From a virus, in IMG/VR virus record IMGVR_UViG_3300044631_002183, positions 64,948 to 128,947 of that record: DNA of 64,000 bases. The stretch is one strand, 5' to 3'. Within the stretch, counting starts at the first letter, position 1, and every line of letters starts with the position of its first letter. Below, piece after piece: positions 1-64,000 of this stretch. Under the pieces are notes generated by a model that saw nothing but the letters and a program-made list of their open reading frames with translations, was not told where the DNA came from and did not search any database. The position numbers were made by a program, and so were the translations under genes.

Positions 1-1006
1 CAAGGCTGTTATCGGCAAGTTCTTTGATAAGTTCGTCAGTGATGGTAATCCAAGCTCCCTTGGCATGAGCGAACTCCCAAGCCAAAAGCTGGTCTACAAT
101 CTCGTACTCGACCCAAACGCTTGATCCGTTAGAGCGGCCATACTTAATTGGATAGCGAACTTCTCTGCCAGACTTCTCGTTAGGAGTCTTCTTAAAGACA
201 ATCTTGCACCAATGCCCGACTGGATTACCTTCTCCCTTTGCGTTAGCGTAAATAAAATCCTTATTCCATCTCTGCTGGAATTCTAGAATCCAGTCTGAAT
301 AGTGGAGAGCAGCATTTCCGCCGCTGGCATTAGTGACCTTTGGATCGCCCTTCTCATACGGATTGATCTTAATAGAAGATCTAACCTGAGAAATAATAAA
401 ACAAACATGTCCGCGAGAAGAGAAAGCCGCAGCCATCTTCCTCAAAAGATCAGAGGTGAGCAATGCCGCTCCAGCAGTTTTATTCGCTTCGGTGGCGGAC
501 TTCGCCAGATCGTTTCTAGGAACCAATGCGTCTAGACTGTCGATAATAAAGAAATAAATATTTCCATCATCGTTGTCTTTGATGAGTTCGCGCATAGTGT
601 CGGTAACGAATTCGTAGTCGTTCGTTGGGATCACTCGCCACTTGCTTGGATCTGTATTGACGCCAGATCTTGCAACCATGTTTTCGCTCAAGCGCCCTTC
701 AGATTTAATATAAATAATGCAACCCTTTTCTGGATGCAAGAGCTGAAAATTACGAGCAAACGATAAAGCATTGCTGGTTTTTCCGCCTTCAGTAATTCCT
801 GAAGACCTGATGATACCGGGATGGATTCCGCCGCCCATTTCGATATCCAAAGTAAGGCTTCCGCTGCTTACAACATAATCAATATTATTGTCAAAAGCGT
901 AGTGGTGGTCTTTGTTTCTATTAAGAATGCTATCCAGCACCTTAAGCTTGCCTGAAGAATTTGAAACCTCGGCTTCTTCTTGGACTTCTTTTTTTGGTCT
1001 TGCCAT
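1..1006 (-). CDS. RecA/UvsX-like recombinase (3' end runs off the window)
   Basis: Manual translation from ATG at 1006 (absent from ORF track): SSGSLTLDIEMGGG, Walker A GITEGGKTS, Walker B FFIIDSLDAL, ISQVR, SGGNAALHYSD. Confidence 0.9.
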   Translation of the reverse strand, partial: MARPKKEVQEEAEVSNSSGKLKVLDSILNRNKDHHYAFDNNIDYVVSSGSLTLDIEMGGGIHPGIIRSSGITEGGKTSNALSFARNFQLLHPEKGCIIYIKSEGRLSENMVARSGVNTDPSKWRVIPTNDYEFVTDTMRELIKDNDDGNIYFFIIDSLDALVPRNDLAKSATEANKTAGAALLTSDLLRKMAAAFSSRGHVCFIISQVRSSIKINPYEKGDPKVTNASGGNAALHYSDWILEFQQRWNKDFIYANAKGEGNPVGHWCKIVFKKTPNEKSGREVRYPIKYGRSNGSSVWVEYEIVDQLLAWEFAHAKGAWITITDELIKELADNSL

Positions 1007-1007
1007 A

Positions 1008-1367
1008 TTATTTATTGTTGAAAATATTTAGAAACTGCTTGAAAGATGTGGGTTTTAAAACGACCTCAGTTGGAGGCGCGACAGGATTATCTTCTAAAAC
1101 TATCTCTTCCTTTTCAAAAGAAAGAGATTGATATTTTTTGATATCGTTTAAGAAATTTTTTCCATTGTCTCCCAGAAACCAAGTAAGAGAGATGACCTTT
1201 GTCCTTCCCTTAAGGCTAATCAACCAATCAAAACCGTATTCTTCTATCAACTTGGTTGCAATTCGCATCTCATTAGGCCAATTGCAAGATTTAGTGTCAG
1301 AAAGAAATAAAATAATAATCTGCTGCTGCTGGCTTAGCTTTCTTGGTTTCTTCGTTTTAGCAGTCAT
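1008..1367 (-). CDS. hypothetical protein
   Basis: 119 aa ORF tightly packed between gmd and the recA-like gene. Confidence 0.7.
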   Translation of the reverse strand: MTAKTKKPRKLSQQQQIIILFLSDTKSCNWPNEMRIATKLIEEYGFDWLISLKGRTKVISLTWFLGDNGKNFLNDIKKYQSLSFEKEEIVLEDNPVAPPTEVVLKPTSFKQFLNIFNNK

Positions 1368-1385
1368 CGTTCCAACTATGCGTGG

Positions 1386-2447
1386 TTACGAGGATTTGTC
1401 AAGCAAAGAGATGTCGTGGGCAACCATTTTTTTCACCAAGCTCTTGAAATCGACTTTCGGAGACCATCCAAGCTCTTGTCTGGCAGGGATTGAATTTCCC
1501 ATCAATAAATCTACTTCTGCTGGTCGATAAAACTTTTCATTTACTTTAACTAAAATAGAAGAACTTGGATCATTTGATATGGCATATTTTGTTGATACGC
1601 TATACTCTTCATTTATTCCAGATCCATGCCAAATGCCATCTATACCAGCCTCATTAAAAGCAATTTCTACAAACTCCCTGATAGAATGAGTTTCGTCGCT
1701 AGAAAGAACATAATCTTTTGGCGTATCTTGATTAAGCATTTTCCATACTCCATCAACAAAATCTTCGGAGTCAGACCAGTCTCTTTTAGCGTCTAGATTA
1801 CCTAAATTAATTGGGTCGAAAACTTTGCCGTTTTTTATAGCATGATATATTCTGGCTACGCCTTTTGTTATTTTTCTAGTAACAAACTCTTCGCCTCGCT
1901 TGACGCCTTCATGATTAAATAAAATACCGTGGATAGCGTAAAGATTGTAAGATTCTCTATAAACTTTCACCAAGTGCCTTGCGGCGGCTTTAGAAGCTCC
2001 ATATGGGCTTCTTGGGCGGATTGGATGGTTTATGTCTTGAGGGATGGCTGCAACGTCTCCGAATTCCTCGCTAGATCCAGCAGAATAAAATCTACAATCT
2101 GGTTTGAATCTCCTTATAGCTTCGAGACATCTAGCTACTCCTGAAGCGTTGGTATCAAATGTTTGCAATGGTATAGTCCAGCTACACCCTACAAAACTCT
2201 GAGCACCAAAATTAATAAAATAATCTGGTTGAATTTCTCTAACTATGTTGTCAATACTGACGCTATCAGATAGATCTCCATACACAAATTTAAATCTAGG
2301 ATCGTTTAAAAAATTAGTACAATTTATAAAATTTGGATTAGAGCTTCTTCTAATCATCCCATAAATTTCAGCAGAAGTATTTTTTAGCAAATATTCCGCC
2401 ATATTCGCTCCATCTTGGCCAAGAATGCCTGTGACGATGATTTTCAT
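1386..2447 (-). CDS. gmd: GDP-mannose 4,6-dehydratase
   Basis: TGILGQDG, AQSFV, SSEEFG, PRSPYGASK, GILFNHEG..RGEEFVTRKI, LGNLDAKRDW. Confidence 0.95.
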   Translation of the reverse strand: MKIIVTGILGQDGANMAEYLLKNTSAEIYGMIRRSSNPNFINCTNFLNDPRFKFVYGDLSDSVSIDNIVREIQPDYFINFGAQSFVGCSWTIPLQTFDTNASGVARCLEAIRRFKPDCRFYSAGSSEEFGDVAAIPQDINHPIRPRSPYGASKAAARHLVKVYRESYNLYAIHGILFNHEGVKRGEEFVTRKITKGVARIYHAIKNGKVFDPINLGNLDAKRDWSDSEDFVDGVWKMLNQDTPKDYVLSSDETHSIREFVEIAFNEAGIDGIWHGSGINEEYSVSTKYAISNDPSSSILVKVNEKFYRPAEVDLLMGNSIPARQELGWSPKVDFKSLVKKMVAHDISLLDKSS

Positions 2448-2755
2448 TAGAACTCAATTCTGCCGAGTAAAATATCCTTCAACATAACCCAATCAGAAGC
2501 TTTAGCCCAAAGAGGGTTTTTAAAAGCTGCTGGTTTGTTTTTCTCAATGAAAAAATGCCCACTCCACGCAAATGGATACACTACGAAAGGCAGCGCTATG
2601 AACATCGGCAAAAAAAGTAAAGACTTCCAAAATACTAAATAAACACAAGTAATAAAATAAGCAATAGTAACTAATTGTCCAAGAACGTGAAGTCTTCTGT
2701 TCCACTTATTCTTATGGAGAGTCAGATACATTTGATAGTATTCTTTAAATGTCAT
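2447..2755 (-). CDS. DUF962/Mpo1-like small membrane protein
   Basis: Y..YL..H.N..NRRLH, AWSGHFFIEKNKPAAF.NP signature. Confidence 0.85.
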   Translation of the reverse strand: MTFKEYYQMYLTLHKNKWNRRLHVLGQLVTIAYFITCVYLVFWKSLLFLPMFIALPFVVYPFAWSGHFFIEKNKPAAFKNPLWAKASDWVMLKDILLGRIEF

Positions 2756-3198
2756 AGGTTTGTTTTAAGCAAATCGCTTGATGAATATATTTTAGGCAAA
2801 TCCAATACGATTTCAAAAATATTATTATCTTTGCAAGCCTGAGATTCCGCTGAAACAAGATTGCCTTGTTTTCTATCTCCGCTGTTAAAAAAAGAGATTC
2901 TAGATTTAGGAAAAGATTGCCTAATTTTATTTAAAGTAGCGCATTGAGTTTTATCTTTATCGAGTGAAATTATTGAAAGGTCTACAGATCTCAAACTGGA
3001 AACAATTTTTCTTCTATGCTCTTCGTCCATGAATCGCTTAGAGCCTTTCAAAAAAACTTGTAAATCGCTATTAACTACAGCTATCAAAAAATCGCAATTC
3101 TTTTTAGCGCCATCTATATACTCTATATGTCCATAATGTATTGGATTAAAATATCCAGATACAATTCCGATATGCAAGTCATCTAGAAGATATTTCAT
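2752..3198 (-). CDS. cytidylyltransferase-family nucleotidyltransferase (HldE/RfaE domain II or TagD-like)
   Basis: SGYFNPIHYGH (HxGH), VVNSD, KG.K.FM.E..R, C-terminal SSS; likely start at 3198. Confidence 0.85.
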   Translation of the reverse strand: MKYLLDDLHIGIVSGYFNPIHYGHIEYIDGAKKNCDFLIAVVNSDLQVFLKGSKRFMDEEHRRKIVSSLRSVDLSIISLDKDKTQCATLNKIRQSFPKSRISFFNSGDRKQGNLVSAESQACKDNNIFEIVLDLPKIYSSSDLLKTNL

Positions 3199-4156
3199 TG
3201 GAATTATTGAATATTGTATAAGCTCCATTGTAGTCAAAATCAAACTCTAGGATATTGTCAGAAAAAATTTCAGATATCTTTTTCTTTACGCTAGGATCGC
3301 ATAGAATTAAAACAAAACCACACCCTCCTGCTCCAAGTAGTTTAGCCCCATAAGCTCCAGCATTCATGCATGTAGATATTATAGAGTCTACAGATTTAGT
3401 AGAAACATGACTTGAAATTTTAGACTTCTCAAGCCAGGCGTCATACATTAGCTTGCCCATAGACTTAATATCCTCAGAAAGAAGATGAGAATACGCTTCG
3501 TGAGCGAGCTTTAGAATAGGAGTTTTATCTTTATTTTCGTGAGATTTTGCGACGTTATCAGAAACTCTTTGCTCATTCGAATAAATAAGCACCATTGAAT
3601 CTCGAAGATGATCTCTGAATTCGTTTGTTATAGATAAAGGCTTAACAAAGAAATCTCCATTCTTTTTTATTTCTATTGTGTTCAATCCACCATAAGCGGC
3701 CCAAATTTGATCTTGTATTCCGCCGCTCTCTTTTAGTATATTTCTTTCTATTTCTATAGCATCTTTAGCTATTTGTTTTTTAGATATTTCTTTTCCTAAA
3801 AAAGTTCTAAGCAAATGACTCATACCTACGCAGTAAGAAGAAGATCCGCCTAGTCCAGTGCGCGATGGAATGTCTGAAAATGAAATAAATTCAATTGACC
3901 CATTGATTCCAAAATATTTTAAAGTTTCTCTAATTAAAGGATTTTCTATATCAAGAAGGCTTTTCACTCGCTCGAATTTAGAATAGCTTATCGTACTTGC
4001 TTCAGATAAAATCTTAGGCTTATTTCTTATAGATAGATAAGCATATTTATTAATAGTACATCCAAATATAAAAGATCCATGCTGACTATAAAAATCAGCA
4101 TAATCAGTAGATCCGCCAAAAAACGAAACTCTAAATGGAGACTTTACTAAAATCAT
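3179..4156 (-). CDS. GHMP kinase, HddA-like heptose-7-phosphate kinase
   Basis: PFRVSFFGGSTD, DIPSRTGLGGSSS, GGIQDQ..AAYGG, GAKLLGAGGCG. Confidence 0.85.
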   Translation of the reverse strand: MILVKSPFRVSFFGGSTDYADFYSQHGSFIFGCTINKYAYLSIRNKPKILSEASTISYSKFERVKSLLDIENPLIRETLKYFGINGSIEFISFSDIPSRTGLGGSSSYCVGMSHLLRTFLGKEISKKQIAKDAIEIERNILKESGGIQDQIWAAYGGLNTIEIKKNGDFFVKPLSITNEFRDHLRDSMVLIYSNEQRVSDNVAKSHENKDKTPILKLAHEAYSHLLSEDIKSMGKLMYDAWLEKSKISSHVSTKSVDSIISTCMNAGAYGAKLLGAGGCGFVLILCDPSVKKKISEIFSDNILEFDFDYNGAYTIFNNSNEISSR

Positions 4157-5334
4157 GAAGGCAAATCATTGACAAGAGAAGTGAGTTCGGTAATGTATTC
4201 TTTAGGAAGCTCTGGGTAATTGCCAATATACCAGCCGAAATTATGACAATGATCAGTAACTGGAAAATTAAGATAACTGTTTCCGAAAATCCTTCTAAGA
4301 TATGGCTGACGTAACTGATTGCCTCCGCCAGATAAACCGCGCCTAAACTCAATTCCTGCATTGCGCAAAGCGGTTTCCACGTTCATTGCTAATGCCCAAT
4401 CAGGCTTCTTAAGAATTAAGGTGAAAGCATAATTTGAATTACCAGTCCTATCAAAATCAACAAAAAACTTATCAGGATTTAAATTATCTAAAAAGATATC
4501 TAGATTTTCTGCTCTGATTTTATTGTTCTTATCTAGATTAGGCAATTGATTTAAAGCTAATACAGCATTGATTTCTGTTGATCTGAAATTGTGAGCTGCT
4601 TCCAAGAAAACAAAATCCTTGTTTAAATCTGGATTTTCGTTGAGAACTTTCTTTTTTAGATCTTCATCAGTCGTTTCCCTCAACATTCCATGAGATCGAA
4701 AGGCTCTAATTAATTGATATATATCATGGTTATCAGTGCAAATCATTCCTCCCTCAATGGAGGTCATGTGGTGAGCGTAATAAAATGAAAAGTTAGAAAT
4801 GTCGCCGAATGTACCGACCTTTCTGCCATTAAACGTAGCGCCATGAGACTCGCAAACGTCTTCGATTAGAAGAATATTTTTTTCCTTACAAATCTGGATA
4901 AGCTCATCAGAAATACCGTTGTATCCAAGAATATGAATCAATAGAATAGCCTTAGTCCTGCTCGTAATTTTACGCTTAATATCTTCAATATCTAATGCTA
5001 GATTATTAAGCTTAATATCGCAAAATACTGGAGTGAAATCATTCTGTAAAACTGCTGCTACATCTGAAACCCAAGCCATTGGAGGCACAATAACTTCTCC
5101 TCCTTGAGGAAACTTATACTTGAGATAAAGTAAAGATAACTCATTAGCTGCGCTGCCTGAGTTTACCATTACGTTATATTTTGTTCCAAGCCACTCTCCC
5201 CATTTAGCTTCGAATTCTTTTACTTTTGAAGCATTGGTAAGAATCGGCAAAGGATCTTGAGATAAGAAATCAATAATAGCATTTGCATCTGAGCGTGAAA
5301 TGTTATTATGCATCAATGGCCACTTCATATTCAT
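4153..5334 (-). CDS. PLP-dependent DegT-family enzyme, ColD-like GDP-4-keto-6-deoxymannose 3-dehydratase
   Basis: VNSGSAAN, EDVCESHGA, SFYYAHHMTSIEGG (His in place of the Schiff-base Lys), RSHG; no Fe-S Cys cluster. Confidence 0.8.
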   Translation of the reverse strand: MNMKWPLMHNNISRSDANAIIDFLSQDPLPILTNASKVKEFEAKWGEWLGTKYNVMVNSGSAANELSLLYLKYKFPQGGEVIVPPMAWVSDVAAVLQNDFTPVFCDIKLNNLALDIEDIKRKITSRTKAILLIHILGYNGISDELIQICKEKNILLIEDVCESHGATFNGRKVGTFGDISNFSFYYAHHMTSIEGGMICTDNHDIYQLIRAFRSHGMLRETTDEDLKKKVLNENPDLNKDFVFLEAAHNFRSTEINAVLALNQLPNLDKNNKIRAENLDIFLDNLNPDKFFVDFDRTGNSNYAFTLILKKPDWALAMNVETALRNAGIEFRRGLSGGGNQLRQPYLRRIFGNSYLNFPVTDHCHNFGWYIGNYPELPKEYITELTSLVNDLPS

Positions 5335-6239
5335 AGTCTTACGTTGGGATAATTTTCTACAAACCAATCAACAGATTTAGATATTCCTTCTTCGATTGTC
5401 GTAAATTTAAAATTGTTAATAGATGCTAGTTTATTACCGCTTAATTTTCTAATTTTTTGACCGCTTGGTTTAGAGGTGTCAAAAACTAGTTTCTTTTCTA
5501 TGTCAAATTTCTTAGCTATTAATTCTGCGACATATCCAATTTCAGTGGGCATATTGTTAGAAAAGATTAAAGGTTCTTTATCGAAATAATTTTCCAAAGC
5601 CCATTGAGTGAGATCTGCAATATCTTGAGTAAAAAGAAAATCTCTCTGTTGTTTTCCGTCTCCCCATACTATAAAATTTTCTCCAGTTTTAGTGGATTGA
5701 AACGCTCTATGAATTAATACAGCGACAACATGTCCAGTTTCTGAATTATAGTTATCATTTATTCCATAGATATTTGTTGGAACAATACAGTTGTATTTTA
5801 AGCCAAATTTTTCATAACAAATTTTGCTTTGGACATCTAACATTCTTTTAGCGTATCCATATGGATAATGGACTTCAGCCGGTTCTGAATGATGGATATG
5901 TTTTTCGCAATATGGCAAAGGGGCGGAGTCAGAAAAAATGCAAGAAGACAAGAAAGATAATACTCTTTCTACTTTAGCCTCTTTGGCGGCATGAATGATA
6001 TTTGTATTTATTGCTACATTATCATAAAACAAAGAATACTTTTCTTCAAGGTGATATTTTAATCCTCCAACTTTAGCGGCACAATGAACTATGGCATCGG
6101 GATTAACGTCTTTGATGAGTTTTTCGGCTTGAGATGGGACGCGCAAATCATAAGAAGAAGAAGGAAATCCAACTCCAAAATTTAGATTAGAGCCTACTGA
6201 TCCAGTTTTACCAGTAATAAGAACATTTTTATATTTCAT
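5331..6239 (-). CDS. GDP-L-fucose synthase/ColC-like epimerase-reductase
   Basis: HCAAKVGG, SSCIF, YGYAKR, PTNIYGINDNY, VWGDGKQQRDF. Confidence 0.85.
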   Translation of the reverse strand: MKYKNVLITGKTGSVGSNLNFGVGFPSSSYDLRVPSQAEKLIKDVNPDAIVHCAAKVGGLKYHLEEKYSLFYDNVAINTNIIHAAKEAKVERVLSFLSSCIFSDSAPLPYCEKHIHHSEPAEVHYPYGYAKRMLDVQSKICYEKFGLKYNCIVPTNIYGINDNYNSETGHVVAVLIHRAFQSTKTGENFIVWGDGKQQRDFLFTQDIADLTQWALENYFDKEPLIFSNNMPTEIGYVAELIAKKFDIEKKLVFDTSKPSGQKIRKLSGNKLASINNFKFTTIEEGISKSVDWFVENYPNVRL

Positions 6240-6820
6240 AGTTTATCGCATTCTAAATTTAAACTCATGAGAATGCCTCCAAAATCTACGCTTTTTCCAT
6301 TATCTAGAATGAAATTTTTCTTCATCGTGGGGAAATAAGCACTCGCATATGTATCGATATAATTATGAGGCCATGTTGTGCGCCAATCCCATTCTTTTAC
6401 ATTAGAAAATTTTGCATTTAGAAGCTCCTTGGTTAGAGATTCTTTAGTGTGAATATTTTTATGGAAATCCCAAGAGTCTCTTTGCGATCCCATGAACATG
6501 CTTTTAACTAAATTTTTATCGCCAGTCATTAAAAGCAGAGCCGAAGTCTTGGAGGCGTCTGGAACAGAGATTCTTAGTTTGCCTCCTTTTTTTAATTTTT
6601 TAAACCATACATCCAAAGCCTTATCTGTTTCGGAATATGATAAGTGCTCAAACATATGAACAGATTCAATTAAATCTATAGATTCATCATCGAAAGTGTT
6701 GAGTTCAAATGCGTTATCTATTCTATCTGCGTATTGATTGCTTGGGTCTATGTCTACATTTATATAGGTAGGCAAAGGCTTTGTTCTGCAACCTAGATTA
6801 ACTTTAATTAGATTATTCAA
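6236..6820 (-). CDS. SAM-dependent methyltransferase (type 11-like)
   Basis: NLGC...YINVD, H.FEHL, LKKGGKLRISVPD, SLNLEC. Confidence 0.8.
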   Translation of the reverse strand: MNNLIKVNLGCRTKPLPTYINVDIDPSNQYADRIDNAFELNTFDDESIDLIESVHMFEHLSYSETDKALDVWFKKLKKGGKLRISVPDASKTSALLLMTGDKNLVKSMFMGSQRDSWDFHKNIHTKESLTKELLNAKFSNVKEWDWRTTWPHNYIDTYASAYFPTMKKNFILDNGKSVDFGGILMSLNLECDKL

Positions 6821-7586
6821 ATTTAAATGTCCTTTCCCAAAATGGATTAGCTTTTGTCCAGTTGTTGTAGTCTATAACTAAATCTGGCTCGGCATCTCCA
6901 TCGTAAATTTTATTAAACAACGGCTCGTCATTTAATTCGTAAGCTAGTTGAACTGGAATTTTATTTACGGGATCCCATGGTTTCCAATCGAATCTTGCCA
7001 CTCTTCGTGGTGCATAATGCATAATGCCGCCATCTCTTTGAACCCTAAAAGCGAGATCATGGGTGTTCATATTTATATGCTCCCAACGGCAATCTAATCC
7101 GCCAAGTCTCCTATAGTTTTCTAAAGTATACATAAATTGGGGAGCTATTTTCCAATTTCTATTAACTAATTTTTTATGTAGACCGCTATGATAATCACAT
7201 GTCCAGTATTGTGGAATAGTATGTTGATTACCTGTAAAGCTTTGGCCTTCTGAGTATATCATTATCATGCCATCTTTTTCGCTTTTACTATCCATTATCT
7301 CTATGCATTCTGCTAAGGCACCGTGTTCCAAAATACAATCATCAGAAAGTGAAAAGATATACTTTCCAGTCGCTACTGTTGAAGCAAGTTGAAAACATCT
7401 AGATGGAGACCCAAAATCTCTAATATAAATAAAATTTATAACAGAAGCTAGTTCGGGGGGCGGAAAGTTAGGGCCGCAACAAATTAACTGAAAAGATGCG
7501 CCTAGTTGTTGGCGTAGATCATTATATATATTTAACCAATTATCTGATCTTATGCCAGAGACTACTACAGAAATCTTGTATTTCAT
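6813..7586 (-). CDS. GT2-like glycosyltransferase (paralog 1 of 3)
   Basis: GT-A pattern, SDD, GGLDCRWE, HDLAFR; similar to the two upstream ORFs. Confidence 0.7.
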   Translation of the reverse strand: MKYKISVVVSGIRSDNWLNIYNDLRQQLGASFQLICCGPNFPPPELASVINFIYIRDFGSPSRCFQLASTVATGKYIFSLSDDCILEHGALAECIEIMDSKSEKDGMIMIYSEGQSFTGNQHTIPQYWTCDYHSGLHKKLVNRNWKIAPQFMYTLENYRRLGGLDCRWEHINMNTHDLAFRVQRDGGIMHYAPRRVARFDWKPWDPVNKIPVQLAYELNDEPLFNKIYDGDAEPDLVIDYNNWTKANPFWERTFKFE

Positions 7587-8383
7587 GTTAATAATTCATT
7601 ATATGATGATGGATTAGAATTACCAAATCTTCTTTCCCATTTTTCTGGATAGAATTTATGGTTATTTATATCTATATTTTTTCTGCTCGCGTATTGATAA
7701 TTCCATATACTCCAGAACAAAGGAGTGTCTAATTGTTCTTGGGCTATTTGTATTGGTTTATGCTCTAAACCTTTAGATCCTCCAGACCAATCTGCAGTAG
7801 TCACATTTCCAGCAGAGTGATAAACAATAGATCCATATTTTTGTAATCTAATAAGCAGATCAGCTCCAGCTTGAGTTAAATATTCGAAACAACAATCGAA
7901 ACCCCCGTATTCAATAAATAAATCTTTTTTCATTAAGAAATGTACATTGATATTCCAGTTTTGGTTCAATGTGGGAACAGGGCAGGAGTTGGCTACTGTC
8001 CAATAATGAAGGGGAAACTCTTCTTTTACTTCGTGATTAAGGCTTTCTACATATCTCATTGAGACTACATCATTAGATCTGCATTTCTGCTGAAATAAAT
8101 CTATAGCTTCATCTATGGCGTTTTCAATAAATAAAACATCGTCTGTTGTATGGTAAATCAATTCTCCAGAGCATTCTAAAGCCGCCATGTGCGCAGATTT
8201 AGTAGGATGAGAGTATGTTTTTATAAATTTAACATTAGCTTTGTTTTTTAACTCATTAGGCAAGTCAAAAGGTCCAGCTATGACAAATTCAAAATCGTGT
8301 TTTTTACAAGATTTTAAAGCGCTTTCATATAATTGATTTAAATAGAAAGTCCTGATACTTGGCAAAAATATAGATAGTTTCAT
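7583..8383 (-). CDS. GT2-like glycosyltransferase (paralog 2 of 3)
   Basis: LSIFLPSIR, TDD, GGFDCCFE, ADLLIR. Confidence 0.7.
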   Translation of the reverse strand: MKLSIFLPSIRTFYLNQLYESALKSCKKHDFEFVIAGPFDLPNELKNKANVKFIKTYSHPTKSAHMAALECSGELIYHTTDDVLFIENAIDEAIDLFQQKCRSNDVVSMRYVESLNHEVKEEFPLHYWTVANSCPVPTLNQNWNINVHFLMKKDLFIEYGGFDCCFEYLTQAGADLLIRLQKYGSIVYHSAGNVTTADWSGGSKGLEHKPIQIAQEQLDTPLFWSIWNYQYASRKNIDINNHKFYPEKWERRFGNSNPSSYNELLT

Positions 8384-9162
8384 TGAAATCTATGCTTCCA
8401 AATTGAAGGGGCGTTTTTCCAATTCATTAGATCTATTCTATTTTTTGATGGATCTATTATTCTTGAGTATTTATCTCTGAAAATAGGAGCGTCTTCATAG
8501 ACTTGGCTAATTTCTATCGGACCATGATCGTCTTGGCCGTGATCGCACATTATAATTGGATGGTCACTCATATAAGTCTTGCATCCATCGCTTTGGCATC
8601 TGATAGCTAAATCTGCATGACTATATGGGCAAGCTTGGAATCTGCAATCAAATCCTCCCATTTCTAGAAAATAACTAGAATGTAAAAAAACAGTATTATA
8701 AATCCACCAATCTTTATCTACTACTTGTGGATTAGTTTGATAAGCATTAATCAATTTATAATAATCATCATTTTGATATCTTTCTGGATGAGAATAATTA
8801 GAGCTTTCTGAGTACTTGGCTACTACAGCATTTTTACTGCTATCTCCTTTGCTTATCAAAAGATCTAAATTTTTATCTATGGCATCAGGAATAAAAAGAG
8901 AATCATCAGAATGAGTCGGAAAAACATATTTTCCTTCTATGGACATTACTCCAATTTGGCTTGCTCTAGTCGGGCTTCCCCAATCTTTTATAATTTTTAT
9001 ATTTTTATAAGACTTTACTTCATTAGGCAAGTCATATGGAGATATAATTATTAATTCAAAAGTCCTTTTTGTTGAGCTTTGAATTGATTGATATACTTTT
9101 GGCCAGTTTTCTGCTCTTATCGCTGGCATCAAAATCGATAGTTCTGGTCTATAAATATTCAT
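8380..9162 (-). CDS. GT2-like glycosyltransferase (paralog 3 of 3)
   Basis: LSILMPAIR, SDD, GGFDCRFQ, ADLAIR. Confidence 0.7.
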   Translation of the reverse strand: MNIYRPELSILMPAIRAENWPKVYQSIQSSTKRTFELIIISPYDLPNEVKSYKNIKIIKDWGSPTRASQIGVMSIEGKYVFPTHSDDSLFIPDAIDKNLDLLISKGDSSKNAVVAKYSESSNYSHPERYQNDDYYKLINAYQTNPQVVDKDWWIYNTVFLHSSYFLEMGGFDCRFQACPYSHADLAIRCQSDGCKTYMSDHPIIMCDHGQDDHGPIEISQVYEDAPIFRDKYSRIIDPSKNRIDLMNWKNAPSIWKHRFQ

Positions 9163-9692
9163 TATTTTTCGCTATAGTAATCTCCCCATTCAACTAAGAT
9201 AGTAGACTTGCCGTCTTTTCTTGTAAGAGCTTTCTCATATGCTGGAAAAATATCTTCTGGCTCATCTAATCTAATAACTTCTACATTTTTAAGCATCAAT
9301 CTAAACGCATCGGTAAAATCTCCTACATGTTGATGTTGTGGATGCAGCGGTCTTTCTGAGCCAATACCAGTTCTAATAATTGCTTTAGTTTTAAAATCAG
9401 AAATCATTGGAATCTTGTCCAAATGACTAACGACTTGATTTGTAGCTAGTAAAAAGAAGTTCCATCTTGGATAAATACTAACTGGGATTTTACCAGCTAA
9501 TGCAAGACCATTTGTCATACCGGCTTGCAAATCTTCGCACACGGGAAGTTCTAGCTTTTTATTGTTAGGTACGTCTTTTAAGGTATTAGTCATAGCAGTG
9601 CCAGCATACTCAACTGCCTGACCAATAAATAAAGTGTCTGGATGGGACGCTAAATAATCCATTGACCTTTTTAATTCATCGAAATATTTCAT
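9162..9692 (-). CDS. TPP enzyme E1-beta-like subunit (pyrimidine-binding domain only)
   Basis: FIGQAV, ELPVCEDLQAGM..GLAL.G, QH; likely start at 9692. Confidence 0.8.
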   Translation of the reverse strand: MKYFDELKRSMDYLASHPDTLFIGQAVEYAGTAMTNTLKDVPNNKKLELPVCEDLQAGMTNGLALAGKIPVSIYPRWNFFLLATNQVVSHLDKIPMISDFKTKAIIRTGIGSERPLHPQHQHVGDFTDAFRLMLKNVEVIRLDEPEDIFPAYEKALTRKDGKSTILVEWGDYYSEK

Positions 9693-9693
9693 A

Positions 9694-10305
9694 TTAAAAT
9701 TGAACTCTTTGCCCTGCACCGGCATGAGGCCATTTTGTTTCGTATTTATAATAATAGAGATTCTTGTTAATTAGACCTTCTCTAGTCAATCGAACAGTAT
9801 TCCATGTCTTGCGAGTGTCAGTGCAAACAGATTTGCCATTATCTTCTATGATAAATTTAACTGGAAGGTCATGATTTCTAACATATTTATAACACTCTTC
9901 AAAAGATCCGGTTTCTGAAGTCATGTCTCCGACAAAACAATAAACCCATTGATCGCTCTTATCCATCTTGGCAGATAGGCCAAGTCCAACTGCTATCGGC
10001 AATATTCCAGTAACTATAGCTGACGAAAATACTTTATACTCAGGAAAACAAAGAGATATTGATTTACCTTCTAGTATACTTTTTCTTACTTGTTCTTGAG
10101 GCACACCCTTTAGTAAACATTGATAGTGACTTCTCCAAGAGCACAGAACCCAATCTTGAGGGTTTATATCTTTAAAAATAGAAATCATAGACTCCTCATT
10201 TCCATTATAAAGATGTACTGGAGCCTTTATTTTACCAGCGTTAAAATCAGAAGCGATTAACTCTTCAAAAGATAAAAGATCTTCTTTCGTTAGTTGTGAG
10301 ATCAT
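9694..10305 (-). CDS. TPP enzyme E1-alpha-like subunit (short form)
   Basis: PVHLYNGNEE, WRSHY, TPP motif GDMTSE...EDN. Confidence 0.85.
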   Translation of the reverse strand: MISQLTKEDLLSFEELIASDFNAGKIKAPVHLYNGNEESMISIFKDINPQDWVLCSWRSHYQCLLKGVPQEQVRKSILEGKSISLCFPEYKVFSSAIVTGILPIAVGLGLSAKMDKSDQWVYCFVGDMTSETGSFEECYKYVRNHDLPVKFIIEDNGKSVCTDTRKTWNTVRLTREGLINKNLYYYKYETKWPHAGAGQRVQF

Positions 10306-11834
10306 GATTCGTAAATTTTTCTTTTTAATTTTATCTCCAGCATTTCTTTTATATTTTCTACCGCTTTTTTTCCAAACTTATCATTTATTTTTCGCAAGAA
10401 ATCTGGGTTGGAATGATACTCTAAGCATGCCATATCTCTAAATTTTAAAACTTCAGTAGGGCTTAGATTTTTATTTCCTAAAGGAAGAGTTTCATATGAA
10501 TGAAATGAATATCCTTCGTAAGACTTAGGAAGTTCTAAATTATTATTAAGCGCATCTTTATATAATTGACTTCCAGGCAAAGCCATCGCTCCATAGGCAT
10601 TCCATCCAGCGGTGCATAATTCTTTAGAAAAATCTAATGTTTTTCTCATGCTTTCTAGCGTGTCCCCGGGAAGGCCAAAGATATAATTAGCCATAACTTC
10701 TATGCCTGAGTTTTGCACTTGATCTACTACTCTTTTTATATCTACATCTTCAAATTTGCCTTTAGACACTTCTAGTCTGACAATTTTATCTGCGCTTTCT
10801 ATGCCTAATGCTAACCATTTTATGCCAGCAGATTTTACTATAGATAAAAGTTCTGGATTGCGCACGGTATCTATACGAGAATAGGCCCACATTATTAAAT
10901 CTTTACCATATCCTCTGTCTCTTATCATTTCGCAAAGAGGCAGATAGTATTTTTTATTTAATAAAAACATTTCGTCAGTTATTTTTATGGTTCTGACTCC
11001 CATTGAATATAATTTGTCGAATTCTTTGATTATAAATTCTGGACTCCAATATCTCATTCCACTATATTTACTGGCCACTCCTATTTCATCATTGTCATTT
11101 CTATTTACTATATTGATCATGCAAAAATTGCATGAAAATTGACACCCTATAGAAGTTTGTATTGCGGCATATGGGCTTCTTTTATTTAAATCGTATTCAG
11201 AATGCCATAATGGAGATCTGTATAAATCAAGAGGTTTTTCTTTATAAGGAAGAAGATCCCAAGCATAGCCGGGAAGATCGGAATCCATTTTATCATTTGG
11301 CACAATTGACTCTGGAGGATTGATAACAATTGATCCATTTTTTCTCCAAACTATACCATTAATTTTAGAAAGATCAGAAAAATCTTTAAGCTTTAAAATA
11401 TTTCTTAAAGCATAAACAGCCTCATTTGTAAATCCAAAGTCTATGGATGGCTCATCTGAAAGTGTCTTTATGGGCAAAGCCTGGATATATGATCCAACGT
11501 AAGATATTGGAATATTTATATTATTATTTTTTAGAAATTTAGATGTTTTGGTGGCTCCAGACATATTAACGGAACCAGCATTAACATTCTGTCCATAAAC
11601 CACAAAACAAATAAGCCTTGGATTTGATTTTATAATTCTATTTAAACATTCTTCATCTGACAATTTTTCAGCGTTAATATCTAAAATACCAACAGAATAA
11701 CCAAACGATCTACAAGACTGAGCCAAAAGTAATGCCCATGTAGGTGGTTCTATGGAGGCATAGGTATTAGATAATTCTTGATATATTCCAGAAGAATTCC
11801 CCGGAGAAATAAATAAAACATCCATGCTATGCAT
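10302..11834 (-). CDS. cobalamin-binding radical SAM protein
   Basis: N-terminal B12-binding-like domain (EPP.W), CQFSCNFC, GIES, YIFGLPGD. Confidence 0.9.
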   Translation of the reverse strand: MHSMDVLFISPGNSSGIYQELSNTYASIEPPTWALLLAQSCRSFGYSVGILDINAEKLSDEECLNRIIKSNPRLICFVVYGQNVNAGSVNMSGATKTSKFLKNNNINIPISYVGSYIQALPIKTLSDEPSIDFGFTNEAVYALRNILKLKDFSDLSKINGIVWRKNGSIVINPPESIVPNDKMDSDLPGYAWDLLPYKEKPLDLYRSPLWHSEYDLNKRSPYAAIQTSIGCQFSCNFCMINIVNRNDNDEIGVASKYSGMRYWSPEFIIKEFDKLYSMGVRTIKITDEMFLLNKKYYLPLCEMIRDRGYGKDLIMWAYSRIDTVRNPELLSIVKSAGIKWLALGIESADKIVRLEVSKGKFEDVDIKRVVDQVQNSGIEVMANYIFGLPGDTLESMRKTLDFSKELCTAGWNAYGAMALPGSQLYKDALNNNLELPKSYEGYSFHSYETLPLGNKNLSPTEVLKFRDMACLEYHSNPDFLRKINDKFGKKAVENIKEMLEIKLKRKIYES

Positions 11835-12799
11835 TATTTCAGAAATGCTTTGGCTCGATTCAAAATATTTTCCCAGAAAATTTTAGAAGAATATTTTTCT
11901 TTGTATGTGTTGTATCCTTGTTGGGCTATTTTTTTTCTTTCTTCTTCATTTTCAGAATAGTATTTGATTGCTCCGATTAGTTCTTCCATTGTAGAAAATT
12001 CAACATAATCATAACCAGGAGTAAACAATCTGCTTGTTGAGGGGTTCTTAAATTCAAGTAGGAGTGTTTTGCAAGCTAGTGTTTCGAATACTCTTCCTTT
12101 AGTTTGGAAAAAATTAGCTGGGCTTAGAGAGAAATTAAGATTAATTTTGCTTCTTCTAATAAGTGAGGCATAATCTTCGGCGCTCAACATTTCCTCTCTT
12201 TGGCCGCCTCTAATAGAAAGACTTATACCAGAAGAAATTAATTTTTGTAAAATAGCATGGCGATCATAGTATCTTGGGCTTCCAATGAAACTAACATCCA
12301 AATCTTGCTTTTCTTGCGGATAGAATAAAGAAATATCTTGAGGAACCCATAAATCTATATGATTATTTCTGTAGAAACAGTTTAAATCGGAAAAGAAAGT
12401 GGGATTATCCCAAGAAACATGTAAACTTACTCTATCTGCTATTTCTTCTATGGTTTTGAATCCCCAATCTGGGCCAGTATCAGGCCACATAATAGATTGA
12501 TAAATTCCAAGATCTTTGATTTTCTTAAAAGTTTCAAGAGATGGGTTAAGAGGAGATTCTCCTAGAAGTGAATAAATTATAATATTTATTTCCCATTTTT
12601 TGCAGTAATCTACTAGGAAATTGTCAACGTGGTTTCCATATACAACATACGCCTCATCTAGATGAATAGTATTCCAGTTGTATTGACTTCCAAAATCAAT
12701 ACTAAATGAATTAAATAAATTATGGAAATTATTGGTTAAACCAAGGTCTGGAGTTCCATCGCAGAATTTTTCTGTTACGAATAAGACTTTTTTTTTCAT
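11834..12799 (-). CDS. CgeB/GT-B-like glycosyltransferase
   Basis: DVSFIGS, SKINLNFS, KGRVFE.LAC, F.PGYDYVEF, IAQQGY. Confidence 0.8.
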   Translation of the reverse strand: MKKKVLFVTEKFCDGTPDLGLTNNFHNLFNSFSIDFGSQYNWNTIHLDEAYVVYGNHVDNFLVDYCKKWEINIIIYSLLGESPLNPSLETFKKIKDLGIYQSIMWPDTGPDWGFKTIEEIADRVSLHVSWDNPTFFSDLNCFYRNNHIDLWVPQDISLFYPQEKQDLDVSFIGSPRYYDRHAILQKLISSGISLSIRGGQREEMLSAEDYASLIRRSKINLNFSLSPANFFQTKGRVFETLACKTLLLEFKNPSTSRLFTPGYDYVEFSTMEELIGAIKYYSENEEERKKIAQQGYNTYKEKYSSKIFWENILNRAKAFLK

Positions 12800-12802
12800 T
12801 TT

Positions 12803-13756
12803 TTATAGATTGGTATGCTTAGTATTAGAATGAAGAAATACTGAGTAGGCTTTAATTAGCTCTTTAATTCCATACTCTAAAGAATACTGAGGCTTCCATC
12901 CTGTAGCTTCAAGCTTATCGTTGCTAACAATATAATTTCGCTTGTCTAAATCGGCGCTAAAATTATCTGTTTTAATAACAAAATTGGGAACTTGTTCTTT
13001 GATCTTTTCGCATAACTCTAGTTTGCTTAGATTGGCTGAAGAAAGACCGACGTTAAAAACCTCGCCTTTATGACTGTCAAACTCGACAAGCATCTTAATG
13101 AAAGCGCCAGCTACATCTCTAATATGAATATAGTTTCTCTTAAAATGCGATTCGAAAAGAACAATATACTTATCAGTTAAAGCTTTTAATACAAAATCAT
13201 TGACAAGAAGATCTTTTCTGAATCTATATGAGGTTCCAAAAACAGTTGCCAATCTCAAAGAAATAGCTTTGCCAGAATCTAAAGCGTATTTTTCTCCAGC
13301 GCATTTTGTGACCCCATAGGTAGAAATTGGGTTTAGCTTTGTTTTTTCAGTACAAAAGGTATCATTTTCTCCAACTCCATATCCACTATTTGTGTTGGGA
13401 AGAATTATTCTAGCATCGCTTCTGGAAGTTGAGCATATGAAATCAATTTGATTAGCATTTACGTCTACCGCTAGAATTTTATCTCTATCGCAAGCAGGAA
13501 AGCCCACTATTCCGGCAAGAGGATAAATGTAATCTGCTTCTTGTACATATTTAGAAAGCTTGGCTCTATCTCTTACGTCGCCATATACAAATTCAAGTTT
13601 GGGATTAGATAAGAATGGGAACAAGCCTTCTTGCTTGTACATTAAATTATCATAAACAACAACTTTTTCAATTCCTAGACCGGAAGCATTTGCTAGAAGT
13701 TGCTCGACTAGAATAGTGCCTAAGTAACCAGCGCCACCAGTAATTAAAATTTTCAT
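12803..13756 (-). CDS. NAD-dependent sugar epimerase/dehydratase
   Basis: ILITGGAGYLG, YGVTK, RLATVFG; likely start at 13756. Confidence 0.9.
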   Translation of the reverse strand: MKILITGGAGYLGTILVEQLLANASGLGIEKVVVYDNLMYKQEGLFPFLSNPKLEFVYGDVRDRAKLSKYVQEADYIYPLAGIVGFPACDRDKILAVDVNANQIDFICSTSRSDARIILPNTNSGYGVGENDTFCTEKTKLNPISTYGVTKCAGEKYALDSGKAISLRLATVFGTSYRFRKDLLVNDFVLKALTDKYIVLFESHFKRNYIHIRDVAGAFIKMLVEFDSHKGEVFNVGLSSANLSKLELCEKIKEQVPNFVIKTDNFSADLDKRNYIVSNDKLEATGWKPQYSLEYGIKELIKAYSVFLHSNTKHTNL

Positions 13757-13797
13757 ACTATTAAAAAGATTATATTGGATACGTTTTAAGAAAACAA

Positions 13798-14340
13798 TTA
13801 TTTGTCTCTGCAAGACAATATTGGATCTGCTATCGGCCAAAAAACATTATATTTTGGATCATTCCATTTAACGTGAATTTGGTCTTTTTGCGATACATAT
13901 TCGTGAGTAAATTTATAATGGAATAAACATTCTTCAGTCAAGCAAAAATGAGCGTTTACACATCCATTTGGAACAAGAATTTGATGTTTATTGTGTTCTG
14001 TAAGAGTAAACGTTTGATGAACGCCAAAAGTTTCGGAGTCTTTTCTTAAATCTATAACAGCAAAATATATAGATCCTTTAAGACATTCTATGAGCTTCCA
14101 TGTGAACACGTCACCATGGAATCCTCTAAGAACGTTTTTTCTAGATTTAGAGAAGCTATCTACTATGAATTTATTATTTCCTTTAGTCCAGCTTTCGCTT
14201 GAGCAAAAAATTTTATTGTAAAGATTTTCATTATAACCTTCGAAATTTTCTCCTCTGTAATCAGAAAAGCATTCTGGTTGAATAATAAAAAGATCTTTTA
14301 TCTTACAATTACTCGAAGTACTTAGATTGAGTGGAATCAT
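13798..14340 (-). CDS. rmlC: dTDP-4-dehydrorhamnose 3,5-epimerase family
   Basis: DYRG, S.KNVLRGFH, IDLRKDSETFG, WNDP...VFWP, ILS.RD. Confidence 0.85.
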   Translation of the reverse strand: MIPLNLSTSSNCKIKDLFIIQPECFSDYRGENFEGYNENLYNKIFCSSESWTKGNNKFIVDSFSKSRKNVLRGFHGDVFTWKLIECLKGSIYFAVIDLRKDSETFGVHQTFTLTEHNKHQILVPNGCVNAHFCLTEECLFHYKFTHEYVSQKDQIHVKWNDPKYNVFWPIADPILSCRDK

Positions 14341-15046
14341 AAATATATTTATTTAATATCTTTGCCTCTTTAGATATATCAAAAGTAGCTGGATTTATAG
14401 GATTATCAAAAAACTTTTTCCTGTATTCTATTGCGACTTCATCAGGAGAGATTACGGCTTCTATTGTTTTATGTAAAATATGATCGATTTCTATCTCTTT
14501 GACATCGATTACTCTTTTGATTGATTTGTACAATCTGTATATTGAATTGTCTGCGCCTAGAGTTTTGAATTCCTCATACATAAAAAATCCTAATACTTCT
14601 GTAGATTTTTTAGATATTATTGGGAAAGAGCAATATCCAGAGACGACATCTCTGTCTGCACTATTACAAGTTGTCCAGCAGTAGTAGATTTGATCTGTTA
14701 TATCATTTACAGATAAGTATTTAGAAATTTTTTCAGAAGCTATGACATCCCAATTTTTAGTAAGAATAGATATATCGTCATTACATACAAATAAATTTTG
14801 GCCATTTGCTGTTTTGACCATTTCGTTATATGATGTTATTAAATTAGATGGCCTTGGACCTCTGATAAATCTGACATCAAGCCCAAAGTTATTGTTAACT
14901 ATAGCGTGAGTGAGATCGTCGTCTTCATCATACCTAACAATAATTTCTATATCATTTTTATTGTTAGTCGTATTATATACAGAACTTAAAAAATTTTTTA
15001 AAAGCTCTGGTCTTTTTCTGGAATTTAAGAAAAGAGAAAATTTCAT
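14309..15046 (-). CDS. GT2-like glycosyltransferase
   Basis: SRKRPE, IVRYDEDD, CNDD, FPIISK. Confidence 0.7.
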   Translation of the reverse strand: MKFSLFLNSRKRPELLKNFLSSVYNTTNNKNDIEIIVRYDEDDDLTHAIVNNNFGLDVRFIRGPRPSNLITSYNEMVKTANGQNLFVCNDDISILTKNWDVIASEKISKYLSVNDITDQIYYCWTTCNSADRDVVSGYCSFPIISKKSTEVLGFFMYEEFKTLGADNSIYRLYKSIKRVIDVKEIEIDHILHKTIEAVISPDEVAIEYRKKFFDNPINPATFDISKEAKILNKYIYDSTQSKYFE

Positions 15047-15048
15047 AC

Positions 15049-15822
15049 TTAGATTTTTAGAAATTTAATTAAATCGTCTCTCTGCTCTTTCATATTCTTT
15101 AAGCGGAAGACTTTAATTACTCCGTCTTTCTCATACTGATTTATAAAATATTGATCTCTAGTTTTGTCATCGAAATCACCTAAAACGCAAATAGTGGCAA
15201 TCCTGCTCATGCTAGACATTGTTTTAAAACCACTGTCGGTGCCAATGAATTTATGGCATAGTTTGACAAGCTCTAAACATGACTCTACATTCATATTTGT
15301 ATGAGCTACATTTTTAGATTGATTAACTCCGTAATTTTCAAGCTCTGAAGCGGAGCCAAAAATTACATAATTAAACTCATCAGAGATTACGTTATTAATT
15401 ACATCAGACGGAATATATTTAGGCGGAAGATTAAATTTGGAATAAGTATCGTAAGAGAAACTGCTGCCGAAAGGGTGAATTCCTATTACAGGATTATTGT
15501 TTTGAAATTTTTCTACAAAAGATTTCGCGTTCTCTTTGCTTTCTTGGGAAAAATTAATATCGGAATAAAACGCTCTAGGACACTCTCTGATATTTGTAGT
15601 TGAGTTTTCTCCATGGTTCTCAATAATTTTATCAATCTGAGCATCGTGCTCTTCTATATTATTAAAATAGTAAAAAGAAGAATTTTCAGCGCCTAAACTT
15701 TTAAAGAAAGATTCAGCTTGCTTAAAATGTGTATGGACAATAAACTCTTTAGTTTTATTATTAGCGATAAACCAAGAGCATTGCAAAAAATCGCCGATCC
15801 CGCCTCTGACGTAAAATTTCAT
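15049..15822 (-). CDS. GT9-like glycosyltransferase
   Basis: GGIGD, IGIHPFGS, FIGTDSG motifs. Confidence 0.7.
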   Translation of the reverse strand: MKFYVRGGIGDFLQCSWFIANNKTKEFIVHTHFKQAESFFKSLGAENSSFYYFNNIEEHDAQIDKIIENHGENSTTNIRECPRAFYSDINFSQESKENAKSFVEKFQNNNPVIGIHPFGSSFSYDTYSKFNLPPKYIPSDVINNVISDEFNYVIFGSASELENYGVNQSKNVAHTNMNVESCLELVKLCHKFIGTDSGFKTMSSMSRIATICVLGDFDDKTRDQYFINQYEKDGVIKVFRLKNMKEQRDDLIKFLKI

Positions 15823-15839
15823 ATAGTTAAAATGTATTA

Positions 15840-15875
15840 GGGCCTAACTATGGAAAATTCCATAAAATTAGGCCC
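15840..15875. terminator. intergenic stem-loop downstream of nrdJ
   Basis: GGGCCTAA/TTAGGCCC outer stem with inner TATGGAA/TTCCATA. Confidence 0.5.
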
Positions 15876-15898
15876 CAATTTTGTAAATATTTATGTAA

Positions 15899-17869
15899 TT
15901 AGCGAATCGGGCAAGCGCCTGTAGAGCATTCAGCCATATCAAGCATATCTGAACTATTGATAATCAAAGAAGACATGGGTTTAACCTTTGCGATAGCCGA
16001 AAGATAAGTCTCCTCATCAATCTCTTGATATGGAGCTTGCTTGAAGCCGTGATTCTTGAACAAAAGGAAGCTTACGCTCTTGACATTATGTTCGTAGTTA
16101 TCTTTTAGCCAAGTCTTCAACGAGTCAAGCTCTTCTGGCTTGTAGTAAGCGGTGACAGAAACCGCATTGTCTGACCAGTCTGTTTGGAGCTTCTTAACCA
16201 TATCTAGCTGCTTAAGAACGTCCATGTCCTTTGCGAGAATTGACCCCTCTGGAGTTTGGCAAGGGAAATAAACTACAACAGTATCTCTATTTTCTGTTCC
16301 ATCGAAATTAACAAGGAATTCTACATGGTATCCCATATCCTTGCAAATTTGCACTAGAGCATCAGAGCTAGACATACGAACAGTGCGCATGTAATACTTG
16401 CTGAATGCTGGATGAACGCCGGGGGTTGCTCCACCCAATAGACTCAGCGTACCACTAGGCTTGACAGTCGTGAGCTTAATGCTTTCAGGCCAACCGCGCT
16501 GCTTGCTCCAAGTCCTATCAAAATTACGAAGAGCGACATAACAATCATCAAGCCAATCAAGCTTATCCAAAGACTGACATACGCCAGTGACGCCAAGGCC
16601 GAGGCGCATATTCTTGTGAACGATCTTATTAGTTTCTTCATGAATGAATGGAAGAGAGGCAATAGCTTTTTGAGTCTTATATAGAAGAGTCGCGCAATCA
16701 ATTAGCTCTTCCTTTGATGTGATATTGTTTAGATAAAGCTCGCAAAGATTGCAGCACTCATAGTTAGAAAGACTAATCTCAGCGCAAGGATTTGTCATCT
16801 CGCAGTTATCAACTTCAGTAGGATACATTGAGTTGTCTGAGATAGGTCCGTCCTTGATTCGACCAAACTTCTGAGACAATGGCAAATTAAAGAAACCATA
16901 AGGCTCTCCATTTGCATAGCCGCTATCTTGATTTATCTCGTAGCCGTTTTTCCAGATTTCGTCAAGCACATGATCATAACTATCTGCATAGATAGTATTA
17001 TTGCTCATAGCTCGCCAATTTGGAACATTTCCGGTTCCCCAGTTCTTAGCGCGGAGATATAGAATGTCGTCTGGATCGCCTAGAGCAATTTCAGCACTTC
17101 TACGCACATTACCAGCAACAACAACGCTACCAATGATGTTGCAAACGTCAAGAACATCAATTGAACGAAGTTTTTTACCTTCTCTTGACTGAAAGAGTTT
17201 TGTGATCTTATCGATTCCATCAATAAGGACTTGTGGACCAGAAGCTTTGCCCCCAAATCCCTTGATTGGCTCGCCGTACCCTCTGATGAGAATCGTCGAA
17301 TAAGAAAAAGATTTACCTGTAACGTAAAAAGCGTCCAATACTTTCGAAAGCAAATTAACCCAACCTTCGCGTTTATCAGGAACAATGTAGTCAGCGTCTT
17401 TAGATCCTTCATGAATAACCTTTACACTTTTCTTGATCTTTGGAAGCTCATGGACATCTTCTCTGCGAATGCTATAACCCACTCCACCTCCAAGCATCAA
17501 GTTCTCAAAAAGAAACAAAAACGCATTAGGCTCTCTCATTGCAACAGCCCAGCAGTTGAGAAGAGAGTTAGCCCCAAAGCGGTCTACAGTGGAAGTGCCA
17601 AGCTGCCAAAGCATTCGGCCAGCAAGATTGCACTTTAAGTTAAAGATATAATCGTAAATTCTTTCAGCTTCTTGCTCAGTGTATCCAGCGCCGATTTTCT
17701 GAGCGCCATTGACGCATCGCTCTACCGTTTCATGCCACTCTTCAGTGTTGCCATCCTCCTTTAGTCTGGCGTAGGTTCTCTTGTAGACTATATAACCCAA
17801 ACCATTGAAGCCCCAGTTTGGTTGTTTATTTTTATATTTGGAAATGAATTCTTTAGATAGTATGCTCAT
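15899..17869 (-). CDS. nrdJ: class II (adenosylcobalamin) ribonucleotide reductase
   Basis: YKRTYAR, LMLGGGVG, VVAGNVRRSAEI, NPCAEI, CCNLCE, TTVKPSGT, C-terminal CSTGACPIR. Confidence 0.93.
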   Translation of the reverse strand: MSILSKEFISKYKNKQPNWGFNGLGYIVYKRTYARLKEDGNTEEWHETVERCVNGAQKIGAGYTEQEAERIYDYIFNLKCNLAGRMLWQLGTSTVDRFGANSLLNCWAVAMREPNAFLFLFENLMLGGGVGYSIRREDVHELPKIKKSVKVIHEGSKDADYIVPDKREGWVNLLSKVLDAFYVTGKSFSYSTILIRGYGEPIKGFGGKASGPQVLIDGIDKITKLFQSREGKKLRSIDVLDVCNIIGSVVVAGNVRRSAEIALGDPDDILYLRAKNWGTGNVPNWRAMSNNTIYADSYDHVLDEIWKNGYEINQDSGYANGEPYGFFNLPLSQKFGRIKDGPISDNSMYPTEVDNCEMTNPCAEISLSNYECCNLCELYLNNITSKEELIDCATLLYKTQKAIASLPFIHEETNKIVHKNMRLGLGVTGVCQSLDKLDWLDDCYVALRNFDRTWSKQRGWPESIKLTTVKPSGTLSLLGGATPGVHPAFSKYYMRTVRMSSSDALVQICKDMGYHVEFLVNFDGTENRDTVVVYFPCQTPEGSILAKDMDVLKQLDMVKKLQTDWSDNAVSVTAYYKPEELDSLKTWLKDNYEHNVKSVSFLLFKNHGFKQAPYQEIDEETYLSAIAKVKPMSSLIINSSDMLDMAECSTGACPIR

Positions 17870-17917
17870 AGGTAAAAAGAGGTAAGATGATTTACACAGT
17901 ATTAGAGGAAAATGGAA

Positions 17918-18292
17918 TTAGTCAAGTTGAATGTTAGGAACTTCTGAAGGATTTACCTTGCTCTTATATTTCATACCTCTTCTTTTCTTGGAGTATTTCT
18001 CTTCAGCTTTTTGACGCAACGGATCAACTCCATCGTGTTTTGCGGCTCTTTTGTCACTAAGCTCTTGAGAATAATCCCAGATTTCTCCAAGAGTACCTTT
18101 CATCTTACCTGTCTTTTCTACAAATTTTGACGATGAGTCTAAATCAAATTCTGTGTCTATTTGAGCATTAGGTATAGTAAAAACTCTTTCATACTTAATT
18201 CCTTCCTCGGAATAGGTGTGATCGTCGTTCATGCCCTGAAACACAGAAATAATCTTACCTGTCTTAGGGTTCTTAAAAAGATAAATTGGCAT
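17918..18292 (-). CDS. FmdB-like small protein (Cys-less)
   Basis: MPIY.F...TG N-terminus typical of phage FmdB-like proteins, lacks CxxC. Confidence 0.5.
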   Translation of the reverse strand: MPIYLFKNPKTGKIISVFQGMNDDHTYSEEGIKYERVFTIPNAQIDTEFDLDSSSKFVEKTGKMKGTLGEIWDYSQELSDKRAAKHDGVDPLRQKAEEKYSKKRRGMKYKSKVNPSEVPNIQLD

Positions 18293-18293
18293 A

Positions 18294-19376
18294 TTAAATT
18301 AAAGATAGCAGCTTGTTTGCTGTAGTGGAATACTTGAATTGTTCTTGTATTTTTAGCCCTTGATGGTTGATTCTGTCTTTCTCGACTCTTCTGATTGCCT
18401 CTTCGCAGCCAGCAATAAATTCGTCTTCAGAAAAATCAAAAATATTGCCTTGATTAAATGGGGTTCCTTTAGAGAAAAACTTGCCATCGTAAACTTCGAT
18501 CTTTGATCTTGGTTGGACCAAAATGGCATTGCTTTCGTTCGCCCACTCTTTGTAAGAAGTGGCATTTAAAACAACAGCGTGTTTACCAAGGCCGACAGAT
18601 TGGAATTCCGGCAAGCCCCAGCCTTCCGCTCCAGACATAGCTAAAATAATATCAGCAGAATTAAGAAAGTTATTATATGTAGCATTTTTAGGCATGGTAG
18701 ATAAAAACGTTACATTAAATATAGGCTTTCCATCTAGTATATTAGAATATATAGACTTTAGCTCTGCTGGATCTTGATAAAAAGCGTTATTAATTGCGCA
18801 CTGCAAAGAATACCTCTTGTCCTTTCCAAACTTTTTAATCCAAGCTTTGATTATTTTTGCATGGTGTTTTCTCTTTTCGAATTTACCACATACATTGAAA
18901 GTAATTCTACCATCATCAAAATACTTTTTATTTGTTATTTTGAAGTGCTTAGAATCAAATCCTAGTGGAACCACAGTTGATTGAATTCCAGAATTTGCAA
19001 AAACATCCTTAGTGTATTGAGAAGTAACACAAACATCGCTGCTCTTTAAAATATTTGATTCAATTGGAGTAAGTTGATCAGTTTCATGGAATGTCAAAAG
19101 CACTTGCTTGTTAGAATATGATCTAATTGAATCATTAATGTGCCAAACTCTAATAATAGGAATATTTCTATTGTGCTTTAAAAAAGCATCGTTATGATTT
19201 CTAATAATCCAATCTACAAATTCTTGCTCAAAGTCATAGGCAGAGAAGTCTATTTGATGTTCAGAAGCTTTAAATATAGAAGGATTGAGTCCCATTTTAA
19301 AGAACTCATATAGCAAGTTAAAACTTACTTGCCCAAAACTTAAAGAATTTAGAGGAACTTGAACAGCAAAGTGCAT
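18294..19376 (-). CDS. GT4-like glycosyltransferase
   Basis: VVPLGFD, GKFEKRK, SGAEGWGLPEF. Confidence 0.85.
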   Translation of the reverse strand: MHFAVQVPLNSLSFGQVSFNLLYEFFKMGLNPSIFKASEHQIDFSAYDFEQEFVDWIIRNHNDAFLKHNRNIPIIRVWHINDSIRSYSNKQVLLTFHETDQLTPIESNILKSSDVCVTSQYTKDVFANSGIQSTVVPLGFDSKHFKITNKKYFDDGRITFNVCGKFEKRKHHAKIIKAWIKKFGKDKRYSLQCAINNAFYQDPAELKSIYSNILDGKPIFNVTFLSTMPKNATYNNFLNSADIILAMSGAEGWGLPEFQSVGLGKHAVVLNATSYKEWANESNAILVQPRSKIEVYDGKFFSKGTPFNQGNIFDFSEDEFIAGCEEAIRRVEKDRINHQGLKIQEQFKYSTTANKLLSLI

Positions 19377-19406
19377 AAAAAAACCTACCTATTGTTATAG
19401 GTAGGT
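19377..19406 (-). terminator. putative intrinsic terminator/attenuator directly upstream of the GT4 start codon
   Basis: Perfect 10 bp stem ACCTACCTAT/ATAGGTAGGT followed by a T-tract on the minus strand. Confidence 0.5.
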
Positions 19407-19428
19407 GAAAAAGATTTTCTACTTTTTA

Positions 19429-19728
19429 TTATAGAACCCCATCATCGTCCTCAGACGTTGATTGCGTCTTTTTAGATGACGCTGGAGCGGCTGTGCCAGC
19501 CAATTCCTTTTGCTTATTTTCAGCACGATCAGAAGCGTAAATCCGAAAGTCCGGAGACTTGTCAGACTTCTTCTCCTTGTTTGAGAAGATAACAATATCA
19601 ATCTTTCCCTCAAGAGAGGAATTAATATGACCAGTCATATACTTCTGTGATTTGTCCTTGCTGACTTTCATCCACAAGGCACCCAGTTCGCGGTTGTCCC
19701 ACTTATTTTCAGTCTTAGTAGCATTCAT
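19429..19728 (-). CDS. DUF736-like protein (possible ssDNA-binding), acidic tail
   Basis: LGALW.K, YMTG.I, KSPDFRIY, EDDDGVL tail. Confidence 0.55.
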   Translation of the reverse strand: MNATKTENKWDNRELGALWMKVSKDKSQKYMTGHINSSLEGKIDIVIFSNKEKKSDKSPDFRIYASDRAENKQKELAGTAAPASSKKTQSTSEDDDGVL

Positions 19729-19760
19729 GCCGACTCATTATCGTCTCTAAAAACAAAATG

Positions 19761-20369
19761 TCAAACTAAATCGAAAGAATTTTTACTTACAATTTTATTC
19801 TTCAAGAAAGACCTTGCTTTTTCATGAAGATTAATGGCTGTTTGAGTGCTGATGTTGAGTTTCTTTGCTATTTTATTCCAAGTAGTTAACTTAGATGAGT
19901 TAGAAAAGTATCTAAGCCTATAAACTTCATTTATTCTCTGATCCTTGAAAGAAGACAGGAGAGAAGAAAGATAGTCATACATTTCTGTGTTTTTATCAGT
20001 AGTAGATAAAATATCCTTGTTAACAAAAGTATCTATTCCAAATCCTTCATTTAAAACATACTTCTTGTTAGAATTTATATAATTCAGGAAATGATACCTA
20101 GCGCAATTACAGAACCAAGTTGAAAACTTCGTTTTCTGCTTCGCATCGAAAGACTGAACTGCTTTATAAAGAATAAAGTCTTTTTCAGACTTAATCTCTT
20201 CTTTGCTCATCCCCATTTTAGTCAAAGCCTGAGAATATCTTCTGGCTATTGAAAAATAAAAATTATCATAAGAACTAGATAATTTTTCGAAACTGTCGTT
20301 GCAGTTAAACTCTTTAATCTTCTTGACTAAAGAAATATCAGAATCTTGTATAGATTTTAATTTTGTCAT
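19761..20369 (-). CDS. phage sigma70-family factor
   Basis: Region 2 LYKAVQSFD...TKFSTWF; region 4 HTH TWNKIAKKLNISTQTA. Confidence 0.8.
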   Translation of the reverse strand: MTKLKSIQDSDISLVKKIKEFNCNDSFEKLSSSYDNFYFSIARRYSQALTKMGMSKEEIKSEKDFILYKAVQSFDAKQKTKFSTWFCNCARYHFLNYINSNKKYVLNEGFGIDTFVNKDILSTTDKNTEMYDYLSSLLSSFKDQRINEVYRLRYFSNSSKLTTWNKIAKKLNISTQTAINLHEKARSFLKNKIVSKNSFDLV

Positions 20370-20384
20370 AAACTTTATCCTTGA

Positions 20385-20827
20385 TGCTCTGTGTTTCCAC
20401 AGAGACTTTCCTTTCTACCATCGCCTTATAGCTTTTCCTTGAGTTGGCTACGAAGCAATAGCAGGTCAACTTAGACTCTTATATCTAAGTATTATTCACC
20501 CCAAAAGTACCCGAATCAGTCATCGCATCTCCGGCTTTAGCAAGTCCGTTTAGCTATCGACTACCTTTGGCTATTTCAGTCTGTTGTTTACGCAGTGACT
20601 TTTTTTCAGACGCTACCATCGCCTTTTCCTTTGAGAGGAACGAAGTTTCTAGCAGTTTTAAATAGGACTCATTTACGACGCGGCCTCTCCCGAACGCACG
20701 CTGGAATTTCTTCCAATTTCCTATTGTCTTTTGACGGGCTTGTTGATCATTTAAGATTTTTAAAATAAGGAGTCTATCCTTAAGTGAGCGTGGTTTCGCT
20801 CGGCTACCTCTGCACAACAGACTGCAC
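20385..20827 (-). ncRNA. putative large structured RNA / 5' leader of the sigma gene
   Basis: Long-range helix CAGTCTGTTGT/ACAACAGACTG, many hairpins, two GAAA tetraloops on the minus strand, upstream TTGACT promoter. Confidence 0.6.
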
Positions 20828-20829
20828 AC

Positions 20830-20858
20830 AGTTTTAGATGCTTTTTCCGAAAAGTCAA
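20830..20858 (-). promoter_or_regulatory. sigma70-like promoter driving the structured RNA and sigma gene
   Basis: TTGACT followed at canonical spacing by TAAAACT on the minus strand. Confidence 0.55.
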
Positions 20859-20859
20859 A

Positions 20860-21267
20860 TCATTTCTTCAATGAATCCGGTGAAGCCTTTGAAGCGATAT
20901 AAATAAGATTCTTTAAATCTTTCTCAGAAATATTAAGAACATCACATTTTTCAGAATCGCTTCCAAGAGCTTGACACATATCATTTATTACAGATGCGAT
21001 CCCAGCAGCAACCAAACCGCTAACTTCGATTGTTTGAGAAAATGACTCAAGAGGCTTTACCAAGACCCAGTAGTCTTCGCCATTCAAAGAGCAAGAACGA
21101 AGCACGTTTGCCTTTTCCATTTCTTTCAATGCGCAAATAAGAGCAGCGTTTTCAGAGTCCTCATCGTCCGAGACAAGAATAACTTCTTTTCTATTCTTCT
21201 TTACATTAAAACAGGTATGATTGTTGAAGTATTCGTTGAGGAGCTGATAACATTCAATAATGTTCAT
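20860..21267 (-). CDS. hypothetical protein
   Basis: 135 aa ORF with upstream TTGATT...CATATT promoter-like sequence. Confidence 0.7.
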   Translation of the reverse strand: MNIIECYQLLNEYFNNHTCFNVKKNRKEVILVSDDEDSENAALICALKEMEKANVLRSCSLNGEDYWVLVKPLESFSQTIEVSGLVAAGIASVINDMCQALGSDSEKCDVLNISEKDLKNLIYIASKASPDSLKK

Positions 21268-21308
21268 ACCTTAATATGGTAAAGGATCAATAAAAATCAA
21301 ACTTTATG

Positions 21309-21339
21309 TTGACTTTTTTTATAGTGCCCCAATAATACT
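21309..21339 (+). promoter_or_regulatory. sigma70-like promoter, probably near-leaderless dut mRNA
   Basis: TTGACT...AATAATACT a few nt before ATG 21343. Confidence 0.55.
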
Positions 21340-21342
21340 GGC

Positions 21343-21765
21343 ATGGATATACACATCAAGTTGCTTAGCGATTTGGCCAAAACTCCGACTCAAGGAACTC
21401 AATTTTCGGCTGGTTATGATTTGTATGCAGCAGAAGCTGTTGTTGTGCCAAGACTTGGAAGAAAGCTTATTAAAACCAATGTAAGCTTGGCCATTCCAAT
21501 GAACTACTATGGAAGAATCGCTCCAAGGTCCGGCTTAGCTTACAAGAATGGCATTGATGTACTAGCTGGAGTAATTGACTCTGATTACCGTGGAGACATA
21601 GGTGTAATTTTGTACAATACTGATGCAAATATAGACTTCGAAGTGAAGGTTGGAGATAAAATTGCTCAAATAATCATTGAGCCTTGCGCCTCTGTCAACT
21701 TCGTAAACACCCAAACTCTTCCTGCAACCAAGCGCGGAGAAGGCGGATATGGACATACAGGCTAA
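21343..21765 (+). CDS. dut: trimeric dUTPase
   Basis: AGYDL, RIAPRSGLA, GVIDSDYRG, GDKIAQ, RGEGGYGHTG. Confidence 0.97.
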   Translation: MDIHIKLLSDLAKTPTQGTQFSAGYDLYAAEAVVVPRLGRKLIKTNVSLAIPMNYYGRIAPRSGLAYKNGIDVLAGVIDSDYRGDIGVILYNTDANIDFEVKVGDKIAQIIIEPCASVNFVNTQTLPATKRGEGGYGHTG

Positions 21766-22102
21766 TTTTATACAAGCCGCATCTTGCGCGGCTTTATCAT
21801 TTTTGTTGTATAAAACGGAATTTCTTGTCGAATATGGCAAGATTTTCCGTCTTATTTCATTTTCAAAGCTTATAGAGTATAAGTGCTTCAAGATCCAAAA
21901 TAATAAAAAGTCAAATTATCTTGATTTCTTAAGCTATAATAGCGATAACTTTTTTATTAAGCTGTTAAGCTGCCCTTATTGTTTGGGATTTTGGATGTGT
22001 TTAATTGCATCAAAAATTCAATTTGTCCTTTTTGTTTATTTTGTGTATGTAATATTGTATAAGATGATAGACATTATGTTTGACTATGGAGCTAGAAATT
22101 AA
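21749..22102 (+). CDS. membrane protein, DUF1360-like
   Basis: LLSCPYCLGFW flanked by hydrophobic helices. Confidence 0.55.
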   Translation: MDIQANFIQAASCAALSFLLYKTEFLVEYGKIFRLISFSKLIEYKCFKIQNNKKSNYLDFLSYNSDNFFIKLLSCPYCLGFWMCLIASKIQFVLFVYFVYVILYKMIDIMFDYGARN

Positions 22103-22385
22103 AGGACTTATAGAATTTTGTAGGGCTATTTCATCAAGCCCAACAGAAGTGGCCAAATCAAAAGAGTTAGTTGACTGTTTGTCTTTTTGCTTAGATGGAT
22201 TGTCTAATTGTAATTGCTCAAATAAACCAAGCGTAGAATCTTATGAGCAAAAATATTTAGAAAGAGCAAGTTCTTTTTCAGAAGATGCTTTGAAAGTTCT
22301 AGGAGTTATTCTAGATCCTAATTCAGCTTACTCAGATATTTACATTTCATTTCCCAATATAGATAAAAAAATAAAAATCAAATGA
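22086..22385 (+). CDS. hypothetical protein
   Basis: Operon-packed ORF with a CNC motif. Confidence 0.6.
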   Translation: MELEIKGLIEFCRAISSSPTEVAKSKELVDCLSFCLDGLSNCNCSNKPSVESYEQKYLERASSFSEDALKVLGVILDPNSAYSDIYISFPNIDKKIKIK

Positions 22386-22561
22386 AAGAAACAAAACTTG
22401 ACATTAACTCAAGACTTGTAGGAAAGACTGTTCGCGTTTTAGACCCAGATGGCGAATGGGTAGGAGAAGTTTCTGCTGTTAAAGATGAATATACGTTCTT
22501 AGTTTCTAATGGCAATACTTTAGTGGCTGTTGATATTTTTGATATTAGGTCTCTAAATTAA
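22382..22561 (+). CDS. hypothetical 59 aa protein (below ORF-track cutoff)
   Basis: MKETKLDINSRLVGKTVRVLDPDGEWVGEV...; ATGA overlap with the upstream stop. Confidence 0.65.
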   Translation: MKETKLDINSRLVGKTVRVLDPDGEWVGEVSAVKDEYTFLVSNGNTLVAVDIFDIRSLN

Positions 22562-22577
22562 GTGTAATGTTTGTTAT

Positions 22578-22778
22578 ATGCCACTTCCAAAGCCTAGAAA
22601 AAACGAAAAGCAAAGCGAATTTGTATCAAAATGTATGGGCGATCCTACCATGAACAAGGATTTCCCGCAACAAAAACAAAGAGCCGCTGTTTGCTATAGC
22701 CAATTCAAAAGAAAAGCAAAGGCATCTGAGTCTCTAGATTGGGAAGATTCTTCTGACGAAAGTTTCATAATTTATTAA
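22578..22778 (+). CDS. small conserved phage protein
   Basis: MPLPKPRKNEKQSEFVSKCM...QRAAVCYSQF motif recurrent in phage head modules; GTGTAA upstream. Confidence 0.7.
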   Translation: MPLPKPRKNEKQSEFVSKCMGDPTMNKDFPQQKQRAAVCYSQFKRKAKASESLDWEDSSDESFIIY

Positions 22779-22779
22779 T

Positions 22780-22816
22780 AAAAAAGGCGCGGTTTTTAGC
22801 CGCGCCGTGTTGTTTT
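22780..22816. terminator. bidirectional intrinsic terminator
   Basis: GGCGCGG/CCGCGCC stem with A-tract 5' and T-rich 3', between convergent ORFs. Confidence 0.75.
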
Positions 22817-22979
22817 ACTTCTTCTTCGAGGAGCCAGAGCTTCCTGAACTTCCCGGTGGCGCTGGCTTGCCTACGTTACCAGTGTTACCAGTCTTCTTAA
22901 CCGCCTTCTTCGTTGCTGTAGTTGTTGCAGGCTTTGATGCCTTCTTAGTAGATGTCTTAGTCTTAGATGTCTTGTTCAT
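22815..22979 (-). CDS. small Lys/Thr/Ser-rich basic (histone H1-like) peptide
   Basis: Manual translation MNKTSKTKTSTKKASKPATTTATKKAVKKTGNTGNVGKPAPPGSSGSSGSSKKK; own TAGACT/TAAGAT promoter; ends at the terminator. Confidence 0.65.
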   Translation of the reverse strand: MNKTSKTKTSTKKASKPATTTATKKAVKKTGNTGNVGKPAPPGSSGSSGSSKKK

Positions 22980-23059
22980 CATTTTTATCTTAATCGTAAC
23001 TTTAAAAAAGTCTAGAAAAATCTTGACTTAATCAAAAAAAATTCTATACTTGATAAGTC

Positions 23060-23671
23060 ATGGGCATAGAGGATAAAATTATTTGCTTGTGCCTCAACAA
23101 AAGGTGGCAACCAATTGGGGTTAAATCTGTAAGAGATGCTTTCAGTGAATTGGTGCATCCCAATTGTGTGGCATTAAATGTCATCTATAAGAAAAATGAA
23201 GATGGATCTTTAAATTTTTCTGACATAGAAGATATTCAAGCCGTCAAATGGGACGAGTGGCTAACTCTTCCTGTCAGAAAGTGCGACTTAGAAATTCGCA
23301 CAAGCAAGATGTCTATAAGAGTACCGACTATCATTGCTTCGTCTAAATACTCTGAAGTACCCGTAAAAACATTTCGTCCTACTAGAAACAATATTTGGCT
23401 TAGAGACCAAGGTATTTGCCAATACAGTGGTAAAAAATTAAAACCAGAAGAAGCAAATATAGACCATCCTTTTCCAAAATCAAGAGGAGGCCCGAACACT
23501 TGGGAGAATATGGTTCTTTGCCACAAGGATATAAATTCTAAAAAGGGAAGCAAAACACCAGAAGAAGCTGGGCTAAAACTTATTAGAAAGCCAAAGCCAA
23601 TGGCCCCGAGATTAGCAAGTGATGCTATTGATTTCAAAAACCATGTTGATTGGAGCGTATTTTTAAAATGA
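23060..23671 (+). CDS. HNH endonuclease family protein
   Basis: RNNIWLRDQGICQYSG, IDHPFPKSRGG..TWENMV, N.KKG.KTPEEAG; TTGACT/TATACT promoter at 23023-23050. Confidence 0.88.
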   Translation: MGIEDKIICLCLNKRWQPIGVKSVRDAFSELVHPNCVALNVIYKKNEDGSLNFSDIEDIQAVKWDEWLTLPVRKCDLEIRTSKMSIRVPTIIASSKYSEVPVKTFRPTRNNIWLRDQGICQYSGKKLKPEEANIDHPFPKSRGGPNTWENMVLCHKDINSKKGSKTPEEAGLKLIRKPKPMAPRLASDAIDFKNHVDWSVFLK

Positions 23672-24369
23672 ACAAAATAATAGGAATATCAGGACTAGCA
23701 GGAGACGGCAAAGACTCTTTGTGCAATATGCTAAGAGTTTTATTTGAAGGCTCTGGATATGCATTTGAGCGCATGGCTTTGGCCGACGAATTGAAGGAGG
23801 AGTGCCGCGAAGCCTTAAAGTCTATGTATAATATAAATCCAATACTATGCTCAAGAGAAGAGAAGGCTCTTATTAGAGATTTCTTAGTTTTTTATGCTAA
23901 AGTAAAACGTGAAGAATCTAAAGGAACTCATTGGATTGGAAAACTAGCTAAAAAAATTTCTAGTCTACCAAAAATTGAGTCCGATAGAATAATTTGCATC
24001 CCAGATGTTCGTCACGCTCAATATGAACACGACGAGGTTGCTTGGATTAAAAAAAATAAAGGCATCTTAATTCATGTCAAGAAGTATCAACTAGAAGAAA
24101 CTTTTACTTTCAAGAAATCTTATTCTATTCCAGTTAATAATGAAGAGGCGACACACACCCCAAAGCTAGAAGCTCTTGCTGATTTTGTTATTGAATGGCA
24201 AGATACTTCTCCTGTCGCTCCTGAAAACAGCCACTTCTCAAGAGAATCAGTTGTTGAATTATTTATTCTTATCAGAGACTCGTTCCTTGTTGACCCACCT
24301 AAAGAGACAAAGCGTCTCAGCAAGTCTCAAAAGATTCGTAAAAACATAGAAAAACTAAAGAAAATATAG
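23668..24369 (+). CDS. deoxynucleoside monophosphate kinase-like protein
   Basis: IIGISGLAGDGKD P-loop, ALADELK, IPDVR..E. Confidence 0.75.
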   Translation: MNKIIGISGLAGDGKDSLCNMLRVLFEGSGYAFERMALADELKEECREALKSMYNINPILCSREEKALIRDFLVFYAKVKREESKGTHWIGKLAKKISSLPKIESDRIICIPDVRHAQYEHDEVAWIKKNKGILIHVKKYQLEETFTFKKSYSIPVNNEEATHTPKLEALADFVIEWQDTSPVAPENSHFSRESVVELFILIRDSFLVDPPKETKRLSKSQKIRKNIEKLKKI

Positions 24370-24399
24370 TGGCACGGCCTCTGCTTGAATGAGATACCT

Positions 24400-24735
24400 A
24401 TGTATTACACACTTAAATCATCAACTCAATTGACTAAAGAACTCAACAGCTACCTAACATTAGACTTGTGGAAAGAAACAGAAGAGGCGTTCAAATTAGA
24501 GCTTGACACTCCGGGCTTTTCAAAGAATGAAATAACTGTTACTTCTAAAGGAAATGTTGTTTGCGTCACCATTTCTCCAAAACAAGGAAACAAGAGAACC
24601 CCATTCTCAGCAGAATACAAGCTGCCAAACTCTGCTGTCGTTTCTGAATCTATTGCTCATCTTGAAGATGGTGTTCTAAAGATAATCGTTCCTAAAAAAG
24701 AACAAGAAAAAGTTAATGTAATTCCTATAAAATAA
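24400..24735 (+). CDS. Hsp20/alpha-crystallin small heat shock protein
   Basis: LDTPGFSKNEI, AHLEDGVLKIIVPK. Confidence 0.85.
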   Translation: MYYTLKSSTQLTKELNSYLTLDLWKETEEAFKLELDTPGFSKNEITVTSKGNVVCVTISPKQGNKRTPFSAEYKLPNSAVVSESIAHLEDGVLKIIVPKKEQEKVNVIPIK

Positions 24736-24773
24736 TTTGACTTTTTTTATATCGCCGCAACAATATAGTTGCT

Positions 24774-24962
24774 ATGAATAAGTACACTATTACGGTTACA
24801 GAGTCTGCCGCAGGAACATTTGCGGTAACTGATGTTCAGAAGGCTGTTAAGATCAATCAGCATCGAACCGATGCTAAGCGTATGCCTCGTAACGCATTCG
24901 GCTTTTCTGCTGCATCAGATCCTCAAAGCTTGACCAAGCGAGCAACTCGCCGTAGTCGCTAA
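24774..24962 (+). CDS. hypothetical small basic protein
   Basis: Own TTGACT promoter (24737) and downstream terminator. Confidence 0.7.
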   Translation: MNKYTITVTESAAGTFAVTDVQKAVKINQHRTDAKRMPRNAFGFSAASDPQSLTKRATRRSR

Positions 24963-24969
24963 AACAACT

Positions 24970-24996
24970 GGGGGAGCGAAAGCTCCCCCTTTTTTT
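24970..24996 (+). terminator. intrinsic terminator
   Basis: GGGGAGC-GAAA-GCTCCCC followed by a T-tract. Confidence 0.9.
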
Positions 24997-25194
24997 ATGG
25001 ACAATTTAGATATGCTTATTAAAACCTCTGAGTTCTATGAAGCGGAGGCCGAAAGACTCTTGGAGAAGCTGCGATCTTGCAAAACAAAAAAGCAAACACT
25101 AGATGTCGTTGCAGAGCTTAAGTCTTTGAAGCAAAAGATTAAATTTGAGATAAATCAAATCTCTAAAATTCTAGAAGACAACGCAGAATATTAA
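24997..25194 (+). CDS. hypothetical coiled-coil protein
   Basis: 65 aa helical ORF. Confidence 0.55.
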   Translation: MDNLDMLIKTSEFYEAEAERLLEKLRSCKTKKQTLDVVAELKSLKQKIKFEINQISKILEDNAEY

Positions 25195-25715
25195 TAAGCA
25201 GTATAGCCATAAGTTCTTCCTGATCTGATGTATGGATAATTGTCTGGAAAAGCTCCAGCAACAATATCGTCTCCAACAACTTGGCCGGGAACAAACTTTT
25301 TGCCTCTGTAGGCGCTGATTAGCAACTTTAGGGATTCTTCCTCTTGTTTCTTTTCGGCGCTTACTGTTTTTATCAGTTGATTTTTATCTAGTTTTCTGAC
25401 CTTTGTGTCATTGTGAGTTACTTCTATAACATCATCGGAATCTGTAGAAGTCAATTTAGATCTAATGATTACAGCATATCTGTGTATTATGTACATCTTT
25501 TTTAGGATTGCTACAGCATTAATATCTATTTGAACTGTTGTGTTGTCTGCGTCAACTATCTCATAGGTTGTTTCATCAACTACAAAATTAGAAAAAAGAT
25601 AACTATTAAGCGCCCCGACATTCGCTCTAACCCAAAAAGCTATAGCCGCGATACTTAAATCGCTTGGGCTATTTAAATCAAAATATATTTCTTGAGCTAT
25701 GTCAACAACCTTCAT
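25191..25715 (-). CDS. hypothetical protein, probably virion-associated
   Basis: Downstream of the fibre module; GTGTAA motif upstream. Confidence 0.6.
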   Translation of the reverse strand: MKVVDIAQEIYFDLNSPSDLSIAAIAFWVRANVGALNSYLFSNFVVDETTYEIVDADNTTVQIDINAVAILKKMYIIHRYAVIIRSKLTSTDSDDVIEVTHNDTKVRKLDKNQLIKTVSAEKKQEEESLKLLISAYRGKKFVPGQVVGDDIVAGAFPDNYPYIRSGRTYGYTAY

Positions 25716-25724
25716 ATGTTATAA

Positions 25725-26306
25725 TTACACAAAAATAGTCTGATCTGGGTTATATTTTGGCATATGAGGAAAAGGCGGTATAGAAATATTCGGCGCAGAT
25801 GTAGGAATAATAGGCCAAGTTACTGTAGAAAGATCTTCTACATTAAACAAATCTCTTAACTGTTGTCTAAATACAGCAAAATCTGTTCTTGCGTCTTGAG
25901 AAATTGGCACGTCAGGGATTTGAGTGAAATCAGTCATTTTCAAATACTGGTCTCTTATTGGAGTAACGTTTGCAATAAAAATTTTATCTAATGTTTCTAT
26001 ATCTGCAGAATCTAAGTCAGCAAGAAAATACTGTATATTGACGACCTTAAGATTTTGGTCTAATGAAATTTGAGATTTTATTTTCTGATTAACCCCACAA
26101 ATTGGCTTAGTTGAATCTATAAATTTCCAAAAAGCATAGCCCGCTAAACCAGTCCAGCTTAAATCAAACATTAAGTCTGGAGAATTTATTGCGACATTTG
26201 CAAAGCCAGAAGTTTCTCCAAAGTTTTCTGGCAAGAAAGTCGGGCCATACTGCATTATGTACGACTGAGATGCGTCGTCCCATTTCATGTAATAATATTG
26301 GTTCAT
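25725..26306 (-). CDS. tail fibre assembly chaperone-like protein
   Basis: RDQYLKMTDFTQIPDVP...FRQQLRDL...VTWP motif. Confidence 0.8.
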   Translation of the reverse strand: MNQYYYMKWDDASQSYIMQYGPTFLPENFGETSGFANVAINSPDLMFDLSWTGLAGYAFWKFIDSTKPICGVNQKIKSQISLDQNLKVVNIQYFLADLDSADIETLDKIFIANVTPIRDQYLKMTDFTQIPDVPISQDARTDFAVFRQQLRDLFNVEDLSTVTWPIIPTSAPNISIPPFPHMPKYNPDQTIFV

Positions 26307-26309
26307 AAT

Positions 26310-27032
26310 TTAAACTAAAGCTGTAAAGTTGTATTTTAAATAATATCTTCTTGCTATATCATCGTGTTCTGCTGCCGTTAATCTAGATCCATTCCAAAAC
26401 ATAAAATGACCTAAACGAATTGCTGATTGATAGTTATCCGTGAATCCTCCATATTTGCAGATTCCCACTCTTCCCGCTGTTGAGGCTGCATATGGGCCTC
26501 CAGTTGCTGTTCCCCCATCTGTTCCATTTGCTCTATAAATTTTAAATATTGATCCTGCGCCACCGCCGGTAAAATCATTAGTTACTGCAACCATATAAAA
26601 AGTATTTGCTATATTACCATAAGAAGAGCTTGATAAAACAGCGACTCCATTTCTTGAATATCGCATAGGGCCAAAAGTATCATTCCATCCAATCCACCAG
26701 TCATGAGTGCTAGAAGCGTAAGCTCCAGCTATAATACATGGAAAACCAACCATTGCCCCGCTTGGACCAGTTTGTATTCCTATATGAATAGAGTAGTCAT
26801 TTTGATGAGTAATATTTGCGCATTGTATTGTTTTGCCGCTAGTATTTGTTGTGTTATTTATATCTAACATTCCGCACCTAAAAGATCCAAGCCAATTAGC
26901 ATCCGCCGTCATATTATTGACAGTTCCGTTGTTTCCATTTCCACTCAAATCAGGAATTGAAGTGTTAAACGCTGTTAAAGCGCTTGCTCCATATCCTTGA
27001 GTAAAATCATATCGTATTGTTGGTGCTGGCAT
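26310..27032 (-). CDS. LamG/concanavalin A-like virion protein
   Basis: DLSGNGNNGT start, beta-rich, C-terminal LTAAEH..I. Confidence 0.7.
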   Translation of the reverse strand: MPAPTIRYDFTQGYGASALTAFNTSIPDLSGNGNNGTVNNMTADANWLGSFRCGMLDINNTTNTSGKTIQCANITHQNDYSIHIGIQTGPSGAMVGFPCIIAGAYASSTHDWWIGWNDTFGPMRYSRNGVAVLSSSSYGNIANTFYMVAVTNDFTGGGAGSIFKIYRANGTDGGTATGGPYAASTAGRVGICKYGGFTDNYQSAIRLGHFMFWNGSRLTAAEHDDIARRYYLKYNFTALV

Positions 27033-27033
27033 A

Positions 27034-27762
27034 TTATTTAGATCCTGTTCTATATGCTACTCTTTGATAGCTTCTATCTGCCGCGTTAAACATAAATTTA
27101 TCAAGCCCCGGATTTGTAGTACCTAAACTAAAATAGGCGTTAGATCCTGATCCGAATGTGATGTAAGCATTGCTTCCAACATACGCAATTGTTCTAGCTG
27201 TGCCGAAAAAAGTAGTTGAAGTTATTGGAACATTTACAAAGCTGTCGTCTACGCTTCCATTTTGTAAACTTGTCCAACCGCTTGGAGGCCAAGTTCCTGT
27301 AGAAGAGGCCCCCAACGATGGAGCTGTTGATCCGGATGCGCTTAACGCTCCATTTATATATTGATAGCTAGAATAAAATGTAGTAGCAGTTATCGCAGCA
27401 TTCCAAACATAAGTAGTATTCGCTGTTGGCGAGAATGAGACTCCAGATCCTGTGGCGCTATAATGCCCAGATATTCCTCCAGTATTTGCCCAGTTCCCCA
27501 ACCTCAACTCTACTTGCCCATTTACAAACAAATAGATTTCATAAATACAATTACTTGCCCCCGGCGTTCCGCTTGTAGAAGATCCGCCCTCGAATCTTAT
27601 TTGGGTAAAGTTGACGGCAGATCCCCCTCCAGTACCCCCAGTACCTCCGGTTCCTCCAGTGCCTCCTGTTCCGCTTGATCCGCTTGATCCACTTGTGCCA
27701 AAATTTGGATTAATATATGGCAATCCCCAAGAGTTTGTTAATCCAGATCCTATAAAAATCAT
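27034..27762 (-). CDS. fibre-associated protein with short GSS/GGT repeat and beta-rich domain
   Basis: N-terminal GTSGSSGSSGTGGTGGT matches the adjacent giant fibre repeat. Confidence 0.65.
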   Translation of the reverse strand: MIFIGSGLTNSWGLPYINPNFGTSGSSGSSGTGGTGGTGGTGGTGGGSAVNFTQIRFEGGSSTSGTPGASNCIYEIYLFVNGQVELRLGNWANTGGISGHYSATGSGVSFSPTANTTYVWNAAITATTFYSSYQYINGALSASGSTAPSLGASSTGTWPPSGWTSLQNGSVDDSFVNVPITSTTFFGTARTIAYVGSNAYITFGSGSNAYFSLGTTNPGLDKFMFNAADRSYQRVAYRTGSK

Positions 27763-30700
27763 ATAGTAAATCCTGTGCTATCTAAGTTTTGAGCTATTAT
27801 AGATCCAAACCATCCGCTATTATAACTAATAGAAGTGAAAGCAAAAACATCGCATCTTCCATTCACATTAGTTAATGTAGGATTTATACCTCCGGGCCAG
27901 TATATTCCAGATCCTGTCCAAGCAATCGCATTACTTCCAAGATATTTAATTACTGCTATTACAGTTTCAGCATTTCCTGTAGCCGATCCTCTACTGGAAA
28001 ATGATACAGAAGTAGCGCTAACGCCACTATTCATTTGCACAACAAAAACATTTCCGTAGTTCAAATCAAATGGTATAGCTCCATTAGCAGCAAGAATATA
28101 AGATGTTCCTTTGCCCATTATAGATCCAGCTACTCCTAATTTATTACCATTAAATGTTAGATTCGCTTCACCATTTAATCCTGAACCAGTAGCTGTAACA
28201 ACATAGTTGTCTACGTTGTTTGTTATAGTAGCTCCAGCTCCTTGAGACCCAGTGGAGCCTAATCCGCCAGTGCCACCAGTTCCCCCTGTTCCTCCTGTTC
28301 CCCCTTGCGAGCCTTGAATGCCTTGAGATCCGGTAGACCCCAAGCCGCCGGTTCCTCCAGTGCCACCTGTGCCTCCTGTGCCTCCTTGAGAACCAGTAAC
28401 TCCAATGAGCCCTGCTGGACCCACTCTTCTAGCAGTAGATATGACTGTATTTTGTGCGGCGTTCCCAGTGTATCCAACATTTGTTAAAGTAACTGAAGTA
28501 GTGCTACTCCAAGAATTAATTGAAAAGTATCCAGCGTTTTCTATATATATAATTTGACTTACTTGCATCCAGTCAGTATTTCCTACGCTCACTACAACAG
28601 TTGAGGAAACCGCTGGCATGGTAAATGCCGCCGTAGTTGTAGTAAACGCGTTTCGGCCAGCAGACCCAGTAGAGCCTATAGATCCTGTAGAACCAATTCC
28701 ACCAGTTCCGCCTGTTCCGCCTGTTCCGCCTTGAGATCCTTGTATGCCTTGAGATCCAGTCGAACCTATTCCTCCAGTGCCTCCTGTTCCACCTTGAGAA
28801 CCTTGGATACCTTGAGATCCAGTTGAACCTATCCCGCCAGTACCTCCGGTCCCACCAGTTCCACCTGTGGCTCCAGTAGAACCAATGCCTCCAGTGCCTC
28901 CTGTAGCGCCAGCAGACCCGGCGCTTCCAGACTCACCCATTGGCCCGAAAGCTACGTTTGTTAATCCCAATGTAGAAGATATAGTATAAAAACTTGCATC
29001 TAAATATAAAGGACTTCCTACAGCTCTTGAAACTGTCCTTTGAACTACTCCATCTTTCCAATATCTTATATTAAATCCATCATAAGTTATAGAACATACT
29101 GTACTTGTTGTATAAGAACCGGATTGACCAATATCTGATCCATTTTCATAAATTCTTAACGTTCCATCTCCGACAAAATACCAAGCATAGTCAATACTAG
29201 TATATGAAGCATCTAATGTTGGATCAGTGTTTAATCCAATCATTACATATACTCCAGTAGTATTAGATCGCATTGAGCAGTAAACACCTCTAGTATAACT
29301 TTGAGTGGAATAAAGGTGTCCATCCCAAGTATTTGCATTTCCAGAAGCTTTTACAAATGACGTGCTATCTGCTCCATAAGTAACTCCTCCACCAAAATTA
29401 GGAGTCCAATCCGAAGCGCCTCTTGCTCCTGTTCCGCCAGTACCGCCTGTGCCTCCTTGAGATCCTGTAGACCCTATTCCTCCAGTGCCGCCAGTGCCTC
29501 CTTGAGACCCTGTAGATCCTATTCCTCCAGTGCCACCAGTGCCTCCTTGAGACCCTGTAGATCCTATTCCTCCAGTGCCACCAGTGCCTCCTTGAGACCC
29601 TGTAGAGCCAATCCCACCAGTGCCACCAGTGCCGCCTGTGCCTCCTTGCGACCCTTGAATTCCTTGAGACCCAGTTGATCCAATACCACCAGTTCCGCCG
29701 GTTCCTCCAGTGCCACCTGTCCCGCCTTGAGAGCCCATTGAACCAGAAGTCCCAGAGCTTCCAGAGCTTGAAGCATTTATTTTTGTTCTTACTTGCCCAT
29801 CTGCTTCTATAACCAGAACGTTGTTGCTAGTTCCAGTCGATATTCCAGTGAATCTAATATTTCCACTTACATCTAACTTATATTGAGGATTTGGCTGGCC
29901 TATTCCAACCTTGTTGCCGCTAATAGTAAAATCTCCGCTATTAAATTGTCCGGCTTTAATTGTATTATTAGCAAATACTTCAAATACTGGTAAACCAGCA
30001 ATAGTATTTACAGACATCAAAGAATCAGAAAGATCATCTATAATAGAAAATAATCCACCATTTGTCCCATCTGCTCTTATTAATGTATCCCCAGATACAG
30101 CAGAAACCGCATGTATTTTTCCAGATGGTGTGGTTGTTCCTACTCCAAGATTTCCAGCATTAAACCATTGATTTGTTGTGTCAAATTGTAATCTATTAGC
30201 AGAGCTATAATTAAAAGACAATAAACCATCACCAGCATTATTTGTTAATACGAAAGACCTTGTCGCATTTGATATAGCAAATTGAGGGGCGCTCGCGGCA
30301 TAAGCTGTTAATAACCAACTTGGGCTAGTTGTACCTATTCCAATATTAGTTCCATTATCATATATGTTAGAATTTGTTAAAGTTGTTGCAGAATTAAATT
30401 TAGCGACATATCCAGATGAGCCAGACAAGCTTGCGCTAGATCCTTGAGACCCAATTCCGCCAGTTCCTCCTGTCCCGCCGGTTCCGCCGGTTCCGCCAGT
30501 GCCGCCCTGAAATCCTTGTATTCCTTGTGAACCTGTGGAGCCTATTCCTCCAGTACCACCTGTTCCTCCAGTTCCTCCCTGAGAACCAGTTGATCCTCTT
30601 GAACCAACAGAACCTAGAGACCCGAAAGAACCTTGAATACCTTGAGACCCAGTTGACCCAATGCCCCCTGTCCCACCTGTACCGCCTGTCCCTCCAGTTC

Positions 30701-33700
30701 CGCCAGTAGAACCAGATGTACCAGACGATCCCGAAGTTCCTGAAGAGCCGCTTGTTCCAGAAGACCCACCCGATCCGGAAGTACCAGAGCTTCCAGAAGA
30801 ACCAGAGGAGCCAGAGGAGCCGCTGCTGCCAGCTTCACCCATAGGCCCGAATGCTACATTTGTTATTCCTTGAGAATTCGCAGAATAAAAACTAGAATCA
30901 AAATAAAGAGCATTTCCAAGTCCTCTAGCAACAGTTCTTTGTATTACCCCATCTTTCCAGTATCTTACATTGGCTCCATCATAAGTAATTGCTAAAACTG
31001 TGCTTGCAGTATAAGCTATTCCAGTAAGTACCGCAACATTGTTTTCCCATATCGATAAATTATTATCTAAATACCAAGCATAATCCAATGAAGTATACGA
31101 AGCGTCTCCAGTGGGATCAGAATTCAAACTAAACATCGCAATAACATTAGTGCTTGTTGCTTTTGCTGTGCAGTATACGCCTCTTACATATCCTTGAGTA
31201 GAGTAAACTTGACTATCCCAAGCATTAGCTCCTGAAGTTTTTAAGAAAGTCGAACTATCTGCTCCATATACAACTCCTTGAAAGTTAGGAGTCCAATCTG
31301 AAGCTCCTCTAGCACCAGTTCCACCTGTTCCGCCAGTGCCACCAGTGCTACCAATAGATCCTGTAGACCCTATTCCACCTGTGCCACCAGTTCCTCCTGT
31401 TCCTCCAGTAGAACCTGAGCTGCCAGAAGTTCCCGCAGAACCAGAAGTGCCAGAGCTTCCAGCAGAGCCAGAAGTCCCTGAAGATCCACTAGTTCCAGAT
31501 GAACCACCTGATCCAGATGTGCCAGATGATCCGCTAGTTCCAGAAGAACCTCCTGACCCTGATGTTCCACTAGAACCAGAAGAGCCTGATGACCCACCAG
31601 ACCCTGAAGTTCCTGATGTTCCGCTTGTTCCAGAAGAACCTCCAGATCCAGAAGTCCCACTTGATCCAGAAGTTCCTGATGACCCACCGGAACCTGAAGT
31701 CCCAGAAGACCCACTGCTTCCTGAAGTGCCAGAAGACCCAGATGTTCCACTTGAACCACTTGTTCCACTGACTATTCCCAATGTTGTCTGCGCAAATGAA
31801 TAGTGTGTTGTACCTTCTGTTACAAATGTTATACTATTTGATTGATTGTCTGTATTTGTTGCACGAACTTTAACAAGTATTTTGTCTGTTAAATTTAATG
31901 AATAACCCGATTGATATGTATCGGAGTTCACCATTGATGGTGTGGGAGAATTACTTGTTACCGCAACAGGATCTGTTGTAAATAATAAAGTTTCAACTCC
32001 CCCAGAAGATCTTTTATAAACTTCACAAAATATATTAAATGAAGCGTTAGCATCTTGTTTATATGCATGTAAGAAAAATGCCCAAATACCCGCTGGTATC
32101 GCTGTTACATTGGGTAGATTTGTAGCTGTTAAATATGATTGAATAGTTTCTGTGACGCCACTTGCAATCGTAGCAGATACACTTTGTTCTGCTGCTGCGC
32201 TTGGAGTTATAGAAAATTCCTTGTATGGCGTTTGTGTTACAGATTCATTAAAGTAATAGACAGCGCCTCCTGATACGCCATCTATGCCGCTTGATCCAGA
32301 AGACCCGCTAGATCCAGATGAACCAGAAGTCCCTGAAGATCCACTAGTTCCAGATGAACCACCTGATCCAGATGTACCAGATGATCCGCTAGTTCCAGAA
32401 GAACCTCCTGACCCTGATGTTCCACTAGAACCAGAAGTGCCTGATGACCCACCAGACCCTGAAGTTCCTGATGTTCCGCTTGTTCCAGAAGAACCCCCAG
32501 AGCCAGATGTACCAGAGCTTCCTGATGTTCCAGATGTACCAGATGAACCGCCAGACCCCGAAGTTCCAGAAGACCCAGAGCTTCCGCTGGTGCCAGAAGA
32601 TCCATCGCCACCGCTTGCGCCGTCTAAGTTTATTAACCAGCTAGAATAAGTTCCAGATCCTACAGTTCTTATTGGTGCGCCAAAAGATAAATCTCCAGTT
32701 GCAGCATTATAAGAGATAACTTCGCACTCTTGGAAATTAGATCCATTATATACAACAATAATAGATTGAGCAACGCTATAACCATAATTAGGTCCAATAT
32801 TTAAAGTACCAGCATTTCCTAAAGTAAATGAAGTTTCTGAAGTTGCTCTATATTTATCTCCACTAGATCCAGAGCTTCCGCTTGTGCCAGAAGCGCCGCT
32901 TGAACCAGATGTTCCTGATGATCCGCCAGAACCAGAAGTCCCAGAGCTTCCTGAGCTTCCGCTTGAGCCAGAAGTTCCAGAGGAGCCTCCTGACCCACTA
33001 GTTCCAGAAGACCCAGAGGTTCCAGATGAACCAGATGTCCCGCTAGTTCCAGAACTTCCTCCAGAACCTGATGTTCCAGAAGAGCCAGATGTTCCGCTAG
33101 TTCCATCTATTCCAGATGTTCCACTAGTACCCGATGTCCCGCTAGTTCCAGAAGAACCACTTGTTCCACTAGATCCACTGGTTCCAGATGAGCCACCAGA
33201 GCCAGAAGTCCCAGAGCTTCCTGAGCTTCCGCTTGAGCCAGAAGTTCCAGAGGAGCCTCCTGATCCACTAGTTCCAGAAGATCCTGAAGTCCCAGAAGTG
33301 CCACTTGTACCAGAAGTTCCGCTTGTGCCAGAGGAACCTCCAGAACCTGATGTTCCAGAAGATCCTGAAGTGCCTGAAGAACCACCAGATCCAGAAGTTC
33401 CAGATGAACCAGATGTTCCGCTAGTTCCATCTATACCAGAAGTGCCACTTGTACCAGAAGTTCCGCTTGTACCAGAAGATCCACTAGAACCAGAAGTTCC
33501 CGAAGTGCCAGAAGAGCCTCCAGAGCCTGATGTTCCTGATGATCCGCCAGATCCAGAAGTACCAGATGATCCAGACGTCCCAGAAGTTCCTGAAGATCCT
33601 CCAGAACCTGATGTTCCAGATGATCCAGAAGTTCCAGATGACCCAGATGTTCCTGAAGACCCAGAGGTTCCAGAAGATCCATCTGCGCCGCAAAGAACCC

Positions 33701-34640
33701 AAGAAACAGCATAAGTGCTATTTAGTTCTATATTTCCATGGCCAGCTAAGAAATTTAAATTTACAGCCCAAGTATCATCTCCATTACGAATAACACTAGC
33801 AACAAAAAGCTCTACTCTATTATGAATATCTGCCGTGTTTACTAATTGGAATATTGCTTTCTCGTATCTTAATTCAACCCAAGTTCTTAATCCTTCAAAC
33901 CAAGAGTCTAATAAACTTCCGCCAGAATCATATTCATTAAATATAGCAGAAGTAATAGAAGACAAAGATCCATTTCCAGCAACTACTTTAAATTCACCAT
34001 TTGCTAAAACTGCATTATTTGTTAGTAAATATCTGTAAGTATTAGCTCCGTCCACTCCTGAAGAGCCAGAAGTGCCAGAAGACCCTGATGAGCCTGAAGT
34101 TCCCGATGTGCCTGAAGATCCTCCAGAACCACTTGTCCCAGAAGTCCCCGAAGTTCCTGAAGTGCCGCTTGTTCCAGATGTACCACTTGTGCCAGACGAT
34201 CCTCCTGATCCAGAAGTGCCAGAAGATCCCGAGGTTCCAGAAGACCCTCCTGATCCAGAAGTTCCGCTTGTTCCTGAAGATCCGCTTGATCCAGATGTTC
34301 CAGAAGATCCAGATGTGCCAGATGTTCCACTTGTACCAGACGAACCACCTGACCCAGAAGTTCCCGACGATCCTCCAGACCCAGATGTTCCAGATGAGCC
34401 GCTTGTACCAGAAGACCCGCCAGATCCTGAAGTGCCAGAGCTTCCACTAGAGCCAGAAGATCCGCCTGAACCAGAAGTGCCTGAGCTTCCAGATGAACCA
34501 GAAGTTCCAGAAGTGCCAGATGATCCAGCAGGACCGGGCAACCCAGCGCTTACAACTATAGCGCTTTCTATATCGCTTGGCGGAGCTGTAACTTCTACGT
34601 TAATTGATGGCTTTGGATTTACTATTACTATGTCTGGCAT
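27759..34640 (-). CDS. giant Gly-X-Y (Ser/Thr-rich) collagen-like tail fibre protein, 2293 aa
   Basis: Long (GTS/GSS/GSG/GGT)n tracts with Gly every third residue, interleaved globular domains, GNIGIGTTSP-type motifs, C-terminal WPGG..PTLT...DVF fibre domain. Confidence 0.85.
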   Translation of the reverse strand: MPDIVIVNPKPSINVEVTAPPSDIESAIVVSAGLPGPAGSSGTSGTSGSSGSSGTSGSGGSSGSSGSSGTSGSGGSSGTSGSSGTSGSGGSSGTSGSGGSSGTSGTSGTSGSSGTSGSSGSSGTSGTSGSGGSSGTSGSSGTSGSGGSSGTSGTSGTSGTSGTSGTSGTSGSGGSSGTSGTSGSSGSSGTSGSSGVDGANTYRYLLTNNAVLANGEFKVVAGNGSLSSITSAIFNEYDSGGSLLDSWFEGLRTWVELRYEKAIFQLVNTADIHNRVELFVASVIRNGDDTWAVNLNFLAGHGNIELNSTYAVSWVLCGADGSSGTSGSSGTSGSSGTSGSSGTSGSGGSSGTSGTSGSSGTSGSGGSSGTSGSGGSSGTSGTSGSSGSSGTSGTSGTSGTSGIDGTSGTSGSSGTSGSGGSSGTSGSSGTSGSGGSSGTSGTSGTSGTSGTSGSSGTSGSGGSSGTSGSSGSSGSSGTSGSGGSSGTSGSSGTSGSSGTSGTSGTSGTSGIDGTSGTSGSSGTSGSGGSSGTSGTSGSSGTSGSSGTSGSGGSSGTSGSSGSSGSSGTSGSGGSSGTSGSSGASGTSGSSGSSGDKYRATSETSFTLGNAGTLNIGPNYGYSVAQSIIVVYNGSNFQECEVISYNAATGDLSFGAPIRTVGSGTYSSWLINLDGASGGDGSSGTSGSSGSSGTSGSGGSSGTSGTSGSSGTSGSGGSSGTSGTSGTSGSGGSSGTSGSSGTSGSGGSSGTSGSSGTSGSGGSSGTSGSSGTSGSSGSSGSSGSSGIDGVSGGAVYYFNESVTQTPYKEFSITPSAAAEQSVSATIASGVTETIQSYLTATNLPNVTAIPAGIWAFFLHAYKQDANASFNIFCEVYKRSSGGVETLLFTTDPVAVTSNSPTPSMVNSDTYQSGYSLNLTDKILVKVRATNTDNQSNSITFVTEGTTHYSFAQTTLGIVSGTSGSSGTSGSSGTSGSSGSSGTSGSGGSSGTSGSSGTSGSGGSSGTSGTSGTSGSGGSSGSSGSSGTSGSGGSSGTSGSSGTSGSGGSSGTSGSSGTSGSAGSSGTSGSAGTSGSSGSTGGTGGTGGTGGIGSTGSIGSTGGTGGTGGTGARGASDWTPNFQGVVYGADSSTFLKTSGANAWDSQVYSTQGYVRGVYCTAKATSTNVIAMFSLNSDPTGDASYTSLDYAWYLDNNLSIWENNVAVLTGIAYTASTVLAITYDGANVRYWKDGVIQRTVARGLGNALYFDSSFYSANSQGITNVAFGPMGEAGSSGSSGSSGSSGSSGTSGSGGSSGTSGSSGTSGSSGTSGSTGGTGGTGGTGGTGGIGSTGSQGIQGSFGSLGSVGSRGSTGSQGGTGGTGGTGGIGSTGSQGIQGFQGGTGGTGGTGGTGGTGGIGSQGSSASLSGSSGYVAKFNSATTLTNSNIYDNGTNIGIGTTSPSWLLTAYAASAPQFAISNATRSFVLTNNAGDGLLSFNYSSANRLQFDTTNQWFNAGNLGVGTTTPSGKIHAVSAVSGDTLIRADGTNGGLFSIIDDLSDSLMSVNTIAGLPVFEVFANNTIKAGQFNSGDFTISGNKVGIGQPNPQYKLDVSGNIRFTGISTGTSNNVLVIEADGQVRTKINASSSGSSGTSGSMGSQGGTGGTGGTGGTGGIGSTGSQGIQGSQGGTGGTGGTGGIGSTGSQGGTGGTGGIGSTGSQGGTGGTGGIGSTGSQGGTGGTGGIGSTGSQGGTGGTGGTGARGASDWTPNFGGGVTYGADSTSFVKASGNANTWDGHLYSTQSYTRGVYCSMRSNTTGVYVMIGLNTDPTLDASYTSIDYAWYFVGDGTLRIYENGSDIGQSGSYTTSTVCSITYDGFNIRYWKDGVVQRTVSRAVGSPLYLDASFYTISSTLGLTNVAFGPMGESGSAGSAGATGGTGGIGSTGATGGTGGTGGTGGIGSTGSQGIQGSQGGTGGTGGIGSTGSQGIQGSQGGTGGTGGTGGIGSTGSIGSTGSAGRNAFTTTTAAFTMPAVSSTVVVSVGNTDWMQVSQIIYIENAGYFSINSWSSTTSVTLTNVGYTGNAAQNTVISTARRVGPAGLIGVTGSQGGTGGTGGTGGTGGLGSTGSQGIQGSQGGTGGTGGTGGTGGLGSTGSQGAGATITNNVDNYVVTATGSGLNGEANLTFNGNKLGVAGSIMGKGTSYILAANGAIPFDLNYGNVFVVQMNSGVSATSVSFSSRGSATGNAETVIAVIKYLGSNAIAWTGSGIYWPGGINPTLTNVNGRCDVFAFTSISYNSGWFGSIIAQNLDSTGFTI
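29452..29610. repeat. 45 nt tandem repeat (about 3.5 copies) within the fibre gene
   Basis: Unit CCTCCTTGAGACCCTGTAGATCCTATTCCTCCAGTGCCACCAGTG, encoding GGIGSTGSQGGTGGT. Confidence 0.8.
31459..32495. repeat. near-identical ~170 nt direct repeats at ~31470-31640 and ~32323-32495
   Basis: Shared CCAGAAGTCCCTGAAGATCCACTAGTTCCAGATGAACCACCTGATCCAGATGT...CCGCTTGTTCCAGAAGAACC including synonymous positions. Confidence 0.75.
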
Positions 34641-34641
34641 A

Positions 34642-34986
34642 TTAGTAAGTTACTTCTGGGGTTACTGTGACTGTTCCTTGCAATACTCTTGATACAGTAT
34701 TCTCAGGAGCTTGGCCTGATACATATCTTTCTATATCATAAACTGCAACTGTTATTGGAAGCGCTGCGGTTTCTGAAGGGCTTAATGTGAAATTAATTAC
34801 CCCTCCAGTAGCACTTACTACTGTAGGCTCTAAGTCAACAAGGACTCCAGTTGAACCATATGAGTATCTTATTTTTCCTCTTAAAGAATACCCACTTATG
34901 TTAATTGGAGTCCCGCTTGTATCAGTCAGGGTAGCTGTTAAATCGTAGTTCTCTCCCTGATTGACAATTATGTTGTATACAGCCAT
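34642..34986 (-). CDS. small virion/baseplate adaptor-like protein
   Basis: YNI.VNQG...GTPINISGY, LSPSETAAL, VYDIE, RVLQG.VTVTPEVT pattern typical upstream of fibre genes. Confidence 0.7.
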   Translation of the reverse strand: MAVYNIIVNQGENYDLTATLTDTSGTPINISGYSLRGKIRYSYGSTGVLVDLEPTVVSATGGVINFTLSPSETAALPITVAVYDIERYVSGQAPENTVSRVLQGTVTVTPEVTY

Positions 34987-35018
34987 GCCATAGATTACAC
35001 TCTATTTTGTTCAATAGA

Positions 35019-35750
35019 TCATATAATTCCTACTCCTTTTTGGCCCACAACCTTACTAGCACATTCGTTAGCAAAAAGAATTGCTTTTTCTATATCATTA
35101 GTTTTACTGAATTCTACTACTAATCCTGCCAAGAAAGAATCGCCAGCACCAGACACATCTATTACTTCTTGCTGTGCCACTGGATAGTTTTTACCTAAAT
35201 AATAACAACCATCTTCTCCTGCTGTTTTAATTATTCTATCTTTAAGAACGCTTGGGATACAATGCTTTGATCTATCGTATTCAAAATTATTAATCTTTAC
35301 GAACCTTACCTTTGTAGCCCAGTCTCCCAATATTCTTTTGCTATCAAGAAATACTGAATTATGATTAGACGAGATAGTTAAAACATCTTCTTCTGTTAAA
35401 AAACCTTTATTATAATCAGATATTACTATGTGATCATAATCATAACTCATCTTTTCTATATTGAATCTCTTTATGTTTTCGGCAGAATCTAATCTAAAGA
35501 ACATATGATTTGTACTCTTATGTACATATCTTGTTTTAGTTATATTAGACCAGTTAGGATTTGTGACTATATCGCAAGAGTTTTCTAGAGACTTAATGTT
35601 CCGATAAACATTCTTAGCCATTCCGGGATTATCATTTTGATCGATAATCTGCAATATCGGCACAGGCTTATCTGGACTCATTCTATTGCAAGAGCAATAA
35701 ACATGAACATCTCTACAGCTATCGCCTATGACTAAAATTTTCTTTTTCAT
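35019..35750 (-). CDS. PfkB-family HldE/RfaE domain I-like heptose-7-phosphate kinase
   Basis: ILVIGDSC.D, R.SPDKPVP, ISDYNKG, DVSGAGDSF. Confidence 0.85.
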   Translation of the reverse strand: MKKKILVIGDSCRDVHVYCSCNRMSPDKPVPILQIIDQNDNPGMAKNVYRNIKSLENSCDIVTNPNWSNITKTRYVHKSTNHMFFRLDSAENIKRFNIEKMSYDYDHIVISDYNKGFLTEEDVLTISSNHNSVFLDSKRILGDWATKVRFVKINNFEYDRSKHCIPSVLKDRIIKTAGEDGCYYLGKNYPVAQQEVIDVSGAGDSFLAGLVVEFSKTNDIEKAILFANECASKVVGQKGVGII

Positions 35751-36940
35751 TAGAATTTACTTTTTCTCTCGACGATCATAGATGGCCTTGAAGAGTAAAG
35801 AGCTTTTTTATAAGCTTCTAATACTTCTGGTCCAGTATTTGGAACATAGACAGGAAATGACACCATGTTTCTAAAGCCCTCTGTAAAGTTTTGAGAATGA
35901 GTTGGCCCAGAATAGAACGGGCCACTATCAGCCACAACTGTTCTAAATATTACTGGACACTCATATTCCCCATGAGAAATTCTCTCGATATGATTAGCGT
36001 GATTAATAATTGCATCTGCTGCTACTAACATGAAATCGTGACGTTCATAATAAACAACAGGCTTGAATCCTTCAAAAGACATTCCGATTGCAAGTCCAGC
36101 CATGAGATTTTCCGCAACAGGAGTTTCAATCTTTTGACTATTATCTACATTAACAAGATTGCCCATTGCATTTCCATGTTTGACATTATATCCAATAAAT
36201 ACAGAATTTGCTTTTCCAATCTCCGTCATGGCTTCAGTAACAGCATTCTTAAATGAAATATTTGGATCAATATCAAAAGACGGCATCTCTTCTGGAAGCA
36301 AATGCGGAAAATATTCAGCATCAGTTTTTTGCTTTGTTTTCTTTAGATCAATGTTCTCGTCAATTCTTGCGTGAGGATAAGTGATGTCGTATCGATATCT
36401 TTCTACACAAGGAGGCATCGGAGGCAATACAGATTGACCCCATCTTTCATTCTTTGGTGTGCAAACAGATCTATTATTATCTTCTACAATAAACTTGCAT
36501 GGCAAATCAAAACCAGAAACATATCTTGCCGCCTCAAAAAGATGCCCAGAATCTTCCGTGCCGTCACCAACGAAGCACCACACCTTTTGAGAAGACCCCT
36601 TGCGCTTGAGAGCAAGAGCGATTCCTGCTGCAATAGCTGGAGTACCGCCAATGATTGCTGACGTAAAGAAATTGCGCTTCCTGTCATAAATAAACATGCT
36701 TCTGCCATCTAAGATTCTTTGGCGCAACTCTTCTGCCGGGATTCCAGCGAGAAGAGCGTGATAATGATTTCTGTGATTAGAGATTACATAGTCTCCATCT
36801 TTGATATCCTTGAAGATTTCTATTAGCTGCTCTTCGTTGCCACCAGATAAGTGGAACAAGAAAGGCAACTTGCAATCTTTGTAGAGATCAATGATTGAGT
36901 TTTCGAAGTTAATTAAATCTTGCTTTGTGGCGTAATTCAT
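35750..36940 (-). CDS. fused TPP enzyme (E1 alpha + beta-like)
   Basis: HLSGGNEE, HRNHYH, GDGTED..EDNN, then ETPVAENLMAGLAIG, GPTHSQ. Confidence 0.85.
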   Translation of the reverse strand: MNYATKQDLINFENSIIDLYKDCKLPFLFHLSGGNEEQLIEIFKDIKDGDYVISNHRNHYHALLAGIPAEELRQRILDGRSMFIYDRKRNFFTSAIIGGTPAIAAGIALALKRKGSSQKVWCFVGDGTEDSGHLFEAARYVSGFDLPCKFIVEDNNRSVCTPKNERWGQSVLPPMPPCVERYRYDITYPHARIDENIDLKKTKQKTDAEYFPHLLPEEMPSFDIDPNISFKNAVTEAMTEIGKANSVFIGYNVKHGNAMGNLVNVDNSQKIETPVAENLMAGLAIGMSFEGFKPVVYYERHDFMLVAADAIINHANHIERISHGEYECPVIFRTVVADSGPFYSGPTHSQNFTEGFRNMVSFPVYVPNTGPEVLEAYKKALYSSRPSMIVERKSKF

Positions 36941-36941
36941 T

Positions 36942-37961
36942 TTAAAAATTGATAATGATTCTTCCAGATTCTCCAGACTTCAATTTAGTAATAGCCTCAT
37001 TGACATTGAAGATATCGTAGCGATCAGTCACTAGAGATTTTATGTTTATTTGTCCGTTTTTATAAAGTTTTATATATCTTGGAATGTCTATGTCTGGATC
37101 AAAGTTTCCAGCTTGAGTAGACCTAATAGTTTGCCCATTAGAAGAAAAGAATTTAATAGGATCAGATATCATTATTTGCGATCCCGGCTTTGGTTGAGAA
37201 ACAAGAATACATCTACCTTGCTCAGACAACATAGGTATAAATCTAGATACAAAACTTAAAATACCAGTAGTGTCTATGATGCAATCAAACTTTGTTTTTG
37301 ATTCTACTATCTTTTCTACATCAACCGGACTATAAAAAGCAGCTCCCAAGTTTTCAACCATTTGCCTTTTCTTTTCATTGATGTCTATTCCTACGACTTC
37401 TGAAGCCAATGAAAGTTTTGCGGCTTGCACACAACTAAGACCAACTCCTCCGCACCCAATCACCAATACGCTCTCTCCGAATTTAATATTAGCGTCTTTA
37501 TTCACTACGCTAAATCCGGTGGAAAGACCACACCCGAGCAAAGCGCAAAATTCATTATTTATATCCTTGTCTACTGCTGTGACACGATTTTCGGAAATCA
37601 CAACTTCTTCAGCAAGAGTCGTGACCTTTCCACCAGAGATTTCTCTTTCATTCCAAGTGTATTTAGCAAAATCAGCCTCAATTCCAGCCCCTTTTCGCCA
37701 ATGCATGACTACTTTATCACCCTTTTTTACTTTAGAAACATTTTCACCAAGATCTTCAACTATTCCACATCCTTCGTGCCCTATCAGATGCGGCATATAT
37801 TTTTCGTTATTCTTTAGCCCAGCTATTTCTTGCAACTGCGCTCCACACAAACCACTTGTCAATAGCCTTACCCTTACTTGCCCAAATGACAATTTCTTAG
37901 GCAGGTTTATACTATCTACATGGAGCGGTTTATTTTTTTCTATTAGAATCGCAGCTTTCAT
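36942..37961 (-). CDS. Zn-dependent alcohol dehydrogenase (MDR family)
   Basis: GLCG, GHEGCG, LLGCG, GCGGVG. Confidence 0.88.
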   Translation of the reverse strand: MKAAILIEKNKPLHVDSINLPKKLSFGQVRVRLLTSGLCGAQLQEIAGLKNNEKYMPHLIGHEGCGIVEDLGENVSKVKKGDKVVMHWRKGAGIEADFAKYTWNEREISGGKVTTLAEEVVISENRVTAVDKDINNEFCALLGCGLSTGFSVVNKDANIKFGESVLVIGCGGVGLSCVQAAKLSLASEVVGIDINEKKRQMVENLGAAFYSPVDVEKIVESKTKFDCIIDTTGILSFVSRFIPMLSEQGRCILVSQPKPGSQIMISDPIKFFSSNGQTIRSTQAGNFDPDIDIPRYIKLYKNGQINIKSLVTDRYDIFNVNEAITKLKSGESGRIIINF

Positions 37962-38542
37962 TATCTCTTTATTCTATCGAATTGTATCGAACTAATATAA
38001 AAAGATTGACACTTTGTCATCATCACCACAAATTCAGCAATCTCATCTGGGTCCATCAACTCATTAAAATCTGGTCGCCCGAAATTCATTCCGGTAGCCA
38101 TGGCCCTAGGATAGAGGTTTATTATTTTGATATTTTTTTGGAAAGCTTCTGCGGAAATAGAATCCGAATAACCCCTGAGAGCGTATTTAGCTGCTGCATA
38201 GTCCGGGTCTTTTAAGTCTGGATAAAGCCCGCAAATTGAATTGACATTTATTATTGTCCCCTCGCTCTTTGACTTAAAAAAAGAAAAAGCCGACCTTAGA
38301 ACATTTAACGATCCTTGATAAGATTTTATGTAATCATTCTTATCGAAAGCATTATTTATTATAATATCTGGGTTGTGCTCTTTGAAAATGTCCTCTGAAA
38401 TATCAAGCATATCGCATACTATCCCATTAAATATAGGATATTTTTTTCTTCCGCAGACAGTCACTTCATGCTCATGGTCGAATTTCTTAGCCAAAGAAAG
38501 GCCAAATCCAGATGTTCCGCCTACAATAAATACTTTTTTCAT
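37961..38542 (-). CDS. short-chain dehydrogenase/reductase
   Basis: GGTSGFG, INNA, YAAAK. Confidence 0.88.
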   Translation of the reverse strand: MKKVFIVGGTSGFGLSLAKKFDHEHEVTVCGRKKYPIFNGIVCDMLDISEDIFKEHNPDIIINNAFDKNDYIKSYQGSLNVLRSAFSFFKSKSEGTIINVNSICGLYPDLKDPDYAAAKYALRGYSDSISAEAFQKNIKIINLYPRAMATGMNFGRPDFNELMDPDEIAEFVVMMTKCQSFYISSIQFDRIKR

Positions 38543-40125
38543 TCTAATGAAAATATAAAATCTTCTGTGACAATAAAATCTACCGATCCGTCTAGTAAAT
38601 GCTTGATCACTTGGTGCGGGTAATTATTGATAGGCTCTCCATGGGCATTAAAAGAAGTATTCAGAACGATTGGTAGCCCTGAAATTTTTCTATACTCATC
38701 AATTATATCATAGTAAAGTTGATTAGCAGATCTTTTTACTAATTGAGGTCTTGCTGACTTATCCACCTTGTGAACAACAGCGGGTATTTTGTCTATCCAA
38801 TCTTGTTTAGTGCTATAACATAGCGTCATGAATTCTGAAGTGTATCTTGACTTTTCGCAGTCAAAGATGGAACTAGCATACTCTTCTAGAACAGATGGCG
38901 CGAAAGGCATGATTTCAGTTCTCTTCAATCTTGCGTTTAATTTTTGATGCGTTTCTGCATCTGTTGGGCGCACTACTATACTTCTGTTGCCCAATGCTCT
39001 AGGCCCGTATTCTGTTTTACCCAAGAACAACCCTATTACATACCCATCATTAATTAAATTTGCTACTTGATTTATGTTAAAAGCCTTTATGCGAACATTT
39101 TGATTGGTGCGCATCAACTCAAGCCAAGTTTCTCTTCCAAAACTTTCTCCCCAATAAACATGTTCTGGATGTAACGGTTTATTTATTTCATTAAGCTCAG
39201 AGGCTCTTACTAATGCTGCTCCTAAAAACAAACCAGCATCTCCCATTGCTTGATGGATATATATTTCGTCATATAATCCTGACTCGTTTATGAATTGATT
39301 TAATTTTACATTGGCGAATAAACCACCAGACAAGCACAGCTTCTTGTACTCAGGGAACCTGCCTTTCATATCCACTAACATTTTCAGAATCATGTCTTCT
39401 GAAAATTTTTGCAAAGTGGCAGCGTAATCTGCTTTTTTTTCTTCTTCTCTGAACCAGCCTTCATCAGATAACTTGTTTAAAATGAAAAAAAATGTTGAAA
39501 GCCAACCTACTTTTTTATGAGTCAAATCCTCATAATATAAGCATTGACTAAAATAATCATATATTCTCTGATTGACTTTCCCATGGCCAGCTAATCCAAC
39601 TATCTTCCCTTCATCCTTCAAGATTCTCCACCCCATCCAATTCGCGCTAAAACCCCATAAATTTGCCAAAGGAGAAGCTACTCCATACCAAGCTGAGTGC
39701 ACACAATCATAATAATTGTTTTCGCACAAATAGATTTTTCCTCTGCTTCTCAAACCTGCGCCATCTAACGATAAGCTAATCACTTTGCCACTCATACCAG
39801 ACGTATAGTAAGCACCTAAAGCGTGGCACAAATGATGTGAAAATGTTTTTATTTTAGAGCTTATTTCTTGCCTCCTATATTTTTCTGGGAAATTCTTAAA
39901 TAAGAAAGGTCTTGCTATCGCTATATGGTCGCAATTTTCCATTGACACTCCATATCGCTCTTCAATTGAAGCAACAGCCTTAGTTGGAAATATATTTTGG
40001 TTAAAGCAAGCTTTTACTCCAGTAAGCTTTTCTTCTTCCAAACTATAGACTACTTTTCCGTCTATAATCAAACACGCGCCAGCATCATGTCCATCAGTCG
40101 GTGATAATCCTATTATTTTACTCAT
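38539..40125 (-). CDS. carbamoyltransferase (NodU/CmcH family)
   Basis: HDAGA..EEEK, HHLCHA, DGAG, EGKIVGLA, GGLFANVKLN, EYGPRALGNRS, PFAP, LNTSFN.HGEP. Confidence 0.93.
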   Translation of the reverse strand: MSKIIGLSPTDGHDAGACLIIDGKVVYSLEEEKLTGVKACFNQNIFPTKAVASIEERYGVSMENCDHIAIARPFLFKNFPEKYRRQEISSKIKTFSHHLCHALGAYYTSGMSGKVISLSLDGAGLRSRGKIYLCENNYYDCVHSAWYGVASPLANLWGFSANWMGWRILKDEGKIVGLAGHGKVNQRIYDYFSQCLYYEDLTHKKVGWLSTFFFILNKLSDEGWFREEEKKADYAATLQKFSEDMILKMLVDMKGRFPEYKKLCLSGGLFANVKLNQFINESGLYDEIYIHQAMGDAGLFLGAALVRASELNEINKPLHPEHVYWGESFGRETWLELMRTNQNVRIKAFNINQVANLINDGYVIGLFLGKTEYGPRALGNRSIVVRPTDAETHQKLNARLKRTEIMPFAPSVLEEYASSIFDCEKSRYTSEFMTLCYSTKQDWIDKIPAVVHKVDKSARPQLVKRSANQLYYDIIDEYRKISGLPIVLNTSFNAHGEPINNYPHQVIKHLLDGSVDFIVTEDFIFSLE

Positions 40126-50033: not shown

Positions 50034-50390
50034 ATGAATCGCAAAGGATTTTTCAAGACTATATTTGGAGGCTTTTTGGCAGCAACTGCTGCCCCGGCAG
50101 TTCTCAAGGCCCAAGAAGAGCCGCAAAAAAAAGACTTGACTCAAAGCCCAAAACCATTCACATTGGATGTGGATGGCAACATTGGTTTAGGAACTTCTTG
50201 CCCAAAAACTCCATTAGTGGTATCTAGCCTTATCTTCCAAGTCGGCGAAAGAAAAATGCAAATGGCAGGAAATGAAAAAGGCGACTTTGAAATTAAATGG
50301 CTAGACGTTAAAGAAAATGAATCTAATACTACTATCAAAATTAGTAAACCAAATGTTGACCCATGGAAAACTCAGACTACGATGCGTTAA
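50034..50390 (+). CDS. hypothetical protein with Tat-like signal
   Basis: MNRKGFFK + hydrophobic stretch ending VLKA; DGNIGLGT motif. Confidence 0.6.
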   Translation: MNRKGFFKTIFGGFLAATAAPAVLKAQEEPQKKDLTQSPKPFTLDVDGNIGLGTSCPKTPLVVSSLIFQVGERKMQMAGNEKGDFEIKWLDVKENESNTTIKISKPNVDPWKTQTTMR

Positions 50391-50551
50391 CTACTGAAGA
50401 AATCAGCGAAGGTTGGCATTATTGCTACGATTTAAAAGGAAAATTAATCGGCCCCGGTTTCCCTGAAATGGAAGATTGCAATTGTAAGATAAATAAAAGC
50501 ATACACAATCAAATAAAAAAGAAAAATGATCAACGACAAAAACGACAATAA
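50363..50551 (+). CDS. hypothetical protein
   Basis: GWHYC.D...LIGPG.PEM.DCNC. Confidence 0.55.
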   Translation: MENSDYDALTTEEISEGWHYCYDLKGKLIGPGFPEMEDCNCKINKSIHNQIKKKNDQRQKRQ

Positions 50552-51215
50552 AGTACAGTTAATTGGCTATTATGGCAGCGATCAAGTTCACGCCTGTTCA
50601 GCTTGGACTTCTACAAGCAGAGATTTAAATGAAGATAAAATTAATAGAATTCCTAAGCTCCTTAAGATGCTCGCTGATGCGGGGCATCATACTCCTTTCG
50701 AAAAGTCTGCTCTTCATTTCTTGGTGGATACTGATATCGCTAGTCATATTCATATCCTTAAGCATCGTATCGGTGTACCTGTTAATGGTGAATCTGCTAG
50801 GTATAAAGAGATAAAAGAAGACAAGTATTTGATTCCTGATGATTGGAAAAACATCGAAGTTACAAATAATCTTGATGTGAACAGCCAACTTGATTTTCCC
50901 GGTAAAAATTGGGCTGATGTATTAGAGATGTATACTCAAGCAGGAAATCGTCTTTATCATGCCGCTATAAAAGATCTTGAGCCTGTTCTTGGTCGCAAGC
51001 GAGCCAAGGAATCTGCTCGTTATTTCAAGACTTACAACTCTCAAATTCAAGCTGATGTTATGTTTAATTGGCGTTCTTTCTATCACTTCTTGAGTCTGCG
51101 TAATAAGCCTGACGCTCAGAAGGAGATTAGAGAAATTGCCGCCGAGATGTTGCGTTTAGTAAAGAATATAGAAGGTAATCCTTTTGAGCATACAATCGCC
51201 GCATTCGAACTATGA
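50526..51215 (+). CDS. thyX: FAD-dependent thymidylate synthase
   Basis: H.TPFE, LKHR, NGESARY, ESARY, NWRS..HF..LR, AQ.EIR. Confidence 0.93.
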   Translation: MINDKNDNKVQLIGYYGSDQVHACSAWTSTSRDLNEDKINRIPKLLKMLADAGHHTPFEKSALHFLVDTDIASHIHILKHRIGVPVNGESARYKEIKEDKYLIPDDWKNIEVTNNLDVNSQLDFPGKNWADVLEMYTQAGNRLYHAAIKDLEPVLGRKRAKESARYFKTYNSQIQADVMFNWRSFYHFLSLRNKPDAQKEIREIAAEMLRLVKNIEGNPFEHTIAAFEL

Positions 51216-51814
51216 TAAGTAAATATAATATTTTTCTTGATGATGTCCGCGTTCCTACGCAAGTTACTTGGGCGGCTATTCCAAAAGATCAACATTACTC
51301 TGTTGTACGGAACTACAAGGAATTTGTAGATTTGATATCTCTGAGAGGTTTACCAAAGTATATTTGCTACGATCATGATTTAGCAGATTGCCATTATGGC
51401 GATGGACTAAATGGCAGAGGCGTTGATTATGGCAAATATACAGAAAAAACTGGCTATCACTGCGCTGTGTGGTTAGTTAATTATTGCATTGAAAGAAACA
51501 TCAAACATCCACCATACATAGTTCATAGCATGAACCCTGTAGGAAAAAAGAATATTGAATCTTATATAGATAGCTATAATAAAACATTAGCGAATCATAT
51601 GCAAGACAATAACCAAGATAGCGTTCCACAAACGACTCCCAAAGGAATAAACTTAACAATAGAACTTCCTAAAACTTTTTCTCTGCAAGACGCTGAAAAC
51701 ATTAAGAAAGATCTTCTTGATTTTTTTGCGAAAAAGAACAATTATGGAGCAAATTATGGCGCAAAAGAAGGCATTAAAATTAAATCTATCCTCTGGTCTG
51801 CCAATGACAAATGA
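51212..51814 (+). CDS. cyclic-phosphate-processing receiver-domain protein
   Basis: FLDDVR, VRNY.EF, YDHDL, TGY.CA.WL, VHSMNPVG. Confidence 0.75.
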   Translation: MISKYNIFLDDVRVPTQVTWAAIPKDQHYSVVRNYKEFVDLISLRGLPKYICYDHDLADCHYGDGLNGRGVDYGKYTEKTGYHCAVWLVNYCIERNIKHPPYIVHSMNPVGKKNIESYIDSYNKTLANHMQDNNQDSVPQTTPKGINLTIELPKTFSLQDAENIKKDLLDFFAKKNNYGANYGAKEGIKIKSILWSANDK

Positions 51815-51953
51815 AGCTGTAGTCGAGAGGCTTTTGGCTTTCAACAAATGGCGCACCGGAGAAGATGGCAGAACAATGGACGAAGCAGGCTTAAAGCCAA
51901 GGCAAATAACTTTGGATATTGAATTTGCAATAAAAGCATTATCTGGACTATGA
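51804..51953 (+). CDS. hypothetical protein
   Basis: MTNEAVVERLLAFNKWRTG; start refined from the ORF track. Confidence 0.55.
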   Translation: MTNEAVVERLLAFNKWRTGEDGRTMDEAGLKPRQITLDIEFAIKALSGL

Positions 51954-52066
51954 GCGCAGGAAAAGGAGATAAGCCAAGAAATTGCTTTAGCAAAACCTAC
52001 AAGAGTAATTTCGATGAAATAAAGTGGGGCAAGAAGAAAAAAACGCCAACTCTTAAAAAGAAATAA
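51950..52066 (+). CDS. small basic phage peptide (GKGDKPR family)
   Basis: Manual translation MSAGKGDKPRNCFSKTYKSNFDEIKW; ATGA overlap. Confidence 0.65.
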   Translation: MSAGKGDKPRNCFSKTYKSNFDEIKWGKKKKTPTLKKK

Positions 52067-52070
52067 TACT

Positions 52071-52658
52071 ATGGGAATGTATAACAGCGTAGACTGCCAA
52101 TATCCGCTGCCAATGCCAGATGATCCTAAAGGTTATACTGGCTCATTTGGCTTTCAAACTAAAGACTTTGAGTGCGCTTTAGATATTTACATTATCGATA
52201 AAGATGGGCAATTATTCCTTGAGCAGCGAGAAATGGAATGGGTGAAAGGAAATCCAAACGGCAAAGGCTTTTTAGAAAAGTCAGGCTACGCAAAGACGGT
52301 CAAGACTTGGCTTGAGCCTTTAAATAATACTTGCACTGTTGAGTTTTATGATTATTCACATTCTAATAATACTGATTATGATTATTGGATTCAGTACGGA
52401 GCAACCTTTGTCGGTGGCAAGTTAACTGATATCAAATTGCTCAATTTTGAAGCTACTACCAATGCTAAGAGAAAAAAGAGTGATGAAAATTTCAAGAAAA
52501 GACTAACGCTAAGACATGAATTTGTTCAAACTTGGCGTTACAAATATATTTATAGACATTATAATAAAGTATTAAGAAAGACCGTAGAAGGAGCTACTAA
52601 ATGCCTATCAAAACTAAAAACGCTAATCTTCAAGCTAGAATCAAAAATTCAAATTTGA
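52071..52658 (+). CDS. conserved phage hypothetical protein
   Basis: MGMY..V.C..PLP, FQTKDFEC pattern. Confidence 0.7.
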   Translation: MGMYNSVDCQYPLPMPDDPKGYTGSFGFQTKDFECALDIYIIDKDGQLFLEQREMEWVKGNPNGKGFLEKSGYAKTVKTWLEPLNNTCTVEFYDYSHSNNTDYDYWIQYGATFVGGKLTDIKLLNFEATTNAKRKKSDENFKKRLTLRHEFVQTWRYKYIYRHYNKVLRKTVEGATKCLSKLKTLIFKLESKIQI

Positions 52659-53336
52659 ATGGCTTTTTCTTATTTGTTTTACAACAACGATAAAGAAAAG
52701 CTTTTGATTTATTTCAATAGTTTGGCAGCTACTGGACTGGGCGATAATTTTTTATTGAAGCGTACTCTTTCAGAAAATTTTTCTGATTACGATATTCTCA
52801 TAGTAAAAGACAGCGAGCCTAATAATTGGTATCTTTCTGTAATACCGGAGATCGAAGAATTCATAACTAAATTATCTTGCGAAAAAAATCATAAACATAT
52901 ATTTGCGCTTGCTGATAGTTCTGGAGCTATACCTTTGTTAAGCATTTTGCCGAACATCTCTTTGTTCAGAAGAGCCGTCGTAGTTAATGGTCAAGTGGAT
53001 TTATCTGAAGACGTAGTGTATAAGTTTAAAGATAATATAGTTGGACATTTCGAAATCGAAAAAGTTAAAGGCGATATCTATAAAAAGTACATTAAACCTC
53101 TTGAGCTTATAGACTACTCAAATAAATTTGAGATATTATTTTGTTATAATTATTTTAGATCTGATAAAGTTTATGCAGATATTATCTCCAATTTGAGCAA
53201 GCCAAATTTTAGGCTGAGATTAGATTTTAAAAAATACACAACAATTCCCTGCCACGCTTGTTATATAATTGATTTGTTTACTAGCAAAAACTTCCTAGAA
53301 GAAATAAAATTTTACTTTTCTCAATATGAATGTTAA
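52659..53336 (+). CDS. hypothetical protein, possible alpha/beta-hydrolase fold
   Basis: ADSSGA resembles a nucleophile elbow; late His. Confidence 0.45.
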   Translation: MAFSYLFYNNDKEKLLIYFNSLAATGLGDNFLLKRTLSENFSDYDILIVKDSEPNNWYLSVIPEIEEFITKLSCEKNHKHIFALADSSGAIPLLSILPNISLFRRAVVVNGQVDLSEDVVYKFKDNIVGHFEIEKVKGDIYKKYIKPLELIDYSNKFEILFCYNYFRSDKVYADIISNLSKPNFRLRLDFKKYTTIPCHACYIIDLFTSKNFLEEIKFYFSQYEC

Positions 53337-53511
53337 TGAATTCGAAAGAACAAAACCCACAGAAACTTATAAAAAAATCAAGCAACTTGAAAAACTAATA
53401 ATTTCAGAGCAGCAGAAGACAGAGTTGCTTTATGCGAATAGAGTAGCTACTCTTGATAAGATGTTAATTTCCGTAAAAGATCTCTTAGAAACTTTTAAAA
53501 AGGGAGAGTAG
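53326..53511 (+). CDS. hypothetical protein
   Basis: Overlapping operon-packed ORF. Confidence 0.55.
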   Translation: MNVNEFERTKPTETYKKIKQLEKLIISEQQKTELLYANRVATLDKMLISVKDLLETFKKGE

Positions 53512-53554
53512 GGATTTTTTTTGAAATAGACTGTTACAACTCTATAATAAAAGT

Positions 53555-53788
53555 ATGCAGAAAGAGTTGTACATCAAAGGTAAGACGCAAACAAAGGTTG
53601 TTGTCAAAAACGATGACCTTGTTTTTGATGGTAAAAGTTTAGTTATTCCATCTTATTGGGTTAGTTCTATATCTTATTTCATCAAAGATGTAGATGAAAA
53701 TTCAATTGAAGAAGCCGATAGAGAAGACTTCAAGCAGTTTAAGCGTTTCTTGTTTGATGTAGAAGACTTTGCTAATCAAGGAAATTAA
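53555..53788 (+). CDS. hypothetical protein
   Basis: TTGAAA/TATAAT promoter upstream. Confidence 0.65.
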   Translation: MQKELYIKGKTQTKVVVKNDDLVFDGKSLVIPSYWVSSISYFIKDVDENSIEEADREDFKQFKRFLFDVEDFANQGN

Positions 53789-53789
53789 T

Positions 53790-53921
53790 ATGAAGCAAGA
53801 TAAGTTTTCTAAAAAGCGTCCATCAGATCAGAGAGATTTTGAAAACCTTGATTTAAAACGCAAGAAAAAGGCTAATAAACCACACAGAGGAAAAGGCATC
53901 AAGCTAGAGGACTTCCGATAG
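53790..53921 (+). CDS. small basic hypothetical peptide (43 aa)
   Basis: Manual translation; fills the gap between flanking ORFs. Confidence 0.5.
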   Translation: MKQDKFSKKRPSDQRDFENLDLKRKKKANKPHRGKGIKLEDFR

Positions 53922-53934
53922 TGTAATTATACTT

Positions 53935-54483
53935 GTGAAAAAGTATGTAGCCTATAGCGCAGATTGGAAGAAGAAAATAGAGATGGAGGAACTCAACTCC
54001 ATCGAAGAAACTATTTTTGAAGCTTCTACTAGAGCCGTAGAGTGGGCTTTAAATTCTGGCAAAGAAATAGGCTTACTTATTAGACTAGAAGACAAAGATC
54101 TTCCCGGCCATGTTTTCATTTCTTTAGCTTATAAGGTTTTATCTAATGCCGGTTATTATAACTTAGCTGAAGTTCAGAGGGAGATGGTAAAGCAAGATTT
54201 TGGCATAGATATAGGAGAAGATAAGCCTTTGTCTAAATTAATGCTTAAATTAAGGAAAGCTTCTCTTAAAAAATCTTTTTGCATCGCTAAGATAACAGAA
54301 GTGCAAATTGATGGCAGAAGCTCTAAGGTTCCCATAGTTTGCATAAATCTTGGCCTCTACGAGGAGCAGCAAGAAGCCAAGAATAAATGTCAAGAATTAA
54401 ATAAATCTGAAAAAGAAAAAGTCTTCGTTGTAAAAAAAATTACATACAATCTCAACGATTCCCTTGACTTTGGCGCAAGCTGA
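53935..54483 (+). CDS. hypothetical protein
   Basis: 182 aa ORF, GTG start 8 nt after GTGTAA. Confidence 0.65.
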   Translation: MKKYVAYSADWKKKIEMEELNSIEETIFEASTRAVEWALNSGKEIGLLIRLEDKDLPGHVFISLAYKVLSNAGYYNLAEVQREMVKQDFGIDIGEDKPLSKLMLKLRKASLKKSFCIAKITEVQIDGRSSKVPIVCINLGLYEEQQEAKNKCQELNKSEKEKVFVVKKITYNLNDSLDFGAS

Positions 54484-54497
54484 CCCATATTTCATCC

Positions 54498-55388
54498 ATG
54501 CGACTGGGGCTTTGCTGCATTTCTCTGCGTCTTCAAGAAGAGGGCCATAAATTCCAAACGATGACTTTCTCTAGGTTTTCTGCGCTTCCGCGCCAGCAAG
54601 CCTTAGAAGTTCTTTCGGCTCGTATTCTGAATAATTTTCTTGTCACCGAGAAGGTTATTCGCTACTGCAAGGCAAGCGGATTCAGTAGCTACAGGCTTTC
54701 TTCTGATCTTACCCCAGTCATCAACCACCCCTCAGTCGATGTCAAGCTTCAAGACTTGCCTAATGCTGCGGCCATCTTTGAGTCCTTGTCTTCCATCGCT
54801 AAAGCCGTCAAGGAGACGGGATTAAAAATCTCAGCGCATCCTTCGGAATACATTAGCTTGACTAGCCCCAAGGAAGAGGTCATTGCCAACAGCACCAGAG
54901 ATCTTGCTTCTCACGCTGAATTGTTCGACCTCATCGGACTTCCTCAGTCTTACGAGGCTCCTCTTAACATCCATTGCCGCCAAGACGGCGATCCAGAAGC
55001 TATTTCTTCTTCCTTCCTTAAAAACTTTGACAAACTGCCAGATAATGTTAAGAATAGGTTGGTACTAGAAGTCAATGACAACAAAGAAGGAATTTGGAGC
55101 ATCGCTAATCTCCACAAGTTTTATTATCAGAGAGCTAACATTCCTGTTACTTTTGATAACTTGCATCATTCCTTTTGTCATCATAATGTTCCTGAGCGTG
55201 AAGCTATGGACATGGCTTATGAGACTTGGAAAACAACTCCTGTATTCCATTATAGCGAAGGCATCGAAGGTTCTAGGAAACACGCCGATTACGCAACCGG
55301 ACTTCCTAGGGCCTATAGTTCAGATATTTTTTGGGATGTTGAATTAAAAGGCAAAGATCTTGCGATCCTCAAAATGTTGAATAAATAA
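54498..55388 (+). CDS. uvsE: UV damage endonuclease (UVDE)
   Basis: RLGLCC, YRLSS, SAHP, NIH, RLVLE.ND, TFD.LHH, FHYSE, RKHAD, E.KGKD.A. Confidence 0.93.
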   Translation: MRLGLCCISLRLQEEGHKFQTMTFSRFSALPRQQALEVLSARILNNFLVTEKVIRYCKASGFSSYRLSSDLTPVINHPSVDVKLQDLPNAAAIFESLSSIAKAVKETGLKISAHPSEYISLTSPKEEVIANSTRDLASHAELFDLIGLPQSYEAPLNIHCRQDGDPEAISSSFLKNFDKLPDNVKNRLVLEVNDNKEGIWSIANLHKFYYQRANIPVTFDNLHHSFCHHNVPEREAMDMAYETWKTTPVFHYSEGIEGSRKHADYATGLPRAYSSDIFWDVELKGKDLAILKMLNK

Positions 55389-55389
55389 T

Positions 55390-55599
55390 ATGGCACACCT
55401 AATTAAAGTCCACGCACTCGACTTGACTCACGACAATGGAAAGGATTATATTCCTATTCTTATTAATTTAGATGATGTAACTTCTATAGAGCCAAGCAAA
55501 GTCCACACTATTATTTATACTAATAATGGTAGTGCTGGCGGCATCAGAGTGAAAGAAAGTCTTGATCAAATTCTACAACTATCAAAGAACAACAAGTGA
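55390..55599 (+). CDS. small FlbD-like beta protein
   Basis: ILINLDDVTSIE, VKESLDQI. Confidence 0.5.
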   Translation: MAHLIKVHALDLTHDNGKDYIPILINLDDVTSIEPSKVHTIIYTNNGSAGGIRVKESLDQILQLSKNNK

Positions 55600-56315
55600 A
55601 AGAAAAACTTTTTATACCAGTTATTTGCTATAACCACATGGCAAATACTGAATTCATGATCAGCCTTATCAAGTTGACCCATCACTTGAGGGACAAGAAC
55701 ATTGATTATTGTTTGTTTCCTATTGTATTTGAGAGTTTGATTCCAAGAGCTAGGAATGCTGCGGCAGCGCATTTTCTTGATTCAGATTGCTCTCACTTAC
55801 TATTTATAGATTCTGATATAGAATTTGAGCCAGAGTCTGTCATTAAGTTGCTTAGGCATAATAAAGAAGTAATTGCTGGAGTCTATCCCAAAAAGTATTA
55901 TGTTTTGAATAGAGTCTTTAACAACGAAGAGATTGTTGATTATCCATTTGGTGGAGAAATTCATTTCAATGAAAATGGATTGATTGAAACAACTTATCTT
56001 CCTACTGGCTTCTTGATGATTAAGAGAGAAGTTTTTATAAAGATAGCCGCTTCTAAGCCTGAATTAAAATATAAAAACGACATAGATGGCTATGGTCAAC
56101 TAGATACTTTTTATAATTTCTTTAGATCTGGAGTTCATAATGGCATTTATGAAAGCGAAGATTGGGGTTTTTGTTCCATTTGGCGCGAGCTTGGTGGAAA
56201 AGTTTTGATTGACCCAACTATAAAATTGGGTCATATTGGATGGAATAAGTTCTCTGGCAATCCTCTCAAGTGGTGCCAAGAAGCAATTCACCGCTACTCT
56301 TCAGAAAACGCATGA
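55596..56315 (+). CDS. GT-A fold glycosyltransferase-like protein
   Basis: ESLIPRARN, LLFIDSDI, GVYPKK, TGFLMIKR, SEDWGFC. Confidence 0.8.
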   Translation: MKEKLFIPVICYNHMANTEFMISLIKLTHHLRDKNIDYCLFPIVFESLIPRARNAAAAHFLDSDCSHLLFIDSDIEFEPESVIKLLRHNKEVIAGVYPKKYYVLNRVFNNEEIVDYPFGGEIHFNENGLIETTYLPTGFLMIKREVFIKIAASKPELKYKNDIDGYGQLDTFYNFFRSGVHNGIYESEDWGFCSIWRELGGKVLIDPTIKLGHIGWNKFSGNPLKWCQEAIHRYSSENA

Positions 56316-56638
56316 AAAAGATAGAAAAAGCATTCACAAGCAAGAACTACAACCACAAGCAAATCCACAGAGAAGGTGATTTTGCTATTTATGAGAGGTA
56401 TTATGATGCTACTCCAGAAAAGAAGCATTATGAAGTAATAAAAATTCAATCCCATAATGGTTATGCTATTGGTGGGCAGATGTACCCTGCTAGTGAATTT
56501 TATCCTAGTTCAAATGCTTGGGGCACAGATGGATACACTTGCCTTGACAAAGAAAGTGCTTATAAAAAATTGGATAAAATGATGCAAGACCATAAAATAA
56601 GAGAAGAAGAAAAGAAGAAGAAAGAAAAGAAAAAGTAA
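56312..56638 (+). CDS. conserved phage hypothetical protein
   Basis: HYEV..I, E.YPSS..WG motif; start refined to 56312. Confidence 0.65.
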   Translation: MKKIEKAFTSKNYNHKQIHREGDFAIYERYYDATPEKKHYEVIKIQSHNGYAIGGQMYPASEFYPSSNAWGTDGYTCLDKESAYKKLDKMMQDHKIREEEKKKKEKKK

Positions 56639-56644
56639 GTTATT

Positions 56645-56718
56645 GCGAGTATAGCTTAGTGGTAAAGTCCGAGTTTTCCAAACTTGCTAGGAGGGTTCGA
56701 TTCCCTCTACTCGCTCCA
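56645..56718 (+). tRNA. tRNA-Gly(TCC)
   Basis: Cloverleaf, anticodon loop TTTCCAA, GGTTCGATTCC, CCA end. Confidence 0.93.
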
Positions 56719-56720
56719 AC

Positions 56721-56794
56721 TGGGGATTTGCATAATGGTAGTGCAGGAGTCTTTGAAGCTCTTTGTAGGGGTTCGATTCCCTTATCCCCTGCCA
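56721..56794 (+). tRNA. tRNA-Gln(TTG)
   Basis: Anticodon loop CTTTGAA, T arm, CCA end. Confidence 0.92.
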
Positions 56795-56799
56795 TTTTT

Positions 56800-56934
56800 A
56801 TGAAGATTTATAATATTGCAATTTTATCGACTGTCGCGGCTGGCCTAATTGTTTCATTTTTTTATGGCATGCTGGCTGGGGTAGTTGTTAATTTGGCTTT
56901 GTTTTTAATTGTAGAAAAATTTTTACCAGAATAA
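56800..56934 (+). CDS. small membrane protein (44 aa)
   Basis: Two hydrophobic segments; ATG right after tRNA-Gln. Confidence 0.55.
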   Translation: MKIYNIAILSTVAAGLIVSFFYGMLAGVVVNLALFLIVEKFLPE

Positions 56935-56938
56935 TAAC

Positions 56939-57361
56939 ATGAAAGCGCAAATCCAATTCATCACTAACTCAGAAAACTATTACGACTCTCCACTCTTGGA
57001 AGTTTATGTCCCAAGCAAAACTGCTCTAAAAAAATTCCTAGAAACTTTTAAACCCAAACACCGCGATCCTGCCGAGGTTATGGTTGATTTTATTATATTT
57101 GCTCACTCTGCAATTAAAACAGTTGCTATCAGAAACTTAGAAGACCGAGACTATTCACAGGATCTTATTGCAGTTGAAGTAAGATCTCCAAATATTGTAG
57201 AGTTTGTTTATAAGAAAGACGATGGCAAGACAGACTGGCGTAAAGTAGACATTCTTGAAGAGGATAAGTATTATGTCAAAGGCCATGACCTTAATGACGA
57301 TAATAGTTTTAAATGCTTCAAGAAGAGTAATATTGTTGGCGGAAGAATTATTAAACAGTAA
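56939..57361 (+). CDS. protein with C-terminal WYL-like domain
   Basis: VEFVYKKDDG..DWRKV...YYVKG.D...FKCFKKSNI. Confidence 0.55.
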   Translation: MKAQIQFITNSENYYDSPLLEVYVPSKTALKKFLETFKPKHRDPAEVMVDFIIFAHSAIKTVAIRNLEDRDYSQDLIAVEVRSPNIVEFVYKKDDGKTDWRKVDILEEDKYYVKGHDLNDDNSFKCFKKSNIVGGRIIKQ

Positions 57362-57367
57362 TTTCGG

Positions 57368-57442
57368 GCCTCCAAAGCATACAAGGGGATGCAGGGGTTT
57401 TGTAAACCTCAGAGTTCAGTTCAAGTCTGAATGGAGGCTCCA
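57368..57442 (+). tRNA. tRNA-Thr(TGT)
   Basis: Acceptor GCCTCCA/TGGAGGC, anticodon loop TTTGTAA, CCA end. Confidence 0.85.
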
Positions 57443-57843
57443 TTTTCATCAAGTTTAATTAAATTTGCGTGTATTTCTGTGTGGCAATTTGCACAGACTA
57501 ACACGCATTTTTTTATTTCTGCTTCTATTTCTTCTTTGGGATAGCCATTAGAGATTGCGTCTGATACTGCAAATTTTTTTGTTTTAGGATCTATATGGTG
57601 AAAATGTAAAGCATTTTGGCATTTATCATATCCACAAAACTGACATTTCGCGCCAGAGCTATCTTTATATTCTTTTTTTAAACGGAAGCGATTTTTATTT
57701 TTTCTTTCGGAATTTTTAGTTTTTCCTTCTGGATTTAAATAATAAGAGATTAAACTCCTAGAGCATTTTATTTCTGCTTGGATTTGTCGGTAAGACTTGC
57801 CTTGAGATCTAAGTTGTTTAATTTTTTCGCCCTTTTCTTCCAT
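57421..57843 (-). CDS. HTH + HNH endonuclease (free-standing)
   Basis: N-terminal HTH (GKSYRQIQ), CQFCGY..C..ALHFHH.DP, CVLVCANCH.E.H. Confidence 0.88.
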   Translation of the reverse strand: MEEKGEKIKQLRSQGKSYRQIQAEIKCSRSLISYYLNPEGKTKNSERKNKNRFRLKKEYKDSSGAKCQFCGYDKCQNALHFHHIDPKTKKFAVSDAISNGYPKEEIEAEIKKCVLVCANCHTEIHANLIKLDENGASIQT

Positions 57844-57897
57844 TTGTTTATTATATTTGAAAAGATGAGCCTCTCAAAAAAATTTTTCCTCTTGCCC

Positions 57898-57926
57898 TTG
57901 ACTTTCTGAAAATCCAGTCCATAGTG
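57898..57926 (+). promoter_or_regulatory. sigma70-like promoter for the tRNA/ncRNA block
   Basis: TTGACT...CATAGT followed by a hairpin and boxA-like TGTTCTTTAA. Confidence 0.55.
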
Positions 57927-58021
57927 TAGACGTTGGAAGTGCAGTGGGTTGGAAAAAATCCGATGAAATTGCACTTGTTCTTTAAAATGCGTTCGTAGCT
58001 CAACGGTAGAGCAGCAGCCTT

Positions 58022-58687
58022 AGGTAATAAGAGCGTTCATATAGAAATATATGAAATGAATCAAGCCGTATGCGGGAAACCCCTTAGAGCTTAAACTACT
58101 TGAAAAAGTAAAAATGTTTAAGATTGGGCAATCCGCAGGAAACTAAAAGATTAGTAATCTGCTAGTTTATGTGTATAATATAATATATGATAACACATAG
58201 CAAACAGAAAGGTAATCTTGGATTCTCTGCTACTTTAAAAGAGATACATAAACTTGGATATAATGTCTTTTCTGAAATTGGCGACTATTCTAAAATAGAT
58301 ATGATAGTCGAATATAATAGTAGGTTAATAAAAATTCAAGTTAAGTATGCTAAAGAAAAAAATGGAATTGCTGCACTTTCTTTAAGGAAATCTGGTCCTA
58401 ATGGATATAGATACCTTTACAAGGTTAGCGACATTGATATTTTTAGCGTGTATCTTCCTGATCAAGATAAGGTGCTTTTTATTCCAGCTAAATTAGCTTG
58501 CAAAAATAAAAATTCCTTTGTTATCAGGTATAAAGAAAGCAAGAATCTTCAAAAGTTTAAAGTTCATCATATAAATGAATTTTTAGATTTAGATAGGATC
58601 CTCAGAGACTTTACGCTTGACATCTGTAATGATGATGATAAAGTCCAGACCACAACGGAAACGGTCAGCGAAAGCTGAAGTGGTAAG
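58022..58687 (+). mobile_element. group I intron
   Basis: P/Q TGCGGGAAA...AATCCGCAG, R CAGAGACTTT, S GATAAAGTCC, exon-terminal U, intron-terminal G, GAAA-capped 3' hairpins. Confidence 0.88.
58187..58678 (+). CDS. intron-encoded PD-(D/E)XK homing endonuclease
   Basis: KQKG, IDMIV, KIQVKY, DIDIFSVY; lies inside the intron. Confidence 0.85.
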   Translation: MITHSKQKGNLGFSATLKEIHKLGYNVFSEIGDYSKIDMIVEYNSRLIKIQVKYAKEKNGIAALSLRKSGPNGYRYLYKVSDIDIFSVYLPDQDKVLFIPAKLACKNKNSFVIRYKESKNLQKFKVHHINEFLDLDRILRDFTLDICNDDDKVQTTTETVSES

Positions 58688-58916
58688 TTAAGCTGTTGGT
58701 TGTGGATTCGAATTCCACCGGACGCACCAATTTTTTCAGTTCTTTTAAATTTTGAGCGGCGGAGTCAATTATGTCTAATGTGTGTTAGATGTAATTAAGG
58801 AAATAGTTTCCTTCCCGCTCAATTAATTTGAGTAAAGAAGTAGAATTTATCTTAGAGCGATATAGGGTAAAATTCGAAGTAATTGGAATTACACTTTACT
58901 CTTTTTGTTCTTTAGT

Positions 58917-58993
58917 GGGCCAGTAGCTCAATTGGTTAGAGCAGGGAACTCATAATTCCTTGGTTATCGGTTCAAGTCCGGTTTGGCCCACCA
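58917..58993 (+). tRNA. tRNA with CAT anticodon (Ile2 or elongator Met)
   Basis: GGGCCAG/TTGGCCC, loop CTCATAA, paired 1:72 so not initiator. Confidence 0.9.
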
Positions 58994-59067
58994 ATTTACG
59001 CCCGGAGAATATCCGATAAATAGGCACCTTTGATTAAAAATCTCAGGACCGGCGAAAAGTTTTTGAT

Positions 59068-59147
59068 GGTCCTATAGCTCAATATTTGGTTAGAGCGTTC
59101 TCTTTATAAGGGAGGGGTTGCGAGTTCAAGTCTCGCTGGGACCACCA
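59068..59147 (+). tRNA. tRNA-Ile(TAT)
   Basis: GGTCCTA/TGGGACC, loop TTTATAA, CCA end. Confidence 0.88.
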
Positions 59148-59166
59148 AAATTTTTAATATGTTCTT

Positions 59167-59829
59167 TTACAATTTCGAATTAATTATATTCACTATAATA
59201 TCTAAGTATTTTTGAGCCTTGTCTGGTTTAAAATAATTAAGACTAGATGTATCAATAATACATAATTCGATGCCTTGCTCTAAACAAGCTTGAAATTTGC
59301 GACGATCATTGTTTTGAGTTTGATTTAATTTATCTACTCCATAGATCGGTTCGTAATGGAAAATGCCATTAAGTTCAAAAGCAAGTTTTAATTTAGGAAT
59401 ATAAATATCTAGCTCAGAATTGATTGTATCTTTGCGATTAAAATGAAATTCTAAATCTGGGTATTTGGTTGGCAGCACTTGTTCAAAGTATATCTCTAAT
59501 TTAGATCTTCTGCATCCATGAGTTTTATGGGTATTATTATAAGTCGCAGCGCATGAAGAGGAGCAAAAAGATACAGGACTTTTAACTAATTGGCATCTCT
59601 TTTTTAAAAATATTTTATTACATTGTTTACATATCACTTCTTTTTTTTTATCTTGCGCTTTGCGGCTACAAGCATTAGAGCAAAAATGATTCTTGCAAGA
59701 GCGCAGTTTTAAATTAGATTTTATATATTTCTGCATTTTCTGAAAATTTTGTTGGCAATAGTCGCACTTGACAGGTATCATATCAGAATATTTAGAAGAT
59801 AACATTTGTTCTATTGAAATTAAAAGCAT
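59167..59829 (-). CDS. zinc-finger + PD-(D/E)XK/Vsr-like endonuclease (free-standing)
   Basis: CDYC, FCS..C, CKQC repeats; SKLE, ELDIYIP, AFELNGIFHY, D..K...C. Confidence 0.82.
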   Translation of the reverse strand: MLLISIEQMLSSKYSDMIPVKCDYCQQNFQKMQKYIKSNLKLRSCKNHFCSNACSRKAQDKKKEVICKQCNKIFLKKRCQLVKSPVSFCSSSCAATYNNTHKTHGCRRSKLEIYFEQVLPTKYPDLEFHFNRKDTINSELDIYIPKLKLAFELNGIFHYEPIYGVDKLNQTQNNDRRKFQACLEQGIELCIIDTSSLNYFKPDKAQKYLDIIVNIINSKL

Positions 59830-59924
59830 ATAATATAGTATACACTAGTAAACTCGAAAATTCAAATTCCAATTTTTTCCCTTGACAAATTTCAAGGCAG
59901 AGCCATATTGAAGTGTTCTTTAAT

Positions 59925-60006
59925 CCCGCTGTGGTGGAATGTATACACAACGCTCTTAAAAAGCGTCGCCTTTTGGATTGCGAGGTCGAACTCGCCAGCG
60001 GGACCA
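59925..60006 (+). tRNA. tRNA-Leu(TAA), atypical D and T loops
   Basis: CCCGCTG/CAGCGGG-A-CCA, loop CTTAAAA, long variable arm; TTGACA promoter at 59882. Confidence 0.82.
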
Positions 60007-60156
60007 CTTTTTGTTCTTTTACATTTTCTTTTCCAAGACGGCCCACCCGGCTTCCAAGAGCTAACCCATGATAACAGAAGCTTGGAGAATCTGTTACGGA
60101 CGGGGTTCTGAGGAAAAGTTACAGCTTAGGAGTCATGACTTAAGCTGTATAAATTT

Positions 60157-60241
60157 TACTAAGTAAGTGTCTTGATCAGACGTATGGTAAAGTGCCTGAA
60201 GAGGGCATGATGCGGGTTCAAGTCCCCTAACTTACTTAGTA
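60157..60241 (+). ncRNA. tRNA-like RNA with a long terminal stem
   Basis: 12 bp TACTAAGTAAGT/ACTTACTTAGTA, T arm GGG-TTCAAGT-CCC, TGGTAAA, no CCA. Confidence 0.6.
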
Positions 60242-60555
60242 TTTAATTTGCAGCAATGAGGGCAGTCGTCACTAAGACGTAGCTTGGGGTAACTGGAAAT
60301 ATCCGGTATATCAAGCAATTGAGCGACCTGATCTGCAAAAAACATACAGTGCGCCCAAGCGATCTTGTTTTGAGTCGCTTTACACTGAGTCAACAATGGG
60401 CAATGATTTTATTCGATGTCAGCAAGCTCACAAATGCTGAAGATATGTTAATTGCAATAAGATGTTTTTGGAGAGTGAGTGGGTTGATTTATACTAGTTT
60501 AGATCGTAATTATCTTTGTCGAATCCCTTAAACCAACATCGAATAATACTTTTTT

Positions 60556-61161
60556 ATGTCAAAAACAAACAACGTAAGAGTAGTAATCGCTCATTACAAT
60601 GAAGATGTTTCTTGGGTTAATAATCTACAGTTCCCGTTCCAAATAATATCTAAAAAAACAATACCCGAAAACACTGCCCCCAATAAAGGACATGAGGTTT
60701 CTTGTTACTTAGAATTTATAGTCAAAAATTATGATTCTTTGCCAGAAATTTGTGTCTTTTTGCATGGCCATAGATGTTCTTGGCATAATGTAGATGTTGA
60801 TAATTATTTGAATGACGAAGAGGTTTTCTCTTACGATTACTATAATATTAATTTAATTGCATCTCCTCGCAATGGAGAGTCTTTATGGGTTTTGCATGAA
60901 GAAGTTGTGCCTTTTCTTCAAAGAAACAAACATATAATCGAAAAAGAAATAAATCTTTCAATAAATCCATTAGATATCAAATATAGGCCAGCCAGTTGTT
61001 TTTATGTTAAGAAAGAAGCTGTATTGAAGCATGGCCTACAATCCTACAAAAATTGGCTAGAATGGATTATGACTACAGAAGAACCTTCTGGCATTTCAAG
61101 TAGAGTTTTTGAATATTGCTGGCATATAATATTTACAGGAAATCATATTGACAGATATTAA
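60556..61161 (+). CDS. DUF3431 family protein
   Basis: VIAHYNED.SW, NKGHE...YL.FI..NYD.LP, FLHGH, FEYCWHIIF. Confidence 0.8.
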   Translation: MSKTNNVRVVIAHYNEDVSWVNNLQFPFQIISKKTIPENTAPNKGHEVSCYLEFIVKNYDSLPEICVFLHGHRCSWHNVDVDNYLNDEEVFSYDYYNINLIASPRNGESLWVLHEEVVPFLQRNKHIIEKEINLSINPLDIKYRPASCFYVKKEAVLKHGLQSYKNWLEWIMTTEEPSGISSRVFEYCWHIIFTGNHIDRY

Positions 61162-61164
61162 TCT

Positions 61165-61374
61165 ATGAGATACAGACATACAGAAGATATAGTTTGGGGC
61201 GCAATATTTATTGCTATTATTGGTTTAGTTATTTATTCTTGGATCCTTATTGGAAAGAGGAATAATACCATAAAAGTAATAGATAACTGCCAATATATAC
61301 AGCAATACAATGGTCATGGATGGAATCTGACCCATAAAGGTAACTGCACCAATGCAGTGCATTATAAAAAATAA
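61165..61374 (+). CDS. small membrane-anchored phage protein
   Basis: TM helix then IDNCQY...THKGNC.N..H. Confidence 0.7.
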   Translation: MRYRHTEDIVWGAIFIAIIGLVIYSWILIGKRNNTIKVIDNCQYIQQYNGHGWNLTHKGNCTNAVHYKK

Positions 61375-61378
61375 AAAT

Positions 61379-61726
61379 ATGGGATATCTTACTACAATTA
61401 CTATTCATAATGATGCTTTGGGTACATTTAGAAAGTATCCTAAAGAATTCGCCGAAGCTTTGTTTGAGGGTATTGACGAAGCATATAGAAATCGTGGCGT
61501 TACTTCTGTTTCGTTTCATGGTTATGCAAACTACATAGAAGTCCAGCCATCTCGTCACGCTGATGATTTTACAGTTTATGTTCATGCAGGGAATGAAGTG
61601 ACTAATTTGAATAACTATGATGATAGTTTCAAGAAGTTTGCGAAATCTAATCCTGAACTAGCAGAATCTTATGTAGATCAAGCGATTGCTCATCTTAAGC
61701 GATTAAAGAAAGATATAAAGATATGA
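61379..61726 (+). CDS. hypothetical protein
   Basis: MGYLTTITIHNDAL, HADD; start refined to 61379. Confidence 0.65.
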   Translation: MGYLTTITIHNDALGTFRKYPKEFAEALFEGIDEAYRNRGVTSVSFHGYANYIEVQPSRHADDFTVYVHAGNEVTNLNNYDDSFKKFAKSNPELAESYVDQAIAHLKRLKKDIKI

Positions 61727-62091
61727 GTCGCGAATTCATCTATAGAATCTGGAGTATAAAGGAAAAAAAGCATATTATGACTGGCTCTCTCTACGGTGTA
61801 GAGGGAGTTGCTCATTTAACTGGATGCTTTAATCGCAACGAACATATCATTGAAGAATATACTGGTCTTGATGATGTAAATGGGAATAGAATATTTGAGA
61901 ATGACATCCTTTACTTTACTGCCAGATACAAACAAAAAGGTAATGTCCCTGTAATTTATTATGGCGGATCTTTTGGGTGCGTTGTTACCGATGATAGTGA
62001 TTTCAAAGAACTCTGGAATTTAAGTCACATCGTTCAGCAATATTATCCAAAAATAGTCGCTACTACTCATGACGATGCCCTCATTCCTTAA
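61723..62091 (+). CDS. YopX family protein
   Basis: REFIYRIW, EYTGL.D.NG..IFE.DI. Confidence 0.82.
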   Translation: MSREFIYRIWSIKEKKHIMTGSLYGVEGVAHLTGCFNRNEHIIEEYTGLDDVNGNRIFENDILYFTARYKQKGNVPVIYYGGSFGCVVTDDSDFKELWNLSHIVQQYYPKIVATTHDDALIP

Positions 62092-62230
62092 ATGGCTCAA
62101 ATGGTGGTTCTGGGAAACTCGCAGATGCGAGCATTCTTCGTTTGACGAATGCCATTCTGCGCTCTATGATGTAGGCAGGAGCAAGGGATGGTGGTGCAAA
62201 AAGTGCGGCAAATTATTATATAAAGTATGA
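62075..62230 (+). CDS. small zinc-ribbon-like protein (51 aa)
   Basis: Manual translation ...CEH...WWCKKCGK; ATGA overlap with the next gene. Confidence 0.55.
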   Translation: MPSFLKWLKWWFWETRRCEHSSFDECHSALYDVGRSKGWWCKKCGKLLYKV

Positions 62231-62592
62231 GAGAACTAAAATTTAGAATCTATTCTTTTGTTTCTAATTATTTTATTTACTTTGATGTGTACGAAGGAGT
62301 GCCTCAAGGTATCGCTGGCGGCGTAAGTGAGCCGCAAGAATATACAGGACTGAAAGACAAAGACGGCAAAGAAATTTATTGCGGCGACATAGTTGAACTA
62401 CATACAGCAGCAAATGATAAAGCCAAAGATGTCAAAGATAATCATTGTGGATTGTATGAAATATATTGGGACCGAAAATACAAACTAAAAGAAATAAAAT
62501 CAAATTGGTTCTTTAAAGTGATTGACAATGATTGTGCAAGTTTTAATATTATGAAAGTTGTCGGCAATGTATTCGAACATAAAGAAGTATGA
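62227..62592 (+). CDS. YopX family protein
   Basis: MRELKFR, QEYTGLKDKDGKEIY.GDIV, VVGNVFE. Confidence 0.88.
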   Translation: MRELKFRIYSFVSNYFIYFDVYEGVPQGIAGGVSEPQEYTGLKDKDGKEIYCGDIVELHTAANDKAKDVKDNHCGLYEIYWDRKYKLKEIKSNWFFKVIDNDCASFNIMKVVGNVFEHKEV

Positions 62593-63008
62593 GAGAACTA
62601 AAATTTAGAGTCTGGGATCTTGAAAAGAAATTTTATCTAAATCAAGATGACGAATTTCATTTTTACGAACCTGATCGTGGCTGGCAATGTCCTATACCAT
62701 TGTGCGAATGTTTAAGAGATAAAAAAAGATATGTTGTTCAGCAATATACTGGAGTGAGAGATGAGAATAACTATCTTATATTTGAGGGTGATATCATTAA
62801 AGAACATCATTTTGAAGATTGGGGCGATAAAATTGGATATGAGTATATTGGAATAGTTGTATATAAAGAGTATTCTGATGATATTTTATATGCTGGATAT
62901 AAAACAATACCCGCTAAAAATCAAAATACAAAGTTTAGAGGTAATGCAATTCAATCTGATTGCGAAGTGATTGGCAATATCTTTGAAAATCCAGAACTAT
63001 TAAAATAA
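62589..63008 (+). CDS. YopX family protein
   Basis: MRELKFRVWD, QQYTG, FEGDII, EVIGNIFENPELL. Confidence 0.9.
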   Translation: MRELKFRVWDLEKKFYLNQDDEFHFYEPDRGWQCPIPLCECLRDKKRYVVQQYTGVRDENNYLIFEGDIIKEHHFEDWGDKIGYEYIGIVVYKEYSDDILYAGYKTIPAKNQNTKFRGNAIQSDCEVIGNIFENPELLK

Positions 63009-63009
63009 T

Positions 63010-63435
63010 ATGAGAGAACTAAAATACCGAGTATATATACCAGAGTTTAGTAAATATGTATATTTTGGGCTTAATGACTTTGATTATTCTGATAGATATT
63101 TAACTAATGACAAATATCCAATCCAGCAGTATACTGGAATGAAAGATAAGTATGGTAAAGATATTTATGAAGGTGATGTTATTAGAGGAATATTTGATTT
63201 TGGCCCCGCAGGTTTCAAAGAAGAAATACTGCCTGTAGATTGGAATAATGAAAAAGGTTATCAATGGGATTATTGGAAGTTGGCAACTATTGAAATTCTT
63301 GGAAACTTGCACGAATGGCCTTGCCATAAGCCCAAAAGCTTCGACCACAACGGAGAGTGTTTGACTTGTGACGGTTGGGCTACAGATTGCCCATTTCTTA
63401 AATTTTGCCCTTCTCGTAAATTAACATTAAAATGA
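63010..63435 (+). CDS. YopX family protein with Cys-rich tail
   Basis: MRELKYR, QQYTGMKDKYGKDIYEGD, ILGNLHE, CLTCD. Confidence 0.88.
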   Translation: MRELKYRVYIPEFSKYVYFGLNDFDYSDRYLTNDKYPIQQYTGMKDKYGKDIYEGDVIRGIFDFGPAGFKEEILPVDWNNEKGYQWDYWKLATIEILGNLHEWPCHKPKSFDHNGECLTCDGWATDCPFLKFCPSRKLTLK

Positions 63436-63668
63436 AAATAAACATCATAAAAGACGAAAAAAATTTCAGATTTTTATTTATTGAACTGGACCTCCCAAGC
63501 ATAGGCAGAGTCAATAGATTCAATGAATGGACTGATCAATCCTTTTTTGGATTTAAAATGAGTTTTCCGACAGAAATTTATTATATAAATGACAAAGAAG
63601 GTTATTGGCATTTTACCTTGACTTTTCTGGGTTTTGGATTCAGACTGGTGAACCAACATGGGTATTGA
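63432..63668 (+). CDS. hypothetical protein
   Basis: ATGA-overlapped ORF. Confidence 0.55.
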   Translation: MKINIIKDEKNFRFLFIELDLPSIGRVNRFNEWTDQSFFGFKMSFPTEIYYINDKEGYWHFTLTFLGFGFRLVNQHGY

Positions 63669-63987
63669 CGCGATAAAAGCCCCAAGAACACACGCAGCTT
63701 GGGAAGAAGCTATGAAAGATGCAGTAGATTCGGCAGAACCGCTTAGATTCATGCTGAATCACTCATGCAAGCTTGAGTATGAGCTTAATGCAGTTATAGT
63801 CAATGAAGCAATTGCAGAAAATAAAGCATATATTCTTGAAAAAGAATTAGAAAAAGCAAATAATCGCATCAAGCGGCTGGAGGACTACGTTGAAACTCTT
63901 GAGGAGTGCGGAGATTCTTTATTCAACAGTCTAACGAGAGATGAAGCTCTGGAAAGATGGAAAAGAGCCAAGGAGGCCAAGCCGTGA
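63658..63987 (+). CDS. hypothetical coiled-coil protein
   Basis: PRT.A N-terminus, LEKELEKANNRIKRLE, W..AKEAKP end. Confidence 0.65.
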   Translation: MGIDAIKAPRTHAAWEEAMKDAVDSAEPLRFMLNHSCKLEYELNAVIVNEAIAENKAYILEKELEKANNRIKRLEDYVETLEECGDSLFNSLTRDEALERWKRAKEAKP

Positions 63988-64000
63988 CGCCTGTATCCAT

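What the first reader, a model, noticed from the sequence alone, without database searches (positions are those of the whole stretch)
58752..60546. Array of about 9 unrelated stem-closed small RNAs interleaved with tRNAs
Seen: spacers between tRNAs are filled with discrete units whose ends pair: 58752-58822 (TTGAGCGG/CCGCTCAA), 58830-58901 (GAGTAAAG/CTTTACTC), 58999-59054 (CGCC/GGCG), 60028-60118 (CTTTTCC/GGAAAAG), 60120-60149, 60157-60241, 60247-60339 (TTTGCAG/CTGCAAA), 60353-60401, 60409-60546 (TTATTCGATGT/ACATCGAATAA). Most carry internal hairpins and are separated by short A/T linkers like those flanking the tRNAs. No credible ORF covers them. Inference: a polycistronic ncRNA cassette processed with the tRNAs, possibly decoys for host defence nucleases, protein sponges or ribozymes.
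Basis: partly seen in the sequence, partly recalled or inferred. Interest (0 to 1): 0.82.

Follow-up and report, generated by a model that had tools for sequence, protein, structure and literature searches.

The report
Folded RNA modules in phage tRNA operon
Between the tRNA genes of this uncultured lake phage lie six kinds of small, conserved, tightly folded non-coding RNAs that match no catalogued RNA family and whose job is still unknown.

Summary
The observation largely holds. The window carries a same-strand RNA island: tRNA-Lys (with an intron), Met, Ile and Leu, with folded non-coding modules between them.

Eight of the nine flagged units have relatives in related uncultured freshwater phage contigs. 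Their helices are kept through matched mutations.
- 60247-60401: 16 of 43 pairs changed on both sides, 98.8% of cells paired.
- 60028-60149: 19 of 40 pairs.
- 60409-60546: 9 of 38 pairs.
- 58752-58822, 58830-58901 and 60157-60241: 3-4 pairs each, on few sequences.
- 58999-59054 has no homolog and is unsupported.

Nine units reduce to six modules, because 60028-60118 always travels with 60120-60149, and 60247-60339 with 60353-60401. Modules are shuffled between relatives, so this is not one large RNA.

Rfam finds only tRNAs. The knot at 60347-60401 has HDV-ribozyme topology, but many members lack the catalytic cytosine.

Two hairpin loops hold six-letter palindromes that change yet stay palindromic, which suggests self-pairing. 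A strand-specific GTTCTTT motif, boxA-like, punctuates the island.

Function is untested. The closest analogues are T4 RNA C/D and ROOL/GOLLD. This scan noted the same families earlier on other DNA.

The parts
57898..57925 (+). sigma-70-like promoter candidate ahead of the tRNA-Lys part of the island
   Evidence: TTGACT-16-CATAGT, 9 of 12. This is a consensus match only.
57977..57987 (+). GTTCTTTAAAA spacer motif (boxA-like), 2 nt before tRNA-Lys
   Evidence: It matches GYTCTTTAANA, the boxA consensus quoted in PMC5725501.
57989..58729 (+). tRNA-Lys(UUU) interrupted by a 666-nt intron (58022-58687) that carries a PD-(D/E)XK endonuclease ORF (58187-58678)
   Evidence: ARAGORN with introns allowed; its Arg label is an artefact; an intronless tRNA-Lys(UUU) in L001 3436-3510 fixes the junction CTT|TTAA. 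PF11645, E 9e-18.
58739..58749 (+). GTTCTTT spacer motif
   Evidence: In run X3, an RNA-library contig ends exactly at 58739 (record 11).
58752..58822 (+). U1: Y-shaped RNA made of a closing stem and two hairpins, with the conserved loop region UCUAAUGUGUGUUAGA
   Evidence: z -4.84; homologs in 16 loci; 11 distinct, each shown behind a tRNA 3' end (..CACCA) and a GTTCTTT spacer; in L001 that tRNA is tRNA-Lys; 4 of 21 pairs changed on both sides.
58830..58901 (+). U2: Y-shaped RNA made of a closing stem and two hairpins
   Evidence: z -2.75; homologs in 10 loci; 5 sequences, 3 of 22 pairs changed on both sides.
58907..58914 (+). GTTCTTT spacer motif, 2 nt before tRNA-Met
58917..58993 (+). tRNA-Met(CAU)
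58999..59054 (+). U3: spacer with a 4-bp end pairing; not supported as an RNA module
   Evidence: z -1.70, 13/200 shuffles fold as well; no homolog. In relatives tRNA-Met and tRNA-Ile lie 5-24 nt apart.
59068..59147 (+). tRNA-Ile(UAU)
   Evidence: Rfam, 58.9 bits. (ARAGORN -mt, anticodon tat).
59161..59171 (+). GTTCTTT spacer motif after tRNA-Ile
59167..59829 (-). HNH/homing-endonuclease-like ORF inserted in the island on the opposite strand
   Evidence: phrog_559, E 3e-13
59882..59909 (+). sigma-70-like promoter candidate of the tRNA-Leu part of the island
   Evidence: TTGACA-16-CATATT. GTTCTTT starts 6 nt after it, as in 40 of 62 such distinct contexts in relatives.
59915..59925 (+). GTTCTTTAATC spacer motif at about the transcript start
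59925..60006 (+). tRNA-Leu(UAA)
   Evidence: ARAGORN at a lowered threshold only. Homologous tRNA-Leu genes lie upstream of U7 in relatives.
60013..60023 (+). GTTCTTT spacer motif
   Evidence: A 136-nt RNA-library contig starts exactly at 60013 (record 15).
60028..60118 (+). U4: closing stem, two inner helices, and two hairpins whose loops pair with each other (UCCAAG with CUUGGA)
   Evidence: All five nested helices covary. The loop-loop helix was not part of the model: 86.7% paired, and 3 of 6 pairs changed on both sides.
60120..60149 (+). U5: 11-bp hairpin that always follows U4, with the 8-nt loop AGUCAUGA containing a 6-nt palindrome
   Evidence: z -4.48; helix 7, 6 of 11 pairs changed on both sides; loop types AGUCAUGA, AGUAAUUA, AGUAGCUA, GGUCAUGU.
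60157..60241 (+). U6: RNA with tRNA-like features (GGTTCAAGTCC T-loop-like arm, GG-containing loop), sealed by a 12-bp stem, with no CCA and no U33
   Evidence: ARAGORN only at ps80; no Rfam tRNA match; 4 sequences, 4 of 9 closing-stem pairs changed on both sides.
60247..60339 (+). U7: closing stem, conserved internal loops and a three-way junction; the core module of the family
   Evidence: found in 140 of 184 loci held; a large insertion replaces its long hairpin in some relatives.
60347..60401 (+). U8: probable H-type pseudoknot (CAGUG/CACUG and GCCCA/UGGGC) with an inserted hairpin and an A-rich third loop; always follows a U7
   Evidence: helices 7 and 8 covary, while helix 6 never varies, so the knot itself is inferred; 28 of 28 pattern hits lie in U7-bearing contigs.
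60409..60546 (+). U9: 138-nt RNA with a 10-bp closing stem, nested helices, and a hairpin whose loop holds the palindrome UUGCAA
   Evidence: z -3.34; 9 of 38 pairs changed on both sides. Loop is UUGCAA in 14 of 15 sequences and UUCGAA in 1 of 15.

Best explanation
The stretch is the non-tRNA half of a phage 'RNA island'. This is a promoter-driven, one-strand operon in which tRNA genes alternate with six families of independently folding non-coding RNA modules:
- U1
- U2
- U4 with U5
- the tRNA-like U6
- U7 with U8
- U9
A strand-specific GUUCUUU(A/U)A spacer punctuates the operon.

Shown:
- The modules are real, conserved structures kept by matched mutations.
- They are exchanged as units among more than 100 related uncultured freshwater phage contigs.
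- They belong to no Rfam family.

Inferred:
- The operon is transcribed as a precursor.
- Host tRNA-processing and trimming enzymes release each module. Its terminal helix plays the part of an acceptor stem and protects the ends.
- The products accumulate as stable small RNAs that act in trans by binding a conserved host or phage factor of RNA or tRNA metabolism. This would explain the long invariant unpaired stretches of U7/U8.
- U5 and U9 pair with themselves through palindromic loops.
- The spacer motif may load the host Nus antitermination complex onto this untranslated operon.
For: Structure:
- Covariation well above shuffled and slid controls for U7+U8, U4+U5 and U9.
- Smaller counts for U1, U2 and U6.

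Modularity, over 115 distinct U7 contexts:
- Directly upstream of U7: tRNA-Leu 52, U4/U5 10, tRNA-Lys 2, U6 1, other or none 37.
- Directly downstream of U8: tRNA-Arg 17, U9 11, tRNA-Thr 2, other or none 62.

Same strand as the tRNAs, behind promoter-like sites.

Spacer motif:
- GTTCTTT occurs 516 times on the RNA strand inside the islands, against 24 times on the other strand.
- 62 of 346 distinct contexts sit 4-7 nt after a -10-like hexamer.

Palindromic loops keep their palindromy while changing letters: UCAUGA / UAAUUA / UAGCUA in U5, and UUGCAA / UUCGAA in U9.

Expression hints:
- RNA-library contigs from three studies cover U4-U6 and U7-U8 at depths of 15-47.
- The HNH ORF region has no cover in two of those runs.
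- One contig equals 60013-60148.
- An adapter lies directly behind 60399.

Precedent: T4 RNAC and RNAD are phage small RNAs 'of yet unknown functions' (PMC9697503, passages read). That they lie in the T4 tRNA region is from my recall.
Against: - No end mapping. The RNA-library evidence consists of assembled contigs, which show neither strand nor true ends and may include DNA.
- U9 had no cover in any of the four runs. U1 had cover in one run only and U2 in none.
- No partner protein or target was identified.
- The ORF inside the array (56939-57361) gave only a weak WYL lead and a poor model.
- Only 38 of 346 motif contexts match the strict gammaproteobacterial boxA consensus, and the host is unknown.
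- The U8 knot helix never varies, so it is not shown by covariation.
- The invariance of part of U7 in the large alignment is partly forced by the search pattern used.
Confidence: 0.6

Rival explanations
1. The 540 nt from 60007 to 60546 are one large ornate RNA of the ROOL/GOLLD kind, and the 'units' are its domains. It would assemble into an RNA-only multimer through kissing loops.
For: - The stretch is contiguous, gene-free and lies directly behind a tRNA. ROOL and GOLLD are phage RNAs 'often near tRNA islands', and tRNAs sometimes sit in the GOLLD linker (PMC12286853, passages).
- There is an intramolecular loop-loop pairing in U4, and there are palindromic loops in U5 and U9.
- An RNA-library contig spans U4 through U6 (record 7).
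Against: - The modules occur separately. U7-U8 lies directly behind tRNA-Leu in 52 contexts but behind U4/U5 in only 10, and U9 follows U8 in only 11.
- Each module is closed by its own terminal helix.
- GTTCTTT spacers separate modules in relatives.
- Rfam ROOL and GOLLD models give no match, even at E up to 10.
- The one cross-module pairing proposed earlier (U7 with U8) shows no covariation and only 74.8% of cells paired.
Confidence: 0.1
2. Some modules are small self-cleaving ribozymes that cut the precursor, as the HDV-like theta ribozymes do behind phage tRNAs.
For: - U8 has the strand order of a minimal HDV-like ribozyme: P1, P2, P3 hairpin, P1', P2', with no P4. It is about 55 nt long.
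- Theta ribozymes sit within 5 nt of the 3' ends of phage tRNAs (PMC10879173, section 7 read).
- U7 and U8 carry long invariant stretches, as catalytic cores do.
Against: - Many U8 members have no cytosine at all between P1' and P2', for example ...CACTGAGAAAAAAATGGGT. The catalytic cytosine in J4/2 defines the family.
- The P3 loop is 12 nt, not about 7, and I saw no P1.1 covariation.
- No ribozyme family of Rfam matched at E up to 10.
- An RNA-library contig runs across the U7-U8 linker (record 8).
Confidence: 0.07
3. The modules work in cis, not as free RNAs. They would be spacers that guide folding, processing order or transcription (antitermination, pausing) of the tRNA precursor, and are degraded afterwards.
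For: - They lie only within tRNA operons.
- The boxA-like motif is strand-specific and sits at transcript starts and between genes. BoxA is bound by NusB/E in nascent rRNA (PMC5725501, passages).
- The U5 hairpin with its T-rich tail was flagged as terminator-like.
Against: - Relatives process the same tRNAs without these modules. tRNA-Leu is followed by U7 or by other elements, and tRNA-Met and tRNA-Ile lie 5 nt apart.
- Invariant loops and elaborate knots exceed what a spacer needs.
- RNA-library contigs over U8 and U4-U5 are as deep as or deeper than those over the tRNAs (table 2), which suits stable products. Contig depth is a poor measure, however.
Confidence: 0.13
4. The units are decayed tRNA genes or chance hairpins in AT-rich spacer DNA, with no function.
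For: - U6 keeps a T-loop-like arm, and ARAGORN calls it a tRNA only at a very low threshold.
- U1 and U2 are of tRNA length (71 and 72 nt) and have 8-bp end stems.
- U3 folds no better than 13 of 200 shuffles and has no homolog.
Against: - Helices are maintained by compensatory change across up to 81 distinct sequences.
- Long invariant stretches point to selection.
- U1, U2, U4, U7, U8 and U9 have no cloverleaf, and the Rfam tRNA model gives no match at E up to 10.
Confidence: 0.04

Closest known systems
Phage T4 small RNAs RNAC and RNAD (species 1 and 2 RNAs)
   Same: Both are phage-encoded small non-coding RNAs of unknown function that accompany phage tRNA genes. RNAC and RNAD are called 'RNAs of yet unknown functions' in PMC9697503 (passages). 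Their position in the T4 tRNA cluster and their co-processing with tRNAs come from my recall, not from a call.
   Different: - No sequence similarity. BLAST of the 4.4-kb island and of U7-U8 against 50,697 GenBank phage records, which I assume include T4, matched only tRNAs and an HNH gene, or nothing.
- There are six families here instead of two.
- They show pseudoknots, loop-loop pairings, palindromic loops and modular shuffling.
ROOL and GOLLD large ornate RNAs (Rfam; cryo-EM nanocages, PMC12286853)
   Same: They are phage and prophage RNAs often found near tRNA islands, of unknown function, with complex knotted folds. Kissing loops drive their self-assembly (passages).
   Different: - No Rfam match.
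- Each module here is 30-160 nt and self-contained, and modules are reshuffled, instead of forming one RNA of 580-800 nt.
- Self-assembly is inferred only from palindromic loops.
HDV-like theta ribozymes behind phage tRNAs (PMC10879173)
   Same: Both are small knotted RNAs placed in phage tRNA clusters. U8 shares the nested strand order and the lack of P4.
   Different: - The catalytic cytosine is missing in many U8 members.
- U8 follows U7, not a tRNA 3' end.
- These are freshwater phages, not gut phages.
- No self-cleavage has been shown.
Bacterial Y-RNA-like tRNA mimics (YrlA)
   Same: U6 joins a long sealed stem to a module with a T-loop-like arm and a GG loop.
   Different: - No Rfam match at E up to 10.
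- No Ro60 gene was looked for systematically.
- Only 4 sequences are known.
rrn/lambda boxA antitermination signal
   Same: GTTCTTTAAAA at 57977 fits the consensus GYTCTTTAANA (PMC5725501). The motif is strand-specific, and lies at transcript starts and before RNA genes.
   Different: - Only 38 of 346 distinct contexts fit the strict consensus.
- There are many copies per operon.
- The host and its own boxA are unknown.
- No binding has been shown.

Membership tests
Any Rfam 15 family (4227 models) | A match to the covariance model at the gathering score, or at least at E up to 10 | tested here: not met
   - (whole window, gathering threshold): 4 matches, all tRNA.
- (56400-60800, E up to 10): nothing within any of the nine units.
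- (12 relatives, 135.7 kb): 64 of 64 matches are tRNA.
HDV-like / theta ribozyme | Nested double-pseudoknot strand order P1-P2-P3-P1'-(P4)-P2' | tested here: inconclusive
   U8 has this order. P2 and P3 covary, but P1 (CAGUG/CACUG) never varies, so it cannot be judged. I did not find P1.1.
HDV-like / theta ribozyme | Catalytic cytosine at the start of J4/2 (PMC10879173, section 7) | tested here: not met
   many members read CACTG-AGAAAAAAA-TGGGT between P1' and P2', with no C at all.
HDV-like / theta ribozyme | Self-cleavage at the 5' end of P1 | not testable with these tools
   This needs an in vitro cleavage assay. One RNA-library contig bridges the site (record 8), which is weak evidence against cleavage.
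tRNA (for U6, U1, U2) | Cloverleaf recognised by the Rfam tRNA model or by ARAGORN at default settings; U33; 3' CCA or a discriminator base | tested here: not met
   - no match.
- ARAGORN calls U6 a tRNA only at ps80.
- The loop reads UGAAGAG, UGAAAAG or UAAAAAG, without U33.
- The ends are sealed by a 12-bp stem, with no CCA.
ROOL / GOLLD | A match to the family model; one RNA of 580-800 nt with a conserved multi-domain order | tested here: not met
   No match. Domains occur separately and in different orders.
T4 RNAC/RNAD | Sequence homology to the T4 genes | tested here: not met
   no match in GenBank phages beyond tRNAs and an HNH gene.
T4 RNAC/RNAD (works-like claim) | A discrete stable RNA cut out of the tRNA precursor | tested here: inconclusive
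   only contigs from RNA libraries. One contig equals 60013-60148, and an adapter lies behind 60399. No raw reads were available.
boxA / Nus antitermination site | Sequence GYTCTTTAANA on the nascent RNA upstream of structured RNA genes | tested here: inconclusive
   One of the 6 copies inside 57977-60023 fits fully and one fits 10 of 11 positions. In relatives, 38 of 346 contexts fit. The strand bias is strong.
boxA / Nus antitermination site | Binding of NusB/NusE and resistance to Rho | not testable with these tools
   The host is unknown. The only 3 genome hits are contigs of metagenome-assembled genomes from three different phyla.

The most novel reading that the evidence does not exclude
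The phage tRNA operon is a toolbox of small RNA-only building blocks. U5 and U9 dimerise through palindromic kissing loops, U4 locks itself with an internal loop-loop pairing, and U7/U8 carries an invariant docking surface. Together they would form RNA-only assemblies or sponges that capture a host tRNA-directed enzyme, such as an anticodon nuclease or a tRNA-modifying or repair factor, during infection. They would be small modular cousins of the ROOL and GOLLD nanocages, and the GUUCUUU spacers would recruit the host rRNA antitermination machinery to make them in bulk.
Probability: 0.2. Interest if true: 0.85.

Novelty: new member of a known kind. Interest (0 to 1): 0.6.

Why it matters
Phage tRNA clusters are usually annotated as tRNAs plus 'spacer'. 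Here the spacer holds at least five RNA families that are under selection, knotted and uncatalogued. They are shared by more than a hundred contigs of abundant uncultured lake phages.

This adds concrete, testable members to a small and unexplained class: T4 RNA C/D, ROOL and GOLLD. It also offers simple handles for experiments, namely palindromic loops, an invariant core and a boxA-like punctuation motif.

If the modules bind host tRNA-directed defence or processing enzymes, they would be a new layer of phage-host conflict.

Practically, covariance models of these families would improve the annotation of phage genomes. They would also prevent false ORF calls in these regions.

Tried and rejected
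- Whole genome of the window: none is held.
- GenBank phages: the island matched only tRNAs and an HNH gene, and U7-U8 and ORF 56939-57361 matched nothing. A radical-SAM ORF gave only a distant Streptomyces phage hit, so the phage has no cultured close relative and its host is unknown.
- A U7-U8 long-range pairing (CUUGGG..ACUG with CAGU..CCCAAG), a lead from note e1-5645271: 74.8% of cells paired and no change on both sides. Mismatches appear wherever U7 varies. Rejected.
- U8 as a theta/HDV-like ribozyme: rejected because the catalytic C is missing.
- A box C/D-like kink-turn reading of the U7 internal loop: the covarying pair G-C to C-G fits the plain helix register and not the kink-turn register. 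Dropped.
- The MAFFT alignment of U4+U5 misplaced the loop partner by one column in several rows. I rebuilt it with a covariance model. Three distinct rows, the window among them, stay one column off in the loop-loop helix, which lowers its count.
- ORF 56939-57361 as a possible RNA partner: the Atlas score for a WYL cluster was 0.84, below the level at which chance hits stop. AlphaFold gave mean pLDDT 44. No fold search was made and no claim is made.
- Genome scan for a host: 3 hits, all contigs of metagenome-assembled genomes from three different phyla. They give no host.
- RNA runs: all 13 listed runs hold small shares (0.05-0.15) and are kept as contigs. U9 (60401-60560) and U2 had no cover in the four runs laid. 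That is not evidence of absence.
- Rfam gave no group I intron match for the tRNA-Lys intron, so its class remains unverified.
Its main text describes none of them.

A claim that these families are not in print rests only on the searches and on Rfam.
Full report
WHAT IS THERE

The window is a gene-dense, AT-rich piece of phage-like DNA. GC is about 35%, the ORFs are tightly packed and overlapping, and it carries ribonucleotide reductase, sugar-modifying enzymes and homing endonucleases.

From about 56645 to 60546 the + strand carries an RNA island:
- tRNA-Gly, tRNA-Gln and tRNA-Thr.
- A tRNA at 57989-58729 split by a 666-nt intron. An intronless relative shows it to be tRNA-Lys(UUU), with the junction CTT|TTAA.
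- tRNA-Met at 58917-58993.
- tRNA-Ile(UAU) at 59068-59147.
- tRNA-Leu(UAA) at 59925-60006.

The nine units of the finding fill the gaps. I call them U1 to U9 in order. Their end pairings are all present as described.

IS IT MORE THAN CHANCE?

Single-sequence folding is suggestive for some units and not for others. z-scores range from -4.84 (U1) to -1.48 (U8). U1, U5, U6 and U9 were beaten by 0 of 200 shuffles, while U3, U4 and U8 were matched by 13-18 of 200. Because the units were chosen for their paired ends, I relied on relatives instead.

How relatives were found:
- A neighbouring protein (60556-61161, DUF3431) led to one syntenic viral contig. It shows the same array, with visible compensatory changes.
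- A 15-letter anchor from U7 gave 65 stretches in viral contigs, about 29 of them true relatives.
- A U8 pattern gave 28 stretches, all in contigs that also hold U7.
- A U7 pattern gave 113 stretches in metagenome contigs.
- Of the 184 loci then held, 140 carry U7.
- GenBank phages hold nothing similar.

THE MODULES

U7+U8 (60247-60401)

The test set is 81 distinct sequences. U7 is a closing stem, a conserved internal-loop region and a three-way junction. U8 is a hairpin flanked by GCCCA/UGGGC.

On the proposed structure 98.8% of cells are paired, and 16 of 43 pairs changed on both sides. Shuffles give 7.8 +/- 1.4, and 0 of 500 reach the observed value. Partners slid by 1-3 columns pair in only 29-36% of cells.

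The helix CAGUG/CACUG would make U8 an H-type pseudoknot, with a one-letter first loop and an A-rich nine-letter third loop. That helix never varies, so the knot is inferred from geometry, not shown.

The long invariant stretches are TTTGCAGCAATGA, GAC.TGATCTGC, ACAGTGCGCCCAAG, TTACACTG and AATGGG. They were already invariant in the first set of 17 sequences, which was anchored on one 15-mer only. In the large set, part of this invariance is forced by my search patterns.

U4+U5 (60028-60149)

All 36 model hits, among the window and 145 loci searched, contain both parts. That gives 20 distinct rows.

On the proposed structure 94.7% of cells are paired, and 19 of 40 pairs changed on both sides. 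Shuffles give 11.2 +/- 1.8 (0/500), and slid controls pair 32-49% of cells. The alignment was fitted to the nested helices, so it leans towards them.

The loop-loop pairing UCCAAG/CUUGGA between the two inner hairpins was not in the model. It is kept through AUCAAG/CUUGAU and UCCAAA/UUUGGA, with 3 of 6 pairs changed on both sides.

U5 is an 11-bp hairpin. Its 8-letter loop reads AGUCAUGA, AGUAAUUA, AGUAGCUA or GGUCAUGU (5, 5, 4 and 6 of the 20 distinct rows). Three of these four loop types contain a perfect six-letter palindrome. The palindrome is offset from the stem axis, so it is not simply the centre of a DNA palindrome.

U9 (60409-60546)

15 distinct sequences. 98.2% of cells are paired, and 9 of 38 pairs changed on both sides (0/500). 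Its best-covarying hairpin ends in a loop holding UUGCAA in 14 of 15 sequences and UUCGAA in 1 of 15. The palindromy is again kept while the letters change.

U1, U2, U6 and U3

- U1 and U2 are Y-shaped, with fewer relatives. U1 has 10 sequences aligned and 4 of 21 pairs changed on both sides. U2 has 5 sequences and 3 of 22 pairs.
- U6 has a T-loop-like arm (GGTTCAAGTCC) and a GG loop, but no U33 and no CCA, and it is sealed by a 12-bp stem. Only 4 sequences are known, and 4 of the 9 closing-stem pairs changed on both sides. Rfam's tRNA model does not match it.
- U3 has no homolog, folds no better than 13 of 200 shuffles, and is absent from relatives, where tRNA-Met and tRNA-Ile nearly touch. 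I treat it as spacer.

ONE RNA OR MANY?

Among 115 distinct U7 contexts:
- Directly upstream of U7: tRNA-Leu 52, U4/U5 10, tRNA-Lys 2, U6 1, something else or nothing 37.
- Directly downstream of U8: tRNA-Arg 17, U9 11, tRNA-Thr 2, something else 62.

In two relatives a U7 copy with a large insertion stands directly before a second U7 plus U8.

The units are therefore exchangeable modules, not domains of one fixed large RNA. The only cross-module pairing I tested fails.

PUNCTUATION

GTTCTTT(A/T) occurs six times on the + strand within 57977-60020, out of 16 matches in the whole window on both strands. Each copy lies next to an RNA gene.

In the oriented relatives it occurs 516 times on the RNA strand inside the islands (1.64 per kb) against 24 times on the other strand. 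Outside the islands the rates are 0.12 and 0.15 per kb. Overlapping loci are counted more than once; there are 346 distinct contexts.

Sixty-two of those contexts sit 4-7 letters after a -10-like hexamer of a TTGACA-type promoter. The window's own site at 59882-59925 is one of them.

The motif resembles the boxA consensus GYTCTTTAANA (PMC5725501, passages). Only 38 of 346 contexts fit the consensus strictly. I regard Nus-dependent antitermination of this untranslated operon as a reasonable but unproven reading. A processing signal is the alternative.

In run X3, two RNA-library contigs end exactly at the first G of such a motif, at 58739 and at 60013.

EXPRESSION

Thirteen RNA-type runs hold small shares of the stretch. 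I laid four, from four studies, and all four are kept as contigs.
- They cover the tRNAs, U1 (one run), U4-U6 and U7-U8.
- One 136-nt contig is exactly 60013-60148.
- One 343-nt contig covers 60021-60243.
- Short contigs with depths of 14-28 cover 60325-60399, with an Illumina adapter directly behind 60399, two letters before the predicted end of U8.
- Two runs show nothing over the opposite-strand HNH gene.

This fits stable RNAs. However, contigs show neither strand nor true ends, DNA may be present in such libraries, and holes prove nothing. I count it as a weak hint only.

COMPARISON WITH WHAT IS KNOWN

- Rfam 15 finds only tRNAs in the window and in 12 relatives (64 of 64 matches).
- U8 has the strand order of a minimal HDV-like (theta) ribozyme, a family found behind phage tRNAs (PMC10879173, section 7 read). 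Many members have no cytosine where the catalytic one must be, so U8 is not a member.
- ROOL and GOLLD share the setting and the kissing-loop theme (PMC12286853, passages), but not the sequence, size or fixed architecture.
- The nearest analogues in kind are the T4 small RNAs RNAC and RNAD, still 'of yet unknown functions' (PMC9697503, passages). Their place in the T4 tRNA cluster is from my recall.
- A 2023 catalogue of candidate structured RNAs from IMG/VR (PMC10690425, passages) may list some of these motifs in supplements that I could not open.
- Earlier notes of this scan describe the same families on other genomes, and follow-up agents reached similar conclusions. I used them as leads only.

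MECHANISM AND ODDS

- About 0.85 that these are selected, structured RNA modules transcribed with the tRNAs.
- About 0.4 that they are released as stable trans-acting RNAs that bind a conserved host or phage factor.
- About 0.5 that U5 and U9 self-pair through their palindromic loops.
- About 0.35 that the spacer acts as a boxA.
- The rivals (one large RNA, ribozymes, purely cis-acting spacers, junk) together take the rest.

VERDICT

These are new members of a known but poorly understood kind.

Noticed in passing
window 57989-58729 (intron 58022-58687; ORF 58187-58678): tRNA-Lys(UUU) is split after U34 by a 666-nt intron. The intron ends in G and encodes a PD-(D/E)XK endonuclease (PF11645, E 9e-18). 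The relative L001 3436-3510 has the same tRNA without the intron. Rfam gave no group I match, so the intron class is unverified. ARAGORN mislabels the gene as tRNA-Arg(acg).
   Followed up: partly
window 57977, 58739, 58907, 59161, 59915, 60013 (+ strand), and relatives: The motif GTTCTTT(A/T)A punctuates the RNA island. In relatives it is 20-fold more frequent on the RNA strand inside the islands than on the other strand. It often starts 4-7 nt after a -10-like hexamer and resembles boxA (GYTCTTTAANA).
   Followed up: partly
window 56939-57361 (+): A 140-aa ORF of unknown family sits inside the tRNA array, between tRNA-Gln and tRNA-Thr, and is conserved at the same place in L001. There was no Pfam, PHROG or GenBank-phage match. 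The only lead is a weak WYL hit in the Atlas (0.84), and the AlphaFold model is poor (pLDDT 44).
   Followed up: partly
window 57421-57843 (-) and 59167-59829 (-): Two HNH/homing-endonuclease-like ORFs lie on the opposite strand inside the RNA island. Together with the intron endonuclease, that makes three mobile nucleases within 2.5 kb of RNA genes.
   Followed up: no
window 57938-57976 (+): A 7-bp hairpin (AAGTGCA...TGCACTT) lies between the promoter-like site at 57898-57925 and the GTTCTTT motif before tRNA-Lys. It may be a further small leader element. It was seen by eye only.
   Followed up: no
L020 581-840, L054 3655-3915, L057 908-1105, L004 587-781, L092 323-681: In some relatives the long hairpin of U7 is replaced by an insertion of roughly 100 nt that looks structured. 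In L057 and L004 such a copy stands in tandem before a normal U7+U8.
   Followed up: partly
L064, L046, L065, L049 downstream of U8; L032 2960-3140; L006 1535-1720: Relatives carry further gene-free, apparently structured modules that are not present in the window, again framed by GTTCTTT spacers. The module repertoire of this phage clade is therefore larger than the six families seen here.
   Followed up: no
window 1-56000: There is a large block of sugar and glycan-modifying genes: GDP-mannose dehydratase, DegT aminotransferase, several glycosyltransferases, a B12-binding radical SAM enzyme and a carbamoyltransferase. There is also a 2293-aa ORF (27759-34640), a UvdE UV endonuclease (54498-55388) and a DUF3431 protein (60556-61161), a family I recall as mainly eukaryotic.
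   Followed up: no
L185, L186, L187 (genome contigs): The U7 pattern occurs in contigs binned into metagenome-assembled genomes labelled Nitrospira, Flavobacterium and Gammaproteobacteria. One is the same 138-kb contig found among the metagenome hits. These are probably phage contigs binned into bacterial genomes by mistake.
   Followed up: no
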